DNA of 64,000 nt from NCBI GenBank assembly GCA_947372355.1, contig CANBTI010000006.1:354-64353 (forward strand), in the 5' to 3' direction. A program made the position numbers and the translations under genes. Each line of letters opens with the position of its first letter. Position 1 is the first letter of the stretch. The notes beneath the pieces were generated by a model. The model was not told where the DNA came from, ran no database searches, and saw only the letters and a list, made by a program, of their open reading frames with translations. Origin of the DNA: Bdellovibrionales bacterium (GTDB lineage Bacteria; Bdellovibrionota; UBA1018; CAIMNF01). Positions 1 through 64,000 of the stretch are shown here, one piece after another.

Positions 1-602
1 CGATTCAAAATTACATTTGCACCATGAGCGCTTAACCATGATTGAGCGATTGGTCCCGAGCGATCTTCCGCTTCCCCCTTAGAACAACGATCACTCAAGA
101 TTAAAACAGCCGATCGGATACCCAGTAAAGATTTCTGTTCTTCCTTTTGCACTACTTGGGTTGGAGAAGGATTTGCTGGGTGAATCCAAGTTCCTGATTT
201 TCCACCTTCTTTAATCTCTAGTTTAATTTCTCCGATTCTCAAAACAGGATCAATGCCTTTTGTGAGATCGTAAATGCACAATAGTGCTGCAGTTACCCCA
301 CCTAAGGCTTCCATTTCCACACCGGTTTTACCCACAGTTTTTGCTTCACAAAAAACTTGAATGTGATCATTCGCCATTTCATGCCAAACGCGAACTGAAG
401 TTAATGAGAGAGGATGACAAAGAGGTAAAAGATCTGCAGTTTTTTTGGCGCCTTGAATTCCAGCCACTTCACATAAAACCAACACATCCCCTTTAGGAAG
501 TGTTCTTTCACGAATCCGTGCAATCGTTGATGTTTGTGCGTAAAAATAACCCGATGCAACTGCACGGCGCTCAGTATCTTTTTTTTCACCGATATCAATC
601 AT
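1..602 (-). CDS. moaC: MoaC fused to a MoaB/MogA-like domain, running off the window start
   Basis: Not in the ORF track. Manual translation from ATG at 602: MIDIGEKKDTERRAVASG...KGDVL...AGIQGAKKTADLLPLCHPL...GKTGVEMEAL...IYDLTKGID (MoaC motifs), then ...AVLILSDRCSKGEAEDRSGP (MoaB/MogA start). Confidence 0.9.
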   Translation of the reverse strand, partial: MIDIGEKKDTERRAVASGYFYAQTSTIARIRERTLPKGDVLVLCEVAGIQGAKKTADLLPLCHPLSLTSVRVWHEMANDHIQVFCEAKTVGKTGVEMEALGGVTAALLCIYDLTKGIDPVLRIGEIKLEIKEGGKSGTWIHPANPSPTQVVQKEEQKSLLGIRSAVLILSDRCSKGEAEDRSGPIAQSWLSAHGANVILN

Positions 603-609
603 CTTAAAA

Positions 610-1587
610 TTAGCCGCCGATGCTGGAGAAGTTTGTGTTGATTCCATATTTCCCTTCATGAAGCTGATGGGCTTCGGGTTTTATTTTTATTAATTTTTGT
701 ATGCGATCTATCAATGCAGGTTTTGAATCGTCGTTTTGTAAAAATTCTCTTAACGATGTTTCACCTTCTCCGAATAAACAAAGACGAAGTGCGCCCCTAG
801 ATGAAACACGTAAACGATTGCAGGTTTCACAAAAATCAGAAGAATAAGGTGCAATAATCCCAATTGATCCTAAATATTGCGGATGATGATAAACCAGTGC
901 TGGCCCGTCCAAAGATTGCCGAGAAACAGGCTTCCAACCTGCATTGTTAAGTGCAAACTGAACGGTTCCACCGGTCACATGTTTTTTCTTAAAATATTCA
1001 GCGTTGTTTCCAGTTTGCATGAGTTCTATGAACCTCACCGAAACAGGACGAGTTTTCACCCATTCCATAAATTTTTCAATTTCTGATTCATGCGTGTCTT
1101 TAAAAAGAACTGCATTGAGTTTTACCGTTTCAAAACCTGCTAGAAATGACTTCTCCACTCCTGCCATCACTTGCTGGTAACGATCCGTCCCGGTTGAATC
1201 ATTAAATGATTTTTCATCTAAGCTATCCATGCTGATATTGATTGCAGTCACTCCTGCCAATCTCAAAGGCAAAGCTAAATCTTGAAGTTTGGAACCATTG
1301 GTAGTGATCGCTATTTTTTTAATCCCAGGGATTTCAGAAATGGTTTGTGCGATTTCTACAATGTCTCGTCTTACCGTGGGTTCCCCACCGGTGAGTCTTA
1401 CTTTTGAAAAACCAAGTTGAGCGAATGCGGAAACTAATCTTTTGATTTCAAGAACTGATAATTCAGATTCATTCACACCCTCGGGTGCGATGTAGCCATT
1501 GGGTAAACAGTAAGAACAGCGAAAATTACATCGATCTGTAACCGATAGTCTTAAATATGAAAATTTTCTGCCAAAAGAATCGATCAT
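610..1587 (-). CDS. moaA: GTP 3',8-cyclase MoaA
   Basis: YLRLSVTDRCNFRCSYC radical SAM motif, FCETCNRLR second cluster, C-terminal IGG. Confidence 0.97.
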   Translation of the reverse strand: MIDSFGRKFSYLRLSVTDRCNFRCSYCLPNGYIAPEGVNESELSVLEIKRLVSAFAQLGFSKVRLTGGEPTVRRDIVEIAQTISEIPGIKKIAITTNGSKLQDLALPLRLAGVTAINISMDSLDEKSFNDSTGTDRYQQVMAGVEKSFLAGFETVKLNAVLFKDTHESEIEKFMEWVKTRPVSVRFIELMQTGNNAEYFKKKHVTGGTVQFALNNAGWKPVSRQSLDGPALVYHHPQYLGSIGIIAPYSSDFCETCNRLRVSSRGALRLCLFGEGETSLREFLQNDDSKPALIDRIQKLIKIKPEAHQLHEGKYGINTNFSSIGG

Positions 1588-1589
1588 AA

Positions 1590-1606
1590 AAGGTGTCTGA
1601 CACCTT
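1590..1606. promoter_or_regulatory. Perfect inverted repeat over the moaA ribosome-binding region
   Basis: AAGGTGTC-T-GACACCTT just upstream of the moaA ATG. Confidence 0.5.
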
Positions 1607-1620
1607 ATTGATGCCAGGTG

Positions 1621-1644
1621 CGTTATATTTCAGTAAATATATCC
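1621..1644. promoter_or_regulatory. ModE-like operator upstream of moaA
   Basis: CGTTATAT-N8-ATATATCC versus the ModE consensus CGTTATAT-N8-ATATAACG; moa operons are known ModE targets. Confidence 0.55.
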
Positions 1645-1667
1645 TGATTCGCAGAAAGATCTACCAA

Positions 1668-1979
1668 TTATTCGTGAATCACACTCACTACATATGCAAT
1701 TGGTGCATCATGATAAGTAGGCGTGAGATCTTGAGCGATTTGAACCGTACAATCTCTTCCGGGTAAACCGCGGAAAAAACGCTGAAGTTTAAAAGTATGG
1801 AGATAATGTCCTTCGGAAACCTGAGTGGTTTGGACATTGTTCACATGAGAATTACATTCCGCTTTGATCTCGGTCATTTTAGCTGAATTATCAAACATGG
1901 CTTGAGTCAATAACTGACTATCATCAGCAAATACCGGCGCAGCAGCGAGAACACTTAAAAATATTATTTTCTTCATCAA
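1668..1979 (-). CDS. Small secreted hypothetical protein
   Basis: Signal peptide (MKKIIFLSVLAAAPVFA); AAGGGAG RBS upstream. Confidence 0.75.
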   Translation of the reverse strand: MMKKIIFLSVLAAAPVFADDSQLLTQAMFDNSAKMTEIKAECNSHVNNVQTTQVSEGHYLHTFKLQRFFRGLPGRDCTVQIAQDLTPTYHDAPIAYVVSVIHE

Positions 1980-2125
1980 TCACTCCCTTACAGATTTATT
2001 GATTAACACTAAACTGAAGGCTGTTGTAGTTTTATCCTACTAAAATCCAACTCTTTTTTTGTACAACTGAGTTGAAACCAAGGATGACGATTGACTCAAT
2101 TTTGAACTTTTAGTAACTGATAAAC

Positions 2126-2722
2126 ATGCGCATTGTTAAATTTTGCACCATTTTTCTTCTTTTCTCTGCTTTCCAAAACGCTGAGGCCAACTTAAACATT
2201 CCCGGAGAAAAAAAGATCTATCTCGGTGTGGGGGTAATCTCCCAAAATGTGGGGCGACTCACTTCCTCTGATACTGGAAGCGCTTCTTTATTTACTTCAA
2301 ATTTTACAGAAATTCATTTGGTCGCCGATTTTGATTTTTTGGGAAGTTGGCATCTTTCACCCATGGTTGGTTACACTCCGCTTGGTCTTAAATCAGCGGA
2401 TACAAATGAAAAATCTTACTTGCTCCCCATTGCTGTACGACTCAGCAATTCCTTGGGCTTATTCAATGTTTTTGCTGGCCCTGGTATTTTAATCTACAAA
2501 ATTTCAGGCTCAGGGGGAACTGCAACTCTCAACAATGGAACAACCACTGCTGTTTTTGGTTTACCTTCAGAGACCGTTTCCTCAAAACTCTTCATGCTTG
2601 ATTTTGGAATTGATCGAAATTTTTCTAATTTTAAATTGGCTGCCGAAACGATGCTCACTGGCCTTCTCACTAGTCGTCGTGCTTTTAATCTAATGCTGTC
2701 GATCAGCTATGGAGTTCTATAA
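2126..2722 (+). CDS. Probable outer-membrane beta-barrel protein
   Basis: Signal peptide, amphipathic beta strands. Confidence 0.6.
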   Translation: MRIVKFCTIFLLFSAFQNAEANLNIPGEKKIYLGVGVISQNVGRLTSSDTGSASLFTSNFTEIHLVADFDFLGSWHLSPMVGYTPLGLKSADTNEKSYLLPIAVRLSNSLGLFNVFAGPGILIYKISGSGGTATLNNGTTTAVFGLPSETVSSKLFMLDFGIDRNFSNFKLAAETMLTGLLTSRRAFNLMLSISYGVL

Positions 2723-3555
2723 TGAAAAAAACATTTTTAAAAATCTCATTCATCAGTCTCATTATTTTCGCTCAAACATCTCAAGCTTTTACTTTAAATT
2801 ACGATTCTACGAATAAAAAAAATCTATCTGCGTGGACGAATTCAACTATTACTTTTGATTATAATTTTACCAATTGTCCGGCCAGCGTATCGGTTTCAAC
2901 TTTAACAGCTGCCGTTCAAACAGCTCTTGATGTTTGGAATGGAGTTCCCTCCTCTTCCCTGACTCTCACTTTAGGTACTGCAGTCACCACCACTGCCGCA
3001 CAAGCAAAAGCAAAAACTACTGCAGGAAATCCTATCATCGTTTGTGATACGGCCTACACTGCTGATACCGGGCTTGATGGAAATTACTCACCCGCGGCTG
3101 CTGCCGTCGGCTCAGTGGATGCAAATTGGCACATTGATTATGCTGTTTTGTATCTCAATGCGGAAGTCGGCAAGACAGACATCATTTCAAATGTTCCCAC
3201 TTCGCTTTTGAGTATCATCATGGCTCATGAAATTGGCCACAGCATTGGATTAGGACATTCATCTGATACTCATGCGCTCATGTATTATGATGCTTCACTT
3301 AAAACTACATTAAATCTTTCTAAAGACGATGTGAATGGAGTGACCTACCTCTATCCTCGCAATGAACTCAGTGGCTCAGGAGTTTTTGGTTGCGCTACTA
3401 TTTCTGCAGCTGGAACTTCAGCAGGAAGCGGTTTCGGAAATTCTAAAAATAGCTCTTCTGATTCAAAAACTAAAAATCAGTTCGAATTTGCACTATTGCT
3501 CTTATCTTTTTGGGTAATATCGAAAGCAAAACTAGAAATTCCCAATTTAATGTAG
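2722..3555 (+). CDS. Matrixin (M10) family secreted zinc metalloprotease
   Basis: HEIGHSIGLGH zinc motif, ALMY Met-turn, signal peptide, hydrophobic C-terminal tail after a GCATI motif. Confidence 0.88.
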   Translation: MKKTFLKISFISLIIFAQTSQAFTLNYDSTNKKNLSAWTNSTITFDYNFTNCPASVSVSTLTAAVQTALDVWNGVPSSSLTLTLGTAVTTTAAQAKAKTTAGNPIIVCDTAYTADTGLDGNYSPAAAAVGSVDANWHIDYAVLYLNAEVGKTDIISNVPTSLLSIIMAHEIGHSIGLGHSSDTHALMYYDASLKTTLNLSKDDVNGVTYLYPRNELSGSGVFGCATISAAGTSAGSGFGNSKNSSSDSKTKNQFEFALLLLSFWVISKAKLEIPNLM

Positions 3556-3586
3556 GATTAAATGATCATTCTATTGCTCAAAAACA

Positions 3587-3606
3587 CCGGATATATATCC
3601 CAATAC
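3587..3606 (+). repeat. Conserved motif upstream of ORF6N copy 1; related copies at 4236-4252 and 4893-4912
   Basis: CCGGATATATATCCCAATAC versus CAGGATTTATGTCCCAATAC (17/20 identical) and TGAAATATGTCCCATAC. Confidence 0.6.
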
Positions 3607-3640
3607 ATCAGATTGTCACAAATCTTGCTTTAACGCCGGC

Positions 3641-4156
3641 ATGAACAAAACAGTTAATCCAGTTTTTGAAGCGATCATTCACAATATTCGAGGCAAGAAA
3701 GTCATTCTCGATTACGATTTGGCGAAACTTTATGGAGTAGAAACCCGGATCATCAACCGTGCAGTAAAGAGAAATATTGAACGTTTCCCTTCAGACGGGA
3801 TGTTCCAACTCAAAGAAATAGAATGGGAATCTCTAAGATCCCAAATTGGGATCTTAGACGTTTCACGGGGCCAATATACAAAATACCTGCCATTTGCATT
3901 TACAGAACTCGGTATTGCGATGCTTTCATCCGTACTGAGAAGTGAGACTGCAATCCAAGTCAATCTTGCAATTATGCTTATGTTTATCGAACTACGGAAT
4001 CATTTCCGTCAGGGAAAAGATCTAGGTTCAGAACTCACCGATCTCAAACAAAACACGAATCAACTTTTTTAAATCGTTTTTGAAAGACTCGATACACTCG
4101 AAAAAGATGATCCAATTCGATCACCCGATCGAAGAAAAATTGGGATTAAGACTTAG
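3641..4156 (+). pseudogene. ORF6N-domain DNA-binding protein with an in-frame TAA at 4070-4072
   Basis: IRGKKVILDYDLAKLYGVET...RFP...LPFAFTELGIAMLSSVLRS. The frame continues past the TAA as IVFERLD...RRKIGIKT*, resembling the family C-terminus. Confidence 0.7.
3832..3858. repeat. Perfect 27-bp palindrome inside ORF6N copy 1
   Basis: TCTAAGATCCCAA-A-TTGGGATCTTAGA, encodes SLRSQIGILD. Confidence 0.95.
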
Positions 4157-4164
4157 ACGCAATC

Positions 4165-4191
4165 TTTGAAATTCCAAATTGGAATGTCAAA
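4165..4191. repeat. Intergenic near-perfect 27-bp palindrome homologous to the ORF6N in-gene palindromes
   Basis: TTTGAAATTCCAA-A-TTGGAATGTCAAA (one mismatch), preceded by AATC like both in-gene copies. Confidence 0.9.
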
Positions 4192-4319
4192 ATTTTATGC
4201 TGATATAACGCTCAAAAATTGCAACCAAAGTTATATGAAATATGTCCCATACCATCTCGTTATTTACATAGAATGGCGGAATTAGAACATTTATGAACGA
4301 TTGACGGCTGTTTTACATA

Positions 4320-4808
4320 TTAACGACTTAATTTATCCATACTAAAAGAACCCGTAAGATCACTAGATTTGTACTTTCCAGAAACGGAACGTAAGTTTGA
4401 GGTCAGAGTTCCTTCAAATTCTGCAATGATGGGTATGGAGTCGTAGGTTTTCGTAAAAACCATTTTTTTATCAGTAATTTTTCCCTTAACTATTGCCCGA
4501 CGAGTGGGATTCTTTGCTTGATCTTCGCCATAGTTTGGCTCAGTCATCATTCCTTCAATTTTTTCGCCATCATTTGCTAAGGCCAATTGAAAGTAGATCT
4601 TTTTAGTATCCTCTACATCTTTGGATGAAAAACCCATAAAACCAGAGCGTTCTATAAACTTTCTCGATACTACGAAGTAGCCATTCCATTTGCCACCATA
4701 TGAGGTCTCAGAAGATTGAGGTTTTTTTGTTTCTGCCTTCACTGTACCCACGAGTAGGATATTCATTAGTAGGAGTAGCGAGGCTGTCTTCTTGTATGTT
4801 CTGGCCAT
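4320..4808 (-). CDS. Secreted hypothetical protein (beta-rich)
   Basis: Signal peptide; AAGGA RBS; IEGMMTEP...FTKTYD...FEGTL...SGKY pattern. Confidence 0.7.
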   Translation of the reverse strand: MARTYKKTASLLLLMNILLVGTVKAETKKPQSSETSYGGKWNGYFVVSRKFIERSGFMGFSSKDVEDTKKIYFQLALANDGEKIEGMMTEPNYGEDQAKNPTRRAIVKGKITDKKMVFTKTYDSIPIIAEFEGTLTSNLRSVSGKYKSSDLTGSFSMDKLSR

Positions 4809-4950
4809 GGTTGATTTTCCTTAAACCTTGGAAAGATAGCAAGAGTAATTGCAGGATAGTCATTCACGTTCAATAATGCACCAATTCATTTACAGGATTT
4901 ATGTCCCAATACTCCCTACAAATTAAGTTCAGCATAATGATCGATTAGAA

Positions 4951-4966
4951 AGGCTCAGGATTTGCA
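4951..4966 (+). promoter_or_regulatory. Sigma54-type -24/-12 promoter of ORF6N copy 2
   Basis: AGGCTCAGGATTTGCA (GG-N10-GC), C 13 nt before the ATG; a degenerate equivalent TTGTCACAAATCTTGC lies at the same spacing before copy 1 (3613-3628). Confidence 0.55.
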
Positions 4967-4977
4967 CTGGGCAAAGC

Positions 4978-5505
4978 ATGAATTCAGAATTATCAGTAAA
5001 AGAAATTGGGCAGAGAATCTACTTTATCCGCGGGCACAGAGTGATGTTGGATAGTGATTTGGCGGAGCTATATGAGGTTGAAACTAAAAATCTCAATAAA
5101 GCAGTTGACCGAAATCCGGGGCGATTTCCAATCGATTTTATGTTTCAACTGAATGAAAAAGAGTATGAATCTTTAAGGTTCCAATTTGGAACCTTAAACA
5201 AAGGCCGCGGAAAACACCGAAAATATTTACCCTATGTCTTTACCGAACAAGGAGTCGCCATGTTATCGGGTGTGCTTCATAGCGAACGGGCTATTCAAGT
5301 AAATGTGGCGATCATGCGGACGTTTGTTCAACTTCGTAGAATACTTGAATCAAATAACGAACTAGTAAAAAAACTCGAACAAATTGAACGCAAGCTTCTT
5401 CGGCACGACCATGATTTTAAGTACGTATTTGAGGCAATCAGACAGCTTATGGCCACAGGTTCTCCAGTCACTCAGAAAAAAATTAGACCGCTTGGTGAGA
5501 AGTGA
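4978..5505 (+). CDS. ORF6N-domain DNA-binding protein
   Basis: IRGHRVMLDSDLAELYEVET...RFPIDFMFQL...RKYLPYVFTEQGVAMLSGVL, C-terminal coiled coil. Confidence 0.92.
   Translation: MNSELSVKEIGQRIYFIRGHRVMLDSDLAELYEVETKNLNKAVDRNPGRFPIDFMFQLNEKEYESLRFQFGTLNKGRGKHRKYLPYVFTEQGVAMLSGVLHSERAIQVNVAIMRTFVQLRRILESNNELVKKLEQIERKLLRHDHDFKYVFEAIRQLMATGSPVTQKKIRPLGEK
5172..5198. repeat. Perfect 27-bp palindrome inside ORF6N copy 2
   Basis: TTTAAGGTTCCAA-T-TTGGAACCTTAAA, encodes SLRFQFGTLN. Confidence 0.95.
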
Positions 5506-5562
5506 ATTAACTTACTAAATCGAACAAGGCTGAACGAACGAGTTTTAAAAGAGAAGTGTGAA

Positions 5563-5639
5563 TGGCGAACCCGCCAGGACTCGAACCTGGGACCCCCTCA
5601 TTAGAAATGAGGTGCTCTATCCAGCTGAGCTACGGGTTC
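5563..5639 (-). tRNA. tRNA-Arg(TCT)
   Basis: GAACCCG...CGGGTTC-G-CCA acceptor; CCTCA-TTTCTAA-TGAGG anticodon arm; TTCGA T-loop. Confidence 0.97.
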
Positions 5640-5690
5640 ACGAATAGATAGATAGAAGTCAGTGTAAACACAATGTGTGAGAAATTCAAT

Positions 5691-6044
5691 TTAATGATGA
5701 CAATTTGTTGAAGATTCAGTTTTTAGTTCAGTGTTCAGAGTATCCACACAAGCGGTAACACTGGTCATTTTTTGCTGGTAAATCACAGACATATTCTCTT
5801 CAGAGCCATATTGATTGAGGACTTTATTAATAAAATCGTTCAAAAGCTCAACTCTTGTTTCACAAACTTTTTTGTAAATGCTGGTACAAACCGTAAGATC
5901 ATTGTTATTTTTAAAGGAGATTCCTACCCTTGCTAACTCATTTTCAGCGTTTTTTAGCTGCTGGGCTGGAGTGAAAGAACTAGTCTTCCCCACATTTCCG
6001 CAGGCAGATAAAAATAATAGAAAAATCAAAAGACTGGCTTTCAT
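5691..6044 (-). CDS. Hypothetical lipoprotein
   Basis: Lipobox LSAC. Confidence 0.7.
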   Translation of the reverse strand: MKASLLIFLLFLSACGNVGKTSSFTPAQQLKNAENELARVGISFKNNNDLTVCTSIYKKVCETRVELLNDFINKVLNQYGSEENMSVIYQQKMTSVTACVDTLNTELKTESSTNCHH

Positions 6045-6097
6045 GAATATTTTTTACCACACATAACACGATTGGTCAAGTATTAGATATTTGACCA

Positions 6098-6934
6098 TTA
6101 AAGAAAGAATTGAACCTGAATTTCAGGGTGATACCAAATATCTTCATAGTGTGCAAAACTCTCAGCAGATATCAGCGGGGATTTTTTATAAATACCCGAA
6201 CTACGTGACTCACCTAATAGGATATAAAAAGTATCGGTGTGGTAAAAAAAAGAAAGCCCGATATGCGTAAAGGGACCTGAAGTAGTATTGTATGCAGTTC
6301 CGGAAGGTAACTGCTCAATGAACGTTTCAGATTTATAATTTAAACCTAACACTCCCACTTCAGCAAAAAATCCAAAATGTGAATTTAAGTTAAACTGATT
6401 CAAAGTAGAAATAGACAGAACATAAGTCTCATTCTTTGGATTTAAGGAATGCGGATTTTCAGCATTCCAAAAATATTGATGCCCATTACTCAAATACAAA
6501 GTATAAAAATCAGAAAATTTTCTGGAAGCAGTGATTCTCACAAAAGCAGTACTCTGGATGTAAAGATCGCGAGGTCCTAAATTCTGATACGGTAAAGATT
6601 TTAAATAAGAACCTTCAATGGTTAAATTGAATGATTCATCTTGAATCAGCGCATAACGTAAATCGATTGCGGCAGAGTTATACAGTATAAAAAAAAATGG
6701 ACTCGTTGCCACCATCAATCGATCACTCAAGCCCAAACCAACGACATAAGATCCTAAAGTCACCTGATTCTTTAAAAGCACATCGGTTGTCGGAGTTAAA
6801 TTATGGCCAGCAAAAAAAACATGACTCGATTTCACCGGAACTTCTTTTATTTCTAAAATCGGCTCCTCTGCATACACTTGAGTAAAAAAAAATTGAAAAA
6901 GAATGAAAATCACTGAAAAGGAACTTCGCCCCAA
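6098..6934 (-). CDS. Hypothetical outer-membrane-like protein
   Basis: Signal peptide, beta-rich, aromatic C-terminus; overlaps the upstream gene. Confidence 0.6.
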   Translation of the reverse strand: MGRSSFSVIFILFQFFFTQVYAEEPILEIKEVPVKSSHVFFAGHNLTPTTDVLLKNQVTLGSYVVGLGLSDRLMVATSPFFFILYNSAAIDLRYALIQDESFNLTIEGSYLKSLPYQNLGPRDLYIQSTAFVRITASRKFSDFYTLYLSNGHQYFWNAENPHSLNPKNETYVLSISTLNQFNLNSHFGFFAEVGVLGLNYKSETFIEQLPSGTAYNTTSGPFTHIGLSFFYHTDTFYILLGESRSSGIYKKSPLISAESFAHYEDIWYHPEIQVQFFL

Positions 6935-7800
6935 CTGCGCACCATTTTCACTTCCGGCACTAAAGAATTACGACCAGTGATCATTTCCACCATCGATGAA
7001 GGAGTATAATCACGATAACGATAAAAGATTCCCCACTTGAAATCTAATTTACCCTCACGCTTGAGGCGCAATGGAAGGGTCAAATCTAAAGAAAATACGT
7101 CTCCGATGACTGCATCTGGTTTCAATTCCATCAATGCCTGTTCGTAAGTAGGACGATCCGTATCAGCAATCACATCCAGGTTTTTTTGACCGCTCGTGTC
7201 TTTAGATAAGAATAATGGTCTTGGATTCTTGCCCAAGCCAAATTTCTTAGCTCCACCGCGAACTTGTGGACGAGAATCGACTGAATAATGATTTTGATCC
7301 AAAAACTCTACGATCTTATCCGTTGAAGAATTCGAAACAATGATCACTTCATGACCTTTTTGAATGGCATCTTCCACCCATTTTTTTGCACCCATGTCGG
7401 GTTGCTTTTTAAGTTTTAATTGATGAAACGACCATTCTGATAGCTCACTAAAGCTGCTCAACTGATCTTTAGCCTTCAGTTGCTTCAAGATTGATTTTGC
7501 CTTTACATCGCCATTTGCGGCTAAATAATCGAGAAAATCTGCCATTCCTATATTTCTGATGAATGGATCCTCGAAAGTAAATGCGGATACGCGTCCTTCA
7601 CTTCTCCATCCAAATGAATAGGGCTTCGCCGCTTGGCGCGCTCGCAACTCACCCATCCAAGAATCTATTTTATCCATAGACTCAAGACCGACTTCTTTTA
7701 AATCAAAAGAGATAATTTTCTCTTGAAAGTACTTTGTGCAGGCTTCCCCTTCTTCAGTGGGATCAGTAAAAATACCATCAAAATCCATGACGATTCGCAT
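6910..7800 (-). CDS. HAD-superfamily hydrolase-like protein
   Basis: N-terminal MDFDG, IVSNS, VIGD...D motifs. Confidence 0.7.
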   Translation of the reverse strand: MRIVMDFDGIFTDPTEEGEACTKYFQEKIISFDLKEVGLESMDKIDSWMGELRARQAAKPYSFGWRSEGRVSAFTFEDPFIRNIGMADFLDYLAANGDVKAKSILKQLKAKDQLSSFSELSEWSFHQLKLKKQPDMGAKKWVEDAIQKGHEVIIVSNSSTDKIVEFLDQNHYSVDSRPQVRGGAKKFGLGKNPRPLFLSKDTSGQKNLDVIADTDRPTYEQALMELKPDAVIGDVFSLDLTLPLRLKREGKLDFKWGIFYRYRDYTPSSMVEMITGRNSLVPEVKMVRSWGEVPFQ

Positions 7801-7864
7801 AATAATTCGATTCTAACTAAATAAGTCTTGCAGAGCAACGCTTTTAGCCAGAAAACTGTAGTCA

Positions 7865-8518
7865 ATGAAAGTTTACTTCCACGAAATCAAGGATCAAGAC
7901 CTCCAATACACTTTCAACGAAACTACTCCTTGGGTAATGGAAGTCGTTGGACAGCTCGATGAAAGGATGGACCAAATCAAACGTCCTCCGAACTGGAAGC
8001 CACGCACGCGTCCAACTGAAGTGGAATTCACGCTTCGTAGAATCGATGATCTGGTTCATGTGACCGGAAAAATTAAAACTCAATTGTTTTTGCTCTGTAG
8101 TTTATGTGCTGATTCTTTTTCTTTTCCCATCAACACTCAATTTCATTTATTACTAACCACCTCTGATATCTACGCCGATGTTCCTCGTGAAATCTCCAAT
8201 AAATCCAGTATCGATATGGATGAATGGCTTGCCGATGAAGATGATGAGGAAGACGAAACACCAGCCATGAATCTCAACGCCTCTGATTATGAAGTGACCG
8301 TAGTCACTGAGCCCATGGCAGATTTACGCGAAATTTTAATGGAACAAATCACCTTACTCATTCCAATGCAGCCGAAACCGGATGTAGATGAAAAGGATGA
8401 CTGTTTAAAATGCGGACGCAATCAACTTTCATTTTTACCTCAGCAAGAAGAACTCCTAAAAGAAAATCCATTTGCAGTATTGAAAAACTTTAAAAAGAAA
8501 CCAGGTTCTGATTCATGA
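7865..8518 (+). CDS. yceD: YceD/DUF177 family protein
   Basis: CSLC zinc pair, EQITLLIPMQP, CxxCG, NPFAVLKN. Confidence 0.85.
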   Translation: MKVYFHEIKDQDLQYTFNETTPWVMEVVGQLDERMDQIKRPPNWKPRTRPTEVEFTLRRIDDLVHVTGKIKTQLFLLCSLCADSFSFPINTQFHLLLTTSDIYADVPREISNKSSIDMDEWLADEDDEEDETPAMNLNASDYEVTVVTEPMADLREILMEQITLLIPMQPKPDVDEKDDCLKCGRNQLSFLPQQEELLKENPFAVLKNFKKKPGSDS

Positions 8519-9309
8519 AATTAAAGATGAGGAATCTCATTTTTTTGATTTCACTCTTATTGCCAAGCATTTCTTATGCTGGCTTTAGTATTTTAGATCC
8601 AACAAATTTAAATGGTTTGTTACCCAGTAATGTTGCTGATGCTGCAATCAAAACATTTGGGATTGCATTTGTTCATCGTCCTTATGATGGCGCTACTTCC
8701 CTATTTCAAACTAATTCTTTAGATTTTAAAATTGAAGTGACGATGATCAAGATTGGGGACGCCCTCAATAATGCACTGGTGGCCAATGGGATGAGCACCA
8801 ATACCACGGCCAACACCATCGCATTGCCAATTGCAAAAATCCACTTGCGTAAAGCTTTTAGTCCTAACTTTGATGCAGGAGTTTCAGCGATTTACTACTC
8901 TGGCCAACATGCAATCGGCACTGATTTAAAAATTGTACTCAGCAATCCCGAAGAAGGAATCACCACCGCCATACGTATTGGCTATTCTTATGCAACTGCA
9001 CCGTTTTTATATCTTAAAAGTTTAAGCGTAATTTCTCCCGAATTTGTGATGTCTCGAAAGTTGAGTTTTGCTGAGCCCTACTTAGGGGTTGGGGGTAGAT
9101 ACATCACCGGCACTATTGAAGTTCCATTTAAAATAGATCCACTCCCAGCCTTTTCATTAGAAAAAGCAGGATCAGGCATCACCGCCTATGCCTATACAGG
9201 AGTTAACTTTCAAATCCTTGGTGCAACCGGCTTCCGTTTAGGAATGGAAGGCACTTACGATATTTCCGGTTTTAGCTCACTAGGAACTGTTTTTGGAATT
9301 GGCTTCTAA
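8515..9309 (+). CDS. Hypothetical outer-membrane protein
   Basis: Signal peptide, beta-barrel-like C-terminal half, ends in F. Confidence 0.6.
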   Translation: MKLKMRNLIFLISLLLPSISYAGFSILDPTNLNGLLPSNVADAAIKTFGIAFVHRPYDGATSLFQTNSLDFKIEVTMIKIGDALNNALVANGMSTNTTANTIALPIAKIHLRKAFSPNFDAGVSAIYYSGQHAIGTDLKIVLSNPEEGITTAIRIGYSYATAPFLYLKSLSVISPEFVMSRKLSFAEPYLGVGGRYITGTIEVPFKIDPLPAFSLEKAGSGITAYAYTGVNFQILGATGFRLGMEGTYDISGFSSLGTVFGIGF

Positions 9310-11927
9310 AGAACGAGTTCAAGTACGGTATTTACCAATAAGATTGCTTCATTTCGTACATTCTTCACTAAGTGTAACTCCGTATAAGTTTGGCGATGAG
9401 CTGCAGGATTTCTAAGATCCTGAAGGGTCATTAATCTCTTAGCAATCGAAATGCATTTATCATTCATCGCCACCGCATCTAATTGAGTGCTCATCGGTAA
9501 CAAAGGCGTTCCCTGAATTTGAGGAATTTTACGAGCAAAGATGAGAAAAATTACAGCCCATGCACGCAATCCATCAAACACCTTGAATCGATCCTGCATA
9601 ATCTTCCCATTAAAAAAAGTAGCACACATGAGTTTTGCTTTATGGAGTGGAAATCCCTCAGGAGTCACTTTTCCCTTTAGTCCTAAAACAGTGAGTACTT
9701 TTTCGGCTGGAGGATAATCCTCAGAAAAACCAACATTGTGCCAAAGAGTTTGAAAATCATGCAATCGCTGATCTAAACGTGGAAATAAATACTTTTGTCC
9801 GAGATGTCGCTCTAAAATTAAATCCAGAGCCTTACAATATTCCAAAACAGTGGGTGCTTTATCCACGGGAAGATTTTGGAGATCTTGGGATTGATGAAAA
9901 GGTTGTTCTGCCGCACGAAGTGCCGATTGAACGGTAGGATCTAATTTGCCAAAAAGTGGAATCACTTCTAAAAGTTTTTTATCCAGTTCCTTAAGTGCGT
10001 CTTGTCCGATCGTGTTCACCGCCTCTGCATTTGCTAAGGATTTAGTGTCTAAAATCAAACGATCCCGTAAACTCACTAATTTTTCCCATTGAGGATGATC
10101 AGGATTTTTTTCTAAGATATCTTCAATCGATTTAACAAAACCTTCCCCCCCTTTTTTGAGAGGATCAAAACAACGATAAATTTTATCTAAAATTTCTTCA
10201 TTGAGTAGATTTTGTTTTAAATAATCAATCACAGCTTGTTTGGCTTTTAAATTCTGATGTGCGCAAAGTGCATCCAGAGCTCGGCCTCGTAAAATTTCAG
10301 ACGGAGATTTGAGGAATGGGATGAGCGATTCACTAGTTTCCGGTGATTGATCAAAATTCTTGAGCGCAATTATAGCATTGAGCACAACCGGTTCATGCTC
10401 ATGGCTCAATTGTTTCACCAAATATGGCTCATTGAGTTTCACATGACCAAGAATTCGAACCACACCCACTCTAAACTCTACATTGAAGTGTTCATAATAA
10501 CTTTTTAAGATCGTTTCAAAATCCTTAACCCAGTACCCACCAGAAGCGTAAATATCAATGATCGATAACACTCTTTGCCCTAGTGTTTCGGATTCCTGTT
10601 GAGTGAGAGATAAAAGCGAACTCGCTAAAATAGCGGCTGGAACTCGTGCAGAATGTTTTTCAAGGTACAAAAGCAATGAACCACGAAGTGGAACTTTTTT
10701 GAAATCCATTTCAAAATTTTTGAGAATGGAAGGAACATCTACACCCAATTCAGCACATGCACGAATCAAACGAGCATAAACTTGAGGTGAAATTCCCGCT
10801 TGAATCCAAGACTCTACTTTTTTAGAAATCTCATCCCGATTTGAATTGAGCAATCTCCCATTCAAATCATCATTCCACCCATTGATCCAACGAATGGCCA
10901 TCTCATCACTAGAGTTTTTAAGATAAGATAATGCTTCTTTTTCAAATGAACCGTTTACTTCTAACCACTTCAATCGAACTTCAGGCGAAAGCGTTGAAGG
11001 TTGAATTACTTTTTCTAATTTTTCGTGGAGTGAAGTTGAAATCCCTAGATCACGAAAAGCCTCAAACAAAATGTAGTAATTTTCGGCAATACCAGAATCT
11101 TTAACCGTTTGTGCAATTTCGAGTAAATACTGATCTCGACGTAAAAAAGAAACACCACGTAGAGCAAATAAAAACCTTTTCCAATCTTTAGAGGTAGAAA
11201 AAATACTAAGACCAAGAGCAACCTCTTCAGGATCAAAAGAATGTAACTCTAGTGGCAAAACAGGATGAGGATCGGTAAGGGTAAAGATTTTATTTAAATA
11301 ATCTTCTAACTTAAACTGACTTCGAATTTGAACTTGCGACAATGCACTTTGATAAACTTGAGAAAGCAATCCGTCTTCTAATAATCTAGATTCGTAGCGC
11401 CCAATGGCCTGTTGAATCTCCTGTGGATAGCGAGATAATCTTCCTAATGAAAATAAACCTGCAAATAGCAGATCATTACTCAATTTAATTTTGGAATGTT
11501 GAAATAAATCAATCAACTTGGGTAATGCAGAAAAAGCTTTCAGCTCCCCTAACGATAACAGGATATTTCTCAACCAAGACCAATCTTGTTTTAAGAATGC
11601 TTCATCCCAATCTTTAATCAATCGATCGGTGGAAGCAAGATCTTGAACCACTCCTAAAGCGTGCGCTAAAGAAGATTTCAGTGTTTCAGGTGCGGTTGGA
11701 TAGAAGTTCCTGAGAAAAGTTCGCGCAGAGATACTCTTTCTACGAGCTAATGCTGAAATTGCAAATTGTTGCTCAGCAAGATCTTCAGGATTTTGAACTA
11801 TTTGAGTCAGAAAGTGAAAAGAACGAGCGTCCTGAAAATCCCCCATTTGGCGAAGGACTTCTAAGCGCGTAGTTCTCCACTCGCTTTCATGATATTGCCT
11901 GATAAACTCCCGCGGTTCGCGAGTCAT
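9306..11927 (-). CDS. HEAT-repeat protein with a C-terminal HEPN-like motif
   Basis: Repeated helical HEAT-like units (LRGRALDAL, VLNAIIALK); C-terminal LQDLRNPAAH. Confidence 0.65.
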   Translation of the reverse strand: MTREPREFIRQYHESEWRTTRLEVLRQMGDFQDARSFHFLTQIVQNPEDLAEQQFAISALARRKSISARTFLRNFYPTAPETLKSSLAHALGVVQDLASTDRLIKDWDEAFLKQDWSWLRNILLSLGELKAFSALPKLIDLFQHSKIKLSNDLLFAGLFSLGRLSRYPQEIQQAIGRYESRLLEDGLLSQVYQSALSQVQIRSQFKLEDYLNKIFTLTDPHPVLPLELHSFDPEEVALGLSIFSTSKDWKRFLFALRGVSFLRRDQYLLEIAQTVKDSGIAENYYILFEAFRDLGISTSLHEKLEKVIQPSTLSPEVRLKWLEVNGSFEKEALSYLKNSSDEMAIRWINGWNDDLNGRLLNSNRDEISKKVESWIQAGISPQVYARLIRACAELGVDVPSILKNFEMDFKKVPLRGSLLLYLEKHSARVPAAILASSLLSLTQQESETLGQRVLSIIDIYASGGYWVKDFETILKSYYEHFNVEFRVGVVRILGHVKLNEPYLVKQLSHEHEPVVLNAIIALKNFDQSPETSESLIPFLKSPSEILRGRALDALCAHQNLKAKQAVIDYLKQNLLNEEILDKIYRCFDPLKKGGEGFVKSIEDILEKNPDHPQWEKLVSLRDRLILDTKSLANAEAVNTIGQDALKELDKKLLEVIPLFGKLDPTVQSALRAAEQPFHQSQDLQNLPVDKAPTVLEYCKALDLILERHLGQKYLFPRLDQRLHDFQTLWHNVGFSEDYPPAEKVLTVLGLKGKVTPEGFPLHKAKLMCATFFNGKIMQDRFKVFDGLRAWAVIFLIFARKIPQIQGTPLLPMSTQLDAVAMNDKCISIAKRLMTLQDLRNPAAHRQTYTELHLVKNVRNEAILLVNTVLELVL

Positions 11928-11933
11928 TTAGGC

Positions 11934-12257
11934 CTAGGCTTTCTTTTGCTTAACAGAATAAGAACGACACCAGCCAGTTACTGCAACTTCACCTGATGGA
12001 ATGAGTTGGCACTTGCCAGTTTTAGCTTTTGCGTCACCTTGAAAAAATTGGCAGCTTCCGCAGTTCGCTTTAGCATCTTTACGATCTTTTGAATCTTTTG
12101 CATTTGCAACATAACCAAGGGCTTTTACCAATGGATCATCACCTTTTACTGGTTCAGAAAAAGCAGATTGAATTTTAAGTACTGGAGCAACCAATAAAGC
12201 TGCTGCACTTAAGGCAAGAGTCTTCATAAAAAAACGACGAGAATTTGAATTTTTCAT
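11934..12257 (-). CDS. High-potential iron-sulfur protein (HiPIP), Tat-exported
   Basis: SRRFFMK Tat motif; ALGY, CGSCQFF...C...GWC. Confidence 0.92.
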   Translation of the reverse strand: MKNSNSRRFFMKTLALSAAALLVAPVLKIQSAFSEPVKGDDPLVKALGYVANAKDSKDRKDAKANCGSCQFFQGDAKAKTGKCQLIPSGEVAVTGWCRSYSVKQKKA

Positions 12258-12343
12258 ACTTTCATTATCGAGTGTGGCGAGAAGAAAATCAATATAAAAT
12301 ACGCCATTGCTTTAGTCTCCAATGTCAGACACAATTATGGCGA

Positions 12344-15300
12344 ATGAAACTCCCCTCACTGCAAGAGCTTAAACGACTTGGCCAAGCTGCGTTAAAAAAA
12401 GGACTCGATCCATCTGCCCTAGAGCGCGGCTTACAATATTTGCGCGATGGAGGCTTTGATAGTTTTGAATTAGCGACACTTGGAACTAAAGGTTATCTAC
12501 TTGAGTTTAAACTCGACGAAGTCACAAAAACTAAAATTGAAATGAGTCATGCCGGACAACCTCTCTACTCAGAGTGTGATTGCTCTATGTCTGGTTACGG
12601 AATTTTTTGTAAACACCAAGCCTTAGCTACATGGGTGGTTACCATTCTGGCTTCACAAAAATATGATCTCACTCGTGTTCCAGAAGAAATTTATGAGAAA
12701 ATTAAAACTTTTGGAGATGAATTTTCAAAACTAAAAAATGTAGTTGCCCCTGCTCCTGAATCACAAGGAGCAAGCGTTCATCACCACTCCTCAAATGAAA
12801 AGCCCCAACATTTCTTAGGCCATTTTGAAGCATTAATCTTTTGTTACCCCCATCAACCAATCAGTGGTGACGAACTTGCCATTGAACCTAAATTTTCAAT
12901 CACCTTAGAAAAAGCTCCATCCCATCAAGATTTTTTACTGCCTGATCTTGCCATTCCATTCTTACGTGAATCGGATTTACCGCATCCACTTTGGAGATCA
13001 CCTAAATCATTCCGTGGAACCACGAACAACCTTTTTCAAAATCCTTATGAAATTCTAAGGAAAAAAAGCATTTATTATCTTTTCTCCGATCACACACGCA
13101 TTCCAGTCTCTGAAATTCTTTTTCATCCTTACTGCAATGCTGTTCCATCCGAATTACTTCCCACATCAGCTCGTTTGGGAGATCAAGATGCAACCACTTT
13201 AATTCAACCCAGAAGACTTCGTTTTTTTCCTGCCTCTAAAGATTTACCTGTTTGGGATCTTCATGCGGATCGAAAACTAGATGCGATTTTACTTGGAGTT
13301 ACCGAAGAAGCGATTAAATTAAATAAACGCGGAAAATTAAAAATCTATTTTTCTAATTCTGAAAAATTAGAATCTCAAGATTTAGCCGATGAGCTCACTA
13401 CTTTTGAACTTCAACCCCCTGCTCACTTGAAATCCGGCTATTATTTCAAAATCATTCCTAACAATACTCAAGATTTTGAAGTGGAAGCATCCGTACACTT
13501 TCATCCTGATTGGATTTGGTATCCAACCTGTGCTTATAATCCAAAAAGTAATCAGGCCTTTTTGCATCCTTACCATCATTGGCTGGATCATTATCCAACC
13601 AAAGTAGTTCTCAGTAGTCATGGAGCATTTGAATCTTTATTTGAACGAATTCAATCTGAATTTCAAACTCAATTGAATGAAATCCACACAGATCCAAGAT
13701 TTGAATTTTTGAAAAAAGAATCATTCACTCCTCATATCAGAGTGTTTTCAAATGGAACTTTTTCAGTTGAGCATGATTTTGATTTTGCAAAAGTAGATGG
13801 AATGCCCCTTCCTATACTCAAACAACTTCAGATCCTTTCTCTTGGGCTAAAGGCTTGGGATGAAAACCTGAGTGAAGAAATGTTTGTCATCAAAAAACAA
13901 GCCAAACGCGCCAATGATTTAAGATTACTCAGGCACATTGGTATTGCTGCAATGGTTTTTCAAGAATCCATTCGATATTTCATCAAAGCAGATAAACCTT
14001 TTCCACAATTCTTTGATCAAATTAAACTAAAAGTTGCCCATTTACTCAATAAGCTCGAAGGCGCTCCCAGCTCACAAAATATTACTCTTGAAATATTTTG
14101 TTCAAAACCGGCAATTGAATATTTAGAAACCTATATTCTTGATTTAAAAAAATTATCAGAGGAAAAACTTTTCCCACTTCTCACTGGTTCAGATACCGAT
14201 CGAGAACCCCATAGCGCTCTCGTGAGTGGCGTTTACTCATTTTATCTTAAAATGATTTATGCTTGGATTTCGTTAGCACAATCTCAATCTCAAGGTGCGA
14301 TCTTACTTAAAACCAAAGATGGCGTAATTCAAAATCCTGTTTTTGAAAATCCAACCAAGATTAAAGATCTTCAAATTCTTAAACCAACTGAAGAAGTTGC
14401 ACTTCATCCATTAAAATGGATCTTTACTAAAAAAGAATCGAATGCGGAAACACTCATTCGCGCATTCTTACCCCTTCAAAATGAAGGTGCCATTCTATCT
14501 CTAGATGATCAGCCTATTGAAGAGCTTCATGATGAAGATTTCATTTCTGAATTTGTCTTGGAAGAAACTCCAGATCAACATGGTCGAATTGATTGGTTTG
14601 AGCTTCATCCAAAATTCTTTTTTAAAGGAACCGAAATTTCAGAAGAAGCAGCAAAAAAACTTTCTGATACGGGGATGATTACCTTTCAAGGTAAAATTTA
14701 CCGTTTGAATCAAGGAACCATTCCATCCCTAGAAAAACTCACTCATTTCTGGGATCAATTGGCTGCTACTCAAGGATCTAAGCGTGGAAACAAAAAGCAA
14801 GATCGCATTTACCGTCTTTCTAAACATTACACTCTTGAACTTCTCGCACTTCGCTCTACCGGCGTAAAAGTAAAAGGTGGCCCGATCTGGGATCAAATTT
14901 GCCAATTTTACGATGGATTAGGAAGCGAACGTGAACCACTTCCTATGCCAAAGAATTTTAAGGGAGATTTAAAGCCCTATCAAAGTCGAGGCGTACAATG
15001 GATCAATGATCTTTATCGTTTGGGAATGGGTGGAATTCTTGCCGATGATATGGGTCTAGGTAAAACCGTACAAACTCTCGTTTTTATCGAAAGTTTACGA
15101 GATGCAAATGATCTAGGTCATGCTTTAATTGCTGTTCCCACTTCACTCACTTACAACTGGTTTAGTGAGGCGAAAAAATTTACACCTGATCTTCCCATTC
15201 ATATTTTTAACTCAAAAGAAATCGCAGAAACTAAAGATTTCTTGGCCAAAAATCCTCATTGCATTTTAATCACTACCTACGGATTGATGGCTGAACATGA

Positions 15301-16387
15301 AGGGTTTTTCTCCGATGTTCGTTGGAATATGCACATTTATGATGAAGCACAAAATCTAAAAACGATCACTGCAAAGAGAACTACTGTTTCAAGAAAAATC
15401 CCAGCTCGTTTCAAACTTTGCCTCACCGGTACGCCATTAGAAAATCACATGGGTGAATTTTATTCTTTGATGGATTTAGTGGTGCCTGGATCGCTAGGGC
15501 CTTTTGATCAATTCAGAAAAACTTACATGCAATCCTACGCGCCGGATCCTGAACGAATCCAGTTTTTAAAATTAAAAACAAAACCGCTAGTTTTGCGTAG
15601 AACTAAATCTTCAATCTTAAAAGAACTTCCTCCTAAAACAGAAAGTACGATTAAAATTCCATTTTCTGAGAAACAATTGGCTATTTATCGTGATATCGCG
15701 CTTTCTTGGAATTCAAGAGTTCGCCAAGCGATCACTGAAAATGGAGAAACCAAGAGCCAGTTGATCATGCTCACGGCGCTTCTTCGTTTACGCCAAGTGT
15801 GTTCAGCTCCTAGCGCGATTCCAAATGTGAACTACACAGAAATTCCACCAAAAATTTCTCTCTTGGTAGATAACTTAAAGGGCATTGTTGAAACCGGTGA
15901 AAGCGCACTCGTATTCACTCAGTTCTTAGGAACCTTTGATCTACTCGCAAAAGAAATGAAAAAGGCCGGAATTCCATTTTTCTCTCTTCACGGTAAAGTG
16001 AGCCGTAAAGATCGTGAAGTGGCATTACAAAATTTCCAAGATCACAAAACTGGTGGCGTGATGCTCATGACCCTAAAAACCGGGGGTGTGGGTTTGAATC
16101 TAACGAAAGCAAGTTATGTGTTCCATCTTGAACCATGGTGGAATCCAGCGGTTGAAAATCAAGCAACAGATCGTACGCATCGAATCGGGCAAACTAAACC
16201 AGTTCAAGTGTATCGCTACATCATGAGTGAATCGGTGGAAGAAAAAATCGAAGTGCTGAAGAGTCGTAAATCTTCACAGTTCAATGCTCTATTCTCTGAA
16301 GATGAAAGTGCGCTAGAAGCAAAAATTGCAGAAGCCGGCGGACCATCCCTCTCGCAGAAAGATTTTGAATACTTATTGGGAATTTAA
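12344..16387 (+). CDS. SNF2-family helicase with N-terminal SWIM zinc finger
   Basis: CDC...CKH SWIM, LADDMGLGKT, DEAQ, LTGTPLEN, WWNPAVENQATDR. ATG at 12344 preferred to the TTG at 12245, which overlaps HiPIP. Confidence 0.92.
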   Translation: MKLPSLQELKRLGQAALKKGLDPSALERGLQYLRDGGFDSFELATLGTKGYLLEFKLDEVTKTKIEMSHAGQPLYSECDCSMSGYGIFCKHQALATWVVTILASQKYDLTRVPEEIYEKIKTFGDEFSKLKNVVAPAPESQGASVHHHSSNEKPQHFLGHFEALIFCYPHQPISGDELAIEPKFSITLEKAPSHQDFLLPDLAIPFLRESDLPHPLWRSPKSFRGTTNNLFQNPYEILRKKSIYYLFSDHTRIPVSEILFHPYCNAVPSELLPTSARLGDQDATTLIQPRRLRFFPASKDLPVWDLHADRKLDAILLGVTEEAIKLNKRGKLKIYFSNSEKLESQDLADELTTFELQPPAHLKSGYYFKIIPNNTQDFEVEASVHFHPDWIWYPTCAYNPKSNQAFLHPYHHWLDHYPTKVVLSSHGAFESLFERIQSEFQTQLNEIHTDPRFEFLKKESFTPHIRVFSNGTFSVEHDFDFAKVDGMPLPILKQLQILSLGLKAWDENLSEEMFVIKKQAKRANDLRLLRHIGIAAMVFQESIRYFIKADKPFPQFFDQIKLKVAHLLNKLEGAPSSQNITLEIFCSKPAIEYLETYILDLKKLSEEKLFPLLTGSDTDREPHSALVSGVYSFYLKMIYAWISLAQSQSQGAILLKTKDGVIQNPVFENPTKIKDLQILKPTEEVALHPLKWIFTKKESNAETLIRAFLPLQNEGAILSLDDQPIEELHDEDFISEFVLEETPDQHGRIDWFELHPKFFFKGTEISEEAAKKLSDTGMITFQGKIYRLNQGTIPSLEKLTHFWDQLAATQGSKRGNKKQDRIYRLSKHYTLELLALRSTGVKVKGGPIWDQICQFYDGLGSEREPLPMPKNFKGDLKPYQSRGVQWINDLYRLGMGGILADDMGLGKTVQTLVFIESLRDANDLGHALIAVPTSLTYNWFSEAKKFTPDLPIHIFNSKEIAETKDFLAKNPHCILITTYGLMAEHEGFFSDVRWNMHIYDEAQNLKTITAKRTTVSRKIPARFKLCLTGTPLENHMGEFYSLMDLVVPGSLGPFDQFRKTYMQSYAPDPERIQFLKLKTKPLVLRRTKSSILKELPPKTESTIKIPFSEKQLAIYRDIALSWNSRVRQAITENGETKSQLIMLTALLRLRQVCSAPSAIPNVNYTEIPPKISLLVDNLKGIVETGESALVFTQFLGTFDLLAKEMKKAGIPFFSLHGKVSRKDREVALQNFQDHKTGGVMLMTLKTGGVGLNLTKASYVFHLEPWWNPAVENQATDRTHRIGQTKPVQVYRYIMSESVEEKIEVLKSRKSSQFNALFSEDESALEAKIAEAGGPSLSQKDFEYLLGI

Positions 16388-16393
16388 ACAAGC

Positions 16394-17347
16394 ATGAGTG
16401 AAACGATGAATGATCTTAAATTTTTTCTTGATCATCTCCGAGTTTCTAAAAATTCCTCTATTCATACCTTGTCTGCTTATGAGCGCGATTTAAAACAATT
16501 TGAAGTAGTTTTGATCTCGCGTAAAAAAAATCTCGTTTCGGCAAGTGAAAATGATATTCAGGCATATTTAAAAGATCTTCGTTCTAAAGAGCAAAAAACC
16601 ACATCAATTGCCCGTAAAATTTCGGCTATTCGCCAGTTCTATAAGTTTCTCATTCAAGAAAATCGAATTGAAGAAGATCCTTCCTTATTTATTGAATCTC
16701 CATCTGCTTCTAAAAAACTACCCAAAGCGATCTCTCCAGAAATCATTGAAAAAATTTTAGCGGTAGTAGATCAAGGTTCTCAGTATTTAATGGATGGTTC
16801 TGAAAAAGATGAAATCAAGATTCAGGCGCTTCGCTTAAGAGATCGAGCGATGGTTTATTTTTTATACGCCACTGGAGTACGCGTTTCTGAACTGATCAAT
16901 ATCCCACTTCAACACATGGATCTTGAAGCAGGATATGCCCGTGTGATGGGTAAACGAAAAAAAGAACGCGTGGTTCCTTTTGTTCCGATCGTCACCAAAT
17001 ATTTAAATGAATATTTAGAAACGGCTCGCCCGCATTTACTGGCAGCGAATCCAAATCAAAATTGTGAAACATTTTTTATAGGTCTCGGTGGTGAAGGACT
17101 CACCCGCCAAGGCTTTTGGAAAACGTTAAAAAAAATTGCCATCGCTGCCGGCTTAACTGAAAGCCTTCATCCCCACATGCTTCGGCATACCTTTGCTACT
17201 GATTTACTGAAATCGGGAATGGATCTCCGCTCACTTCAAATGTTACTGGGGCATGCCGATATGCAAACTACCCAGATTTACACCCACATTGCTCCTGATC
17301 ATTTACAAAATGTGATTAAAAAATATCATCCGAGGGGTGGAAAGTGA
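16394..17347 (+). CDS. xerD: Tyrosine recombinase XerD
   Basis: LYATGVRVSE, LTRQGFWK, HPHMLRHTFAT, QMLLGHADMQTTQIYTH, YHPRG. Confidence 0.9.
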   Translation: MSETMNDLKFFLDHLRVSKNSSIHTLSAYERDLKQFEVVLISRKKNLVSASENDIQAYLKDLRSKEQKTTSIARKISAIRQFYKFLIQENRIEEDPSLFIESPSASKKLPKAISPEIIEKILAVVDQGSQYLMDGSEKDEIKIQALRLRDRAMVYFLYATGVRVSELINIPLQHMDLEAGYARVMGKRKKERVVPFVPIVTKYLNEYLETARPHLLAANPNQNCETFFIGLGGEGLTRQGFWKTLKKIAIAAGLTESLHPHMLRHTFATDLLKSGMDLRSLQMLLGHADMQTTQIYTHIAPDHLQNVIKKYHPRGGK

Positions 17348-17378
17348 TTACTTTAAAATCCATGATGAGCGCATTGAT

Positions 17379-17768
17379 CTAGGAAGTACGAAGCATTTCA
17401 ATCTGCTGTAAAAGTGCACGTTTATATTGCAGAAATGACGGTGATTTCGATTCGTTCAGCAAAGTTTCTAACAAATTAGCAACGGCTAATTTGGATTGAC
17501 CTTGATCAAGTTGAGTCAATGATAAGAAAACTGAAAATTCAGGAGAATTAGGAAATTTTCTTTTAGCTTCATTTAGTGTACGAGCAGAATCCTCTAAACG
17601 TGAACACCATCTATAAGTACTTCCAAGTCCCAGTAAAAGGCCTTTTTGGTCGTCTAATGAAAGTGAATCAATCCCTTTCAAGGCTGACTCATATAATCCG
17701 AGTGCCTTCTCTTCATCCCCTGAGCTATCAGCACTTGATGCCTCATCGTATAGTTTTTTAGCGTTCAT
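17379..17768 (-). CDS. Tetratricopeptide-repeat protein
   Basis: ALGLYESAL...LLGLGSTYR TPR pattern. Confidence 0.75.
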   Translation of the reverse strand: MNAKKLYDEASSADSSGDEEKALGLYESALKGIDSLSLDDQKGLLLGLGSTYRWCSRLEDSARTLNEAKRKFPNSPEFSVFLSLTQLDQGQSKLAVANLLETLLNESKSPSFLQYKRALLQQIEMLRTS

Positions 17769-17800
17769 AAACCTAATTTTTCCTGCTCACGCTCTTGTCA

Positions 17801-18559
17801 CTATTTCTTCCGCTGAAAATACTTCTGATACTTCACCACAGGCGACATGGAACTGAGTAAACACCACAAAAAACCGTAAAACCCGTCTAATACGCCTAGT
17901 TTTACATAAAATAATTTGATGAAAGTAAATGGAAACGCTACCCACATTTTAAAACGACTGATGGGTTTTCCTCTGGCCATCAATTCATCTGCGGCCATGG
18001 AAGTGTAACGGTTGAATTTTCGAAAATAATCTTCCAGCGTTTGATAACTGTAATGATCAAGAGCTCCGTAAATAGAAGAACACTCACCAGAAGTGAGAAC
18101 CACTTGTTCATGAACTTTTGAAAAATTCACATTTCCGCGTCTACGATCAAATAATCTTAAAACCCAATCATGTTGAGTGCCCGCGTATCCTAGGCGTTTC
18201 TTTAAAAAGAAAAGAGGTCGGTGAATTTTATACCCAGAATATTGAGAATCTGCGGTGAGTTCTCCCTCACGCATCATCGCGGTAATTTCATCTTTCAGTT
18301 CTGGGGAAACCACTTCATCCGAATCCACGATGAAAACCCAATCGTAGGTTGCTTTTGAAACACCAAAATTTTTCTGTTCTCCAAAACCTTGATCTAAAGT
18401 TTTTTGAAAGATGCGAGCATCAAAACGTTCAGCAATGGCTAAAGTTGCATCTGTACTTCCTGAATCAAGAATTACAATTTCGGTACACCAAGTGAGCGAG
18501 TCTAAAACGCGCTCAAGCATATATTCTGAGTTATGGGTTAAAACCACGGCGCTAATCAT
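17801..18559 (-). CDS. GT2 glycosyltransferase (WaaE/KdtX-like)
   Basis: LDSGSTDAT, GFGEQKN, WVFIVDSDE, VHE motifs. Confidence 0.9.
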   Translation of the reverse strand: MISAVVLTHNSEYMLERVLDSLTWCTEIVILDSGSTDATLAIAERFDARIFQKTLDQGFGEQKNFGVSKATYDWVFIVDSDEVVSPELKDEITAMMREGELTADSQYSGYKIHRPLFFLKKRLGYAGTQHDWVLRLFDRRRGNVNFSKVHEQVVLTSGECSSIYGALDHYSYQTLEDYFRKFNRYTSMAADELMARGKPISRFKMWVAFPFTFIKLFYVKLGVLDGFYGFLWCLLSSMSPVVKYQKYFQRKK

Positions 18560-18630
18560 ATGTTTTCTATTCTATCATAATCAATCGCAAGGTTGATCAT
18601 ATAATGTAAATCATGATATCCATTTAAACT

Positions 18631-19302
18631 ATGGACGGATTACAAGAAGGCATTCAAAGATTAGGCTATCAATTTGTACCTTTTCTACTTGCTGTGGTGG
18701 GTCATGAATTTGGACACGGACTAATGGCCTATTATTGGGGCGATCACACCGCAAAAGAAAATGGACGACTCACTTTAAATCCAATTCCTCATCTAGATAT
18801 GGTGGGAACGATTATATTTCCCATCATCAATATGTTGAGTGGAATCAGTTTTCTGATTGGTTGGGCAAAGCCAGTGCCTATTGATCCACGCCGTTTTAGA
18901 AAGTACCGCCCAGGTTTATTCTGGGTGGCGATCGCTGGCCCGATGGCTAATTTCATCATGGCATTTTTCTGTGCCTTATTTCTTTGCGTGATGGTTCGAT
19001 TTGCTCAACCTGATTTTATTTTTTTTAAAGAATTCTCTGCCATGTTTCAAGTCGGAGTTTATCTTAATTTTGGGTTGGGAGTATTCAATCTCATCCCCCT
19101 TCCACCACTCGATGGAAGCAAAATCATTGAAAGTTTCTTGAGTTATTCCCAGATGCAGCAATATGAAAAATTAGGAAAATATAGTTTTTTCATTCTCATG
19201 GCACTCATGTTTTCGGGAGCATTAAAATATTTAAGTCCGCCGATTATTTTTATGAGTAATTTAACTTTAAATTTAGCAGCAACCATCGTTGGAGTGAATT
19301 GA
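18631..19302 (+). CDS. Site-2 protease (M50)
   Basis: HEFGH, GRLTLNP, AGP, FNLIPLPPLDG. Confidence 0.93.
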   Translation: MDGLQEGIQRLGYQFVPFLLAVVGHEFGHGLMAYYWGDHTAKENGRLTLNPIPHLDMVGTIIFPIINMLSGISFLIGWAKPVPIDPRRFRKYRPGLFWVAIAGPMANFIMAFFCALFLCVMVRFAQPDFIFFKEFSAMFQVGVYLNFGLGVFNLIPLPPLDGSKIIESFLSYSQMQQYEKLGKYSFFILMALMFSGALKYLSPPIIFMSNLTLNLAATIVGVN

Positions 19303-20336
19303 GCATGAATCACGGGAAAAAAGTGGTCCTTTCTGCTGTTCAGCCCACCAATCAAATTCATATTGGAAATTATTTGGGCGCGATCAAAAACTGGGTTCAG
19401 TATCAAAATGATTATGATTGTTTGTTTTTCGCAGTAGATCTTCACTCAATCACCAGTGGAAAAGTTATTGATCCAAAAGAACTTCGCGAAAACACATATC
19501 GTGCGATTGCCACTTATGTTGCTTGTGGAATTGATCCAAACAAATCTACTCTTTTTATTCAATCTCAAGTTCCTCAGCATGCTGAACTGGCTTGGGTGCT
19601 CACTTGCAATTCAAGCATGGGTGAACTTTCGCGCATGACCCAATACAAAGATAAATCTCAAAAAGCGGGCGCTCATATTCCTGCCGGACTATTTACTTAT
19701 CCAGTGTTGATGGCTTCCGATATTCTTCTCTATAACACCCATCTCGTGCCAGTGGGCGAAGATCAAAAACAACATTTGGAACTCACCCGAGATATTGCCG
19801 AACGCATGAATTACAACTATCAGCTTGAGGGGGCTAAAACTGGTGAGAAGCCACTCTTCGTCGTTCCCGAGCCGATGATTCAAAAAACGGGCGCACGGAT
19901 CATGAGCTTGCAAGATGGTGATGTGAAGATGTCTAAATCGGATCCCACTGCCGGTGCCTGCGTATTCCTCAATGATTCGGATAAAGAGATCGAGAAAAAA
20001 TTCAAACGCGCGGTCACCGATTCTGGAACAGAAGTGAAGGCCGAAGAGCAGTCCTCAGGCTTGCGCAACCTACTTCAAATTCAAGCCTGTATTTTAGGTG
20101 AAGAATACAACGCGGTGCTTTCACGTTACGTGGGAAAACAGTATGGTTACCTCAAGGTTGATACGGCGCACATTGTAATCAACGCAATCGGCCCAATTCG
20201 CGAAAAAACCGAAGAAATCCTAAAAGATCGCACGGAATTAGATCGGATCTTGAAAGTTGGACGTGAAGCAGCCAGAGCACGTGCAGAAAAACAATTAAAC
20301 GAGGTTTACAAACGGATCGGTTTCATTCGAGAATAA
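19299..20336 (+). CDS. trpS: Tryptophan--tRNA ligase
   Basis: HIGN, YPVLMASDILL, VPVGEDQKQH, KMSKS. Confidence 0.97.
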   Translation: MSMNHGKKVVLSAVQPTNQIHIGNYLGAIKNWVQYQNDYDCLFFAVDLHSITSGKVIDPKELRENTYRAIATYVACGIDPNKSTLFIQSQVPQHAELAWVLTCNSSMGELSRMTQYKDKSQKAGAHIPAGLFTYPVLMASDILLYNTHLVPVGEDQKQHLELTRDIAERMNYNYQLEGAKTGEKPLFVVPEPMIQKTGARIMSLQDGDVKMSKSDPTAGACVFLNDSDKEIEKKFKRAVTDSGTEVKAEEQSSGLRNLLQIQACILGEEYNAVLSRYVGKQYGYLKVDTAHIVINAIGPIREKTEEILKDRTELDRILKVGREAARARAEKQLNEVYKRIGFIRE

Positions 20337-20340
20337 CGTC

Positions 20341-21141
20341 ATGAGTATGACACCAGTGACTACACGCTCTACTAGTTTCAAGATTCGTCTTGAACAATTT
20401 GAAGGTCCTTTAGATCTGATGCTCTATCTGATCCAAAGCCAAGAACTCGATGTTTCTACCGTATCGATTTCTCAAATCACCAACCAATATCTTCATGCCA
20501 TTAAGCTCATGCAAGAACTTGATTTTGAAATCGCTTCAGAATTCTTAGTCATGGCAGCAACCCTAATCCTTTGGAAGAGTAAAGCACTCATGCCGAAGGA
20601 AGACGACGCTCTGGGTGCACAAGATGAAGTGACCATGCCACTCACTCAAGAAGAGCTCGTGAAACAATTGCTCTTACGCCAACGTTATCTCGAGGCGGCT
20701 GGCCGTTTAGCACAATACCCACTTTTAAATGATGATGTGTTCAATCGCCCTACTAAGCGCCCTCCAGTAGAAAAAATCTGGAAAGAAATGAACATGTCTC
20801 AATTGAGCACCACTTATCAGGATCTATTGATTCGTGAAAATAAACGCGCTCGAATTGTGATGAAGAAGGAAACCGTATCTCTTCAAGAAAAAATTCAAGA
20901 GTTTGGACGTCGATTAAAAATAAACGAACTCACTCCATTAGACACACTCATTTCAGACAAAGCGATTCGTGGAGAATGGGTTGTTGGATTTTTGGCATCG
21001 TTAGAACTTTCACGCTTAAAACAAGTAAAAATCCACCAAGATAAAAACTTTGATCCTATTTTTGTAGAGTTGCTACAAGAAATGATCAATTTCGATTCTA
21101 AACAAACGTCAGGTTTCGATTACGTCAGCAGCGAAGGTTAA
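20341..21141 (+). CDS. scpA: Segregation and condensation protein A
   Basis: FEGPLDLMLYLI, SEFLVMAATL, FLASLEL. Confidence 0.93.
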   Translation: MSMTPVTTRSTSFKIRLEQFEGPLDLMLYLIQSQELDVSTVSISQITNQYLHAIKLMQELDFEIASEFLVMAATLILWKSKALMPKEDDALGAQDEVTMPLTQEELVKQLLLRQRYLEAAGRLAQYPLLNDDVFNRPTKRPPVEKIWKEMNMSQLSTTYQDLLIRENKRARIVMKKETVSLQEKIQEFGRRLKINELTPLDTLISDKAIRGEWVVGFLASLELSRLKQVKIHQDKNFDPIFVELLQEMINFDSKQTSGFDYVSSEG

Positions 21142-21162
21142 TTGCATTAAGGGGAAAACATC

Positions 21163-22764
21163 ATGGGAAATAACAATAAAGATAACCACGACGAAGAACT
21201 AGTAACATTCATTCCAGGATCCAGTGCAATTGATATCGGTGAAATTCGCCGAGCTCAGCAAATGCAAGATGCCGATCTTTCTGAAGACGAAGAAAAAATT
21301 GATGAAGAATTATCGCTGAACGATGAAGCAAAACTCATCATGAGCGAACTTGAAAACGATACTGAATTAAAAAAAGATGTTTTAGAAGGATACGAAGAAT
21401 CAGAAAGTAACGATAATTTAGATCGTATTGCTGTAGGGGTTGCCGTTCAAACTGCACAAGACATCGCCGGCTATGAAAAACTTTCTATGGAAGTTTCCGA
21501 TGAATTACACGCTCTCAATTTAGATCTCATTAAAGAAGACGTATTACTCGAAAGCAGCATTGCTCAAGAATTGGCTGCAGAAGCTAAAGAAAAAGCCCCT
21601 AAAGCTAAGAAATCAAAAAAAGAAAAAATTGATGCTGAATCTGCTGAAATATTAGCCGCAGCAAATGCTGAAGAAGAAGGCGTTGAACTTGAAGAAATGA
21701 GCGAGCAAGATCTTGAATTAAAAGCCGCTCTTCCTCAACAAGATGAAAACGGCGAATATCTTCAAGAAGATTTACAATCTTGCATCAGTGCACTTTTGTT
21801 TTATTCAGAAAAACCAGTGAGTCTGAAAAAAATGAAAGACATGCTCGAGATGCCTGAAGCTGAAGATGAAATCATGCTTAAAGCAATCAATGCTCTTCGA
21901 GATGAATTCACTAAATCTACTCATGGTTTTGAAATTGCAGAAATTGCTGGTGGATATCAATACCGCACCAAAATCGCTCGTGCCCCACTCCTTCGTAAAC
22001 TTGCAAAAATTCAAATCCAACGTTTATCTCGTGGAGCAATGGAATCCCTCACCATTGTTGCATTCAAACAACCTTGCACCAAAGACGACATTGATCAGGT
22101 TCGTGGAGTGGATTCATCCCATTTCATTCGTACCTTACTGGATCGTAATTTAATTGAAGTGACAGGCCGTAGTGAAGCTGCGGGTCGCCCGATGATTTAC
22201 AATACCACCAACACTTTCCTAGAAGTTTTCGGAATGATGGATCTCACCGGTCTACCTTCTCTCCATGAGATTGAAGAAATGGTTCCACAATTAGTGGCTC
22301 AAGAAGAAGGCGCTGAAGATCCTCGTGTGATCCAAATGCGTAAAATGGTTCATCAAATGAAGGAAGATTCTAATCACTTGGATTATAACTCCAAAGAAGA
22401 TGATGCGATTCTTCAAGATATCCGCGATCGTGTTAAATCCATTGATGTCACCACTCCATACCTTGCTCGTCAAAAAGCATTGGCTGCAGAAGGCATTCAC
22501 GGAGCAGATGCTGAAGATATTTTAGCGCGTGAATTTGGATTTAGCCGTGATGCACATACTGGGCTAGCTCTTGAACCAACGATTCAGGCTGAACTTTCTT
22601 TAAAATCAGCAGATGAATCCAATCCTCATGTGGAACACTCCGATCTTGGTTTACTCACGATAGAAGAAACTTCTATTGAAACTTCCGCTGAATCGATTGA
22701 AATGAATCATGTTCGCCAAGCTTTAGAAAACATGGATCTTGATTCAGGTGAAGAACATCTATGA
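21163..22764 (+). CDS. scpB: SMC-Scp subunit ScpB with long acidic extensions
   Basis: IAGGYQYRT, LSRGAMESLTIVAFKQP, IDQVRGVDS, GRPMIYNTT core; ~200-aa acidic N-terminus. Confidence 0.9.
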   Translation: MGNNNKDNHDEELVTFIPGSSAIDIGEIRRAQQMQDADLSEDEEKIDEELSLNDEAKLIMSELENDTELKKDVLEGYEESESNDNLDRIAVGVAVQTAQDIAGYEKLSMEVSDELHALNLDLIKEDVLLESSIAQELAAEAKEKAPKAKKSKKEKIDAESAEILAAANAEEEGVELEEMSEQDLELKAALPQQDENGEYLQEDLQSCISALLFYSEKPVSLKKMKDMLEMPEAEDEIMLKAINALRDEFTKSTHGFEIAEIAGGYQYRTKIARAPLLRKLAKIQIQRLSRGAMESLTIVAFKQPCTKDDIDQVRGVDSSHFIRTLLDRNLIEVTGRSEAAGRPMIYNTTNTFLEVFGMMDLTGLPSLHEIEEMVPQLVAQEEGAEDPRVIQMRKMVHQMKEDSNHLDYNSKEDDAILQDIRDRVKSIDVTTPYLARQKALAAEGIHGADAEDILAREFGFSRDAHTGLALEPTIQAELSLKSADESNPHVEHSDLGLLTIEETSIETSAESIEMNHVRQALENMDLDSGEEHL

Positions 22765-23420
22765 AATTTGTTTTAGCAATTCTTTTGCTTCTACAAACGA
22801 ATGGTGCAATCGCAAAAGTGAGAACCGATTGTTCAAATTGGGAAAAAAACTTAAAAGATATAACTGAATTATCTGGTGAAAAACTAATCACCTTTAAAAA
22901 AGATAAAAGCCTGGAAGATCTTTTACTTTTGATCCAGAAATATCCCGATGCCATTCCCTTCTCTGTAGAAACAAGAGGAAGTGAAACTCACAAACAAGCT
23001 GTGGATCGAGTTTACTCTACCGAATCTTGCTTGGATTTAACCTATTTCGATATTGTAAAACGTGTATTCAATGATCAAAAGATTAGTTCCTCTCAAAAGA
23101 AAAAGTTCTTAAATGAACTATTTTCAAGAATTGCCCGTGAAGATCAAACCTCACTCATTTCAATTCTCACACGCACAAAATTAATCACGATGGCCATTGA
23201 AAACAAAATACTGAAACTGAGTAATGTTGAATATTTTGAAATTGGATCTATCCTAAGTCAAATTCAAACCAGCATGAATCAAATTCGTGTGGAAAACGAA
23301 AGCTTAGATAAAAAACCTGATGCAGAAGCACTTTACAAAAACCTCAATAGTGAAATTAAAAACAATACCATTTTAGATCAAAAACTAATCTGGTGGGTTA
23401 AACGAGTTCAGCAGTTATAA
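22761..23420 (+). CDS. Secreted hypothetical protein
   Basis: Signal peptide; ATGA overlap with scpB. Confidence 0.65.
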   Translation: MKFVLAILLLLQTNGAIAKVRTDCSNWEKNLKDITELSGEKLITFKKDKSLEDLLLLIQKYPDAIPFSVETRGSETHKQAVDRVYSTESCLDLTYFDIVKRVFNDQKISSSQKKKFLNELFSRIAREDQTSLISILTRTKLITMAIENKILKLSNVEYFEIGSILSQIQTSMNQIRVENESLDKKPDAEALYKNLNSEIKNNTILDQKLIWWVKRVQQL

Positions 23421-23428
23421 TTTTAATT

Positions 23429-23857
23429 TTATTTAACCGTCTTTTTTTTAGTATTTTTCTTTTTAGCTGTTTTCTTTTTATTCAATTTTTTAGGTTTCGG
23501 TATTCGACCAATTCTTGGATCACCCTTTTTAATCATTTTACAAAATTGTAATGCAAATGATTCAAACTCTTCTTCTGTTTCACGCAAACATTGCCAAGCT
23601 GAGTTTTCATTTTCAAAGAAGGTCACCCCTCTCAGTATTGGAAATTTAACTTTCATCTCCAATGTGTATTCATCAGGAATACAAACCCAGATCCCAGTAT
23701 CGAGATCCATTTTTTCTTTTTTTCGCAAAACGAGAACGATCTTACTTCCCACGTAAATAGCCGTGCAGCCAAACATGGGTCTGGTATGAGTATCAAGACC
23801 TGATAATTCCTCTAAGATGAACTCATATGGCAATTGCTTCACTTTAGGTTTTTTCAT
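23429..23857 (-). CDS. TfoX-like hypothetical protein
   Basis: RPMFGCTAIY, GDPRIGRIP, Lys-rich tail. Confidence 0.6.
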   Translation of the reverse strand: MKKPKVKQLPYEFILEELSGLDTHTRPMFGCTAIYVGSKIVLVLRKKEKMDLDTGIWVCIPDEYTLEMKVKFPILRGVTFFENENSAWQCLRETEEEFESFALQFCKMIKKGDPRIGRIPKPKKLNKKKTAKKKNTKKKTVK

Positions 23858-24029
23858 ACCATTTCATCCTATCACCGACTCTAAAGCTGATAAAATGAAG
23901 AAAAAGCCGTAAAAAACATTATTCTTGTCAATAAGAGCAAGCCACGATACAACACCGCATCACAAATCAATTGCGAATATCCGCGATTCGATAACCCTGT
24001 ACTGCTGTTACAGCAGAGCGAGGAATCAT

Positions 24030-25499
24030 ATGTCTACATCTGAACGCATTCAAAAAATCATAGCCCAAGCAGGTCTTGCATCTCGAAGAGAAGCCGAAAC
24101 ACTCATTGCAGAAGGCCAAGTGACCGTTAACGGAAAAACAGCAAAATTGGGCGACAAAGCCACTCTTGGAGAAGATGCCATCAAGGTAAAAGGTAAACTC
24201 ATCCACAATGCTGAGAACAAAGTTTACTATCTATTTTATAAACCAAAAAATGTAATCGCCATGGTGAACGAAGATGAAGAAGGACGCGACACCATTAAAA
24301 ATTTCGTACGTGGAATCAATGAACGTGTGTTCACGGTTGGTCGTATGGATTTTTCTGGTGAAGGCGCAATCTTGCTTACCAATGATGGTGAGATGGCTCA
24401 AAAACTGACTAAATCAAATGATCTCATTCGTCGTTACCATGTAAAAGTAGATCGTCATCCAACTCAAGATGATCTTGATCGTTTAGGACGTGGTGGCCGT
24501 ATTGAAAAAGTATCCATGAATCCGCATCACATTCGTGTGGTTCAAGAATATGCAAAGAACGCTTTGATTGAAATTTCATTCCAAGGTTCTGGCGTAACAG
24601 AAATCCGTAAATATTTTGAAAACAAAGGATTTTTCCCTGAAAAAGTGATCCGTGTAGGAATTGGTCATTTAAAAGCAGATAAGATGAAACCAGGTGAAGT
24701 GAAAAAAGTAGATGCTACTTCTATTCAAGCACTACTCATTCAACCTGAACTCACGACAAAATTAATTGAAAATATTGTTAAAACAAAAACTAAACGCAAT
24801 GAGCATGCTGAAGAGAGATCCACTCCAGATAGTAGAGCATCAGCAGGCAGAAAAACATTCTCAGAAGTAGATAGTGAAGATCGTCCTTCACGTCGTCCGC
24901 CACGTGGTCGTCCACTTCCTGCAGAACGTGCAGCTGGTATCAAGCGTGCTCCTCGTGGTGATCTACCTACTCCACGTTTTAAAAAATCAGAAACCTCTGG
25001 AGATCGCGCTCGTGGTGATCGTCCGATGAGAAGTGATCGCCCAAGTTTTGGTGGAGATCGTAAACCTTCATTCGGAAGAGGCGCTCCTCGCGGCGGCGGA
25101 GATCGTCCTGCATTCGGAGATCGCAAACCATTCAGTGATCGAGCTCCTCGTGGATCTGTTCGTGGTGGCGGAGATCGCCCATCATTTGGTGATCGTAAGC
25201 CTTCATTCGGCAGAGGTGCTCCTCGCGGTGGTGATCGCCCAAGTTTTGGTGATCGTCCAGCACGCGGCGGCGGAGATCGTCCATCATTTGGTGATCGTAA
25301 ACCTTCATTTGGTAGAGGTGCTCCTCGCGGCGGTGATCGCCCAAGTTTTGGTGATCGCGCTCCTCGTGGTGGCGGAGATCGTCCATCATTTGGTGATCGT
25401 AAGCCTTCATTTGGCAGAGGTGCTCCTCGCGGAGGTGGAAGTGATAGACCAGCCCGCGCAGGTGGTAGAGCTGGATTTCAGCCTCGTTTTAAACGATAA
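24030..25499 (+). CDS. rluB: RluB-family pseudouridine synthase with Arg/Gly-rich repeat tail
   Basis: S4 domain (ERIQKIIAQAGLASRREAE), VGRMD catalytic Asp, position after scpAB. ATG at 24030 has a GAGGA RBS. Confidence 0.85.
   Translation: MSTSERIQKIIAQAGLASRREAETLIAEGQVTVNGKTAKLGDKATLGEDAIKVKGKLIHNAENKVYYLFYKPKNVIAMVNEDEEGRDTIKNFVRGINERVFTVGRMDFSGEGAILLTNDGEMAQKLTKSNDLIRRYHVKVDRHPTQDDLDRLGRGGRIEKVSMNPHHIRVVQEYAKNALIEISFQGSGVTEIRKYFENKGFFPEKVIRVGIGHLKADKMKPGEVKKVDATSIQALLIQPELTTKLIENIVKTKTKRNEHAEERSTPDSRASAGRKTFSEVDSEDRPSRRPPRGRPLPAERAAGIKRAPRGDLPTPRFKKSETSGDRARGDRPMRSDRPSFGGDRKPSFGRGAPRGGGDRPAFGDRKPFSDRAPRGSVRGGGDRPSFGDRKPSFGRGAPRGGDRPSFGDRPARGGGDRPSFGDRKPSFGRGAPRGGDRPSFGDRAPRGGGDRPSFGDRKPSFGRGAPRGGGSDRPARAGGRAGFQPRFKR
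25033..25432 (+). repeat. Coding tandem repeats (GGDRPSFGDRKPSFGRGAPRG and variants)
   Basis: Near-identical nucleotide units such as GGCGGAGATCGTCCATCATTTGGTGATCGTAA. Confidence 0.9.
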
Positions 25500-25517
25500 T
25501 CTTGTTAGATTAAAAAT

Positions 25518-25560
25518 AAAAAAAACGGCTAATAACTTAAATGTATTAGCCGTTTTTTTT
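25518..25560. terminator. Bidirectional intrinsic terminator
   Basis: AAAAAAACGGCTAATA-loop-TATTAGCCGTTTTTTT between convergent genes. Confidence 0.85.
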
Positions 25561-25589
25561 GATTTTCTTTTGTTCAAATACAAAAAACA

Positions 25590-25624
25590 AAAAAACCTGA
25601 ATGTGATACACATCCAGGTTTTTT
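25590..25624. terminator. Second hairpin terminator
   Basis: AAAAACCTGAATGTG-ATA-CACATCCAGGTTTTT. Confidence 0.75.
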
Positions 25625-25681
25625 CTTTCAGCAAATTTCTTGCGAAAATGCCATAAATTTTATTAGTAGAGGGGTCGGATA

Positions 25682-26140
25682 TTATCCGCCGTATCCACCT
25701 CCACCGCCGCCGCGTCCACCGCGTCCGCCGCCGTCACCACGACCGCCACCGCCGCGACCACCACGACCACCGCCACCGCCGCCGTATCCACCGCGACCGC
25801 CGCCGTCACCACGACCGCCACCGCCGCCGTATCCACCGCGTCCGCCACCGCCGCCGCCGTATCCACCGCGTCCGCCGCCACCTTCACGTGGTTGCATTTC
25901 GCGAGCTTCATTCACAGTGATGGTACGACCTTCGTACTCAGCACCATTTAATTTATCAATAGCAGCTTGTGCTTCTGTATCGTTAGACATTTCAACGAAT
26001 CCGAAGCCTTTTGAGCGACCAGACATACGATCTGTAATCACTTTTGCAGATTCAACTGTTCCGTACTGTGCGAATGTTTCTTGAAGAACTTGATCTGTTG
26101 CAGAGAACGGAAGGTTTCCTACAAAAATACGTTTACCCAT
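25682..26140 (-). CDS. RRM RNA-binding protein with RGG/Gly-rich tail
   Basis: RNP2 IFVGNL, RNP1 KGFGFVEM, GGRGGYGG repeats. Confidence 0.96.
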   Translation of the reverse strand: MGKRIFVGNLPFSATDQVLQETFAQYGTVESAKVITDRMSGRSKGFGFVEMSNDTEAQAAIDKLNGAEYEGRTITVNEAREMQPREGGGGRGGYGGGGGGRGGYGGGGGRGDGGGRGGYGGGGGGRGGRGGGGRGDGGGRGGRGGGGGGYGG

Positions 26141-26557
26141 TTTTTTTACTTAATCCATATATGAGCACAGGCTTTACCCATACTCGGTTTTTAGTTAACC
26201 AGGACTCAAATTTCACGGAGTAACGTAACAGGTCTTTACGAACTAGAACACGGACACTCTCGGAACTGAATACTGAAGACACAGACAGTTTCGCATAAAC
26301 AAGCGCAACGCGCAATCATTGATTTAGGCTCTGAACTTGCAGTTTTAATCATCAAAAAGTGATGAAATGAAAATCAAAAAAATGGAAAAATTAGGATTTT
26401 ATTTCTATAGAACTTTAGAACGCTGAGTGATTAATTTTAACGAAGTACACATAGTTCCCGTACTTTTAAACCAATATTCTTCTTTAATTACGTGCATTTA
26501 CAACGCTTCGTATTGGACGTTTTTTGAATTGAATTCAAGTCTAATCATTCTTTAACA

Positions 26558-26586
26558 TTGACAAAAAAATAGAACCGAGAGACCAT
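26558..26586 (+). promoter_or_regulatory. Sigma70-like promoter of tRNA-fMet
   Basis: TTGACA-N17-GACCAT. Confidence 0.5.
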
Positions 26587-26615
26587 TCATTCACAATTTT
26601 AATTACGTGGTTTAT

Positions 26616-26692
<77 letters not shown>

Positions 26693-26697
26693 ATTCG

Positions 26698-26739
26698 AAA
26701 AAACCCCCCTGACGATTCAATTCGTTAGGGGGGTTTTTT
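26698..26739. terminator. Intrinsic terminator after tRNA-fMet
   Basis: AAAAAACCCCCCTGACGA...TCGTTAGGGGGGTTTTTT. Confidence 0.9.
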
Positions 26740-26763
26740 ATGAACCATGGTTCCGTTCGTTCA

Positions 26764-27600
26764 TTAATCAATTGGAAAAATTTTATCTAGAACTCTAGCA
26801 ACACAGGAACGAACAGCAGTTTGGCCATAACCAAACCTTTTCGAAATATATTTTTGATTATCAAACTGCTGCTTCGGGAAAATCTTATTTAAACTTTTAA
26901 TAAAATCCTGATCTTTTTCTAATGGCTGCCTAATATATTTATATGAAAAATCAAGATATCGAACTCGGTTTGTATGAACAAATTTAGTCTCTAAAGGATT
27001 ATAATAGCCAAACTCTGCATAACCATGAAATGCCGATCTCTCCATTAGTTGTGCAAGTTCATTTGTTCCTAAATCTTTTACGCCCCAGCCTTTTAATATC
27101 AGCTCTTTTGCTAATTGATCATTTGCTTCGACAATTGCATAAGGTTTTAGTGAGTTTATTAATCCCTCTGATTTTAAATAAACTTCCGTTTGATTCACAG
27201 TTTCATTGAATGATTTTCCTGAGGTGGTCATGTCAATGAGTAAAATTTTTCTTCCTGCCAATAATTTTTTAGAAGGGAAATATTTACGAAAGTGTTGAAA
27301 TAATTTCTTCTGAACTTTTTCCTGATTGTTCGAATTAAAATTTCCCATACTACTGAGTGGTACCGTTGAAGCAATGTCAGGATGAATTTCTTGGAAAAGC
27401 GCAATGATTGGTACTGGACTACGCCCTACTCCTAAGTAGAAATATTCGTTAGGAGGATACTTTTCTAAAATTTCAAGATTGATTTCTTTCACCGACTGCA
27501 ACCATTGAGGAAGGTCACTAGCATGACCAACGCTTAGATCTAAAAAAGAACTCAGTAAAAAAACTAAAACAAATGCATTTCGAAAAATTCCGGTATTCAC
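26764..27600 (-). CDS. Secreted hypothetical protein with a PRTase-like loop
   Basis: Signal peptide; GVGRSP and KILLIDMTTSGKS; GTG start with AGAGGA RBS. Confidence 0.6.
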   Translation of the reverse strand: MNTGIFRNAFVLVFLLSSFLDLSVGHASDLPQWLQSVKEINLEILEKYPPNEYFYLGVGRSPVPIIALFQEIHPDIASTVPLSSMGNFNSNNQEKVQKKLFQHFRKYFPSKKLLAGRKILLIDMTTSGKSFNETVNQTEVYLKSEGLINSLKPYAIVEANDQLAKELILKGWGVKDLGTNELAQLMERSAFHGYAEFGYYNPLETKFVHTNRVRYLDFSYKYIRQPLEKDQDFIKSLNKIFPKQQFDNQKYISKRFGYGQTAVRSCVARVLDKIFPID

Positions 27601-27680
27601 TCCTCTACTATTCGGAATAATTAGCTAATTCATTAAAATTCAATGATTCCGTCAATTTATTAACTCATTTTAATTTTGAA

Positions 27681-28145
27681 CTACTTTTTCAATGCCACAC
27701 TCGCGATAAAAATATCCTTTGTTGCTTTACTGAGACGATCAAACAACACACGAGAAAGATGTCTATAAAATGTAGCAACGGCATAGGGATACTTTTTCAT
27801 GAAATCTTCAAAATCATTTGCCGAAAGCGAAAGACATTCACATCGAGTGTAAGCCACCACATTTGCACTTCTTGCAAAATACCCAAAAAGAACACTTTCT
27901 CCAAAATATGGATTTGAACTAGCATCAGTTCTGGCAATCACTATATTTTGTCCTTGATCATCTTTTTTGTTCACTTCTACTTGACCACTCAAAAGAAAAA
28001 ACATCCTCGGATCACTTTCTTTTTCATTAATGATAAAGTCACGAACTTGATAAGCTTCTTTCTTCATTAAGTTCGATAAAGCCTGAAGTGCTTCCGGTTC
28101 CTTTTCTAAGCCGCTAAAAAGTTCAAATTTAGTAATGTTATTCAT
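27681..28145 (-). CDS. Cyclic-nucleotide-binding domain protein
   Basis: LSGQVEV, YFGE, RSANVVA. Start moved to MNNITKF to avoid a long overlap. Confidence 0.85.
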   Translation of the reverse strand: MNNITKFELFSGLEKEPEALQALSNLMKKEAYQVRDFIINEKESDPRMFFLLSGQVEVNKKDDQGQNIVIARTDASSNPYFGESVLFGYFARSANVVAYTRCECLSLSANDFEDFMKKYPYAVATFYRHLSRVLFDRLSKATKDIFIASVALKK

Positions 28146-28500
28146 GAGACCAAATCCCAAAAAGATTTTTATCATGATCACGTAGCAATTGAAAACATCC
28201 CATTCCATCTGGGATATCCACTCTTTTACCAATCAAGGTTGCACCTAACTTTTTTGCGATAACAGTTGAAAGTGAAAGTTTTGGAACTGCAAAATACATC
28301 ACAGGAGTTTCACCCATTACCGCTTTGCCTTCTCTTATTCTTAATCCTCCAATTAACTCTTTTCCAGCTTTGATCATCAAATATTCTTCACCCATAGGCT
28401 GAAACTTCCAACCCAACAACTTTGAATAAAAATTCTTTGATTTTATTAAATTTTTAACTGGAATATCAAACCAAACAAACTCACCCTTGATCAACTTCAT
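28138..28500 (-). CDS. VOC/glyoxalase family protein
   Basis: FVWFDIPV...FYSKLLGW...YFAV...DHDKNLFGIW. Confidence 0.88.
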   Translation of the reverse strand: MKLIKGEFVWFDIPVKNLIKSKNFYSKLLGWKFQPMGEEYLMIKAGKELIGGLRIREGKAVMGETPVMYFAVPKLSLSTVIAKKLGATLIGKRVDIPDGMGCFQLLRDHDKNLFGIWSHE

Positions 28501-28566
28501 CTAAACTCTCCATTCATTCACTGTTGCAAAAGCAACTTTATTGACGCTTCAAAAATTATAAATATA

Positions 28567-28887
28567 GTGTATTCTATTATAGTGAAGCTTTTACATTTTG
28601 AAACTTTATTTATCATGATCCTCAGCATTCATCCCACTCTTGCTCAAGAGCAAAAAGTGAGCCCACTAGAGCAACCTAAGGGCAAAATCGAAAGAAAAGC
28701 TACACTGGATCCTATGACGAAAACAAAAATAATCTTTGGTAGATCCATTAGAAAAAAAATCGAACATTGCACATCTGATATTGCAGTACTAGATGAAAAA
28801 TCAAATTCTAACCTTGAAACCTTATTGCGTTTCCATGATGAAAAACATAAATCTAATTCAAGCCAATTGGATGATTCAAATATCTAG
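28567..28887 (+). CDS. Hypothetical protein
   Basis: ORF with signal-like N-terminus; no recognised motif. Confidence 0.4.
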   Translation: MYSIIVKLLHFETLFIMILSIHPTLAQEQKVSPLEQPKGKIERKATLDPMTKTKIIFGRSIRKKIEHCTSDIAVLDEKSNSNLETLLRFHDEKHKSNSSQLDDSNI

Positions 28888-28908
28888 AAGCCTTAAGGCA
28901 AATTAATT

Positions 28909-29388
28909 TTACTGAATAGTTACTTGAAGCCCGTTAGTAAAATCAATAAATTGTTTAAGCTTATTAGATAGCTCTACCCGATCCCCAGATTTTACCTTAT
29001 TGATCACCATTGGATTATCAGTATTGCAAAATCCAGAAATTTCACCAATCCATTGTTCATATTGTGAGGAGATATTTTGAGCGCGTAACAAATGACTTAA
29101 AGTATCAGCCGTGCACTCATCATTTGAGTTTTGATACACAACAAGATTAAAAATTTGAAGATCTGAAATTAGCCCACCTAAATAATAGCAAATGCGTACG
29201 TCGTCATCATGAGCAGTACCTGAGCTCATTCGTATATTAATTAATTCAGAAAGCATGCGACTATGCCTAATACTTTGAGAAATCATTCGTTTTGCATTTT
29301 CAGGGGTGGTGAAACAATCGTTTGCATTTGCTTGAACAAATCCTTGGGAAATAAAAAATAATAAAAACATTAAAAAGAATCGATTCAT
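28909..29388 (-). CDS. Secreted hypothetical protein
   Basis: Signal peptide, four Cys, GAGGAG RBS. Confidence 0.7.
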   Translation of the reverse strand: MNRFFLMFLLFFISQGFVQANANDCFTTPENAKRMISQSIRHSRMLSELINIRMSSGTAHDDDVRICYYLGGLISDLQIFNLVVYQNSNDECTADTLSHLLRAQNISSQYEQWIGEISGFCNTDNPMVINKVKSGDRVELSNKLKQFIDFTNGLQVTIQ

Positions 29389-29513
29389 CCCTACTCCTCT
29401 TACTAGAATAATTTAAAGCATATATAGCTCTAATTGAAACTTTAATCAAGATATCGATAAATTCCCCAAAGCTATTGATAGAATTCGTTCCATGTCATAG
29501 AGTCATATACAAT

Positions 29514-30008
29514 ATGAGCTTAAATAAATTTCCTGAACTATCTAAATTCTTTACCACCTATTTTTCTGAGGCCGATGCCGAACAGGATTTGGAATCTACT
29601 AAATCTTTTCTTTCTACCGCTTCAACGAATGAGCAACAAAAAGTTTTGCTTCAAGCTAAAGAATTGATCAATGAATCTCATTCGATCGTTGAGGATTTAG
29701 GAATGCAGGCAAACCGTTGGTTTGGAGATGCCGAAGAAGCGCAAGCTTGGGTTAAAACCATCATTGGTTTTATGGATAACAATCAAAGTTCTGATTCTGT
29801 GATCGTTAAAGATTCAAATGGAGCAACATTAGCCGACGGAGACGCAGTTACTGTAATCAAGGATCTAAAGGTTAAAGGCGGAACTAGTGATCTAAAACGC
29901 GGAACCCTAGTTAAAAAAATTCGCCTCATCGGAGATCCAGAAAACATTGAGTGCAATGTGAATGGAAGCACTCTCGTTTTAAAAACATGTTTTCTAAAGA
30001 AGGCTTAA
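29514..30008 (+). CDS. PhnA/YjdM C-terminal domain fused to a CdiI-like N-terminal domain
   Basis: VKDSNGATLADGDAVTVIKDLKVKG...LKTCFLKKA is PhnA-C. N-terminus FPELSKFFTTYFSE replaces the usual zinc ribbon. Confidence 0.75.
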   Translation: MSLNKFPELSKFFTTYFSEADAEQDLESTKSFLSTASTNEQQKVLLQAKELINESHSIVEDLGMQANRWFGDAEEAQAWVKTIIGFMDNNQSSDSVIVKDSNGATLADGDAVTVIKDLKVKGGTSDLKRGTLVKKIRLIGDPENIECNVNGSTLVLKTCFLKKA

Positions 30009-30013
30009 AATCA

Positions 30014-30973
30014 CTAAGGGTTTTTAAACCAAGGTAAATCATTCCACAAAAGTGCGGAAAGCTCATCTTGTCCTTTAGCATTAGGATGAAAGCAATCTTT
30101 GGCTAATCCCTCAATTTTAATCTCTCTTTTGAAAAGAGAATGACTAAATATAAAATCAAATTGAGGATAAGTTTTAGAAAGTTCAAGAGTGATCGACTCA
30201 AGAAATTTATTTTTATTCTCAATCACCTGAACACTCGCAGCATATTGCTCAGGCGTATTCCAGGTTACTAAAGGTAAACAATATTTATCTTTTTCTTTAA
30301 TACGATATTCACAAGTTGTATCTTTACTCAAAGGGTAATCTAAAATTTCTCTTTTTCCTAAATCAGGAATTTTTGGAAGTGAAGATACTAAAACTCGAAT
30401 GGGTTGATCTTGCTTAATCACCGAAATGATTTTAAAAAATTCACGAATTGAAGCAGCCATCTCCACTTCAGGAGTACCCCCCGGATTCCAATCAATGCAT
30501 GCATCATTGGAACCAATCAAAAAAGTAAGGTACAATACTTTTTGAAATTCACCGGTTTTCCAAATATTAATGATATCTTTTGCCTGACCGGGAAGATCAG
30601 CAGCAACAGCCCCAGCCATTGCAAAATTTCTACTTTCTAATTCTAATTCTGGTTCAGCAATTTTAAGATAATCCTTCAATCGAACATAATGAGATTGAAT
30701 ATTGCTACCAGTACCAAATGATAAAGTAGATTTATTATTTAAGAGTTGGGCAAGCCGCACTTTCCATTCAGGAATATTATGAGGTGGATGAGGTGGAGAA
30801 GTAATTTTATTTTCTGAAGCTAAAATAACTGCACTGGTGTTGGCAAGAAAACCTGCGCTAATTGAATCACCCACTGTAATCATCAGAGCTTTTGATTTTT
30901 GTTCAGCAGCATGAGAGTTTGTCATCGAAGTAAATAACAATAAATTCAGCAGTATGATGCTAAAGAATCTCAT
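30014..30973 (-). CDS. SGNH/GDSL hydrolase, secreted
   Basis: GDSIS, IGSNDAC, DCFHPN. Confidence 0.9.
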   Translation of the reverse strand: MRFFSIILLNLLLFTSMTNSHAAEQKSKALMITVGDSISAGFLANTSAVILASENKITSPPHPPHNIPEWKVRLAQLLNNKSTLSFGTGSNIQSHYVRLKDYLKIAEPELELESRNFAMAGAVAADLPGQAKDIINIWKTGEFQKVLYLTFLIGSNDACIDWNPGGTPEVEMAASIREFFKIISVIKQDQPIRVLVSSLPKIPDLGKREILDYPLSKDTTCEYRIKEKDKYCLPLVTWNTPEQYAASVQVIENKNKFLESITLELSKTYPQFDFIFSHSLFKREIKIEGLAKDCFHPNAKGQDELSALLWNDLPWFKNP

Positions 30974-30999
30974 AGATATATTCTAACAGTACTTCACGA

Positions 31000-31359
31000 C
31001 TAAAGCACTTTTAATTTCATCATCAAAACATTCACTAAAGTGAGTGAGAATAATCCCGTCAAAAACTTAGCCAAAAAGCTCCATTCCTGAAGTGGACTGA
31101 TCACAAATGGAAGAAAAAAGATCAGAGAAATTGGAACAAAAATTAAGGTGCTTTTTGCATAAGAAGAAAGCTCACCCACTGATGTGCCTTGATAACCCAT
31201 GAAAGCAAACGCAATAACGCTTGTCAAAGGTAGAGCCAAAATCAATCCTCCTAGACTTGGATTTCTTTTGGCAATCTCAGTACTCACAGCAATCACTAAA
31301 GATGAAACTAAAACTTTTATAAAAAATGGCATCTGTAACAAAGTGATTACACCAATCAA
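31000..31359 (-). CDS. DUF3147-like membrane protein
   Basis: EIAKR...GGLILALPLTS; start likely at MPFFIK. Confidence 0.75.
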   Translation of the reverse strand: MIGVITLLQMPFFIKVLVSSLVIAVSTEIAKRNPSLGGLILALPLTSVIAFAFMGYQGTSVGELSSYAKSTLIFVPISLIFFLPFVISPLQEWSFLAKFLTGLFSLTLVNVLMMKLKVL

Positions 31360-31383
31360 TTGTATTTAGACAAGAAACTTCTT

Positions 31384-31998
31384 TTAGCTTTTGTATTCCA
31401 GATGGATCGGAGGTGGTTCATGTTTTCCCCATTTTCCAACCCGTTCTACACTACTCGCTTGAGGACCATTCTCCCCCATTTCTTCCACAAACCGAACTTC
31501 ATCTCCTAAGTTCAGAAAATCAAAACCTCTACCCAGAACACTATTTTTGTTAAAATAAACTTCTCTACCCGTTGATGTTTTTAAAAAGCCACCATCGTTT
31601 TCAAGCAATATCTTAATCACGATTCCTTGAAGGGGTTTTTCATGGTGCCTCTTTTTTTCTCGGGAATTTAATTTTGAATAATCTTCCAATTGACGTCTAG
31701 CGGCTCTAAATGCATCCCTGACAGCTAAATAAGGATCCTCATGAGGTTGATGCAAAGGCGGATTTCGATCTACTAAAATCTCATTTCCGGGCAAAGTTAA
31801 ATCAATCCGTACATGATAGAGATTTCCTTGCTGTTTTCTTTTTTCTGATAGTCCAACCACCACTCTTGCTGAAATTAAATAAGGAAAAATGTTATCGAGT
31901 TGTTCCATTTTATCTTTAATGATCGATTCAAGCGCGTTAGAATGATCTAAATGAACAAATGAAATTTGTAACGGTACTTGCATAAAATATGTCTCCAC
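31384..31998 (-). CDS. HPF/RaiA domain fused to a cold-shock domain
   Basis: MQVPLQISF...YHVRIDLTLPG...DAFRAARRQL, then EVYFNKNSV...EEMGENGPQAS. Confidence 0.88.
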   Translation of the reverse strand: METYFMQVPLQISFVHLDHSNALESIIKDKMEQLDNIFPYLISARVVVGLSEKRKQQGNLYHVRIDLTLPGNEILVDRNPPLHQPHEDPYLAVRDAFRAARRQLEDYSKLNSREKKRHHEKPLQGIVIKILLENDGGFLKTSTGREVYFNKNSVLGRGFDFLNLGDEVRFVEEMGENGPQASSVERVGKWGKHEPPPIHLEYKS

Positions 31999-32013
31999 AT
32001 TTATTGATGCATT

Positions 32014-33027
32014 TTAAGTGCCAATTAATTCTTTAAAACCAAATTCGATCCAAAACCTTCCAGCATCTGTTTTAATTGGAACAGTAATCGTATTTTTTTC
32101 TTTACCGCAGCTATTGGATTGAATGGACTCACCACGAATTAAACTTGGTAGTGCCATACGGATTGCATGACCTTGTTGATTTAAAACTTGTTTGGCAACC
32201 CCGAAACAAACATTGGTAATTTCAGAAGCACCATCTTGTACCTCATCATCAACCTCGGTATAATTTTCTCCCAACATCTTATTGATTAAGGATAAAAAAG
32301 TAGCTTTTTCATAATACATTCCGAAAAAACCAGAAAAATTCTGATCGGTGACACCAATAATGCTACCTACATCGAAAGTAAAAAAGTTTTTTGGAGATTT
32401 TAAAAATGGAGCCCCAATTTCAATTTGTGTTCCAAATTGAGTTTCTAATGTTTTTCTTCCTGCTTTCACAAATTCTAACAATACTTCTGCTCCCCAGTTT
32501 TTATTAAATACTTTGGTAACTGAGGGTGGCTGAACATCTTCATTTTTTTGATTGATGTGAAACACCTGATAAAAAGGACCAAACTCCGTTAGATAGGCTA
32601 ATGTTTGAACCGTTTGTCCTCCTGAGGAACCTGCCTTTTGGATATTTACACCTGACAATAAGGAAGGGAGAGCAACTTGTAATCCCATTCCTTTTTTATT
32701 GAGTTCTGCTTTTGCAACTCCAAAAATAATATTGGTAAATTCAGCAGCTCCATCTTCTATATCAGAGCTCATTTCTGTAAAATCAGTTTCAAGCATTCTA
32801 TTAATAATGCCCAAAAACACCTTTTTACTGAACTGCATTGAAACCGAACCTTGTAGCGTAGGTGAAGTGATTCCAATTAATCCAGCAACGGTACTGATTC
32901 CAGGAGGAGTTTTTCCTCTTTCAAGAAGCTTCACCGAATGAATCGTTGTTTTGCAAAGATCAAGAATGGTCTTTTGAGTTCCCTCTTGAAACTCATGTAA
33001 AATTTCATCAAAACTAAAGTTAGACAT
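32014..33027 (-). CDS. Tandem CheX-domain protein
   Basis: Two copies of DGAxExTNxxFGVAK with a G(L/I)IG(I/V)T strand. Confidence 0.85.
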   Translation of the reverse strand: MSNFSFDEILHEFQEGTQKTILDLCKTTIHSVKLLERGKTPPGISTVAGLIGITSPTLQGSVSMQFSKKVFLGIINRMLETDFTEMSSDIEDGAAEFTNIIFGVAKAELNKKGMGLQVALPSLLSGVNIQKAGSSGGQTVQTLAYLTEFGPFYQVFHINQKNEDVQPPSVTKVFNKNWGAEVLLEFVKAGRKTLETQFGTQIEIGAPFLKSPKNFFTFDVGSIIGVTDQNFSGFFGMYYEKATFLSLINKMLGENYTEVDDEVQDGASEITNVCFGVAKQVLNQQGHAIRMALPSLIRGESIQSNSCGKEKNTITVPIKTDAGRFWIEFGFKELIGT

Positions 33028-33108
33028 CCTTTAATGCTGCTAAAATAGTGAGAATTTTACAATCAGGATATTTGTGTGGTGTTTTTTTGACGCAAAAAAT
33101 ATCAAACA

Positions 33109-33354
33109 CTATTTCAATCGATGAACCAACGCTTCTAATCCGTTTAATTTGATTTCGTACAATAGCCCCAGAAGTTCACCTAACTTACCGGGAGGTAACC
33201 CCTTAGAATGGTACCAAACCACATAAGGTTCAGGTAAATCAATCAGGAGTACATCCTTATACTTTCCAAATGGCATTTTCATCGTTGCCAGTGTTTTTAA
33301 ATCATTTTGGCTCATGCCAACTAAAGTATCATAAAAATTTAAAAACCCTGCCAA
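33109..33354 (-). CDS. DUF3820 family protein
   Basis: MPFGKYK...LIDLPEPYVVW...YEIKLNGLE. Confidence 0.88.
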   Translation of the reverse strand: MAGFLNFYDTLVGMSQNDLKTLATMKMPFGKYKDVLLIDLPEPYVVWYHSKGLPPGKLGELLGLLYEIKLNGLEALVHRLK

Positions 33355-34166
33355 TAAGCAGCATCCACTTCACTTTTTATAAATTCAGTTTTTTCAAACC
33401 CTGTTCTTTCTAACGTATCAATATCTTGTGGCTGCCAAAAATACATGGATTTTTTAATGAGATAACAATAACTTTCTTGTTGATGTTGTTCATAATCAGA
33501 ATACTTTAAAACGGTCGGACATACAGTTTTTGGAACAATAAAATAATTAGTCCATTGATGCATCTTTGTAGGCCCATTCATGAAAGTATAATCAATCACA
33601 TTTTCAGTAATTTCATTCCCTTCATTCACTAATACATAAGGTGAAACATGAAACCACCAATAGTAATTATAATCCCAAATATATTTTGAAGTAAAAAAGA
33701 GAAATACTTTCATTAAATTTATATTCCGCTTCTTGTTTTCTTCATAAACCCAAACATGAGCTTTATTATAACATTGAGCACGAGATCGAAAATTCGGATT
33801 TAACTCCCTAAATATTACATTCGCATCACCCATACTGGGCAAAACGGTTGGAACATATTCAAATAGTGAGGGAAGTAAGAAATCATGCATTCCTGATGCA
33901 CTGGCTCCAATCACTTTTACATTGCTGATGATACGGTCATCATTTAATTCAATTTCAAAAACTAAGTGTTTTTTTGTCCCTTCAGTGAGCATAGTTAACA
34001 TTTTAATTTGATCAATCGGCAACTTACCCACTACCCCATCTTTCATTAAAAATATTAAATGAGGATCCGTTTCGTTTCTGGCTAAATGAACTGAAGCAAT
34101 CTCAGTTTGAATGGTTGATGCAAAGCTAGCTGTGGATAAATATAACAATAGTGCAATCTTAAACAT
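33339..34166 (-). CDS. Protein-glutamine glutaminase-like secreted Cys enzyme
   Basis: QCYNKAHVW, WWFHVSP, VID triad pattern; start at MFKIALL (signal peptide). Confidence 0.7.
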   Translation of the reverse strand: MFKIALLLYLSTASFASTIQTEIASVHLARNETDPHLIFLMKDGVVGKLPIDQIKMLTMLTEGTKKHLVFEIELNDDRIISNVKVIGASASGMHDFLLPSLFEYVPTVLPSMGDANVIFRELNPNFRSRAQCYNKAHVWVYEENKKRNINLMKVFLFFTSKYIWDYNYYWWFHVSPYVLVNEGNEITENVIDYTFMNGPTKMHQWTNYFIVPKTVCPTVLKYSDYEQHQQESYCYLIKKSMYFWQPQDIDTLERTGFEKTEFIKSEVDAAYWQGF

Positions 34167-34178
34167 ATCATTTAAAAA

Positions 34179-34275
34179 GCATGAAATATGCCAAATAAAA
34201 ATTAAATTGTCACATTGATGCTCGATCATGGTTCTAATCAATTATCAATAATTTTATAATGGCACTATCATTGCA
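34179..34275. promoter_or_regulatory. Divergent sigma54-type promoters
   Basis: Minus strand TTGGCATATTTCATGC (34179-34194); plus strand TGGCACTATCATTGCA (34260-34275). Confidence 0.7.
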
Positions 34276-34287
34276 AAAGATGAATCC

Positions 34288-35664
34288 ATGAATAATACAA
34301 ATATTAATATGGGTTTTAACATTGATCGATCACTTCATGCTCTGGTTGCTTTTATCTCATTTACGGCTGTTGGAATGGCAATAGAAAGCTGTTCCACCAT
34401 TCCTAAAGCTGAAATTGCTTCCGATGCAAACCCCACCGCTGAAGTATTAAGCTTAAATAAATCTATACAAGAAGGTTATGCAAACCAATATGATATTCTT
34501 GCAAATGATGATTTTACGAAAGCAGTGGAATATGACGAAGATGCTAAAAATAATCTAAATAAAGGTAAATCAAATGAGAATATTTTAGATCTGGTGTCTT
34601 CCGGTAAAGGATATTTTATTGAAGCTAAAAATAAATCTAATTCAAGAAGGCCGTCGGTAGAAAGGATCTTGAAAGCTCGAAGTGCTGCATTAGCAGCTGG
34701 TATCAGAAATGCGGAACAAGAAGAAAAGCTTAAGGAAGTGGATCAACAATTGAGATCAAATTCCGATAATTTTAATACAAAATTAAGTGAAAATGAATTT
34801 TTAAAATTTGAGAATGATTATTATAGTCTTGAATTATTAAGCATACAAAATCGTGAACTCAATTCGATTCGTAATTTAATATCAAGTGCGAAAAATAAAA
34901 ATGCTGTTAAATATGCACCAAAAACATATCTACAAGCAGAAACTGATTTTAAAAACGCTGAAAATGCTATTAAAAATGCCCCCTATGACAGAGCGACTTA
35001 TCAATCCTCAGTTGATAAAGCTCAAGCAAGTGCAAACTATCTCTTTTCCATTACCTCTAGAATCAATACTTCAAATCCCAGAATGAATGAAGAAACTGCA
35101 CTTCAAGTAGTGAAACAAGATAAGGAACCTAGTTATCTTCAGACAGCTTTAAACACTGAAGAGGCTTCGAAAAGAAACCTTGAAAAAACACTGACTGAAA
35201 AAGAAATCGTCCTTTCACAACTTCAAAGTAAACAACAAAGACAAGAAGCAATTGCATCCGCTCAAAATGAGTTCACAGAAGATGAGGCTGAAGTTTTTCA
35301 ACAAGGTGATAAAGTTTTAATTCGCTTGAAAAAAATAAACTTTCCATCTGGAAGTGCCAAAATCCCTAGCGCATCAGATGCCCTACTTTCTAAGGTAATG
35401 AGCACGATTGATCGACTCAATCCTGATGAGATTAAGGTTGAAGGACACACTGACACTACCGGAAGCCCTCGAAAAAATATTGAGCTCTCACAATTAAGAG
35501 CAATGGAAATTGCCAACTATTTGAAAAACGATCCTAAATCGACAGCAAAGATTGAAGCTGTCGGACGAGGATATGAAAAACCAATTGCTACGAACAAAAC
35601 GGCAATAGGGCGTGCTCAAAATAGACGAGTAGATATTATCATCACGCCCAAATCATCAATTTAG
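34288..35664 (+). CDS. OmpA-family protein with coiled-coil N-terminus
   Basis: VEGHTD, NIELSQLRA, GRAQNRRVDI. Confidence 0.9.
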   Translation: MNNTNINMGFNIDRSLHALVAFISFTAVGMAIESCSTIPKAEIASDANPTAEVLSLNKSIQEGYANQYDILANDDFTKAVEYDEDAKNNLNKGKSNENILDLVSSGKGYFIEAKNKSNSRRPSVERILKARSAALAAGIRNAEQEEKLKEVDQQLRSNSDNFNTKLSENEFLKFENDYYSLELLSIQNRELNSIRNLISSAKNKNAVKYAPKTYLQAETDFKNAENAIKNAPYDRATYQSSVDKAQASANYLFSITSRINTSNPRMNEETALQVVKQDKEPSYLQTALNTEEASKRNLEKTLTEKEIVLSQLQSKQQRQEAIASAQNEFTEDEAEVFQQGDKVLIRLKKINFPSGSAKIPSASDALLSKVMSTIDRLNPDEIKVEGHTDTTGSPRKNIELSQLRAMEIANYLKNDPKSTAKIEAVGRGYEKPIATNKTAIGRAQNRRVDIIITPKSSI

Positions 35665-35690
35665 CTGATATCGGCTAAATCCTGTCACCT

Positions 35691-35723
35691 AAGCGCTCCT
35701 GGAATTTTATTCAGGGGCGCTTT
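35691..35723. terminator. Hairpin terminator between convergent genes
   Basis: AAGCGCTCCTGGA-loop-TTCAGGGGCGCTT. Confidence 0.7.
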
Positions 35724-35725
35724 CC

Positions 35726-36343
35726 TTATTTTATAGAATTCAGTAAATTTAAAACATCAGTATTCTGATTGTAACTTGCCATATCTTTTGATGAAGCAAG
35801 ACACTTCGCACTTGGAGAAACCTTCGCTTCTTTTATCATCAGTTGAACCATTTGCAGATATCCTTGGCGAGAAGCAACTGCGAGAGGACAAAGTTTTCCA
35901 CGAGCATTCACATCTATATCTGTTTTAGTGAGTAAAATACGAGCCACTTCGATTGAATCATTGAGTGCTGCTACATGAAGTGGATTTCTACCCATTAAAG
36001 TTGTCACATTCACATCCGCTGATCGAGCGAGCAATAACTCCACCGATTCAGTTTTTTCATACTTAGCTGCAACCATGAGGGGTGTGTATTGAGAAATAGG
36101 TTGAGCTAAATTAGGATTTGCACCTTGCTCTAAAAGTGCCGCCACCATTTCATTTGAATCAAGTTTGATGGCGTAAGTGAGTGGAGTTTCTGTATCGGTA
36201 ACCGAATCAACGGAAACTCCAGCTTTAATTTGAGCCACTACCCCAGGAACATCATCATTGATCAGGGCATCCCAAAATAAATCGTAAGGTTTTTCTTCGG
36301 CCATTGCAGATGGGGTAAATAATAGAAAAATAAGCGATAACAT
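35726..36343 (-). CDS. Secreted ankyrin-repeat protein
   Basis: TPLTYA, TPLMVAA, NPLHVAA repeats; signal peptide. Confidence 0.92.
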   Translation of the reverse strand: MLSLIFLLFTPSAMAEEKPYDLFWDALINDDVPGVVAQIKAGVSVDSVTDTETPLTYAIKLDSNEMVAALLEQGANPNLAQPISQYTPLMVAAKYEKTESVELLLARSADVNVTTLMGRNPLHVAALNDSIEVARILLTKTDIDVNARGKLCPLAVASRQGYLQMVQLMIKEAKVSPSAKCLASSKDMASYNQNTDVLNLLNSIK

Positions 36344-36374
36344 GAAGAGGTATTATCAATTACAACGCGCTAGG

Positions 36375-37334
36375 TCAATCTGCATTATCTTCTTCTGGGA
36401 ATGATTCAATCATCTGATCTCTAATATGTTCGAGTTCACGAAGTCTTTTACGTAAACGGATGTGGATTCCCAAAGTACTCAAAATGGGGAGGAGCCTCTC
36501 AGCTGCCTTCTCCTCTTTCACAATAAAAAATAGTGGGATGCGCTTTTGTTTTTCAATCGAACCAATGAGAGCTTCAGCCAGCTCATGTTCTGGATCAGCA
36601 TGCGCTTCAAGTGTCACTAGTCCTAGTAATCCTGCTTGGGGTTCAGCGATCCCAGCACATTGCACGAACACTTCCTGATCCCCTTGAAAGCGAGTAGCGG
36701 GCAGATAAAAGGAAGACGCTTCCCAAACACCATCTCTCAGTAACCCTGCTGCCTGAATTCGTTTTAGTCGTGCTTCTTGGATTTCGATCGCATCGTATTT
36801 TTTAAATTGTTCATCTGGAAACTCACTCACTTCAGCGCGCCAACTTTTACTCACCTTCCATAAGTGATAGCAAAAATCTTCCGTTTCCCCGAGCATAGGT
36901 AATTTTTCTTCATCCACCATCGTTACCGCTGTATTGATGGCATCTAATACTTCATAGAGGATTTTCTTTTCATCCGTACGAAGTGGTTCTGGAGGCTGTC
37001 CAGGTTTACAAGATTCATCCGAATCAATGTCATCTTCAGTGATTCCCACTTTGATTGCATCAGTAGTGGCAAAATCTAATCCAAACTCAGGTATCCATTC
37101 ACCACTTCTATATTGCAAATAGCGGTAACAAGGATCATGTCCACGCAAAATGAGAAGTTTGAAATCAGACGCCTGATCTTCTCCAAAAAATGCACAAACA
37201 GTTTGCGTTTCTTCTGCATTCGATGGATCAGTGACTTCAATAAAAATACCAGTCCATTCATCAAAACGTGTCCATGGAGCAAGCTCTAAAAAACGTTCGA
37301 TAATTTGGTCAGGAGCTGGTGATTGTGGATTCAT
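36375..37334 (-). CDS. Hypothetical acidic protein
   Basis: 319-aa ORF, no motif recognised with confidence. Confidence 0.7.
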   Translation of the reverse strand: MNPQSPAPDQIIERFLELAPWTRFDEWTGIFIEVTDPSNAEETQTVCAFFGEDQASDFKLLILRGHDPCYRYLQYRSGEWIPEFGLDFATTDAIKVGITEDDIDSDESCKPGQPPEPLRTDEKKILYEVLDAINTAVTMVDEEKLPMLGETEDFCYHLWKVSKSWRAEVSEFPDEQFKKYDAIEIQEARLKRIQAAGLLRDGVWEASSFYLPATRFQGDQEVFVQCAGIAEPQAGLLGLVTLEAHADPEHELAEALIGSIEKQKRIPLFFIVKEEKAAERLLPILSTLGIHIRLRKRLRELEHIRDQMIESFPEEDNAD

Positions 37335-37351
37335 TAACTATTGTTTTACTA

Positions 37352-38179
37352 TTATTTTACGGTATCAGAGTAGAAAATTCGGTACGCGACTGGAACCTGA
37401 TAGTAATCTTTAGGTTCATAAAACTTCATCGTGCGACTATCTTGAAGTTTTTTAGTCATTTCTTCTCCTGCCATAGCTCTACGCCATACATAAGGAGTCA
37501 CTAAACAAGAATCGCGGTGCATGCCCAAACCTTCTTGATCCGCTTTTACATAAGCCATTTGATAGGCATCACAATGTAATTTATTTGGATAAATACAATA
37601 GTTTACTGCATATCCACGACGAACCTGCTCAAAGTTAAGATTGGCATTTCCTTTATAAACATGGCCAAGAATTCTGCCGTAGCGATCGCATCTCACTTGA
37701 TCCAGTTCCAATGTAATTTGATCTCCAGATTGAACCATGGATAACAAAGATTGCTTTGCTAAAACACCCCATTTTGGTTGAGCCAAAGCCTTGAAATGAA
37801 GCTCAGGAGTATCCATGCCGAGCATACGAATCGCGAGTAATTTATTGTTAGCATAAAAGTGAATGGTATCTCCATCCACTACTCGATAAACTTTACCCGT
37901 TAGGGTTTTAATCCCTTTATATTCCCATTCATTACAGTAATCCGTTTTTTGGTATGGACCGTCTGAATCCTTCCCTAATCGCTCTACTAATCCACAAGAA
38001 TTAGGAAGATTTACATTCATTTGTGTTTTTAAAAACATTCTCACATCCGCTTCGGTGCGAGGCGCAGTTTGAGTTTGCGCAATAGAATTAAGGGATGAAA
38101 GTAAAGTGAACGCTAGAGCAACCAAAATAGGAGTTAGATTCATAGGGCACACCCTAGTCTCGTCGGTTTTTCCTGTCAA
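37352..38179 (-). CDS. Thermonuclease (SNase) family, secreted
   Basis: RVVDGDT, IRMLGMDTPE, DRYGRILG; start likely at MNLTPIL. Confidence 0.9.
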   Translation of the reverse strand: MTGKTDETRVCPMNLTPILVALAFTLLSSLNSIAQTQTAPRTEADVRMFLKTQMNVNLPNSCGLVERLGKDSDGPYQKTDYCNEWEYKGIKTLTGKVYRVVDGDTIHFYANNKLLAIRMLGMDTPELHFKALAQPKWGVLAKQSLLSMVQSGDQITLELDQVRCDRYGRILGHVYKGNANLNFEQVRRGYAVNYCIYPNKLHCDAYQMAYVKADQEGLGMHRDSCLVTPYVWRRAMAGEEMTKKLQDSRTMKFYEPKDYYQVPVAYRIFYSDTVK

Positions 38180-38214
38180 TTCGAGAATGGTTGAGCTAAA
38201 GAGTTCAACTACTC

Positions 38215-38823
38215 ATGAGCAAAATCACGCTACCCATCCCTATATTGGTTCTCCAGCATCCTCAGGAGCCTTCCAGAAAAGATCACGCAGTGAGTTCAGT
38301 TTCTGTATTAGAAGAAAATCTTTTTCCTTGCCAGGTCAACGTAGGACTCTCTTGGCGTAATCTCGAAGCCGCACTCAAAAAATTTGAGGCCGTTCAGGGC
38401 ATTCCAGAATTTAAAAAAGCCAGTAATTGGGGAACCCTCTATTTAGGAACTCAAAAGCAAACCCAAAATAAAGATGAAATTAAATTTTCAAGTGAACCCG
38501 GATTGTACTTCATGGATAAAAAAGAAGATGCAATATGTGGAATTATTTTACTCGATGGAACTTGGTCTCAAGCGAAAACACTTTGGTGGAGGAATGCCTG
38601 GTTATTAAAAACTAGACGCATGCACTTGATCCCTAAACAAAAATCTCTCTACGGTAATATAAGAAAAGAGCCGCGACCTGAATGTGTATCCACACTCGAA
38701 GCCGCAGCTGAAACATTAAGTTTTTTAGGGGTAGAACCTAGCGTGGAATCAACTCTAAAAGAAAAATTCTCCGAACAACTCAAGGCTTTTAAAGCCTCAA
38801 GAGTGACGATTAAATCTAAATAG
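38215..38823 (+). CDS. DTW-domain tRNA-uridine aminocarboxypropyltransferase
   Basis: LQHPQE, LDGTWSQAK, RKEP...STLEA. Confidence 0.88.
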   Translation: MSKITLPIPILVLQHPQEPSRKDHAVSSVSVLEENLFPCQVNVGLSWRNLEAALKKFEAVQGIPEFKKASNWGTLYLGTQKQTQNKDEIKFSSEPGLYFMDKKEDAICGIILLDGTWSQAKTLWWRNAWLLKTRRMHLIPKQKSLYGNIRKEPRPECVSTLEAAAETLSFLGVEPSVESTLKEKFSEQLKAFKASRVTIKSK

Positions 38824-38824
38824 A

Positions 38825-39154
38825 CTAGCGCTTTTGATTTTTTTGCATTTGAGCGAGCATGTCCATCGCTTTTTTCATTTGCGCTTGCATGTTAGGATTA
38901 TTCATTTGTCCCATGAGTGCACTCATATCTGGCATTCCTTGGGGAGCTCTACCTTGGCCAGGTTTTCCACCCATCATGCCTTGCATTTGGCTCATCATCG
39001 CATTCATATCAGGCATTCCGTTTTTGCCACCCATTTGCTTCATCATTTTGATGGAAGGATAAATAACTTTAAAGAAAAGAAATACATTGATCGCAGTTAA
39101 AATCGCTACAAAAATCCAACTCACTAATATCCAGTTCATATCATCTCCAATCAC
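38825..39154 (-). CDS. Single-TM protein with Met/Gln/Gly-rich tail
   Basis: N-terminal TM helix; GMPDM repeats. Confidence 0.7.
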   Translation of the reverse strand: MIGDDMNWILVSWIFVAILTAINVFLFFKVIYPSIKMMKQMGGKNGMPDMNAMMSQMQGMMGGKPGQGRAPQGMPDMSALMGQMNNPNMQAQMKKAMDMLAQMQKNQKR

Positions 39155-39195
39155 AAAGTTTGTCTTTGAAGACTAGCGAAGCGTGAGGTGTAACG

Positions 39196-39939
39196 TCAAG
39201 GCCAAAAAACCGGCTTCAATTTGCGGTTAAACTTTTCATCAAAATGTGCGTCATTCTTGAAACAAACTCTGCAAACCGATTCTGGAACGGGTGTAGCCAA
39301 TAGACGGCCATCCGCTTTTTCATCACTTTTTAAAATAGTAAAGGTAGTCACCATGAGCCATAGGGATAAATCGTGAGAATTCATTAATGGCCGACTTAAT
39401 GGAAATGGAAGAACAATTTTTTTCTTCAAAAATCCGGTTGGTGTCGACATCATTTCATTTGTTTTGACACTAAAGCTGGATGAATAACACCCCATGGAAT
39501 CATCATCAAAGGTTTGTCCTATTGGTTTAGCCAAATAATAAATTTCACGTGGTAATGGTATTTTTGTTAAGGAAGTTTTCAAACACTTCGGGTTTGTTTC
39601 TTCTTCTTGATCCAGTTCCAAATAAGGTTGAATCGCTGGCACATAAAAGTATGTAGCCTGACCCTTTTCAATAGAGTTTACACATTCCCTGATCGAACTT
39701 CCGTTTTTAACAGCATCATTCCACAGTTCCTCTGGATGTTGGCAACTTAACACTCGATCTTTCACTTTAAAATCATCATGCTCTGTTGGGGCATAATCGG
39801 GGCGATGATAAGCAACCGCAAGAACGTTCACTCTCTCTATTTGAACTTTGGTGCTTTCTGATTTTACCATGTAAGAACGAGTGCAAGAAAGATTCATGAT
39901 GAGTGGTAATAGAAAAAGGGTGCTGATCAATTTGTTCAT
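39196..39939 (-). CDS. Hypothetical lipoprotein
   Basis: Lipobox-like NLSC; several Cys. Confidence 0.7.
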   Translation of the reverse strand: MNKLISTLFLLPLIMNLSCTRSYMVKSESTKVQIERVNVLAVAYHRPDYAPTEHDDFKVKDRVLSCQHPEELWNDAVKNGSSIRECVNSIEKGQATYFYVPAIQPYLELDQEEETNPKCLKTSLTKIPLPREIYYLAKPIGQTFDDDSMGCYSSSFSVKTNEMMSTPTGFLKKKIVLPFPLSRPLMNSHDLSLWLMVTTFTILKSDEKADGRLLATPVPESVCRVCFKNDAHFDEKFNRKLKPVFWP

Positions 39940-39943
39940 AGAT

Positions 39944-40696
39944 TTATTTAGTGTTTCTCACTTGCTCATTTAGTTTGTTTAATTCGAGTTGCATTAACTC
40001 TCTCACTCGCTCTATGAATACGCCCATCTCGCTCTTAGGAACATCTTTGGTTTCGATTGGATCTAAAACCTTCACAATCACCTTACCACCCGACAACTCA
40101 AAACGCTCCAAAACTGCAATACCTTTTAAACTTGAGCAAACCACTGGAATGATGGGAAGGCCTTTAGAAAAGGCAATGTGAAAAGCACCTTTTTTAAATG
40201 GCAATAAAACTTCATTTGATTTTTTATTTCTTGTTCCCTCAGGAAAAATGGATGCGGCTAAATTTTTCTTCACCAAGATATCAGCTAAATGATCCATCTG
40301 AGTATGGGAATCAAATTTATTGGAACGATCGATGAATAAATTTCCAGCTGCTTTGAAATACCAACCAATGATCGGGATATAAACAACTTCTTTTTTAGCT
40401 ACCACTACAGAATTTTTTGGAGAAAATGCACCAATTAAAGCTAAATCTAATGCAGATTGATGATTGCCGACATAAACTACCGGGCGATTGATGTAGGCCT
40501 TCTCTTTATCGATGACTTCGATTTTAATCCCCACCACGAAGCAAACAAATCTGGTGAACATTTGAATGAAAACCCAGTTCAGAACCGGATTTCCCCACCA
40601 TGGCATTCCAAAAACAACGACCAAGATAGAGATGATCAGCATCCCCACCATTACCGTGAATGCTTTTAAATAATTAAGAATCTTCATGAATCCCAC
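39944..40696 (-). CDS. plsC: 1-acyl-sn-glycerol-3-phosphate acyltransferase
   Basis: NHQSALD, FIDR, FPEGTR, PFKKGAF. Confidence 0.92.
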   Translation of the reverse strand: MGFMKILNYLKAFTVMVGMLIISILVVVFGMPWWGNPVLNWVFIQMFTRFVCFVVGIKIEVIDKEKAYINRPVVYVGNHQSALDLALIGAFSPKNSVVVAKKEVVYIPIIGWYFKAAGNLFIDRSNKFDSHTQMDHLADILVKKNLAASIFPEGTRNKKSNEVLLPFKKGAFHIAFSKGLPIIPVVCSSLKGIAVLERFELSGGKVIVKVLDPIETKDVPKSEMGVFIERVRELMQLELNKLNEQVRNTK

Positions 40697-41610
40697 ACCG
40701 TATTTTTAGTGCAATTGGCGATGAATGCCTGAAGTGCTTTACTGGTAAATGTTTTATCTTTCATGCGACGAGAAAGTTCCATCCCCGTTTCACAAATCTT
40801 TTGATAATTAATTTCAGTATCCACACCCATTTCTTTCAACAGATAAAGTAAATCTTCTGTGGCTAAATTTCCAGCAGCTCCGGGCGCAAACGGACATCCG
40901 CCTAAACCACCAATAGAGGAATCAAACACGGTGATCCCTAATTCAAAAGCCCTCAATGCATTGGCGAGCGCTGTTCCACGGGTATCATGAAAATGAACGG
41001 CCAACAGATCTTTTGCTCGGGACGAATAATTTTGAAGAAGTGGTTTAATAATCGTTTCAACAGAAACTGGATTTGCCACCCCAATGGTATCTCCAATGGA
41101 GAGTTGATCTACCTCCAGTGCAATCATTTGATCCAAAACCGCTAAAGATTGTGCAGGTTTTATTTTACCTTCAAACGGACATCCCCATACAGTGGAAACA
41201 TAACCCCGAACTTTAATATCACCCAAAGACTTCACTCGGGCCATCATCTGTTTCATTTCAGTAAAGGAATCACTCACACTCATTCCAATATTATTTTGAT
41301 TGAAAGTTTCACTCACTGCCGTGAAGAGCGCGATGTTTTTTACATTTTTAGAAAGTGCTCTCTCTAAGCCCTTCCTATTGGGAACCAAGTACCAAAAGTT
41401 TACATCCTGATGCGGAGAGAGTTTTGTTTGTAACTCTTCGCTATCGGCCATTTGAGGAACGCGATCGGCACGCACGAATGCTCCAGCTTCAATATCTTTT
41501 AAGCCGGTTTTAGCTAACGATTCCACTAACCAAACTTTATCGGCTAAACTCAGAATTGTTTTTTCGTTTTGAAGACCATCACGGGGTCCAACTTCAAAAA
41601 TTTTGATCAT
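40684..41610 (-). CDS. Hydroxymethylglutaryl-CoA lyase
   Basis: EVGPRDGLQNE, HFHDT, GLGGCPFAPGAAGNLATED. Confidence 0.95.
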   Translation of the reverse strand: MIKIFEVGPRDGLQNEKTILSLADKVWLVESLAKTGLKDIEAGAFVRADRVPQMADSEELQTKLSPHQDVNFWYLVPNRKGLERALSKNVKNIALFTAVSETFNQNNIGMSVSDSFTEMKQMMARVKSLGDIKVRGYVSTVWGCPFEGKIKPAQSLAVLDQMIALEVDQLSIGDTIGVANPVSVETIIKPLLQNYSSRAKDLLAVHFHDTRGTALANALRAFELGITVFDSSIGGLGGCPFAPGAAGNLATEDLLYLLKEMGVDTEINYQKICETGMELSRRMKDKTFTSKALQAFIANCTKNTVWDS

Positions 41611-42095
41611 AGTTTAAAATCCAAAAGTTTTTGTCCTGGGGTGAGCTGTTGGCCTTCGCTCACTAATATCTTCACTACGATTCCCGCTTCGCTTGATTTG
41701 ATTGCAAACTCCATTTTCATCGCTTCAATCATGAGTAAAGGAGTATCTGCTTCTACTTTTTGCCCATCCGCAACCATCACCTTACGAACCTTACCCGGAA
41801 ACTGAGCAGTGAAATCAGAGGCAGAATCATTTTTAGATCCAGCGCGAGCAACATTCAATCGTTCCCCGTAAAAATCTAAACCCGAAGTTACAGAACTCTT
41901 GGGCAATTTTGCCCAAATATGCCCCTTCACCCGATGATAAGAAAAACGCACGCGCTCTTCAGTTCCATCTGCCTTAGTATGAGTTCCAATCACCCATCCA
42001 CCAGGGCGTTTTTCAAATTTCCATTCTTTGATCATTTCTGGAGTGGCATCATTCCAGGGCAGTTTTTTACCAAAAACTTTTGCTTGATGTTTCAT
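41607..42095 (-). CDS. Biotin carboxyl carrier subunit
   Basis: EAMKM biotinylation motif. Confidence 0.92.
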   Translation of the reverse strand: MKHQAKVFGKKLPWNDATPEMIKEWKFEKRPGGWVIGTHTKADGTEERVRFSYHRVKGHIWAKLPKSSVTSGLDFYGERLNVARAGSKNDSASDFTAQFPGKVRKVMVADGQKVEADTPLLMIEAMKMEFAIKSSEAGIVVKILVSEGQQLTPGQKLLDFKL

Positions 42096-43567
42096 GATAA
42101 ATCTCCCTTAAAATGCGACCACAGAGCGCCTGCATCCGCAGTTTTAGAAACTCCAGGCGCATGAGCATGTTCTGAAATAGAATGTGCTTTTTCATAAGCA
42201 GATAAAAATTCCAAGTCAAGTTCTGAGGGCTGAGGATTGAATTTAAATTCTTGATCTAAAAAATGCGTGGTTACTTTTCCATCTACTACTTTTGGATGAT
42301 GCGCAATTTCGGTGAGGTACTCAAGATTGGTTCCGATTCCACTCACCGCTGTTTCCCGTAAAACAAACTGCATTTTTTTTATCGCTAGATCTCGAGTCGG
42401 AGCAAATACAATCATTTTTGCAAGCAAGGAATCAAAACTCACTCCCATTTCTTGTCCTACTTCTACTCCACGATCCACTCGAATGCCCGGGCCACTTGGC
42501 CAAATCAAATGATTCACCTTACCCGTGCAAGGAATGAATCCTTGTGATGGATCTTCAGCATAAACGCGAACTTCTAATGAATGACCACGTGGTTCTTTTA
42601 TTTCTGGTAAAGCATATTTTGAACCCTGCATGCCGAGTTTTAATTGCTCATGAACCAAATCAATTCCAGTTATGGATTCCGTTACTGGATGCTCCACTTG
42701 CAAACGCGTGTTCATCTCAATGAAAAAATAATCACCCGATTGATCCACTAAAAACTCAATCGTTCCTGCACTCCGGTATTTTGTATATTCAATTAACTTT
42801 AATGAACTTTCGTGAAGTCCTTTACGGGTTTTTTCTAAAAGATGAGGAGCAGGAGCTTCTTCCCAAACTTTTTGATGCCGACGCTGAAGTGTGCATTCAC
42901 GTTCATACAAATGAACTCCTTGGCCTATTCCATTTCCAAAACATTGAACTTCAATATGGCGTGGACTCAGCACAAACCGTTCAAAAAATAGTGTTCCATC
43001 ACCAAAAGCATTCAAAGCTTCACGAGCAGCACTCTCCGCTTGTTCTTTTAAATCTTCAATGCGATTCACTCTTCGCATTCCTTTACCACCACCACCCGCA
43101 TGCGCTTTGATCAAAATGGGGAAACCAATGCGATCTGCCTCTTTTTTTAAATCAGCATCACTCGTAGTGGATAAGTCTAATTTTGCCCAAGGAACCGTTG
43201 GAACTCCGATTTTTTCAGCAATCTCTTTTGCTGCAATCTTTCCACCCATTTGCTCCATCGTGGAAGCAAGGGGTCCGAGGAGTGTTAAACCCGCCTCTTC
43301 GATTGCTTTTGCAAAATGAGGTCGCTCGGATAAAAATCCATATCCAGGATGAATGAGAGTGACTCCTAATTTTTTACAAACTTTAATAATGGCATCTACA
43401 TCGAGATAGGCGGGCACTTGGGCCACTTCATCGGCCATGGTTACATGGCGAGCGTCTTCATCACCAGGAGCATAAATCGCTACTGTGGGAATTCCCATTT
43501 CATAAGCACCTTGAAAAATTCGGCACGCAATTTCAGAGCGATTGGCCACTAAAAGTTTATGCTTCAT
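42092..43567 (-). CDS. Biotin carboxylase (probable methylcrotonyl-CoA carboxylase alpha)
   Basis: LLVANRSEIA, HPGYGFLSE, GGGGKGMR, EMNTRLQVEHPVTE; leucine-catabolism neighbours. Confidence 0.92.
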   Translation of the reverse strand: MKHKLLVANRSEIACRIFQGAYEMGIPTVAIYAPGDEDARHVTMADEVAQVPAYLDVDAIIKVCKKLGVTLIHPGYGFLSERPHFAKAIEEAGLTLLGPLASTMEQMGGKIAAKEIAEKIGVPTVPWAKLDLSTTSDADLKKEADRIGFPILIKAHAGGGGKGMRRVNRIEDLKEQAESAAREALNAFGDGTLFFERFVLSPRHIEVQCFGNGIGQGVHLYERECTLQRRHQKVWEEAPAPHLLEKTRKGLHESSLKLIEYTKYRSAGTIEFLVDQSGDYFFIEMNTRLQVEHPVTESITGIDLVHEQLKLGMQGSKYALPEIKEPRGHSLEVRVYAEDPSQGFIPCTGKVNHLIWPSGPGIRVDRGVEVGQEMGVSFDSLLAKMIVFAPTRDLAIKKMQFVLRETAVSGIGTNLEYLTEIAHHPKVVDGKVTTHFLDQEFKFNPQPSELDLEFLSAYEKAHSISEHAHAPGVSKTADAGALWSHFKGDLS

Positions 43568-44406
43568 GATTTAGCTCCGCCGATCCAACTCGGTTTACGT
43601 TTTTGCAAAAATGCAGTGATGCCTTCTTGAGCTTCTGGTCCGACGCGAAGTTCGGCAAGCGTTTGAGCCACATACTGAATCGGATCAGACATGCGATCAC
43701 GTTTTTCAGGCCAAGTGAGATCAAGAACCAAACGTTTAGCTACCGTCATTGCCTTTGGTCCACATTCCAGTAAATTTTTAGTGAGTGTACCTAAATATTG
43801 ATCCAGCTCTGCACGAGTGCCAAACACTTCATGCACTAGTCCCACTTCTTTTGCTTTATCCGCTTTAAAGCGTTCAGCGCTAACGAAAAGTGCACGAGCA
43901 TGAGACGCGCCAATTTTAGCCACTACAAACGGACCAATGCATGCAGGAACAATTCCCAATCGCACTTCGCTTAAACTGAAAACAGTATCTTTTGTAGAGA
44001 GAACCACATCACAAATAGAAACGAGTCCGACACCTCCGCCAATCGCTGCCCCTTCCACTACACCGATCACTGGTTTTGGGCATTCATTCAAAGTGGCAAA
44101 CATCTCGGTGAGTACAGTGGTGTCTTTTAAATTTTCTTCGTAGGTGAGTTCGATCGATCGTTTCATCCAATTGAGATCACCACCGGCGCAAAACATTCCA
44201 CTACCATCTTTCAAGTTGCTCCCTTGAAACACCACTACTTTTACTTCAGGCGAAATCACTTCATGAGTGAACACACGCCCAAGCTCTTCAATCATTTTTG
44301 CATTGAATGCATTTCTAATATCCGGGCGATTCAGCGAAAGAGTGAGAATCCCATTTGGATTCAAATCGAGCGCAAGAGTTTCATAGATGTAAGATTGAGT
44401 TTGCAT
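43564..44406 (-). CDS. Enoyl-CoA hydratase (methylglutaconyl-CoA hydratase-like)
   Basis: FCAGGDLNWM, AIGGG, SEVRLGIVPA. Confidence 0.9.
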   Translation of the reverse strand: MQTQSYIYETLALDLNPNGILTLSLNRPDIRNAFNAKMIEELGRVFTHEVISPEVKVVVFQGSNLKDGSGMFCAGGDLNWMKRSIELTYEENLKDTTVLTEMFATLNECPKPVIGVVEGAAIGGGVGLVSICDVVLSTKDTVFSLSEVRLGIVPACIGPFVVAKIGASHARALFVSAERFKADKAKEVGLVHEVFGTRAELDQYLGTLTKNLLECGPKAMTVAKRLVLDLTWPEKRDRMSDPIQYVAQTLAELRVGPEAQEGITAFLQKRKPSWIGGAKS

Positions 44407-44470
44407 GCATTAATTTTGTCAGATGCATGAAAAAAGTGCGAGTTTTTAAGTGTTGTGCGGTGCAAAATTA

Positions 44471-45415
44471 TTAACGTTCAAACCGTTGCTGAAAAGCTAA
44501 ATTTGCTGTTCGTGCCAAGGTGGTGTTGATTGCTGGTCCGAAAAGAGTTTGATCTGAATATCCCAAAATCAACGAGGAATTAGCCCCCACCAAATACGTC
44601 ACGGTAGCCCCTGTGTTCCAAACCAATTTTTGAGACGTGAAAGCATCCATCACTTTCATTGGAGACTGATATTGGGTATCTAAACTCATTCCCACTCTCC
44701 ACAAATCAGCGAAAGAATAACCGCCCCCCAGGGAAGCACTCAATAAGGTGCTCGCGTAACTCAATTCTTTTCCCAGTTTTAATACTAAGTTCGTGTCCCA
44801 ATTGCTCCAACGTTTGATCGCGACCGCTCCAAGATGAATTTGATGAAAACCTAATCCACTGACATCGCTGGCAAGAGCTGATTGTGAGTGAGCCATTTCT
44901 CTACCCGTAGGAACCACCCATTGAGCGAAAGTGTACACTCTGGGCTTCCATTCAGAATATTCCCATTCTGGAATTGTTTCATAACCGATTGTGAATGAAA
45001 CATCCCCTAACTGAGTATTGGTTTCTTGACGTGAAATCGAGGTGATTTTATTTTGGATCACCGGAATCGAAGTTCCCCATTGCCAGCGATCGCTAATCAA
45101 GGAAGCAAAATTGATTGAAATATTTCTACGGTATTCTTGATTGGATTCAGAATCTCTGAATACGGGCAACCCCTTACCCGCTCCTGCCGCATCTCCCACT
45201 ACCGTGCCAGTGGAAACAGAGAGTGAAATAAATTTAGACTCATCCCCCGTGATCAAGGAAGGCAATGCACTGGAGCCCGCACAACAAGGCGCTGCATGAG
45301 AAGAATGAAGATAAAATGAAATGAATAAAAAAAGCATTAATGAGCGTGGTATGGAAGTTTTTGCACTTCTAGAATATTTCCAGAAAGATCCTTCAATTGA
45401 AATTGAATTTCCCAA
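44471..45415 (-). CDS. Outer-membrane barrel-like protein with N-terminal Cys-Cys motif
   Basis: Signal-like MLFLFISF...HAAPCCAG, LGDVSF, beta-rich; true start probably near 45337. Confidence 0.6.
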   Translation of the reverse strand: MGNSISIEGSFWKYSRSAKTSIPRSLMLFLFISFYLHSSHAAPCCAGSSALPSLITGDESKFISLSVSTGTVVGDAAGAGKGLPVFRDSESNQEYRRNISINFASLISDRWQWGTSIPVIQNKITSISRQETNTQLGDVSFTIGYETIPEWEYSEWKPRVYTFAQWVVPTGREMAHSQSALASDVSGLGFHQIHLGAVAIKRWSNWDTNLVLKLGKELSYASTLLSASLGGGYSFADLWRVGMSLDTQYQSPMKVMDAFTSQKLVWNTGATVTYLVGANSSLILGYSDQTLFGPAINTTLARTANLAFQQRFER

Positions 45416-45849
45416 TTTCCACCCATCACAAACATCACTTCAGTGGCATCATAAACGCCGGGCAAGGTTTGTCCGTTTGCATCTTTAGATTCAGATAATT
45501 TTACTTTTTGTGAGCCATGCCCCATATCCGGCATCCACAGTTTCACTCCTGGTTGAATATTTTCTAAAGCAGTGAAAACACCTGGCTGATCTTTATGCCA
45601 AAAATATATTTTCATTGAACCTTCATCACTACCACGAGGTTCCTTCAACCAAATAAAATCAGCGCAAATGGTGTGAGATTGGAATTCCATTTTACAAGTG
45701 AGTGCGTTTTCATTTTCAATCGCAACCCCTTCAGGAATACGCACAGGATCCGTATGATTAAAAATGGGTGAATAACCGCAAGCCGCAGCTGATAATAAAC
45801 AAACGCTAATAATTGAATTCATGATAATTCTCCTTTGATTGATCTTCAT
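45337..45849 (-). CDS. YtkA/FixH-like lipoprotein
   Basis: Lipobox AAAC; LWMPDMGHGS and FVMGGNWEI motifs. Confidence 0.75.
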   Translation of the reverse strand: MKINQRRIIMNSIISVCLLSAAACGYSPIFNHTDPVRIPEGVAIENENALTCKMEFQSHTICADFIWLKEPRGSDEGSMKIYFWHKDQPGVFTALENIQPGVKLWMPDMGHGSQKVKLSESKDANGQTLPGVYDATEVMFVMGGNWEIQFQLKDLSGNILEVQKLPYHAH

Positions 45850-45860
45850 TAATGACTAAT

Positions 45861-46376
45861 TTATCTCTTAATTTGGCATCCTAGAGCACGCGTTTTGGAA
45901 ACAGTAATGGGTTTATTTTCAGATAATTCTTTAAGCGCATTGGCAAGGTATGGAATTTTTGCTTCTGCTGCATCGGCACTATCATCTACTCCACCCTCAT
46001 AAACGATTTTATCTTTTTCAATAATATAAACGTGAGGAGTCTTGAGTGCTTTTAGTTGATTGGATATTTTTGAACCATGATCTTCAATGATTGGAAAAGT
46101 AATTCCTGATTCTTTAAAGTGAGATTTTGCAACTTCTACTGATTCATTTTGATTGGAGTGAACCCCGATAAATTCAAAACCATTTTTTGAATATTTTTCT
46201 GCCAACTCGCTGATTGTTTTTTCATGGCTCGCCGAACATGGACATTTTGCGGATAGAAAAACCACCACACTTGCCTTGGCGTCTTTTTTGGGAAAATGAA
46301 TTTCTTTATTTTGAAAAAGATCAGAACCGGTAAAAAGAAGTGCAAATACCATTGAACGCGATGCGAGATGCTTCAT
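45861..46376 (-). CDS. Redoxin/thioredoxin-fold protein
   Basis: VVFLSAKCPC, TPHVY, YEGGVDD, GCQI. Confidence 0.85.
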   Translation of the reverse strand: MKHLASRSMVFALLFTGSDLFQNKEIHFPKKDAKASVVVFLSAKCPCSASHEKTISELAEKYSKNGFEFIGVHSNQNESVEVAKSHFKESGITFPIIEDHGSKISNQLKALKTPHVYIIEKDKIVYEGGVDDSADAAEAKIPYLANALKELSENKPITVSKTRALGCQIKR

Positions 46377-46455
46377 GGGGGTAACTTATGATAAACTTTC
46401 TTTTGTCGCAATAGGTGTCTAACATCTTTGTGATGTTCGATGCGTTATTTTTAAA

Positions 46456-46531
46456 GGACCCATAGTTAAAATGGATATAACAGATCTTTCCTAAAGATCA
46501 GTTCCAGGTTCAATTCCTGGTGGGGCCGCCA
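46456..46531 (+). tRNA. tRNA-Arg(CCT)
   Basis: GATCT-TTCCTAA-AGATC anticodon arm, CCAGG-TTCAATT-CCTGG T arm, CCA end; A3:G70 mismatch in the acceptor stem. Confidence 0.93.
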
Positions 46532-46781
46532 TTTTCCGACCTTGGTTTTCGATTCAAAAAGTTAACCCATGAACAACAAACAAGAGTTCTTCTATTGTTT
46601 TGTTCGAGATCGCAGATTCCATATTTCTTGAATTGCCCCGAACTGTCTTGATTTGGCTAAAGCCAGACTAAGACTTGGCTAAGGGGTTTTTCTAGAACTG
46701 AAGTTATCCAACCAAATTGTCATTGATCCTAACAACAGTTCACCGGCCCTGCTGGAATCGAACTACGAAAGGAACGAGGCT

Positions 46782-46946
46782 ATGAAAGCGATAGACTTGA
46801 AGGATTTAATTAGTGGATTGATCACAGTGATCATCATTGCCATTTCAGTTGGGCAATATGGGAAGTTGAGAGATTTTGCGAAAAAGGAGTTTGTGAGGTC
46901 GATGGGAAATTGTCCCGCCGAGTATCGGAAGGGGTATGCGAGATAA
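46782..46946 (+). CDS. Small single-TM protein (54 aa), not in the ORF track
   Basis: AAGGAACGAGG RBS; MKAIDLKDLISGLITVIIIAISVGQYGKLRDFAKKEF... Confidence 0.55.
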   Translation: MKAIDLKDLISGLITVIIIAISVGQYGKLRDFAKKEFVRSMGNCPAEYRKGYAR

Positions 46947-47047
46947 ATGCCAAACCTCAATTTCAACATTATCCATGCTCCCAAACGTTGACTTATCCTA
47001 TTATAATCATTAAAATTTTCCACATACACGAAGATAAAAGAGGTATT

Positions 47048-50032
47048 ATGGTAGCAGGCAGAGATGAAGCTAAGGATAAGATCCAGCAACTTGTCATTCA
47101 ATTTAGAGATCATATTGGCGAATACAAGAAAGCTTCATATAACGAAGCTAGTTTAAGAATCGATTTTTTGAATAAGTTCTTTAAAATTTTAGGTTGGGAC
47201 GTTGAAAATAACGAAGGCTTAACTCCTTCTTTTCGAGAAGTTATTACAGAAGATAGAGTTACTGTTGAAGGAAGAACGAAATCACCCGATTACTCATTTA
47301 GACTTAAAAATGGTACTCGGCAATTTTTCGTAGAAGCAAAAAAACCGGAAGTAAATATATCAAGTCATGCGCCTTCAGCTTTTCAGGTTCGTCGATATGG
47401 GTGGAACGCTGACGTAGGAATTAGCATTTTAACAAGTTTTGAATATCTTTCAGTATATGACTGTTCATCAAAGCCGACAGAGTCACAGGGCGCCAATTAT
47501 TCACTACTTAAAATTTTTCATTTTGAAGATTACGTAAAAAATTTCGATTACATCTGGGACACGTTCTCAAAGGAAGCCGTATATAAGGGTAGTTTAATTA
47601 ATTTTAAGCTCACTAAAAACAAGAAGGGCTCATCTTCAGTAGACAATGCGTTCCTTGAGTCTTTGGACGAATGGAGAGTGAGTCTCGCTAAGAGTATTTT
47701 TAAGAATAATGATATTGATGATGAAAATTTAAATTATGTTGTGCAAAAACTGATCGATCAAATAATTTTTTTACGAATTGCCGAGGATAGAGACATTGAA
47801 GAATACGGAAGCTTAAAGAAGATTTCAGAATCAAATGATGTTTTCAAAGATTTTTTAAAAATCTGTCACAAATCTAATGAAAAATACAATTCAGGGCTAT
47901 TTGCTGAAGACAATATAATAAAGACGTTGAAAGTTGAGAGCAAGGAATTCTCAAATATTATTAGAGACCTTTATTTCCCTATCTCACCATACGAATTTTC
48001 CGTAATGCCTCTTGATATCTTGGGAAAAGCATACGAACAGTTTCTCGGTAAAGTAATTGTGATTGATAAGAAAGGGAGATTATCAGTAACCGAAAAGCCG
48101 GAAGTTAAGAAGGCTGGAGGGGTTTTTTATACTCCAAAATATATTGTTGAAAGCATTGTGGAAGATACTGTCGGAAAACTGCTTGAAAATAAAACACCAG
48201 AAGCAGTAGCAAAGTTAAAAATATTAGACCCAGCATGCGGGAGCGGAACATTTCTTCTTACTGCCTTTGAGCACTTACTAAATTGGCATAAAGCATATTT
48301 TGAAATTAATAAAAGCAAGCTTACAAAAAAAGCGCGAGAAGATGTCCTTACCCCTGATGGTGAGTTAACTACAAAATTTAAAGGGAAAATTCTTTTAAAT
48401 AATATTTACGGTATTGATATTGATCGAAATGCGGTAGAAGTCACGAAACTCAGCCTACTCTTAAAATGTTTAGAGGGTGAAAGTAAAGATACTCTAAAAG
48501 CCCAAATGTCTTTATTCCAAGAGCGGGTTTTACCGACATTAGACAAGAATATAGTGAGTGGCAACTCACTTGTGGACTTCGATATTTATGGTCTTTCTCC
48601 CAGTCTTGAGTCCGATCTAGGGGTTAAAAGAAAAATTAATGCATTCAATTGGGAAACATCTTTTAAGGATGTATTTAAGGAAGGTGGCGGTTTTCAAGCA
48701 GTGATCGGAAATCCGCCATACGTAAGACAAGAACTTTTTTCTGAGTTGAAACCATATTTGGAGGAAAAATTTGAAGTTTATAATGGAGTAGCAGATTTAT
48801 ACACGTACTTTTTTGAACAGTCATATCGGCTTATGGCGCCAAATGGTTTGTTTTCAATAATTGTAGCAAATAAATGGTTTCGCGCGAGTTATGGTGAACA
48901 ATTAAGAAAATGGTTAAAAACCGTTTGCTTGGAAAGTATCAAAGATTTTGGTGATCTTCCGGTCTTTGAAAACGCAACAACATACCCTTGTATCGTTAAA
49001 ATCAAAAAATCAAAGCCGGCAAAGAAATTTTTGTTTTCTGATTTATTGAAACTTGGAATTCGAAATCCTAGGGAGCATAACACAGCTGAGTTTATTGATG
49101 TTGAGCTTTCTCGCCTAACAGATAAGGGCTGGGTTTTGGCGGATGAGAAAAGCCTAGATGTCCTTGATCAAATGAAGAAGATTGGGAAACCATTTCTCAC
49201 GTATGTGAATAAAAATGTTTATCGAGGAGTTGTCACAGGAAAAAACGAAGCTTTTGTTATTTCAGAAGAACAGAAGAACGAATTAATTAAAAAAGATAAA
49301 TCTAGTGCAGATTTAATTAAGGCTTTTGTTGAAGGTAAAGACGTAAAGGCCTTTTCTAAGATTAAGCCAAAGCACTATCTGATATTCACTCGGCGTGGCA
49401 CTAATATTGCAAACTATCCAGCAATTGAAGAGCACTTGGAATCATTCAAATTAAAATTGATGCCTAAGCCAAAAAACTGGAAGCCGAAAAATGATGAAAA
49501 ATGGCCGGGCCGCAAACCTGGGGAATACAAATGGTATGAGATTCAAGACAGTATTGAATATTATAAAGAATTCGATAAAGACAAAATCATCTATCCTAGT
49601 ATTTGTAAACAGCCAGAATTTACTTTAGACAATGAATCACTTTATACAAATGATAAATGCTTCATTATTCCATTAAGTGATTTGTATTTATTGGGCGTTT
49701 TAAATTCTGAGTTGACATATTTTTGGTGTGAAATGCATTTGCCGAGATTAAGAGGAGGTTTTTTTGAAACTAAAATTCCAATTTTTAAAAATCTACCGAT
49801 TTGTCAAATAGACAGTAAAAAAAAGGACATGGTACAGGAAAAAGATAAAATTGTGCAGTGCGTAAAGAAGATTTTGGCTTTGGCTAGTAATAGTAAGGAT
49901 AAGGGCAAAGAGTCTAAGACCGAATGCAATTATTACAGAAATGAGATAAACAAGTCCGTGTATAAGATTTACGGCATTAAGCAAGTGGACAGTAAACATA
50001 TTTCGGAGATTATTGAAAATGTTAAAAGATGA
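47048..50032 (+). CDS. Type IIG restriction-modification enzyme (nuclease, adenine MTase, TRD)
   Basis: PDY...FVEAKK nuclease, FYTP, LDPACGSG, IGNPPY, TaqI-C-like tail. ATG at 47048 follows AGAGGT. Confidence 0.92.
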   Translation: MVAGRDEAKDKIQQLVIQFRDHIGEYKKASYNEASLRIDFLNKFFKILGWDVENNEGLTPSFREVITEDRVTVEGRTKSPDYSFRLKNGTRQFFVEAKKPEVNISSHAPSAFQVRRYGWNADVGISILTSFEYLSVYDCSSKPTESQGANYSLLKIFHFEDYVKNFDYIWDTFSKEAVYKGSLINFKLTKNKKGSSSVDNAFLESLDEWRVSLAKSIFKNNDIDDENLNYVVQKLIDQIIFLRIAEDRDIEEYGSLKKISESNDVFKDFLKICHKSNEKYNSGLFAEDNIIKTLKVESKEFSNIIRDLYFPISPYEFSVMPLDILGKAYEQFLGKVIVIDKKGRLSVTEKPEVKKAGGVFYTPKYIVESIVEDTVGKLLENKTPEAVAKLKILDPACGSGTFLLTAFEHLLNWHKAYFEINKSKLTKKAREDVLTPDGELTTKFKGKILLNNIYGIDIDRNAVEVTKLSLLLKCLEGESKDTLKAQMSLFQERVLPTLDKNIVSGNSLVDFDIYGLSPSLESDLGVKRKINAFNWETSFKDVFKEGGGFQAVIGNPPYVRQELFSELKPYLEEKFEVYNGVADLYTYFFEQSYRLMAPNGLFSIIVANKWFRASYGEQLRKWLKTVCLESIKDFGDLPVFENATTYPCIVKIKKSKPAKKFLFSDLLKLGIRNPREHNTAEFIDVELSRLTDKGWVLADEKSLDVLDQMKKIGKPFLTYVNKNVYRGVVTGKNEAFVISEEQKNELIKKDKSSADLIKAFVEGKDVKAFSKIKPKHYLIFTRRGTNIANYPAIEEHLESFKLKLMPKPKNWKPKNDEKWPGRKPGEYKWYEIQDSIEYYKEFDKDKIIYPSICKQPEFTLDNESLYTNDKCFIIPLSDLYLLGVLNSELTYFWCEMHLPRLRGGFFETKIPIFKNLPICQIDSKKKDMVQEKDKIVQCVKKILALASNSKDKGKESKTECNYYRNEINKSVYKIYGIKQVDSKHISEIIENVKR

Positions 50033-50279
50033 TCAGGTTTTAGCTCAACTTATGTTCGATAAAGATTTAAATGTTACTGCTGCTTCAAAATGGAGTGACG
50101 AAGATATTCAAGAGATGATGACAACCTATCTCAAGACAAAACTTATCGCTTCAGAAACTAAAAACAATTCCTTGTATTTGATTATTAACGAAAAAATTTC
50201 GCAATTAAATTTGGCAATCAAACTTAAAACTAAAGCCAATTCCCATAACCAAGCGTCATACGAACAACCTTCAATTTAA
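50013..50279 (+). CDS. Hypothetical protein
   Basis: 88-aa ORF overlapping the R-M gene end; GGAG upstream. Confidence 0.5.
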   Translation: MKMLKDDQVLAQLMFDKDLNVTAASKWSDEDIQEMMTTYLKTKLIASETKNNSLYLIINEKISQLNLAIKLKTKANSHNQASYEQPSI

Positions 50280-50326
50280 TTCTTTCTATTTTTTCCTATC
50301 TCTACTTTGGAGATTCTAGTCGACAT

Positions 50327-50713
50327 CTAGCTTGAAGAGACATAAACCCAGCCAGATTTTTCTTTCAAACGACGCAATATTTTTTGTCTAACTAATCTTA
50401 CCAAAGGCGTTGAAATCATATTTACTGAATAAATGTGGCCATTTTTTTCAAGCTCTTCCCTAGTTTCTCCAATTGTGCGTCTCGTTTTGAAGTATCCCGC
50501 GTTCGTTAACGCTATGACGTAGCCAGTGGGCCCACTAGATGTTCTTTTTGTTTTGGTCTTTGTTGGCGATGCTTTAAGCACATGTGCTTTAACGGCTGCT
50601 TTACCTTCCGAATCAAATTGAGCGATAGCTTTTGTCATTTGAATTACTTCATCTGGAGTGCCTTCCATTGTAACAAGGAGACCTGAAGGTAATGTTAATT
50701 GAGTTTTTGCCAT
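50327..50713 (-). CDS. Small protein with C-terminal winged-helix-like domain
   Basis: GYFKTRRTIGETREEL...ISTPLVRLVRQKILRR...WVY; AAGGA RBS. Confidence 0.7.
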   Translation of the reverse strand: MAKTQLTLPSGLLVTMEGTPDEVIQMTKAIAQFDSEGKAAVKAHVLKASPTKTKTKRTSSGPTGYVIALTNAGYFKTRRTIGETREELEKNGHIYSVNMISTPLVRLVRQKILRRLKEKSGWVYVSSS

Positions 50714-50730
50714 AATACTTTTTCCTTTTT

Positions 50731-51483
50731 TTAGTTGTTCGCCGAATGGGCCTTGATAACAATTTGAGCTTCCTGAAAGCCTTGCTGCGTAAGCTTATAA
50801 AGCCCTTCCGCATTTTTATTTAAAAGTTTTTTGTTCCATAGTCTTTTCATCACGCTTGAAACCGAAGATTGAGCTCTTCGATCCATACTACCGCGAACCT
50901 GAGAAAAGCTTGCGTTTTCAGGGTAATAGCTATGCAACAATACAAGTGCCTCTTCTTCGGTCGATAAGTCACCAAAGACGATTTTTCTGGTGTCAAAATC
51001 TTCTACCATCGCCTCAACAGGCAACTGAATAAAAGCGACAAGCTTACCTGCTTCTTGCATAGTGGACGAAGTCACACTACGAACCAATTCAGTTAAAATC
51101 CATTGCGCCGAGGAATAGCACCATCTCTGATCATAAATGTTTGGATCAACATCGCCTTTATGAAGAATGTTCCTTTTGTTTCGGAATGTGTACATTCCTC
51201 GCGCAACACGAGCGACACAAATTTTTAATCCATCGTGAAGATTAGCCTGTTGTGATTCCAAAGTTTTGAGATACTCATCAATATTTGGTTTATTTTCAAA
51301 TTTTCCGATATCCAGAAATTGCAATGCTTGAACGATAGATTCCACAAATTTACCAACAGATGATTTACCCAAAGTTCCCGTGACTGTATCCACACGGATA
51401 TTCATAAACTCATTAACCAAATCGGTAGCAAGTTGAGGGTCGATCTTTGAAGTTAAAATAGTAATTACGTCTTTAGATTTCAA
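50731..51483 (-). CDS. Putative HEPN-domain protein with C-terminal winged helix
   Basis: MYTFRNKRNILHKGDVDPN (R...H motif), GKFVE; C-terminal LKRLW-like helix followed by YKLTQQG. A TTG start at 51483 follows AAAGGA. Confidence 0.65.
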   Translation of the reverse strand: MKSKDVITILTSKIDPQLATDLVNEFMNIRVDTVTGTLGKSSVGKFVESIVQALQFLDIGKFENKPNIDEYLKTLESQQANLHDGLKICVARVARGMYTFRNKRNILHKGDVDPNIYDQRWCYSSAQWILTELVRSVTSSTMQEAGKLVAFIQLPVEAMVEDFDTRKIVFGDLSTEEEALVLLHSYYPENASFSQVRGSMDRRAQSSVSSVMKRLWNKKLLNKNAEGLYKLTQQGFQEAQIVIKAHSANN

Positions 51484-51599
51484 GTTGTAATCCTTTTGGC
51501 AGACATTTCGGTTCATTCATAAAAATATTTCAAGATTGTGAAACAGGTAACGTAGGGACGAGAATATTCAAAAGAGGCCCCAAACGTTACTCAGTCATA

Positions 51600-52202
51600 T
51601 TACTTTTCTCTTCTTACAAGCCCCCAATTTGCGGCATTCCAGCTCTCAGATGAGATGTCATTACAATAAGGCAAAAGAAACATTCCCAAACGATTCAATT
51701 CTGCACTTGTGAGACCTTCAAAAGGAATTTCAACTTTAACTTCGAAGCCTGTAGAAACTGGAAAAGAAAGCTTTCTCGAAGGCTTCCCCTGAGGACTTTC
51801 TTCTTGCTCCTGAGCTTTATTTTGATTGCGAGACTTACCTGTAGAAACATTTTCGTCTTTAGCCTTCGATGTCGATTGCTTAGTTCGACTGATTACAGAA
51901 CGTTCCCAAGCGGCCTTATCTTTTGACCATGCAGTGAAGTCATCTAAAGTATTTTTCACTCGAGACTTATAAACTTCAATAGTCTGACCAGTGAATTTAT
52001 CTTTATTTTTAATGCTGAAACGATGAACTACTGAGTCGAGATTCTTTGTAATATACTCAACACACTTTTGGTCATCATCAAGAACGTTAAAAAGATTGTT
52101 ACAAGCTGTTTTTCTTGAACCAGCAGTATTGGTGTTTAGGAAATTCTTATTTACCGTATAGTCTAAAAAATTGAAAACCTCTGAAATTGGCGTATGCATC
52201 AT
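51600..52202 (-). CDS. Uncharacterised protein: helical N-domain (integrase core-binding-like), linker, small C-domain
   Basis: FLDY...NTAGSRKTA...RF...QTIEVYKSRVKNTLDDF; strong AGGAGG RBS. The fold assignment is an inference. Confidence 0.65.
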   Translation of the reverse strand: MMHTPISEVFNFLDYTVNKNFLNTNTAGSRKTACNNLFNVLDDDQKCVEYITKNLDSVVHRFSIKNKDKFTGQTIEVYKSRVKNTLDDFTAWSKDKAAWERSVISRTKQSTSKAKDENVSTGKSRNQNKAQEQEESPQGKPSRKLSFPVSTGFEVKVEIPFEGLTSAELNRLGMFLLPYCNDISSESWNAANWGLVRREK

Positions 52203-52260
52203 GTAATTCCTCCTGCAGTTAGTAATGTTTCACCAATGAAAAATCTCACTGGCTAACTTC

Positions 52261-52346
52261 ACTATATTAACGCTTTCTTATTTTTGTCAACTCGTTAATA
52301 TGAAAGTTAACGATATTTTGACAATAATCAAGACACTCTGCATAAT
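52261..52346. promoter_or_regulatory. Back-to-back sigma70 promoters with TTAACG operator half-sites
   Basis: Minus: TTGACA (52290-52285)-N18-TATAGT. Plus: TTGACA (52318-52323)-N17-CATAAT. TTAACG/CGTTAA at 52267, 52293 and 52307. Confidence 0.75.
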
Positions 52347-52351
52347 AGATT

Positions 52352-52455
52352 GGCAGTTAATCAGTAATTATTAATTTGGGCTCTATGAGGAAAACCAGTT
52401 CCTAAAATTCCAACTTTAGTTCGGGGTACAGTGAGTACCCCGGCTCTTTATTTTG
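52352..52455 (+). ncRNA. Candidate ~100-nt small RNA
   Basis: Near-consensus promoter upstream, terminator-like hairpin downstream, only a 6-codon ORF inside. Confidence 0.45.
52422..52454 (+). terminator. Intrinsic terminator-like hairpin
   Basis: CGGGGTAC-AGTGA-GTACCCCG followed by a T-rich tract. Confidence 0.7.
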
Positions 52456-52985
52456 CATTCAAAAACTTCTTACAGTAATTGATGCGTGGGATTTTCGCCT
52501 GAACACATCTAAACTACCACCAAAGTCTACGTCAAAGTCCACGCTACATAGACTTTCAAAAAATTTCTGACCAACGTTTAAGAAATCTCTCAACAATATC
52601 CCTTACTTAATTTTTTCACGAATTGGCATGTAATCCGCACTACATCTCAACAAGGAGAATGGAAATGAACTACTTTGATTTTTCACTGCAGAACTTTTGC
52701 AGGAGTTTCGCACGAAACCCCTGCATGAAATGCAGCGGTTAATTCGGTCAAAACTAGGGAAAGTGGCCAATTTAGCACTACTTGGTTTTGTTCGAAAAAA
52801 TCTAAGTCACTAACATTAAAGGTGTTCGTCGCAATTCTCTCCAAACTCAAATATGGGCACGTAATTGCTATTAAGCAATCAGTGAAAACCCATCGTGGAT
52901 CATGAATCCACAGAAAAAGGAAAATCTATGTCCTGCTTTAAACAATTACAATCAGCTCTTCATTTTCAAACCAGAGGGCACTTGA

Positions 52986-53933
52986 ATGAAAAGTAACCAT
53001 CTCTTCTTAGCCCACCAAATCGCCCGCTTTGGAGCGATGTCGATTCAACAGATGCAGTTCGCCTGTACTGGCAAATGCCATCGAGCAACCCTCTATCGAA
53101 TGCTGAACGATCTCATTAAAAAAAGATTAGTGAAGCGCATCTCCCATTACGGAAAATCCTCATTCCTATACTCACCCACCACCGATCTCTATGAACTGAT
53201 CTACGGCGATGATTTGAAAAGAAACACCGGCCTAAATGGTGCGAACCTCCTTCATGCAGAAGCTGTGGCCGACGCACTTTTAAACTTGAGCCGGTATTCA
53301 TTTGTCACCGGGATCGCATCTGAATTTGAGATTCACTCCAGTGACGTGGAAGCATTCTGTAGTAACAGAACACCCGACGGCATTATCCAACTCACAAACG
53401 ATACTGGTTCATTCGTGCTCGCGGTGGAAGTGGAAAGAACCAGAAGGTCGAATGCAAGAATCAATGACGTGCTCAATAAATATAAGAAAACGTTTGCAAA
53501 CAAGAGTATGCAATGTGCTGGACTGATCATCGTAGCCGGCGACAATACTCTGCGCGATGTGTACCAAACGAAAATTGAAAAATATCATCCAGAGCTTGGC
53601 AAAGAAACCCTTGTCGTTACGATGGAGGAGCTTTCTACCTTGAAGGAAAAGCACTTTGGCGAATACCAAGGTGGCCCTGGAAAATGTTTAGAGAACATTG
53701 CGATGTGGTCTAATGGTGCACCAACCTTTTCTCCAATCATTTCAACAAATCGACATTTTAAAAACACCTCAATAGACCCATATGTAGATGGGCAGACAGC
53801 CACAGAAAACGAAACTGCAAAAACGGATGAAATGAATACAAATGACGATGATGATCAGAATGAAAATCACATGTTCTCTGCTCACGTTTTACCACAGGAA
53901 GTGCTTAAGCGAGTGTTTGCGGATACAGACTGA
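52986..53933 (+). CDS. Replication-relaxation (Replic_Relax)-like protein: wHTH plus PD-(D/E)XK domain
   Basis: N-terminal wHTH (RATLYRMLNDL), LLHAEAV, TPDG...LAVEVERT. Confidence 0.7.
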   Translation: MKSNHLFLAHQIARFGAMSIQQMQFACTGKCHRATLYRMLNDLIKKRLVKRISHYGKSSFLYSPTTDLYELIYGDDLKRNTGLNGANLLHAEAVADALLNLSRYSFVTGIASEFEIHSSDVEAFCSNRTPDGIIQLTNDTGSFVLAVEVERTRRSNARINDVLNKYKKTFANKSMQCAGLIIVAGDNTLRDVYQTKIEKYHPELGKETLVVTMEELSTLKEKHFGEYQGGPGKCLENIAMWSNGAPTFSPIISTNRHFKNTSIDPYVDGQTATENETAKTDEMNTNDDDDQNENHMFSAHVLPQEVLKRVFADTD

Positions 53934-53995
53934 ATGTTCGCGCGATATTTTTTTTCGATTCGGATTGAGAAATAAAAACACAAAAATAAATTTAC

Positions 53996-54033
53996 AAAAA
54001 TCAGCATATTCACGCGTATTTTTGCTGATTTTT
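53996..54033. promoter_or_regulatory. Inverted repeat upstream of xis-int
   Basis: AAAAATCAGCA-N16-TGCTGATTTTT. Confidence 0.55.
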
Positions 54034-54083
54034 ACAGAAAGAAGTAGTATGATTTTAGTTGTAAATACTGAGGTAACTCAGTA

Positions 54084-54275
54084 ATGATCTTTGATAATTT
54101 GGCTTGGATGACTTCAGCGGAAGCTGCAACTTATATCCGAAAATCAGTAGGCGCTCTTCACACAGCGGTTTGTCGTGGACAACTCCCCTGTCATAAATGG
54201 AGGCGCAGACTTTATTTTCGGAAAAATGACCTCGATAAAATATTAGAACACTCCCAACAAATCGGAGGCATCTAA
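54084..54275 (+). CDS. Excisionase-like HTH protein
   Basis: WMTSAEAATYI...GQLP...LYFRKNDLD; coupled to the integrase (TAATG). Confidence 0.85.
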   Translation: MIFDNLAWMTSAEAATYIRKSVGALHTAVCRGQLPCHKWRRRLYFRKNDLDKILEHSQQIGGI

Positions 54276-55426
54276 TGGCAGTATCTAGTTATGAAAAAAA
54301 TGGGAAAACTTTGTGGAAGGTTTATTTTAACCTTCGAGACAAAGAGAATAAATCCATCCGGGAACAAAAATTGGTTCTCGGTTTTGAAACAAAAGAAGCA
54401 GCACTCGCTGGAGAGAAAAAACTCGTAAGAGAAGTAACAGAGAGATTAGTTAAACGAGCAGCCCAGGGTTACAGTTGGGAAGCCGTGATTGATAAATGGG
54501 AATTGGCCATGAGGAACAACCCAACTATCTATCACTACCAACCTGACACGATCTTGAATCACGTTCGGCTGATCCGACGATCCACGGAAATTTGGTTAAA
54601 TAAACCAGCATCACTACTTACTATTGGCGATGCTCGTGAGGTTTTTAACAAATTAGAAATGGAAACTCGGAGCCATAAGTACCTGAGCAACATTAAGTTT
54701 GCGATTAACGTCGTTTACAAATGGGGAATGGAACAAAAGTTTATTCCCCATGTGCATGTTACTCCGGTTCAGGGCTTAGTTTTGAAGCGAACCCAAGAAG
54801 AGAAAGTTCCCGATATCCTCACGATTGATGAGATTCGGACTCTTCTTTATAACGCGAAAAAACTTGAACACCCTTGGTATCCGGTGTGGTCGATGGCTCT
54901 TTTGACAGGAATGCGTAATGGCGAACTTCACAGCCTTTTGTGGACAGACGTAGATCTGGAAAACCACAAAATCACGGTGAACAAGTCTTACCATTCTAAG
55001 AGAAAGATCATCAAGAGCACGAAGAGTGGCAATTGGAGAACGGTTCCCATATCCGACGATCTGAACGAACTGCTAGTTTTTCTCAAAAGCAAAACAGGAG
55101 CGACACAAAATGTGCTCCCCCGCTTTTGGGAATGGAATAGTGGTCGACAGGCTGAGGTATTGAGAGCGTTCTGTATAGGCATTGGAATCCGCCCTGTTTG
55201 CTTTCACGCTCTCAGGGCATGCTTTGCAACTCAACTGCTCGCTCTTGATATTGCACCAGCTAGGATCATGAAAATCTGCGGCTGGCGCGATTTAAAGACC
55301 ATGCAGGTTTATACTCGCCTAGCGGGTGTAGATGAGAAAAATGCGACTCAAGGACTTCGGATTTTACCGAATGATTCGGATGCGGCGCAAGAATTTGCAA
55401 ATCTTCTCAAGTTTAAACGTAAGTAA
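54275..55426 (+). CDS. Tyrosine integrase
   Basis: TGMRNGE, TKSG, FHALRACFAT, CGW, Y in MQVYTR. Confidence 0.95.
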   Translation: MAVSSYEKNGKTLWKVYFNLRDKENKSIREQKLVLGFETKEAALAGEKKLVREVTERLVKRAAQGYSWEAVIDKWELAMRNNPTIYHYQPDTILNHVRLIRRSTEIWLNKPASLLTIGDAREVFNKLEMETRSHKYLSNIKFAINVVYKWGMEQKFIPHVHVTPVQGLVLKRTQEEKVPDILTIDEIRTLLYNAKKLEHPWYPVWSMALLTGMRNGELHSLLWTDVDLENHKITVNKSYHSKRKIIKSTKSGNWRTVPISDDLNELLVFLKSKTGATQNVLPRFWEWNSGRQAEVLRAFCIGIGIRPVCFHALRACFATQLLALDIAPARIMKICGWRDLKTMQVYTRLAGVDEKNATQGLRILPNDSDAAQEFANLLKFKRK

Positions 55427-55440
55427 TGTGAAGAATAGTC

Positions 55441-55469
55441 GAGACAGGAAGGGATTCTCTTCCTGTCTC
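55441..55469. terminator. Hairpin after the integrase
   Basis: GAGACAGGAAGGGA-T-TCTCTTCCTGTCTC. Confidence 0.7.
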
Positions 55470-55533
55470 ACTTAAAAAACCTATCAAATGAGTTAACGAA
55501 GCGAATTCAAATCAAAGTCGGAGTGGCCGCCAT

Positions 55534-56332
55534 TTAAAGACCAATTCCCGCCCTAAATCCCCAAACGCTTTGATCATACTCTAAAAGATTTTCGCCATAG
55601 CCTTGAAAAATTTGAAAAACAGTCTTCACTAAAAAAGCACTACTTTTACCTTTGATCCGAAGGGTGAGCTCTCGTCCTCCTTGGAGTGGATTCAGATGCG
55701 TGGCTCCACCGGGAAAAAATTTTAGAGTTAGATCATTGGAATTGAAGTATCCATTCATAAAGCCCTCGATACTGGGTGAGGTTAGAGTTCTCAGCATCAA
55801 AATTAAATGGAACCCAAGCATGAGTGTTCCAAGTTAGTTTCACATCATTTTTGAAGAAAAAAGATTTTTGAAACTTCACCCCAAAGCGATCCCACGAACG
55901 GGTGGTTCGATCGCCCATTCCATTTGATTCATGCTCATAACCCACTAAATCAATTATGGCTTCAGATGGATCATCAAGATGGATGCGATAAAAAAGAGAT
56001 GGATTATAATCCACATCCCTAAAAGGACTCGATTTTTTAAATAGGTCCCAAAAAACTTTCTGAGTATAAGCGACATAAAAATCGGTATGGGTAAATATCT
56101 TAGCTTTGAAACTTATTTGTGCTTTCACCTCAGGTGCACCCACCAGAAAATACATGGGTTGATCGTGAGAAAGTTGAATTAAATCTTGATCGATGACTCC
56201 AGATTCAGCTGCTGAGCTATTTTGAGAGATCAAAACTAAAAATAAAATGGAGAAGATCAAATGACCAAAATGTCCCAGAGGTTTTGAGCAGAAAATACTC
56301 AAACCCAACCCATTACCTGTTTGTTTGCACAT
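55534..56332 (-). pseudogene. pldA: Outer-membrane phospholipase A, frameshifted near 55740
   Basis: QISFK, YTQ, SSPFRDVDYNP, HESNG, RSWDR in one frame; GYGENLLEYD...GIGL C-terminus in another. Confidence 0.8.
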
Positions 56333-56343
56333 GTTCTAAGATG

Positions 56344-56360
56344 AGCAATAATGATGCCGA
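56344..56360 (-). promoter_or_regulatory. Sigma54-type promoter of pldA
   Basis: TCGGCATCATTATTGCT (GG-N10-GC), C 13 nt before the ATG. Confidence 0.55.
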
Positions 56361-56370
56361 TGATAGCCTT

Positions 56371-57615
56371 TTACTCCGCAGTACCGATCGATTCAGCTAA
56401 TAATAATTGAGCAAATTTAAAATCACGACGGTATTGAAGATCTCGTAATTTCGTATCAAACAACTTCTCAGTAGCGCTTGCCACATCCAATGAGTTTTTA
56501 ATCCCACGTTTATACTCTGCTGTGGTGATTTCATAATAACGTTTTGAACGATCTAAATTCTTTTCTTCAAGATCAGCTCTAGATCCAATTGTTTTTAGTT
56601 TTGAAAAGGCCATCTCGACTTGAACTTTCATTTGTTGCTCTACACGCTTCATTGTAACTTCAGCTCGATCCATTTCATGAGCTTTACTCACCCGTTCATA
56701 ATAACTATCAAAACCCGAAAATAAAGGTAATGAAACTTTTAGAAGAATTCCAAGAGTCGGTGTTTCTGTTAAAATCCGATCTGCACGCGGTAGATTTCCA
56801 TAATTTGCCTCAAAATCAGCCTTAGGGAACCAAGATCCTAAGGTTGCAGAATGAGCAAAGGTTGCGATACTTAGATTTTTTTTAGCTTCAATTAAATCTT
56901 CACGTTCATTTTGAGCTTGTGAAATGAGTTCCGATAATTCTTTATTGACTGGAACACGATTCAACGCGCCACTAACTTCGATATTAGTATTAGTTTCATC
57001 ACGGCCTAAAATTCTCAAAAACTCACGCATAGAACTAAGTTTTTCTTGTTCTAAAAGTAAAAGATCAGAATGCAAAGTGGCTTCTCTCAATTCAAATTCC
57101 AAAACGTCAGAATCAGAAGTAATGCCTGCAGCTTTTCGTTTTTCAGCCATCTTTAATTGAGATTGATTGATTTCGAGTGCCTGAATTTTCAATTTATTCG
57201 CTTCTTGAATAAATAATAGATCGTAAAACTGATGAGCCACTTCTCTTTGAACTCGAACTTTTGTTTTCGCTAAATGAAAATCAGCAAACTCTTGTTCTTT
57301 TGATTGAGTTTTAAAAGCGTTAAAATCTTTGCCACCATTGTATAAATTATAACGCCCATAAGCGAATGCAAATCCATTTGAAGCATTCGTTTGAGAAGAA
57401 TGATAAGATTCTGCACCCCCTTCAATACCAATTTCGGGATAATAAAAGGATCTTGTCTTACCTTTTAATGCAGTTGCTGATTCTAATTTTAAATTCGCCT
57501 CCATCACTTCTTTATTGTGAATCATTGCTTCATTTAAAAAATCGGCCAGAGTAATACTATCGCTTGCCTGAGCAATCATAGAACTGAAAATTAAAATGAA
57601 TGGTATCTTCCTCAT
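56371..57615 (-). CDS. TolC-family outer-membrane efflux protein
   Basis: Two OEP repeats (YYPEI...LYNGG; WFPK...LPLFSG). Confidence 0.9.
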   Translation of the reverse strand: MRKIPFILIFSSMIAQASDSITLADFLNEAMIHNKEVMEANLKLESATALKGKTRSFYYPEIGIEGGAESYHSSQTNASNGFAFAYGRYNLYNGGKDFNAFKTQSKEQEFADFHLAKTKVRVQREVAHQFYDLLFIQEANKLKIQALEINQSQLKMAEKRKAAGITSDSDVLEFELREATLHSDLLLLEQEKLSSMREFLRILGRDETNTNIEVSGALNRVPVNKELSELISQAQNEREDLIEAKKNLSIATFAHSATLGSWFPKADFEANYGNLPRADRILTETPTLGILLKVSLPLFSGFDSYYERVSKAHEMDRAEVTMKRVEQQMKVQVEMAFSKLKTIGSRADLEEKNLDRSKRYYEITTAEYKRGIKNSLDVASATEKLFDTKLRDLQYRRDFKFAQLLLAESIGTAE

Positions 57616-57634
57616 GCCGTTCGCCTTTAAACTC

Positions 57635-58036
57635 TTAGTTTTGCGGTTCTACTTGAAATAAAACTTTTTCGGTCTTACTTTTGTATGAAACTTCTAAAGA
57701 AAATGAATAGTGATAAGCGCCTTTAGCATCTACGATTGCTTCATAATGATCCCCCACTTGAGATAATTTTACATTTTCTTTCTTTTTCTTCGGAACTTGT
57801 GAACTCGCAACCAATTTTACATCATTGGTGGAAATTGCAGTGAGATCATGAGTGAGTGGGTATAGTTTAATACCTGAAGCATCACTCACCAGTTCAATAT
57901 AAAGCTGATTAGTTCCTTTAATCACTCCACCATGAGGCGCTGCAATTGAACCCGGTGTTTTGTTATGACCTTCGTGTGCAAATGCAGTACCAATAAACGC
58001 CAAACTCATTACCAACATCATTATTTTTTGTTTCAT
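57635..58036 (-). CDS. Small secreted His-motif protein
   Basis: Signal peptide then HEGH...APHGG...IELV. Confidence 0.75.
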   Translation of the reverse strand: MKQKIMMLVMSLAFIGTAFAHEGHNKTPGSIAAPHGGVIKGTNQLYIELVSDASGIKLYPLTHDLTAISTNDVKLVASSQVPKKKKENVKLSQVGDHYEAIVDAKGAYHYSFSLEVSYKSKTEKVLFQVEPQN

Positions 58037-58038
58037 AC

Positions 58039-61000
58039 TTAATGACCTCCATCATGTGATTGTTTTAATATTACCTTTGTAGATTGAATTGCTTTTTCCG
58101 CTGAATTTTTACCAAAATAGAAAAATAAAGAGGGAGTAACCACCATATCCAGGAGTGTTGAACTAAATAAGCCTCCCACGATCACTACCGCCATAGGATG
58201 AAGAATCTCTTTCCCCGGTTGTCCTTTAGACAAAACTAATGGAATCAATGCAAGAGAAGCAGTTAACGCGGTCATGAGTACAGGAACTAGCCGCTCCAAT
58301 GATCCACGAATCACCATCTCTTTTGAAAACTTTTCACCTTCATTTTTCATCAAATGCAGATAATGACTAATCATCATGATTCCATTACGACTAGAAATTC
58401 CACAAAGAGTGATAAACGCAACTAGAGTGGCAACTGAAAAAATTCGATCCGATAAGAATATCGCAATTAAACTTCCAATGAGTGCCATTGGAATATTAAG
58501 CATGATTTGAAAGGCAATAAAGTTAGATTTAAAATGAGCATACAAAACCAGGAAAATTCCCAACAGTGAAAACATTCCTAAAAGAAGAATTAATCGAGAA
58601 GCTTTTTGTTGACTCTCAAATTGCCCACCGATTTCAATAAAATATCCATTGGGAAGTCTAACATTAGCACTCAGATTGGCTTTTATTTCTTCTACTAGGC
58701 TATTTAAATCTCTTCCAGAAGCGTTTGCTTGTACCACTATTCTTCTTTGAACATTTTCATGATTAATAATGTTCTGACCAGTCGATTCGTAAACGTCAGC
58801 AATTTTTTCTAGTGAAATCTTACTGCCATCTGGCATGATCTTCATTGTCGTTTTCTTCATTAATTCAATATTGGAACGAGACTGATCATCAAAACGCATG
58901 AACACGTTGAAAATTCTTTGGTTTTCTAAAACCTGAGCTACCACTTCCCCTTTAAGAGCCATTTCTAAAGTTGAAGCAAGATCCCCTAAAACAATTCCAT
59001 ATTTAGCTGCTTCTTCTCTCAACAATTGAATTTTAATTTGTGGAACCAGCACTTGCTGTTCAGATTGTAGATCCACTAACCCCTTTGTTCCCTGAATAGC
59101 ATGTTGAATTTCAGCCGCTTTTAATCGTAATACAGCTAGATCTGGTCCAAATAACTTGATGGCGATTTGTGCTCTGACTCCTGATAAAAGATGATCCAAT
59201 CGATGAGAAATTGGCTGGCCAATATTCACAAATACACCTGGGATGGATTCAAGTTTTTTACGCATTTCATCTAAAACTACATCTCTCGTTCTTTGAGAAG
59301 TTTTAAAATCAACATCAATTTCTGAAGAATGAACGCCTTCTGCATGTTCATCTAATTCAGCTCTTCCGGTTCTTCTCGCTACCGATTTTACTTCAGGCAC
59401 ACTGAGCATTAACTGCTCAGCCTTGGTCCCCAATTCATTTGATGCTTCCAGAGAGATACCCGGTGCTGCAAGTAAACTCACCGTAGCAGTACCTTCGTTA
59501 AATTTTGGTAAGAAATCTTTACCAATGAACGGGATTAAAGCTAAAGAACAAAAGAAAATCACTGTAGCGATCACCATGATCATTTTTGGATGATCGAGTG
59601 CCCTCATTAAAACTTTTCGATCCCAATGTTTCAACCATTTTACTAATCTGCTATCTTCATGTTGAAAAATCTTTTGCTTGGAAAAAAGATAAGAACAAAG
59701 CACAGGAGTAACAGTGAGTGAAACCAGAAGCGACGCCAATAACGAAATAATATAGGCTATTCCAAGAGGAATAAATAAGCGACCTTCGATACCACTGAGA
59801 TAAAAAAGTGGAATAAAAACTAAAACAACAATGATGGTTGCAAAAACAATTGAATTTCTCACCTCAGATGAAGCGTTATAAATTACCTGTAAAGTGGATT
59901 GAGGTTTTTCCTTTTTTTGATTTTCTCGTAATCTACGATAAATGTTTTCAACATCCACTACAGCATCATCCACCAACTCTCCAATGGCAACAGCAAGGCC
60001 CCCCAGAGTCATGGTATTTACTGAGATTCCAAAATATTTCATCACGATGGCAGTGAGAACAAATGATAATGGTATTGCGGTTAAAGTGACTGCAGTAGTT
60101 CTAAAATTCAACAGAAAAATAAATAAAACAATCATCACAAGTACAGCACCATCACGGAGTGCTTCTTTTACATTGGCGATTGCTGATTCAATAAAGTTTG
60201 CCTGCTTGAACAACTCCCTTTCAAGAACCACTCCTTTGGTGAAACTTTTAGAAATATCATTTAAAACTCGATCAATTTCTTTGGTGAGCTCAACCGTATT
60301 TGCACCCGGTTGTTTTTGAATACTCACGATCACCGCAGGAGCTCCATTCACGGAAGCATCCCCCCGTTTAATTTGGGCTCCAATTTTTACTTCAGCTACT
60401 TCTTTTACCAAAACAGGTCTGCCGAGATGATAACCCACTACAGAATTACGGATATCCTCTTCTGATCGAACCGTTCCAATATTTCGAATCAAAAATTCTT
60501 TTTGATCCACATCGATAAATCCACCCGTCGTGTTTTGACTCAAGTGAGTTAAACTATGTTGCACATCTTCTAAAGAGAGACGAAACTGTTGAAGTTTTTC
60601 AGCAGAAAGTAAAAGCTGAAATTGCTTTACCCCTCCACCAATTGAAATCACTTGGGCCACTCCAGGAACACTGAGTAATCGAGGTCTGATCACCCAATCA
60701 GCGATCGTTCTGAGTTGAATGGGATCAATATTTTTATCCGTGGATGAAAGGCCCAAGAGTTGGATCTCACCCATAATGGATGCAATCGGTCCCATTACTG
60801 GAGTAATTTCTTTAGGTAACTTTTCTTTTGCTATAGAAAGCTTCTCCGCAACTAATTGTCGATTGCGATAAATATCGGTTCCCCAAGCAAATTCTAAATA
60901 GATTACAGAAAGACCAATTCCCGATGAAGAGCGCACTCTCTCCACACCTGGCAAACCATTGAGTACGGTTTCAAGTGGCAAGGTCACTAATGTTTCCACT

Positions 61001-61179
61001 TCTTCAGGAGCCATGCCTGAAGCTTCGGTCATAATATTCACAGTGGGGCGATTGAGATCCGGGAAAACATCAACAGGAAGATTCACGATCACGTAACCAC
61101 CATAAGCAGTTAAAAAAGCCGTCATCACAACGACTAAGAGCCTATGAGTTAATGAAAATCGAATCACTCGATCAAGCAT
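58039..61179 (-). CDS. CusA/CzcA-family heavy-metal RND permease
   Basis: LPVDVFPD, GMAPEEVE, AIGELVDDAVVDVEN, ERLVPVLMTAL. Confidence 0.95.
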   Translation of the reverse strand: MLDRVIRFSLTHRLLVVVMTAFLTAYGGYVIVNLPVDVFPDLNRPTVNIMTEASGMAPEEVETLVTLPLETVLNGLPGVERVRSSSGIGLSVIYLEFAWGTDIYRNRQLVAEKLSIAKEKLPKEITPVMGPIASIMGEIQLLGLSSTDKNIDPIQLRTIADWVIRPRLLSVPGVAQVISIGGGVKQFQLLLSAEKLQQFRLSLEDVQHSLTHLSQNTTGGFIDVDQKEFLIRNIGTVRSEEDIRNSVVGYHLGRPVLVKEVAEVKIGAQIKRGDASVNGAPAVIVSIQKQPGANTVELTKEIDRVLNDISKSFTKGVVLERELFKQANFIESAIANVKEALRDGAVLVMIVLFIFLLNFRTTAVTLTAIPLSFVLTAIVMKYFGISVNTMTLGGLAVAIGELVDDAVVDVENIYRRLRENQKKEKPQSTLQVIYNASSEVRNSIVFATIIVVLVFIPLFYLSGIEGRLFIPLGIAYIISLLASLLVSLTVTPVLCSYLFSKQKIFQHEDSRLVKWLKHWDRKVLMRALDHPKMIMVIATVIFFCSLALIPFIGKDFLPKFNEGTATVSLLAAPGISLEASNELGTKAEQLMLSVPEVKSVARRTGRAELDEHAEGVHSSEIDVDFKTSQRTRDVVLDEMRKKLESIPGVFVNIGQPISHRLDHLLSGVRAQIAIKLFGPDLAVLRLKAAEIQHAIQGTKGLVDLQSEQQVLVPQIKIQLLREEAAKYGIVLGDLASTLEMALKGEVVAQVLENQRIFNVFMRFDDQSRSNIELMKKTTMKIMPDGSKISLEKIADVYESTGQNIINHENVQRRIVVQANASGRDLNSLVEEIKANLSANVRLPNGYFIEIGGQFESQQKASRLILLLGMFSLLGIFLVLYAHFKSNFIAFQIMLNIPMALIGSLIAIFLSDRIFSVATLVAFITLCGISSRNGIMMISHYLHLMKNEGEKFSKEMVIRGSLERLVPVLMTALTASLALIPLVLSKGQPGKEILHPMAVVIVGGLFSSTLLDMVVTPSLFFYFGKNSAEKAIQSTKVILKQSHDGGH

Positions 61180-61189
61180 GTTAGATATC

Positions 61190-61588
61190 CTATTTTTTAA
61201 GCATCAAAGGCAATTCATACACAGCGTCTTCACCTTTATTTTTTAATCGGTGAGCAGTAATTTTAATGGTTCCACTTTCGCCAAAAACAGTATTGGGTGC
61301 ACTACACTCAAAGTGTCCTTGTATGGGTTTACAATTTAGATCAATCGTTTTGCCTTGATTGATAAATTTAACTTTTACGCCTGAATTTTTAACCATTGGA
61401 TTTTTCCAATTGATATCGAGCAAATAAATACTCAAGGTAGTTGGGGTTTTTAATACTAATTCTGTATGAAAGGCGCCCGGCATTCTAATAAATCCACCAT
61501 GAGGCCCCGCGATATCCTCGCCATGAGCGAAGGCATTGGAAGAAAATGTGGTTAAAACCATAAATAAAAAAAGAATTATTTTATCCAT
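61190..61588 (-). CDS. Small secreted His-motif protein, similar to 57635-58036
   Basis: Signal peptide then HGED...GPHGG...HTELV. Confidence 0.75.
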   Translation of the reverse strand: MDKIILFLFMVLTTFSSNAFAHGEDIAGPHGGFIRMPGAFHTELVLKTPTTLSIYLLDINWKNPMVKNSGVKVKFINQGKTIDLNCKPIQGHFECSAPNTVFGESGTIKITAHRLKNKGEDAVYELPLMLKK

Positions 61589-61646
61589 TTATTAAGTTTA
61601 GCACCTAATTCTGTGCTAACAAAAAATAATTAAGCTGCACAATCTC

Positions 61647-61670
61647 TATCTATGATCTAGATCATAGATA
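61647..61670. promoter_or_regulatory. Perfect 24-bp palindrome containing an Fnr-like box
   Basis: TATCTATGATCT/AGATCATAGATA, core ATGAT-N4-ATCAT. Confidence 0.75.
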
Positions 61671-61681
61671 TGTTATAAATA

Positions 61682-62425
61682 TTGGAATATATTAATAAAA
61701 TGACTCTAGCCGTTCCTGCCGAAATACTCGCAATTCTAAAAGAAGATCAATCTTTTTCACAAATGAATGAAAAAACAATTCGGGCATTAGCTTCATGTGC
61801 GGTGATTGGGAAATACAAGCATAATCAATATTTATGGAAGTATGGCGATCAAGGAGATCACTGCACTTTGGTTACTTCAGGCTTAATTGAAGTGACCAGA
61901 CCCACTGGTGATGAAGAAGATACCTGCATGGGTATTTTTGGAAAAGGCGATGTGATTGGATTATCTGCATTTTTGCATAAAATAAATTTTCCAGGCAGCG
62001 CTAAAGCTTTAGATGATTCAAAAACCATAAAATTTTATCTCAGCGCACTCAACGATATACCAGACAATAAAATCATTCTTCAAGATCTCTCTTCCTGGAT
62101 GAGAGAAAGAATCCTTGCTCATGAACATATACTTCGTGAAAAAATCGATATCATCACAGCTGGTACAATTGAAAATCGTTTACGCGAATTATTCAAACAC
62201 CTGCTCAGACGTTTTGGAAATATTAAAAGTGGATTCAAGTACGAAATAAAAATTAAACTGACAAAAAGCAAAGCAGCAAAAATAATGGGAATTCGGAACG
62301 AAACTGCTATTCGATTAATCAATGATTGGCAAAAACGAAATCTGATCAAGTGGGAAGAGGATAAAATCATCATTCATAATTTAGAAATGATTGATCGGCT
62401 CATTATGCAAAAACGCTCTAAATAA
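61682..62425 (+). CDS. Crp/Fnr family transcriptional regulator
   Basis: cNMP-like N-domain, C-terminal HTH (AAKIMGIRNETAIRLI). Confidence 0.9.
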   Translation: MEYINKMTLAVPAEILAILKEDQSFSQMNEKTIRALASCAVIGKYKHNQYLWKYGDQGDHCTLVTSGLIEVTRPTGDEEDTCMGIFGKGDVIGLSAFLHKINFPGSAKALDDSKTIKFYLSALNDIPDNKIILQDLSSWMRERILAHEHILREKIDIITAGTIENRLRELFKHLLRRFGNIKSGFKYEIKIKLTKSKAAKIMGIRNETAIRLINDWQKRNLIKWEEDKIIIHNLEMIDRLIMQKRSK

Positions 62426-62458
62426 AAAAAGGGCTCTAGGCTTTCGCCAAGAACCCTT
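62424..62458. terminator. Hairpin terminator between convergent genes
   Basis: A-tract, GGGCTCTAGGC-TTTC-GCCAAGAACCC. Confidence 0.6.
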
Positions 62459-62478
62459 CCGTTACAACAACCACAATC

Positions 62479-63714
62479 TTACAAATTAACTTCCATTTGA
62501 GCATAATAAAATGTTGGATTTACGCTACCAAACTGATCTTTAAAGTATGCACCAGAGTTAAACAAGGAAACTCCTCCAGTAAACTTAAGTTCTTTTGATG
62601 CTTGATAAACCATCGTTAAATCAAATTCTGAGCCCACTTCGCTGGAAGCAGAAGAAGATGTCCATGCACTACCGCCCGCTTTAATCAAATTAGCTCCGGT
62701 ATCAACACGAGTGAAACTATGAAAATCAAGTTTAGCCTTAAGACGATCAGAAACTTGTGCTTCAGTGTGAATGACAAAACCAGAAATATTTTTTCTGCCT
62801 AAAAGATCAGCATAACCCAACCATTTATGAACAGTTGGATAAAGTTGATTATATGTTTTTCCAGCAGTAAAATACTCGAAGGCTAAACGTGGTTTAATCG
62901 AATGTTCGAAAGTATAACCAGCTTCAGCATCAACTTGATAATTCGTTGTTTCAGTGAATGCGTTACCAAATTCTTTAGTGTATTCCCCGCGATAATCAAA
63001 ACCACTGAATTTAGATGCTGCTCTGATACCGGCTGCACCTAATTGAGTTGGCAATGCACCAGTTGCATCACTTTGATAAAGAACATAAAGATCTAAATTA
63101 TTTAAATAATTACCAAAATTCAAGTTATTATATAAGCCGTAAAAATTTACATCACCTGCAACAGGAGCTGTCGCTGTAGATGAATTATTTTCTGTTATTT
63201 TACTTGCAAATATATCTGTCCAGCCAATACCGGTTATAAAACGGGTATAGAAAGCATCAAAACTTCTACCAGTATTATTCCAATCTAGAGCACCCACTAC
63301 CAATTCATCACCGTAAGAAACGATCATTCTTCCAGCTTTAAAACTAAACCAATCATTTGGATGATAGTTTGCATAGGCTTCATGCACATTAAATGTAGGA
63401 TCAGTAGTTGTTCCACTAGTTCCTGTTTTCGTATTCGCAGCAGCACCAGATGTTACAAAATTCGCCTCACCCAATACTTTAGAAAATTGTGGAGTGAAGA
63501 TCACTTCTAACGAGGGATCACGTGTAAATTTAATCTGAGGTCTTACTCTCAAGCTGGTATAATCTCGATCGGTAAACATATCCGTTTTATTATCACCTTC
63601 TGCACGAACTCTAAAATTTCCGCTTACAGAAATACTCTGATCATCAGCCGCACTTGATATCATCGGCATCATTAGAACAGAACCCAATAATACTTTAACT
63701 ATTTTTGTTTTCAT
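62479..63714 (-). CDS. Alginate-export-family outer-membrane porin
   Basis: FRVRAE, VHEAY, GRM...YGDELVVGALDW...RSFD, LYPTVHKWLG, GSEFDL. Confidence 0.8.
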   Translation of the reverse strand: MKTKIVKVLLGSVLMMPMISSAADDQSISVSGNFRVRAEGDNKTDMFTDRDYTSLRVRPQIKFTRDPSLEVIFTPQFSKVLGEANFVTSGAAANTKTGTSGTTTDPTFNVHEAYANYHPNDWFSFKAGRMIVSYGDELVVGALDWNNTGRSFDAFYTRFITGIGWTDIFASKITENNSSTATAPVAGDVNFYGLYNNLNFGNYLNNLDLYVLYQSDATGALPTQLGAAGIRAASKFSGFDYRGEYTKEFGNAFTETTNYQVDAEAGYTFEHSIKPRLAFEYFTAGKTYNQLYPTVHKWLGYADLLGRKNISGFVIHTEAQVSDRLKAKLDFHSFTRVDTGANLIKAGGSAWTSSSASSEVGSEFDLTMVYQASKELKFTGGVSLFNSGAYFKDQFGSVNPTFYYAQMEVNL

Positions 63715-63762
63715 ATTTTTTCCTTTATTCTTCTACACTAAAATAACTTTCAAACTTAAAGC

Positions 63763-63776
63763 ATGATTAAAATCAT
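63763..63776. promoter_or_regulatory. Second Fnr-like box, upstream of the porin
   Basis: ATGAT-TAAA-ATCAT. Confidence 0.6.
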
Positions 63777-63783
63777 ATTTGAA

Positions 63784-64000
63784 TTAAAATACTTTTTCTT
63801 TTGAATCATACGATAGCCCCTCTGATGTTTGTACGATCACTCCCTTTTCATTAAGAAAAATAACTTTATTATCATGGCTAATGGTTTCATCCTCGGGATT
63901 TCGTGAATATCTAATCTCAAGTAAATTAGACAAAAATCGTGTATCTTTATCATTTCCCACCAATAACTTCCAATTCGGATTAGTGATTCCTTGGCTCACT
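63784..64000 (-). CDS. C-terminal part of a SCO-family protein (partial)
   Basis: WKLLVG...ISHDNKVIFLNEKGVI; open to the window end. Confidence 0.65.
   Translation of the reverse strand, partial: VSQGITNPNWKLLVGNDKDTRFLSNLLEIRYSRNPEDETISHDNKVIFLNEKGVIVQTSEGLSYDSKEKVF

Follow-up and report, generated by a model that had tools for sequence, protein, structure and literature searches.

Two neighbouring ORF6N genes in a 64,000-nt stretch of Bdellovibrionales DNA (the window) raise the question of why a reading frame should hold a perfect palindrome at a fixed codon position, and why the palindromes of two paralogues should differ by changes that appear on both arms. Gene 1 (3641..4072, + strand) codes for 143 aa and matches PF10543 with an E-value of 2.5e-30 (105 bits). 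Gene 2 (4978..5505, + strand) is intact, codes for 175 aa and matches the same family at 4e-34 (117.2 bits), so that with a curated cut-off of 27.8 bits both are ORF6N members. By model match, both also belong to PADLOC PDC-S05 (E 2.4e-47 and 1.8e-61, respectively), a label that stands for a candidate defence family only, and gene 2 matches PHROG 4792, an 'anti-repressor', at E 3.5e-27. Gene 1 is terminated by a TAA at 4070-4072, where a read-through comparison places Lys in the paralogues L006 and L009. Its former C-terminal coding part continues in frame past this stop at 4073..4156 of the + strand (IVFERLDTLEKDDPIRSPDRRKIGIKT) and has its homologues in the ends of L006 and L009, which are intact.

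The palindrome of gene 1 (3832..3858) consists of the arms TCTAAGATCCCAA (3832-3844) and TTGGGATCTTAGA (3846-3858), and that of gene 2 (5172..5198) of the arms TTTAAGGTTCCAA (5172-5184) and TTGGAACCTTAAA (5186-5198). In both cases the arms are 100% complementary around a 1-nt spacer, which confirms the original prediction of perfect 13-1-13 palindromes at the same codons. They score 34.1 and 37.2 bits against the family matrix and code, in a common register, (S)-L-R-S-Q-I-G-I-L-(D) in gene 1 and (S)-L-R-F-Q-F-G-T-L-(N) in gene 2. The predicted difference at three of the 13 arm positions, mirrored in every case, was likewise recovered; every mirrored pair combines a synonymous change in one arm with an amino-acid change in the other. 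The A/T exchange at the centre had been noted as what inversion would give. Inversion is not needed, because the central A:T pair of a symmetric site suffices: it reads as A or T depending on the strand, so Ile (ATT) and Phe (TTT) are permitted and Val (GTT) and Leu (CTT) are barred. Among 124 sites, 67 have a central A and 57 a central T; G and C do not occur there. In an AF2 model, the palindrome codes for the last part of helix 60-69 and for the beginning of a loop modelled with low confidence (pLDDT about 54).

A third palindrome of the same family lies between the two genes at 4165..4191 (arms 4165-4177 and 4179-4191, 92% complementary, 12/13 pairs, core TTCCAA, 25.0 bits). It is non-coding and marks the 5' end of an ORF6N leader. 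The sequence behind it resembles the leaders upstream of L006 and L009, and in relatives' contigs position 4240 is joined to 4900, so that the site comes to lie some 141 nt upstream of the gene 2 ATG. The joint has nine shared letters and was seen in one contig each from sequencing runs X1 and X2; contigs from such runs stand for relatives rather than within-population variation and account for at most 0.13 of the sampled words. The leader matches and the 4240/4900 joint rule out a remnant of a third ORF6N gene. Comparison with paralogues and relatives' contigs assigns 4192..4240 (+ strand) to the first part of the gene 2 leader. The second part is 4900..4977 (+ strand), within a unit (4900-5510) that matches C32:16791-17401 at 76%. 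The leader is split by a 659-bp segment without counterpart in the relatives' contigs (4241..4899), which holds a lipoprotein-like ORF on the minus strand (4320-4808) with no Pfam match and is outside the ORF6N system. Within the gene 2 palindrome itself, the relatives' contigs show a compensated pair, A>G at 5175 together with T>C at 5195.

The feature extends far beyond this locus. All nine paralogues of the genome carry the palindrome at the same codons, eight with 13/13 pairs and one with 11/13. A wider set of 130 distinct homologous segments was drawn from 41 related genomes and from 80 loci of many phyla, the latter retrieved by a peptide pattern lying outside the palindrome. In this set, 53 segments have 13/13 pairs and 47 have 12/13 (100/130 with at least 12), and 15 have two mismatches. 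The gene is found from Bacteroidota to archaea. Homologues were scored for palindromicity and covariation against codon controls, as the original prediction had proposed, and their symmetry lies far above what the peptides would lead one to expect. With peptides fixed and 2000 synonymous resamples for each of 129 segments, the mean was 5.3 of 13 pairs versus 11.8 observed, and none of about 258,000 resamples reached 13/13; the earlier statement that protein-level selection alone could not maintain the symmetry is thereby supported. Perfect 13-1-13 palindromes number 14 in the whole 2.73-Mb genome, nine of them of the ORF6N type.

Alignment of 111 sites gives the same picture from within the motif. 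Changes on both sides occupy 214 cells compared with 69.7 +/- 7.5 after shuffling (0/500 shuffles as high), and pairing is 94.9% in register versus 26-49% with the partner column slid. Pairing amounts to 81-100% at positions 1-13 and to at most 46% from position 14 outward; close to the centre it is 99-100% at i=2 and i=3 and 81% at i=1. Among the 109 arm mismatches, 22 are G.T, 37 are A.C and 50 are of other kinds. The symmetry is thus real, far beyond chance and kept at the DNA level, and the arm pairing is not RNA-like. Even damaged genes retain it: four of the nine genomic copies are impaired, namely gene 1 by its nonsense codon, L006 by loss of the start codon, L009 by absence of the 5' part (it begins about 32 nt before its palindrome) and L003 by a changed C-terminus, and all four palindromes are still perfect. 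Such persistence is compatible with recent decay, with sister proteins that bind the sites, or with a degree of mutational upkeep.

Covariation connects the palindrome to a distant part of the protein. For base pairs i=4 and i=5 the mutual information is highest with residue 41 (gene 2 numbering; MI 1.34 bits, z 35) and high also with residues 38, 42 and 37; for base pair i=7 it is highest with residue 37. The remaining columns outside the palindrome-encoded segment have z values of at most 7. Residues 37, 38, 41 and 42 are encoded about 90 nt upstream of the palindrome, and the bases are linked to them at least as strongly as to the residues that the palindrome itself encodes. They belong to a predicted recognition helix, residues 36-45 in the AF2 model of gene 2, with the codons at 5083..5112 (+ strand; T-K-N-L-N-K-A-V-D-R) in gene 2 and at the equivalent 3743..3772 (+ strand; T-R-I-I-N-R-A-V-K-R) in gene 1, where numbers are lower by one. 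Q41 occurs with the core TCACAA in 29/31 genes, E41 with TCGCAA in 18/19, K41 with TTCCAA in 9/9 and R41 with TGCCAA in 14/24. Residue 41 alone predicts the class of 72/86 genes, versus 31/86 for the commonest class, and the residue-to-base code read from these alignments is nearly one to one. Gene 2 combines K37 with a G at i=7, and N38/K41 with a TTCCAA core; gene 1 has Arg at the equivalent of residue 41 together with a TCCCAA core, and a residue other than Lys at the equivalent of residue 37 together with an A at i=7. Amino acids have usual base preferences, Gln for A, Glu for C, Arg or Lys for G and Leu for T, and the ORF6N pairings agree with them.

The link between helix and palindrome acts at the amino-acid level. 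For residues 38, 41 and 42 its signal comes from the first two codon positions, and neither third positions nor adjacent codons carry it. None of 86 genes has the half-site core in the DNA that codes for the helix. Where R67 and T72 are both present, residue 37 is still tracked by the third base of codon 67, a synonymous position: G goes with K37 in 47/49 and A in 1/8 (Fisher p 1e-6, kinship uncorrected). Contact between residues is therefore not the cause. Independent pairs on a tree built without the trait columns supported CA with Q41 in 7.4/8 (median p 0.016), CG with E41 in 5.7/6 (p 0.031) and i7G with K37 in 8.9/10 (p 0.004), and never the opposite, so the covariation is not due to a few clades. 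A single 2.7-Mb genome holds six site classes.

Since the bases covary with recognition-helix residues, the site that an ORF6N protein binds most likely lies within its own gene. Of the two options in the original prediction, this favours an operator of the gene's own within a variable protein segment. We assign a probability of about 65% to the reading in which an ORF6N dimer reads the palindrome in its own gene, changes come to be mirrored, and negative feedback is the best guess for the outcome. The protein would act as a symmetric dimer whose predicted recognition helix reads the 27-bp palindrome at codons 65-74 of its own gene. As the same protein would have to fit both half-sites, changes in the specificity residues (37, 38, 41 and 42) would be followed by mirrored changes in the arms, yielding the co-varying perfect palindrome. 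The site would be placed where the protein tolerates the imposed changes, at a helix end and the start of a floppy loop. Bound protein may then repress its own transcription by blocking elongation, an arrangement that would work wherever a solitary, horizontally spread gene lands. Family-wide presence, DNA-level upkeep and helix covariation are established in silico, and it is from these that we infer binding, dimerisation and their consequence.

Weak resemblance to solved DNA-binding proteins is a point against this reading. The AF2 model of gene 2 (mean pLDDT 82) comprises an N-terminal winged-helix-like domain and a long C-terminal helix. Matches to DNA-binding winged helices are weak (Ski/Dachshund at E 0.09, MarR-type lower); Foldseek against the PDB gave no match at E 0.001 or better, and a PDB sequence search gave no solved relative. 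Homodimer prediction with alignment A2 in two copies returned a score of 0.17 (mark, 0.42).

Non-coding DNA beside ORF6N genes holds further copies of the 27-bp motif, CAA-W-TTG core included: only 17/112 genes have one upstream, at 14-140 nt from the ATG, and 7/103 have one directly behind the stop codon. Through such additional sites, the gene's own protein or its sister proteins would gain further control over some genes. At a threshold of at least 10 bits, the 2.73-Mb genome contains 14 motif hits, 12 of them in or beside ORF6N genes, versus about one in shuffled genomes. The inner class of the upstream site equals the gene's own internal class in 7/18 cases compared with 5.1 expected (p 0.23), so a simple loop in which one protein binds an upstream and an internal site is not supported.

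Three other explanations find no support, namely neutral template switching, a hairpin in the RNA and a cassette for recombination. Replication template switching (quasipalindrome correction) could keep a functionless palindrome symmetrical: it is reported to homogenise inverted-repeat arms, invert spacers and create or maintain hairpins (PMC8794818, PMC8604942, PMC7202029), and the resulting repeats are described, like the ORF6N sites, with perfect arms and paired changes, also in coding DNA (PMC8794818, PMC8604942). The distribution of mismatch counts among the 130 segments resembles a balance of mutation and correction, and perfect palindromes persist in damaged genes. Template switching, however, is a mutational process without a partner protein and so predicts no covariation with distant residues, whereas the ORF6N arm bases follow residues some 90 nt away, with the synonymous base and the independent pairs included. 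The conserved core in non-coding copies and the confinement of the motif to ORF6N genes also speak against it. We consider it extremely improbable as the whole explanation, and changes may still pass from the first arm to the second by this mutational route. An element acting in the mRNA, whether in stability, pausing or translation or as RNA bound by the ORF6N protein, is hardly more probable. Leader, coding and post-stop copies could all be transcribed, but mismatches of the G.U type are not enriched, pairing continues up to the single central base, which a loop does not need, and the non-coding copies retain the CAA-W-TTG centre.

A site of recombination or inversion, shuffling paralogue halves or marking the ends of a mobile ORF6N cassette, would account for copies before and behind some genes, for truncated copies such as L009 and for ORF6N genes standing alone between unrelated housekeeping genes. 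Distance correlations between adjacent blocks are 0.09 (B1-B2), 0.17 (B2-B3) and 0.24 (B3-B4), all low and with no drop across the palindrome in a test of low power. Integrases make up 2/129 neighbour ORFs, and recombinases are not regularly found next to these genes. A reading of the copies directly behind stop codons as cassette ends was rejected, the 'downstream' copy in the window being the leader site of the next gene. We rate recombination as low as template switching, and the second option of the original prediction, a hairpin or cruciform cassette diversified by either process, has gained no support.

The main rival to negative feedback concerns purpose rather than binding, which would be alike in both. 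If genomic sites lie solely in ORF6N genes, feedback alone leaves the protein's purpose unexplained. The palindrome could instead be a cognate 'self' mark or decoy comparable to aba, with ORF6N as a single-gene anti-phage factor against foreign replicating DNA that its own site switches off or holds. According to Owen et al. 2021 (PMC8585504), BstA is a prophage-borne protein of about 307 aa with a KilA-N-like N-terminal DNA-binding domain, and it is suppressed by the variant-specific aba, an element of 63 bp that spans the BstA start codon and needs terminal direct CCCGCC repeats. In both systems, in silico on the ORF6N side, a short variant-specific DNA element overlaps the gene of its protein; aba is described as acting in the form of DNA. 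The match of both window proteins to PDC-S05 accords with a 'self' mark, and the six site classes in one genome look like diversifying, mutually exclusive specificities. On the same source, aba is no palindrome; it is built on direct repeats at its ends and lies 5' in the gene. The ORF6N site has 27 bp in palindromic form, occupies codons 65-74 and belongs to a 175-aa gene that stands alone in the chromosome. A further difference is that a residue-to-base code can be read in ORF6N. By Pfam match the ORF6N domain is PF10543 rather than KilA-N, with a winged-helix-like fold of weak matches.

The genomic setting weighs against a defence role as well. Prophages are not the carriers of ORF6N genes: among 50,697 phage records only 5 match, all unannotated. 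Neighbours are mostly housekeeping genes, both in other phyla (129 of 210 listed neighbour ORFs scanned) and in this genome (39 ORFs around five paralogues). Fic, N6_Mtase/HsdM, EcoEI_R_C and RhuM are represented by only a few of the 129 ORFs and none of the 39, and no defence island was seen in either set. At the window locus, genus comparison finds neighbouring metalloprotease orthologues that are only 39% identical and have no tRNA beside them, so the boundaries of the ORF6N insertion are undefinable. PDC-S05 is a candidate label, and we know of no defence phenotype for it. On balance, we consider the 'self' mark unlikely. A bolder formulation, to which we give slightly better but still poor odds, is that self-addressed ORF6N-palindrome pairs with a near one-residue-to-one-base-pair code (residue 41 Q/E/R/K/L; residue 37 K/non-K) diversify into mutually exclusive specificities, with the intragenic site as the 'self' mark of a very widespread single-gene anti-phage factor. 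If true, this would be a palindromic, chromosome-borne counterpart of BstA-aba, and a natural, readable and re-programmable DNA-recognition code.

The embedded site has partial precedents. Sites for sequence-specific proteins are known within coding DNA, sometimes of the protein's own gene, as in parS in spo0J/parB, the auxiliary operators lac O2 and gal OI, and the lambda ori iterons of gene O. These are single loci, whereas the ORF6N site stands at fixed codons in nearly every member across many phyla and, unlike them, changes together with the protein's specificity residues. Paralogous helix-turn-helix repressors bind palindromes as dimers, and residues i, i+1, i+4 and i+5 of their recognition helix covary with operator bases. 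Their operators are normally located at promoters and imperfect; the ORF6N site lies in the reading frame with at most one mismatch in 26 positions for 100/130 segments. No published description of an intragenic ORF6N palindrome was found, the retrieved literature passages naming the domain only in passing, and nothing was found on palindromic KilA-N operators or autoregulatory intragenic operators.

What was known from single cases would thus be, in ORF6N, a fixed, family-wide feature. The palindrome constrains protein sequence and codon choice alike, a clear natural case in which a signal in the DNA takes precedence, within a reading frame, over the choice of codons and even of amino acids. 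As each gene would carry its own target, the recognition code becomes legible from genomes. The feature also offers a handle on the function of a very common 'anti-repressor'/PDC-S05 gene. Annotators should bear in mind that a palindrome in coding DNA may be bound by a protein and need not be a hairpin or an assembly artefact.

In none of three upstream regions scanned did a sigma-70-like promoter come up, and so no overlap between an upstream site and a promoter was seen there. In two of these regions the palindrome was flagged as terminator-like on the minus strand, which we regard as incidental.

The window carries two ORF6N paralogues on the plus strand, termed here gene 1 (3641-4072; Pfam PF10543, E 2.5e-30) and gene 2 (4978-5505; PF10543, E 4e-34), and a tRNA-Arg gene lies downstream of gene 2 on the minus strand (5563-5639). 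As the original prediction stated, each paralogue holds a perfect 13-1-13 palindrome in identical codon register (3832-3858 and 5172-5198, respectively), and the arms of the two palindromes differ at 3 of 13 positions, with every change mirrored. In this register, third codon positions of the left arm face second codon positions of the right arm, and vice versa. Reading the codons of the mirrored pairs reveals a synonymous change on one side and an amino-acid change on the other. Contigs of relatives carry a compensated pair in the gene 2 palindrome (A>G at 5175, T>C at 5195). A third palindrome, non-coding and with 12 of 13 pairs, is located at 4165-4191.

The genome of the window (2.73 Mb, 125 contigs) contains nine PF10543 matches, and the palindrome occurs at the same codons in all nine. 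Eight of these sites have 13/13 pairs, some reaching 14-16, and the site of locus L008 has 11/13. Homologues were gathered in two sets: 28 loci from a search of 41 related genomes, 17 of which had a match, and the best 80 of 598 confirmed stretches from genome_contigs. The second set was scanned with a peptide pattern from outside the palindrome, [AV]FT[EQ]xG[VI]AML, and was therefore not selected for palindromes. Their record titles include Bacteroidota, Nitrospirota, Omnitrophota, Patescibacteria, Verrucomicrobiota, Firmicutes, Cyanobacteria, Methanosarcinales and Nanoarchaeota, among others. Alignment on the Gln codon yielded 130 distinct segments, with 13/13 pairs in 53, 12 in 47, 11 in 15 and at most 10 in the remaining 15, a group that takes in misaligned or very divergent rows.

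The symmetry is maintained at the DNA level. When synonymous codons were redrawn 2000 times for each sequence without altering the peptide (usage from the gene itself and pooled), a mean of 5.3 pairs was expected and 11.8 observed across 129 rows. No resample reached 13/13, and p was <=0.001 in 110 of the 129 rows. The claim that protein-level selection alone cannot keep the symmetry is thus supported, and the proposed comparison with codon-resampled controls shows homologues to be far more palindromic than their peptides predict. Per-position pairing, counted outward from the centre on the 124 rows that reached 9 or more pairs (the other 6 were excluded), was 81-100% at positions 1-13. It fell to 46, 53, 37, 27 and 10% at positions 14-18, a drop that defines the element as 27 bp. 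Positions 4, 5, 7, 8, 10 and 13 alternate between pair types (at i=4, A:T in 43 rows, C:G in 40 and G:C in 27), and positions 2, 3, 6 and 9 are nearly invariant. In a structure-pair count over 111 aligned sites, 94.9% of cells were paired versus 82.2% in shuffles, and 214 cells had changed on both sides versus 69.7 +/- 7.5, a value reached by 0/500 shuffles. Sliding the partner column left only 26-49% pairing. The central base was A in 67 and T in 57 of the 124 rows, never G or C, which a symmetric duplex site with a central A:T pair explains; the encoded residue is accordingly Ile or Phe, not Val or Leu. The A/T swap had been noted as what inversion of the palindrome would give; no inversion is required, since such a centre suffices.

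Variable site positions were compared with every protein column by mutual information in 88 genes (residues follow gene 2; gene 1 numbering is one lower). For i=4 and i=5 the top partner was residue 41 (1.34 bits, z 35), followed by 38, 42 and 37, and for i=7 it was residue 37 (0.68 bits, z 25). For the residues encoded by the same bases, mutual information was equal or lower, and the remaining columns beyond the palindrome-encoded segment stayed at z <=7 for all three positions. Tabulated on 86 distinct genes, Q41 accompanies the core TCACAA in 29/31 genes, E41 TCGCAA in 18/19 (with R38 in 18/18 TCGCAA genes), K41 TTCCAA in 9/9, L41 TTGCAA or TTTCAA in 3/3, and R41 TGCCAA in 14/24, most of the other R41 genes having different cores with C at i=4. 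From residue 41 alone the site class is predicted correctly in 72/86 genes, versus 31/86 by the commonest class. Where i=7 is G in both arms, K37 is present in 50/53 genes; where it is A in both arms, in 0/21. Usual amino-acid-to-base preferences agree with the Gln-A, Glu-C, Arg/Lys-G and Leu-T pairings. Both window genes follow this code. In gene 1, the site AGATCCCAA accompanies R, I and R at the positions equivalent to 37, 38 and 41; in gene 2, AGGTTCCAA accompanies K, N and K. Helix changes therefore match two of the three mirrored differences, those at i=7 and i=5.

The signal resides on the first and second codon positions of residues 38, 41 and 42, is absent from third positions and neighbouring codons, and the half-site core occurs in the helix-coding DNA of 0/86 genes. 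The covariation is therefore neither a DNA-DNA relation nor a linked block. Among proteins that share R67 and T72, residue 37 is still tracked by a synonymous base, the third of codon 67 (left-arm i=7), with K37 in 47/49 genes for G and 1/8 for A (Fisher p 1e-6, kinship uncorrected), so residue-residue contact offers no explanation. On a quick maximum-likelihood tree of 86 rows, built without the columns for residues 35-44 and 63-77, site class changed 42 times and residue 41 changed 41 times. Phylogenetically independent pairs on supported branches ran in the same direction and never in the opposite one: 7.4 of 8 pairs for CA with Q41 (median p 0.016), 5.7 of 6 for CG with E41 (0.031), 4.8 of 5 for GC with R41 (0.06), 3.5 of 4 for TC with K41 (0.25) and 8.9 of 10 for G at i=7 with K37 (0.004). 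A separate coupling strongly links site position i=10, where residue 73 is Leu or Ser, to loop residues 80-82 (MI 0.9) and separates the loop forms 'TL..GRG..RKY' and 'TSS.WGGRRY'; it is probably protein-level.

An AlphaFold2 model of the gene 2 protein (92-sequence alignment, mean pLDDT 82) starts with two short strands. Helices 25-32 and 36-45 then form a pair resembling a helix-turn-helix; after a further strand come helix 60-69 and a loop modelled with low confidence (70-85, pLDDT about 54), and then a strand, helix 90-100 and the long helices 103-141 and 145-159. Residues 37, 38, 41 and 42 share one face of the second helix of the pair in this model, and the palindrome-encoded residues 65-74 run from the last part of helix 60-69 into the floppy loop. 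Foldseek returned only weak matches: Ski/Dachshund winged-helix DNA-binding domains ranked first (E 0.09), above MarR-type regulators. A search by sequence turned up no solved relative, and a full-text literature search found no description of the palindrome or of any ORF6N protein binding site.

Most likely, judging from the sequence comparisons, the ORF6N protein binds the palindrome within its own gene via helix 36-45 as a symmetric dimer, which would dock through residues 37, 38, 41 and 42. Both half-sites would have to fit one protein, hence the near-perfect symmetry; shifts in specificity would produce mirrored arm changes, and the confinement of the motif to ORF6N genes would be explained as well. 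The proposal that the gene holds its own operator in a variable protein segment gains support from the covariation of arm bases with these four residues. The favoured consequence of binding would be negative feedback by blocking the gene's transcription. Such feedback would move with the gene and function in any context, which suits a solitary gene amid unrelated housekeeping genes. Paralogues in this genome adjoin mutL, miaA, murI, ileS and ftsK. At two genome_contigs loci, ORF6N genes are solitary insertions in operon-like contexts, between fliP and fliQ (L086) and between the S-methyl_trans and Pterin_bind/B12-binding domain genes of methionine synthase (L091). Loci L006 and L007 each adjoin a DUF4423-domain gene (L133 1431-2207 and L134 3335-4126; contigs C100 and C102), one also HTH_19, and the DUF4423 gene may be a recurrent neighbour.

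The motif occurs in non-coding DNA too. The genome has 14 perfect 13-1-13 palindromes, 9 of ORF6N type, of which 8 lie inside ORF6N genes and the ninth 13 nt 5' of the L008 ATG, in the gap to a divergent racemase gene. A position matrix built from 124 internal sites (cut-off 10 bits) gave 14 matches in the whole genome, of which 9 were internal, 3 adjoined ORF6N genes and 2 were weak matches elsewhere; about 1 came from shuffled genomes. All 114 distinct ORF6N genes have the internal site. An additional site occurs within 170 nt before the ATG in 17/112 genes and within 130 nt past the stop in 7/103, and some genes have two, 28-31 or 52-76 bp apart. Non-coding copies retain the CAA-W-TTG core. 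Their upstream presence at a minority of genes counts against a simple promoter-operator model, as do the failure to find a sigma-70 consensus in three upstream regions and the agreement of the upstream inner class with the gene's own internal class in 7/18 cases versus 5.1 expected (p 0.23). Whole-site similarity within a locus is nonetheless above random (5.9 vs 7.7 differences, p 0.0002), and some upstream copies may be sites for sister proteins.

The main rival to feedback is a self-mark like aba, the DNA element of the abortive-infection protein BstA, which would share the binding step and differ in purpose. Both window proteins have matches to PDC-S05, a candidate defence family in PADLOC, and to a PHROG with the label anti-repressor, and BstA with aba is the closest described system (PMC8585504). 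Three points count against membership: the ORF6N genes are not prophage-borne (5/50,697 phage records match), their examined neighbours do not place them in defence islands, and aba is built on direct repeats (PMC8585504).

The original prediction also offered a hairpin or cruciform cassette diversified by template switching or recombination, which did not find support. Homogenisation of arms by template switching is reported in earlier work (PMC8794818, PMC8604942, PMC7202029), and the neutral process may help the second arm follow the first, but residue-base covariation cannot arise from it. A weak recombination test lent no support to a site of recombination or inversion. Two observations disfavour an RNA hairpin: the 109 mismatched cells of the 124 rows (22 G.T, 37 A.C, 50 of other kinds) hold no excess of wobble pairs, and complementarity continues up to one central base, more than a hairpin loop calls for.

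Four copies in this genome are damaged, and their palindromes are all perfect. Gene 1 stops at TAA where L006 and L009 have Lys, (4070-4072), and homology continues in frame for 28 further codons, to 4156, making it either a recent pseudogene or a truncated variant. L006 has AAG instead of ATG, L009 is without its N-terminal half, and L003 has an altered C-terminus. A 659-bp segment (4241-4899) splits the leader of gene 2; its lipoprotein-like ORF (4320-4808, on the minus strand) has no match in Pfam. Relatives' contigs lack the segment and join 4240 directly to 4900, which places the third palindrome about 141 nt before the gene 2 ATG there. The joint shares 9 letters (TATGTCCCA-like repeats near 4238 and 4901), and the segment is either an insertion here or a deletion in the relatives. 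DNA behind the third palindrome resembles the leaders 5' of L006 and L009. The relatives' contigs (sequencing runs X1 and X2) have 28 additional letters immediately 5' of this palindrome, at 4163.

Several ORF6N genes of the genome are preceded by a conserved leader of about 150-190 nt, GTCAAAATTTTATGC...AACGCTCAAAAAC...ATGTCCCAATA...TCACAGATCTTGC (for example C100:1291-1323, C15:36337-36369 and window 4186-4218), whose 5' end bears differing palindromes, among them TTGCCACATGTGGCA in C15 and TTTTGACAC-AAATC-GTGTCAAAA in C100. The palindrome before the L008 ATG is a perfect 29 bp (L008 1428-1456; C100:6466-6494); the internal site of L008 (11/13) is the least perfect in the genome, and both share the core TTCCAA. 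At locus L049, in one of its two genes, the internal site is asymmetric and the upstream copy (1409-1435) is its exact reverse complement (GGTTTCAA-T-TTGCAACC upstream vs GGTTGCAA-A-TTGAAACC internally), which suggests recent copying between both places.
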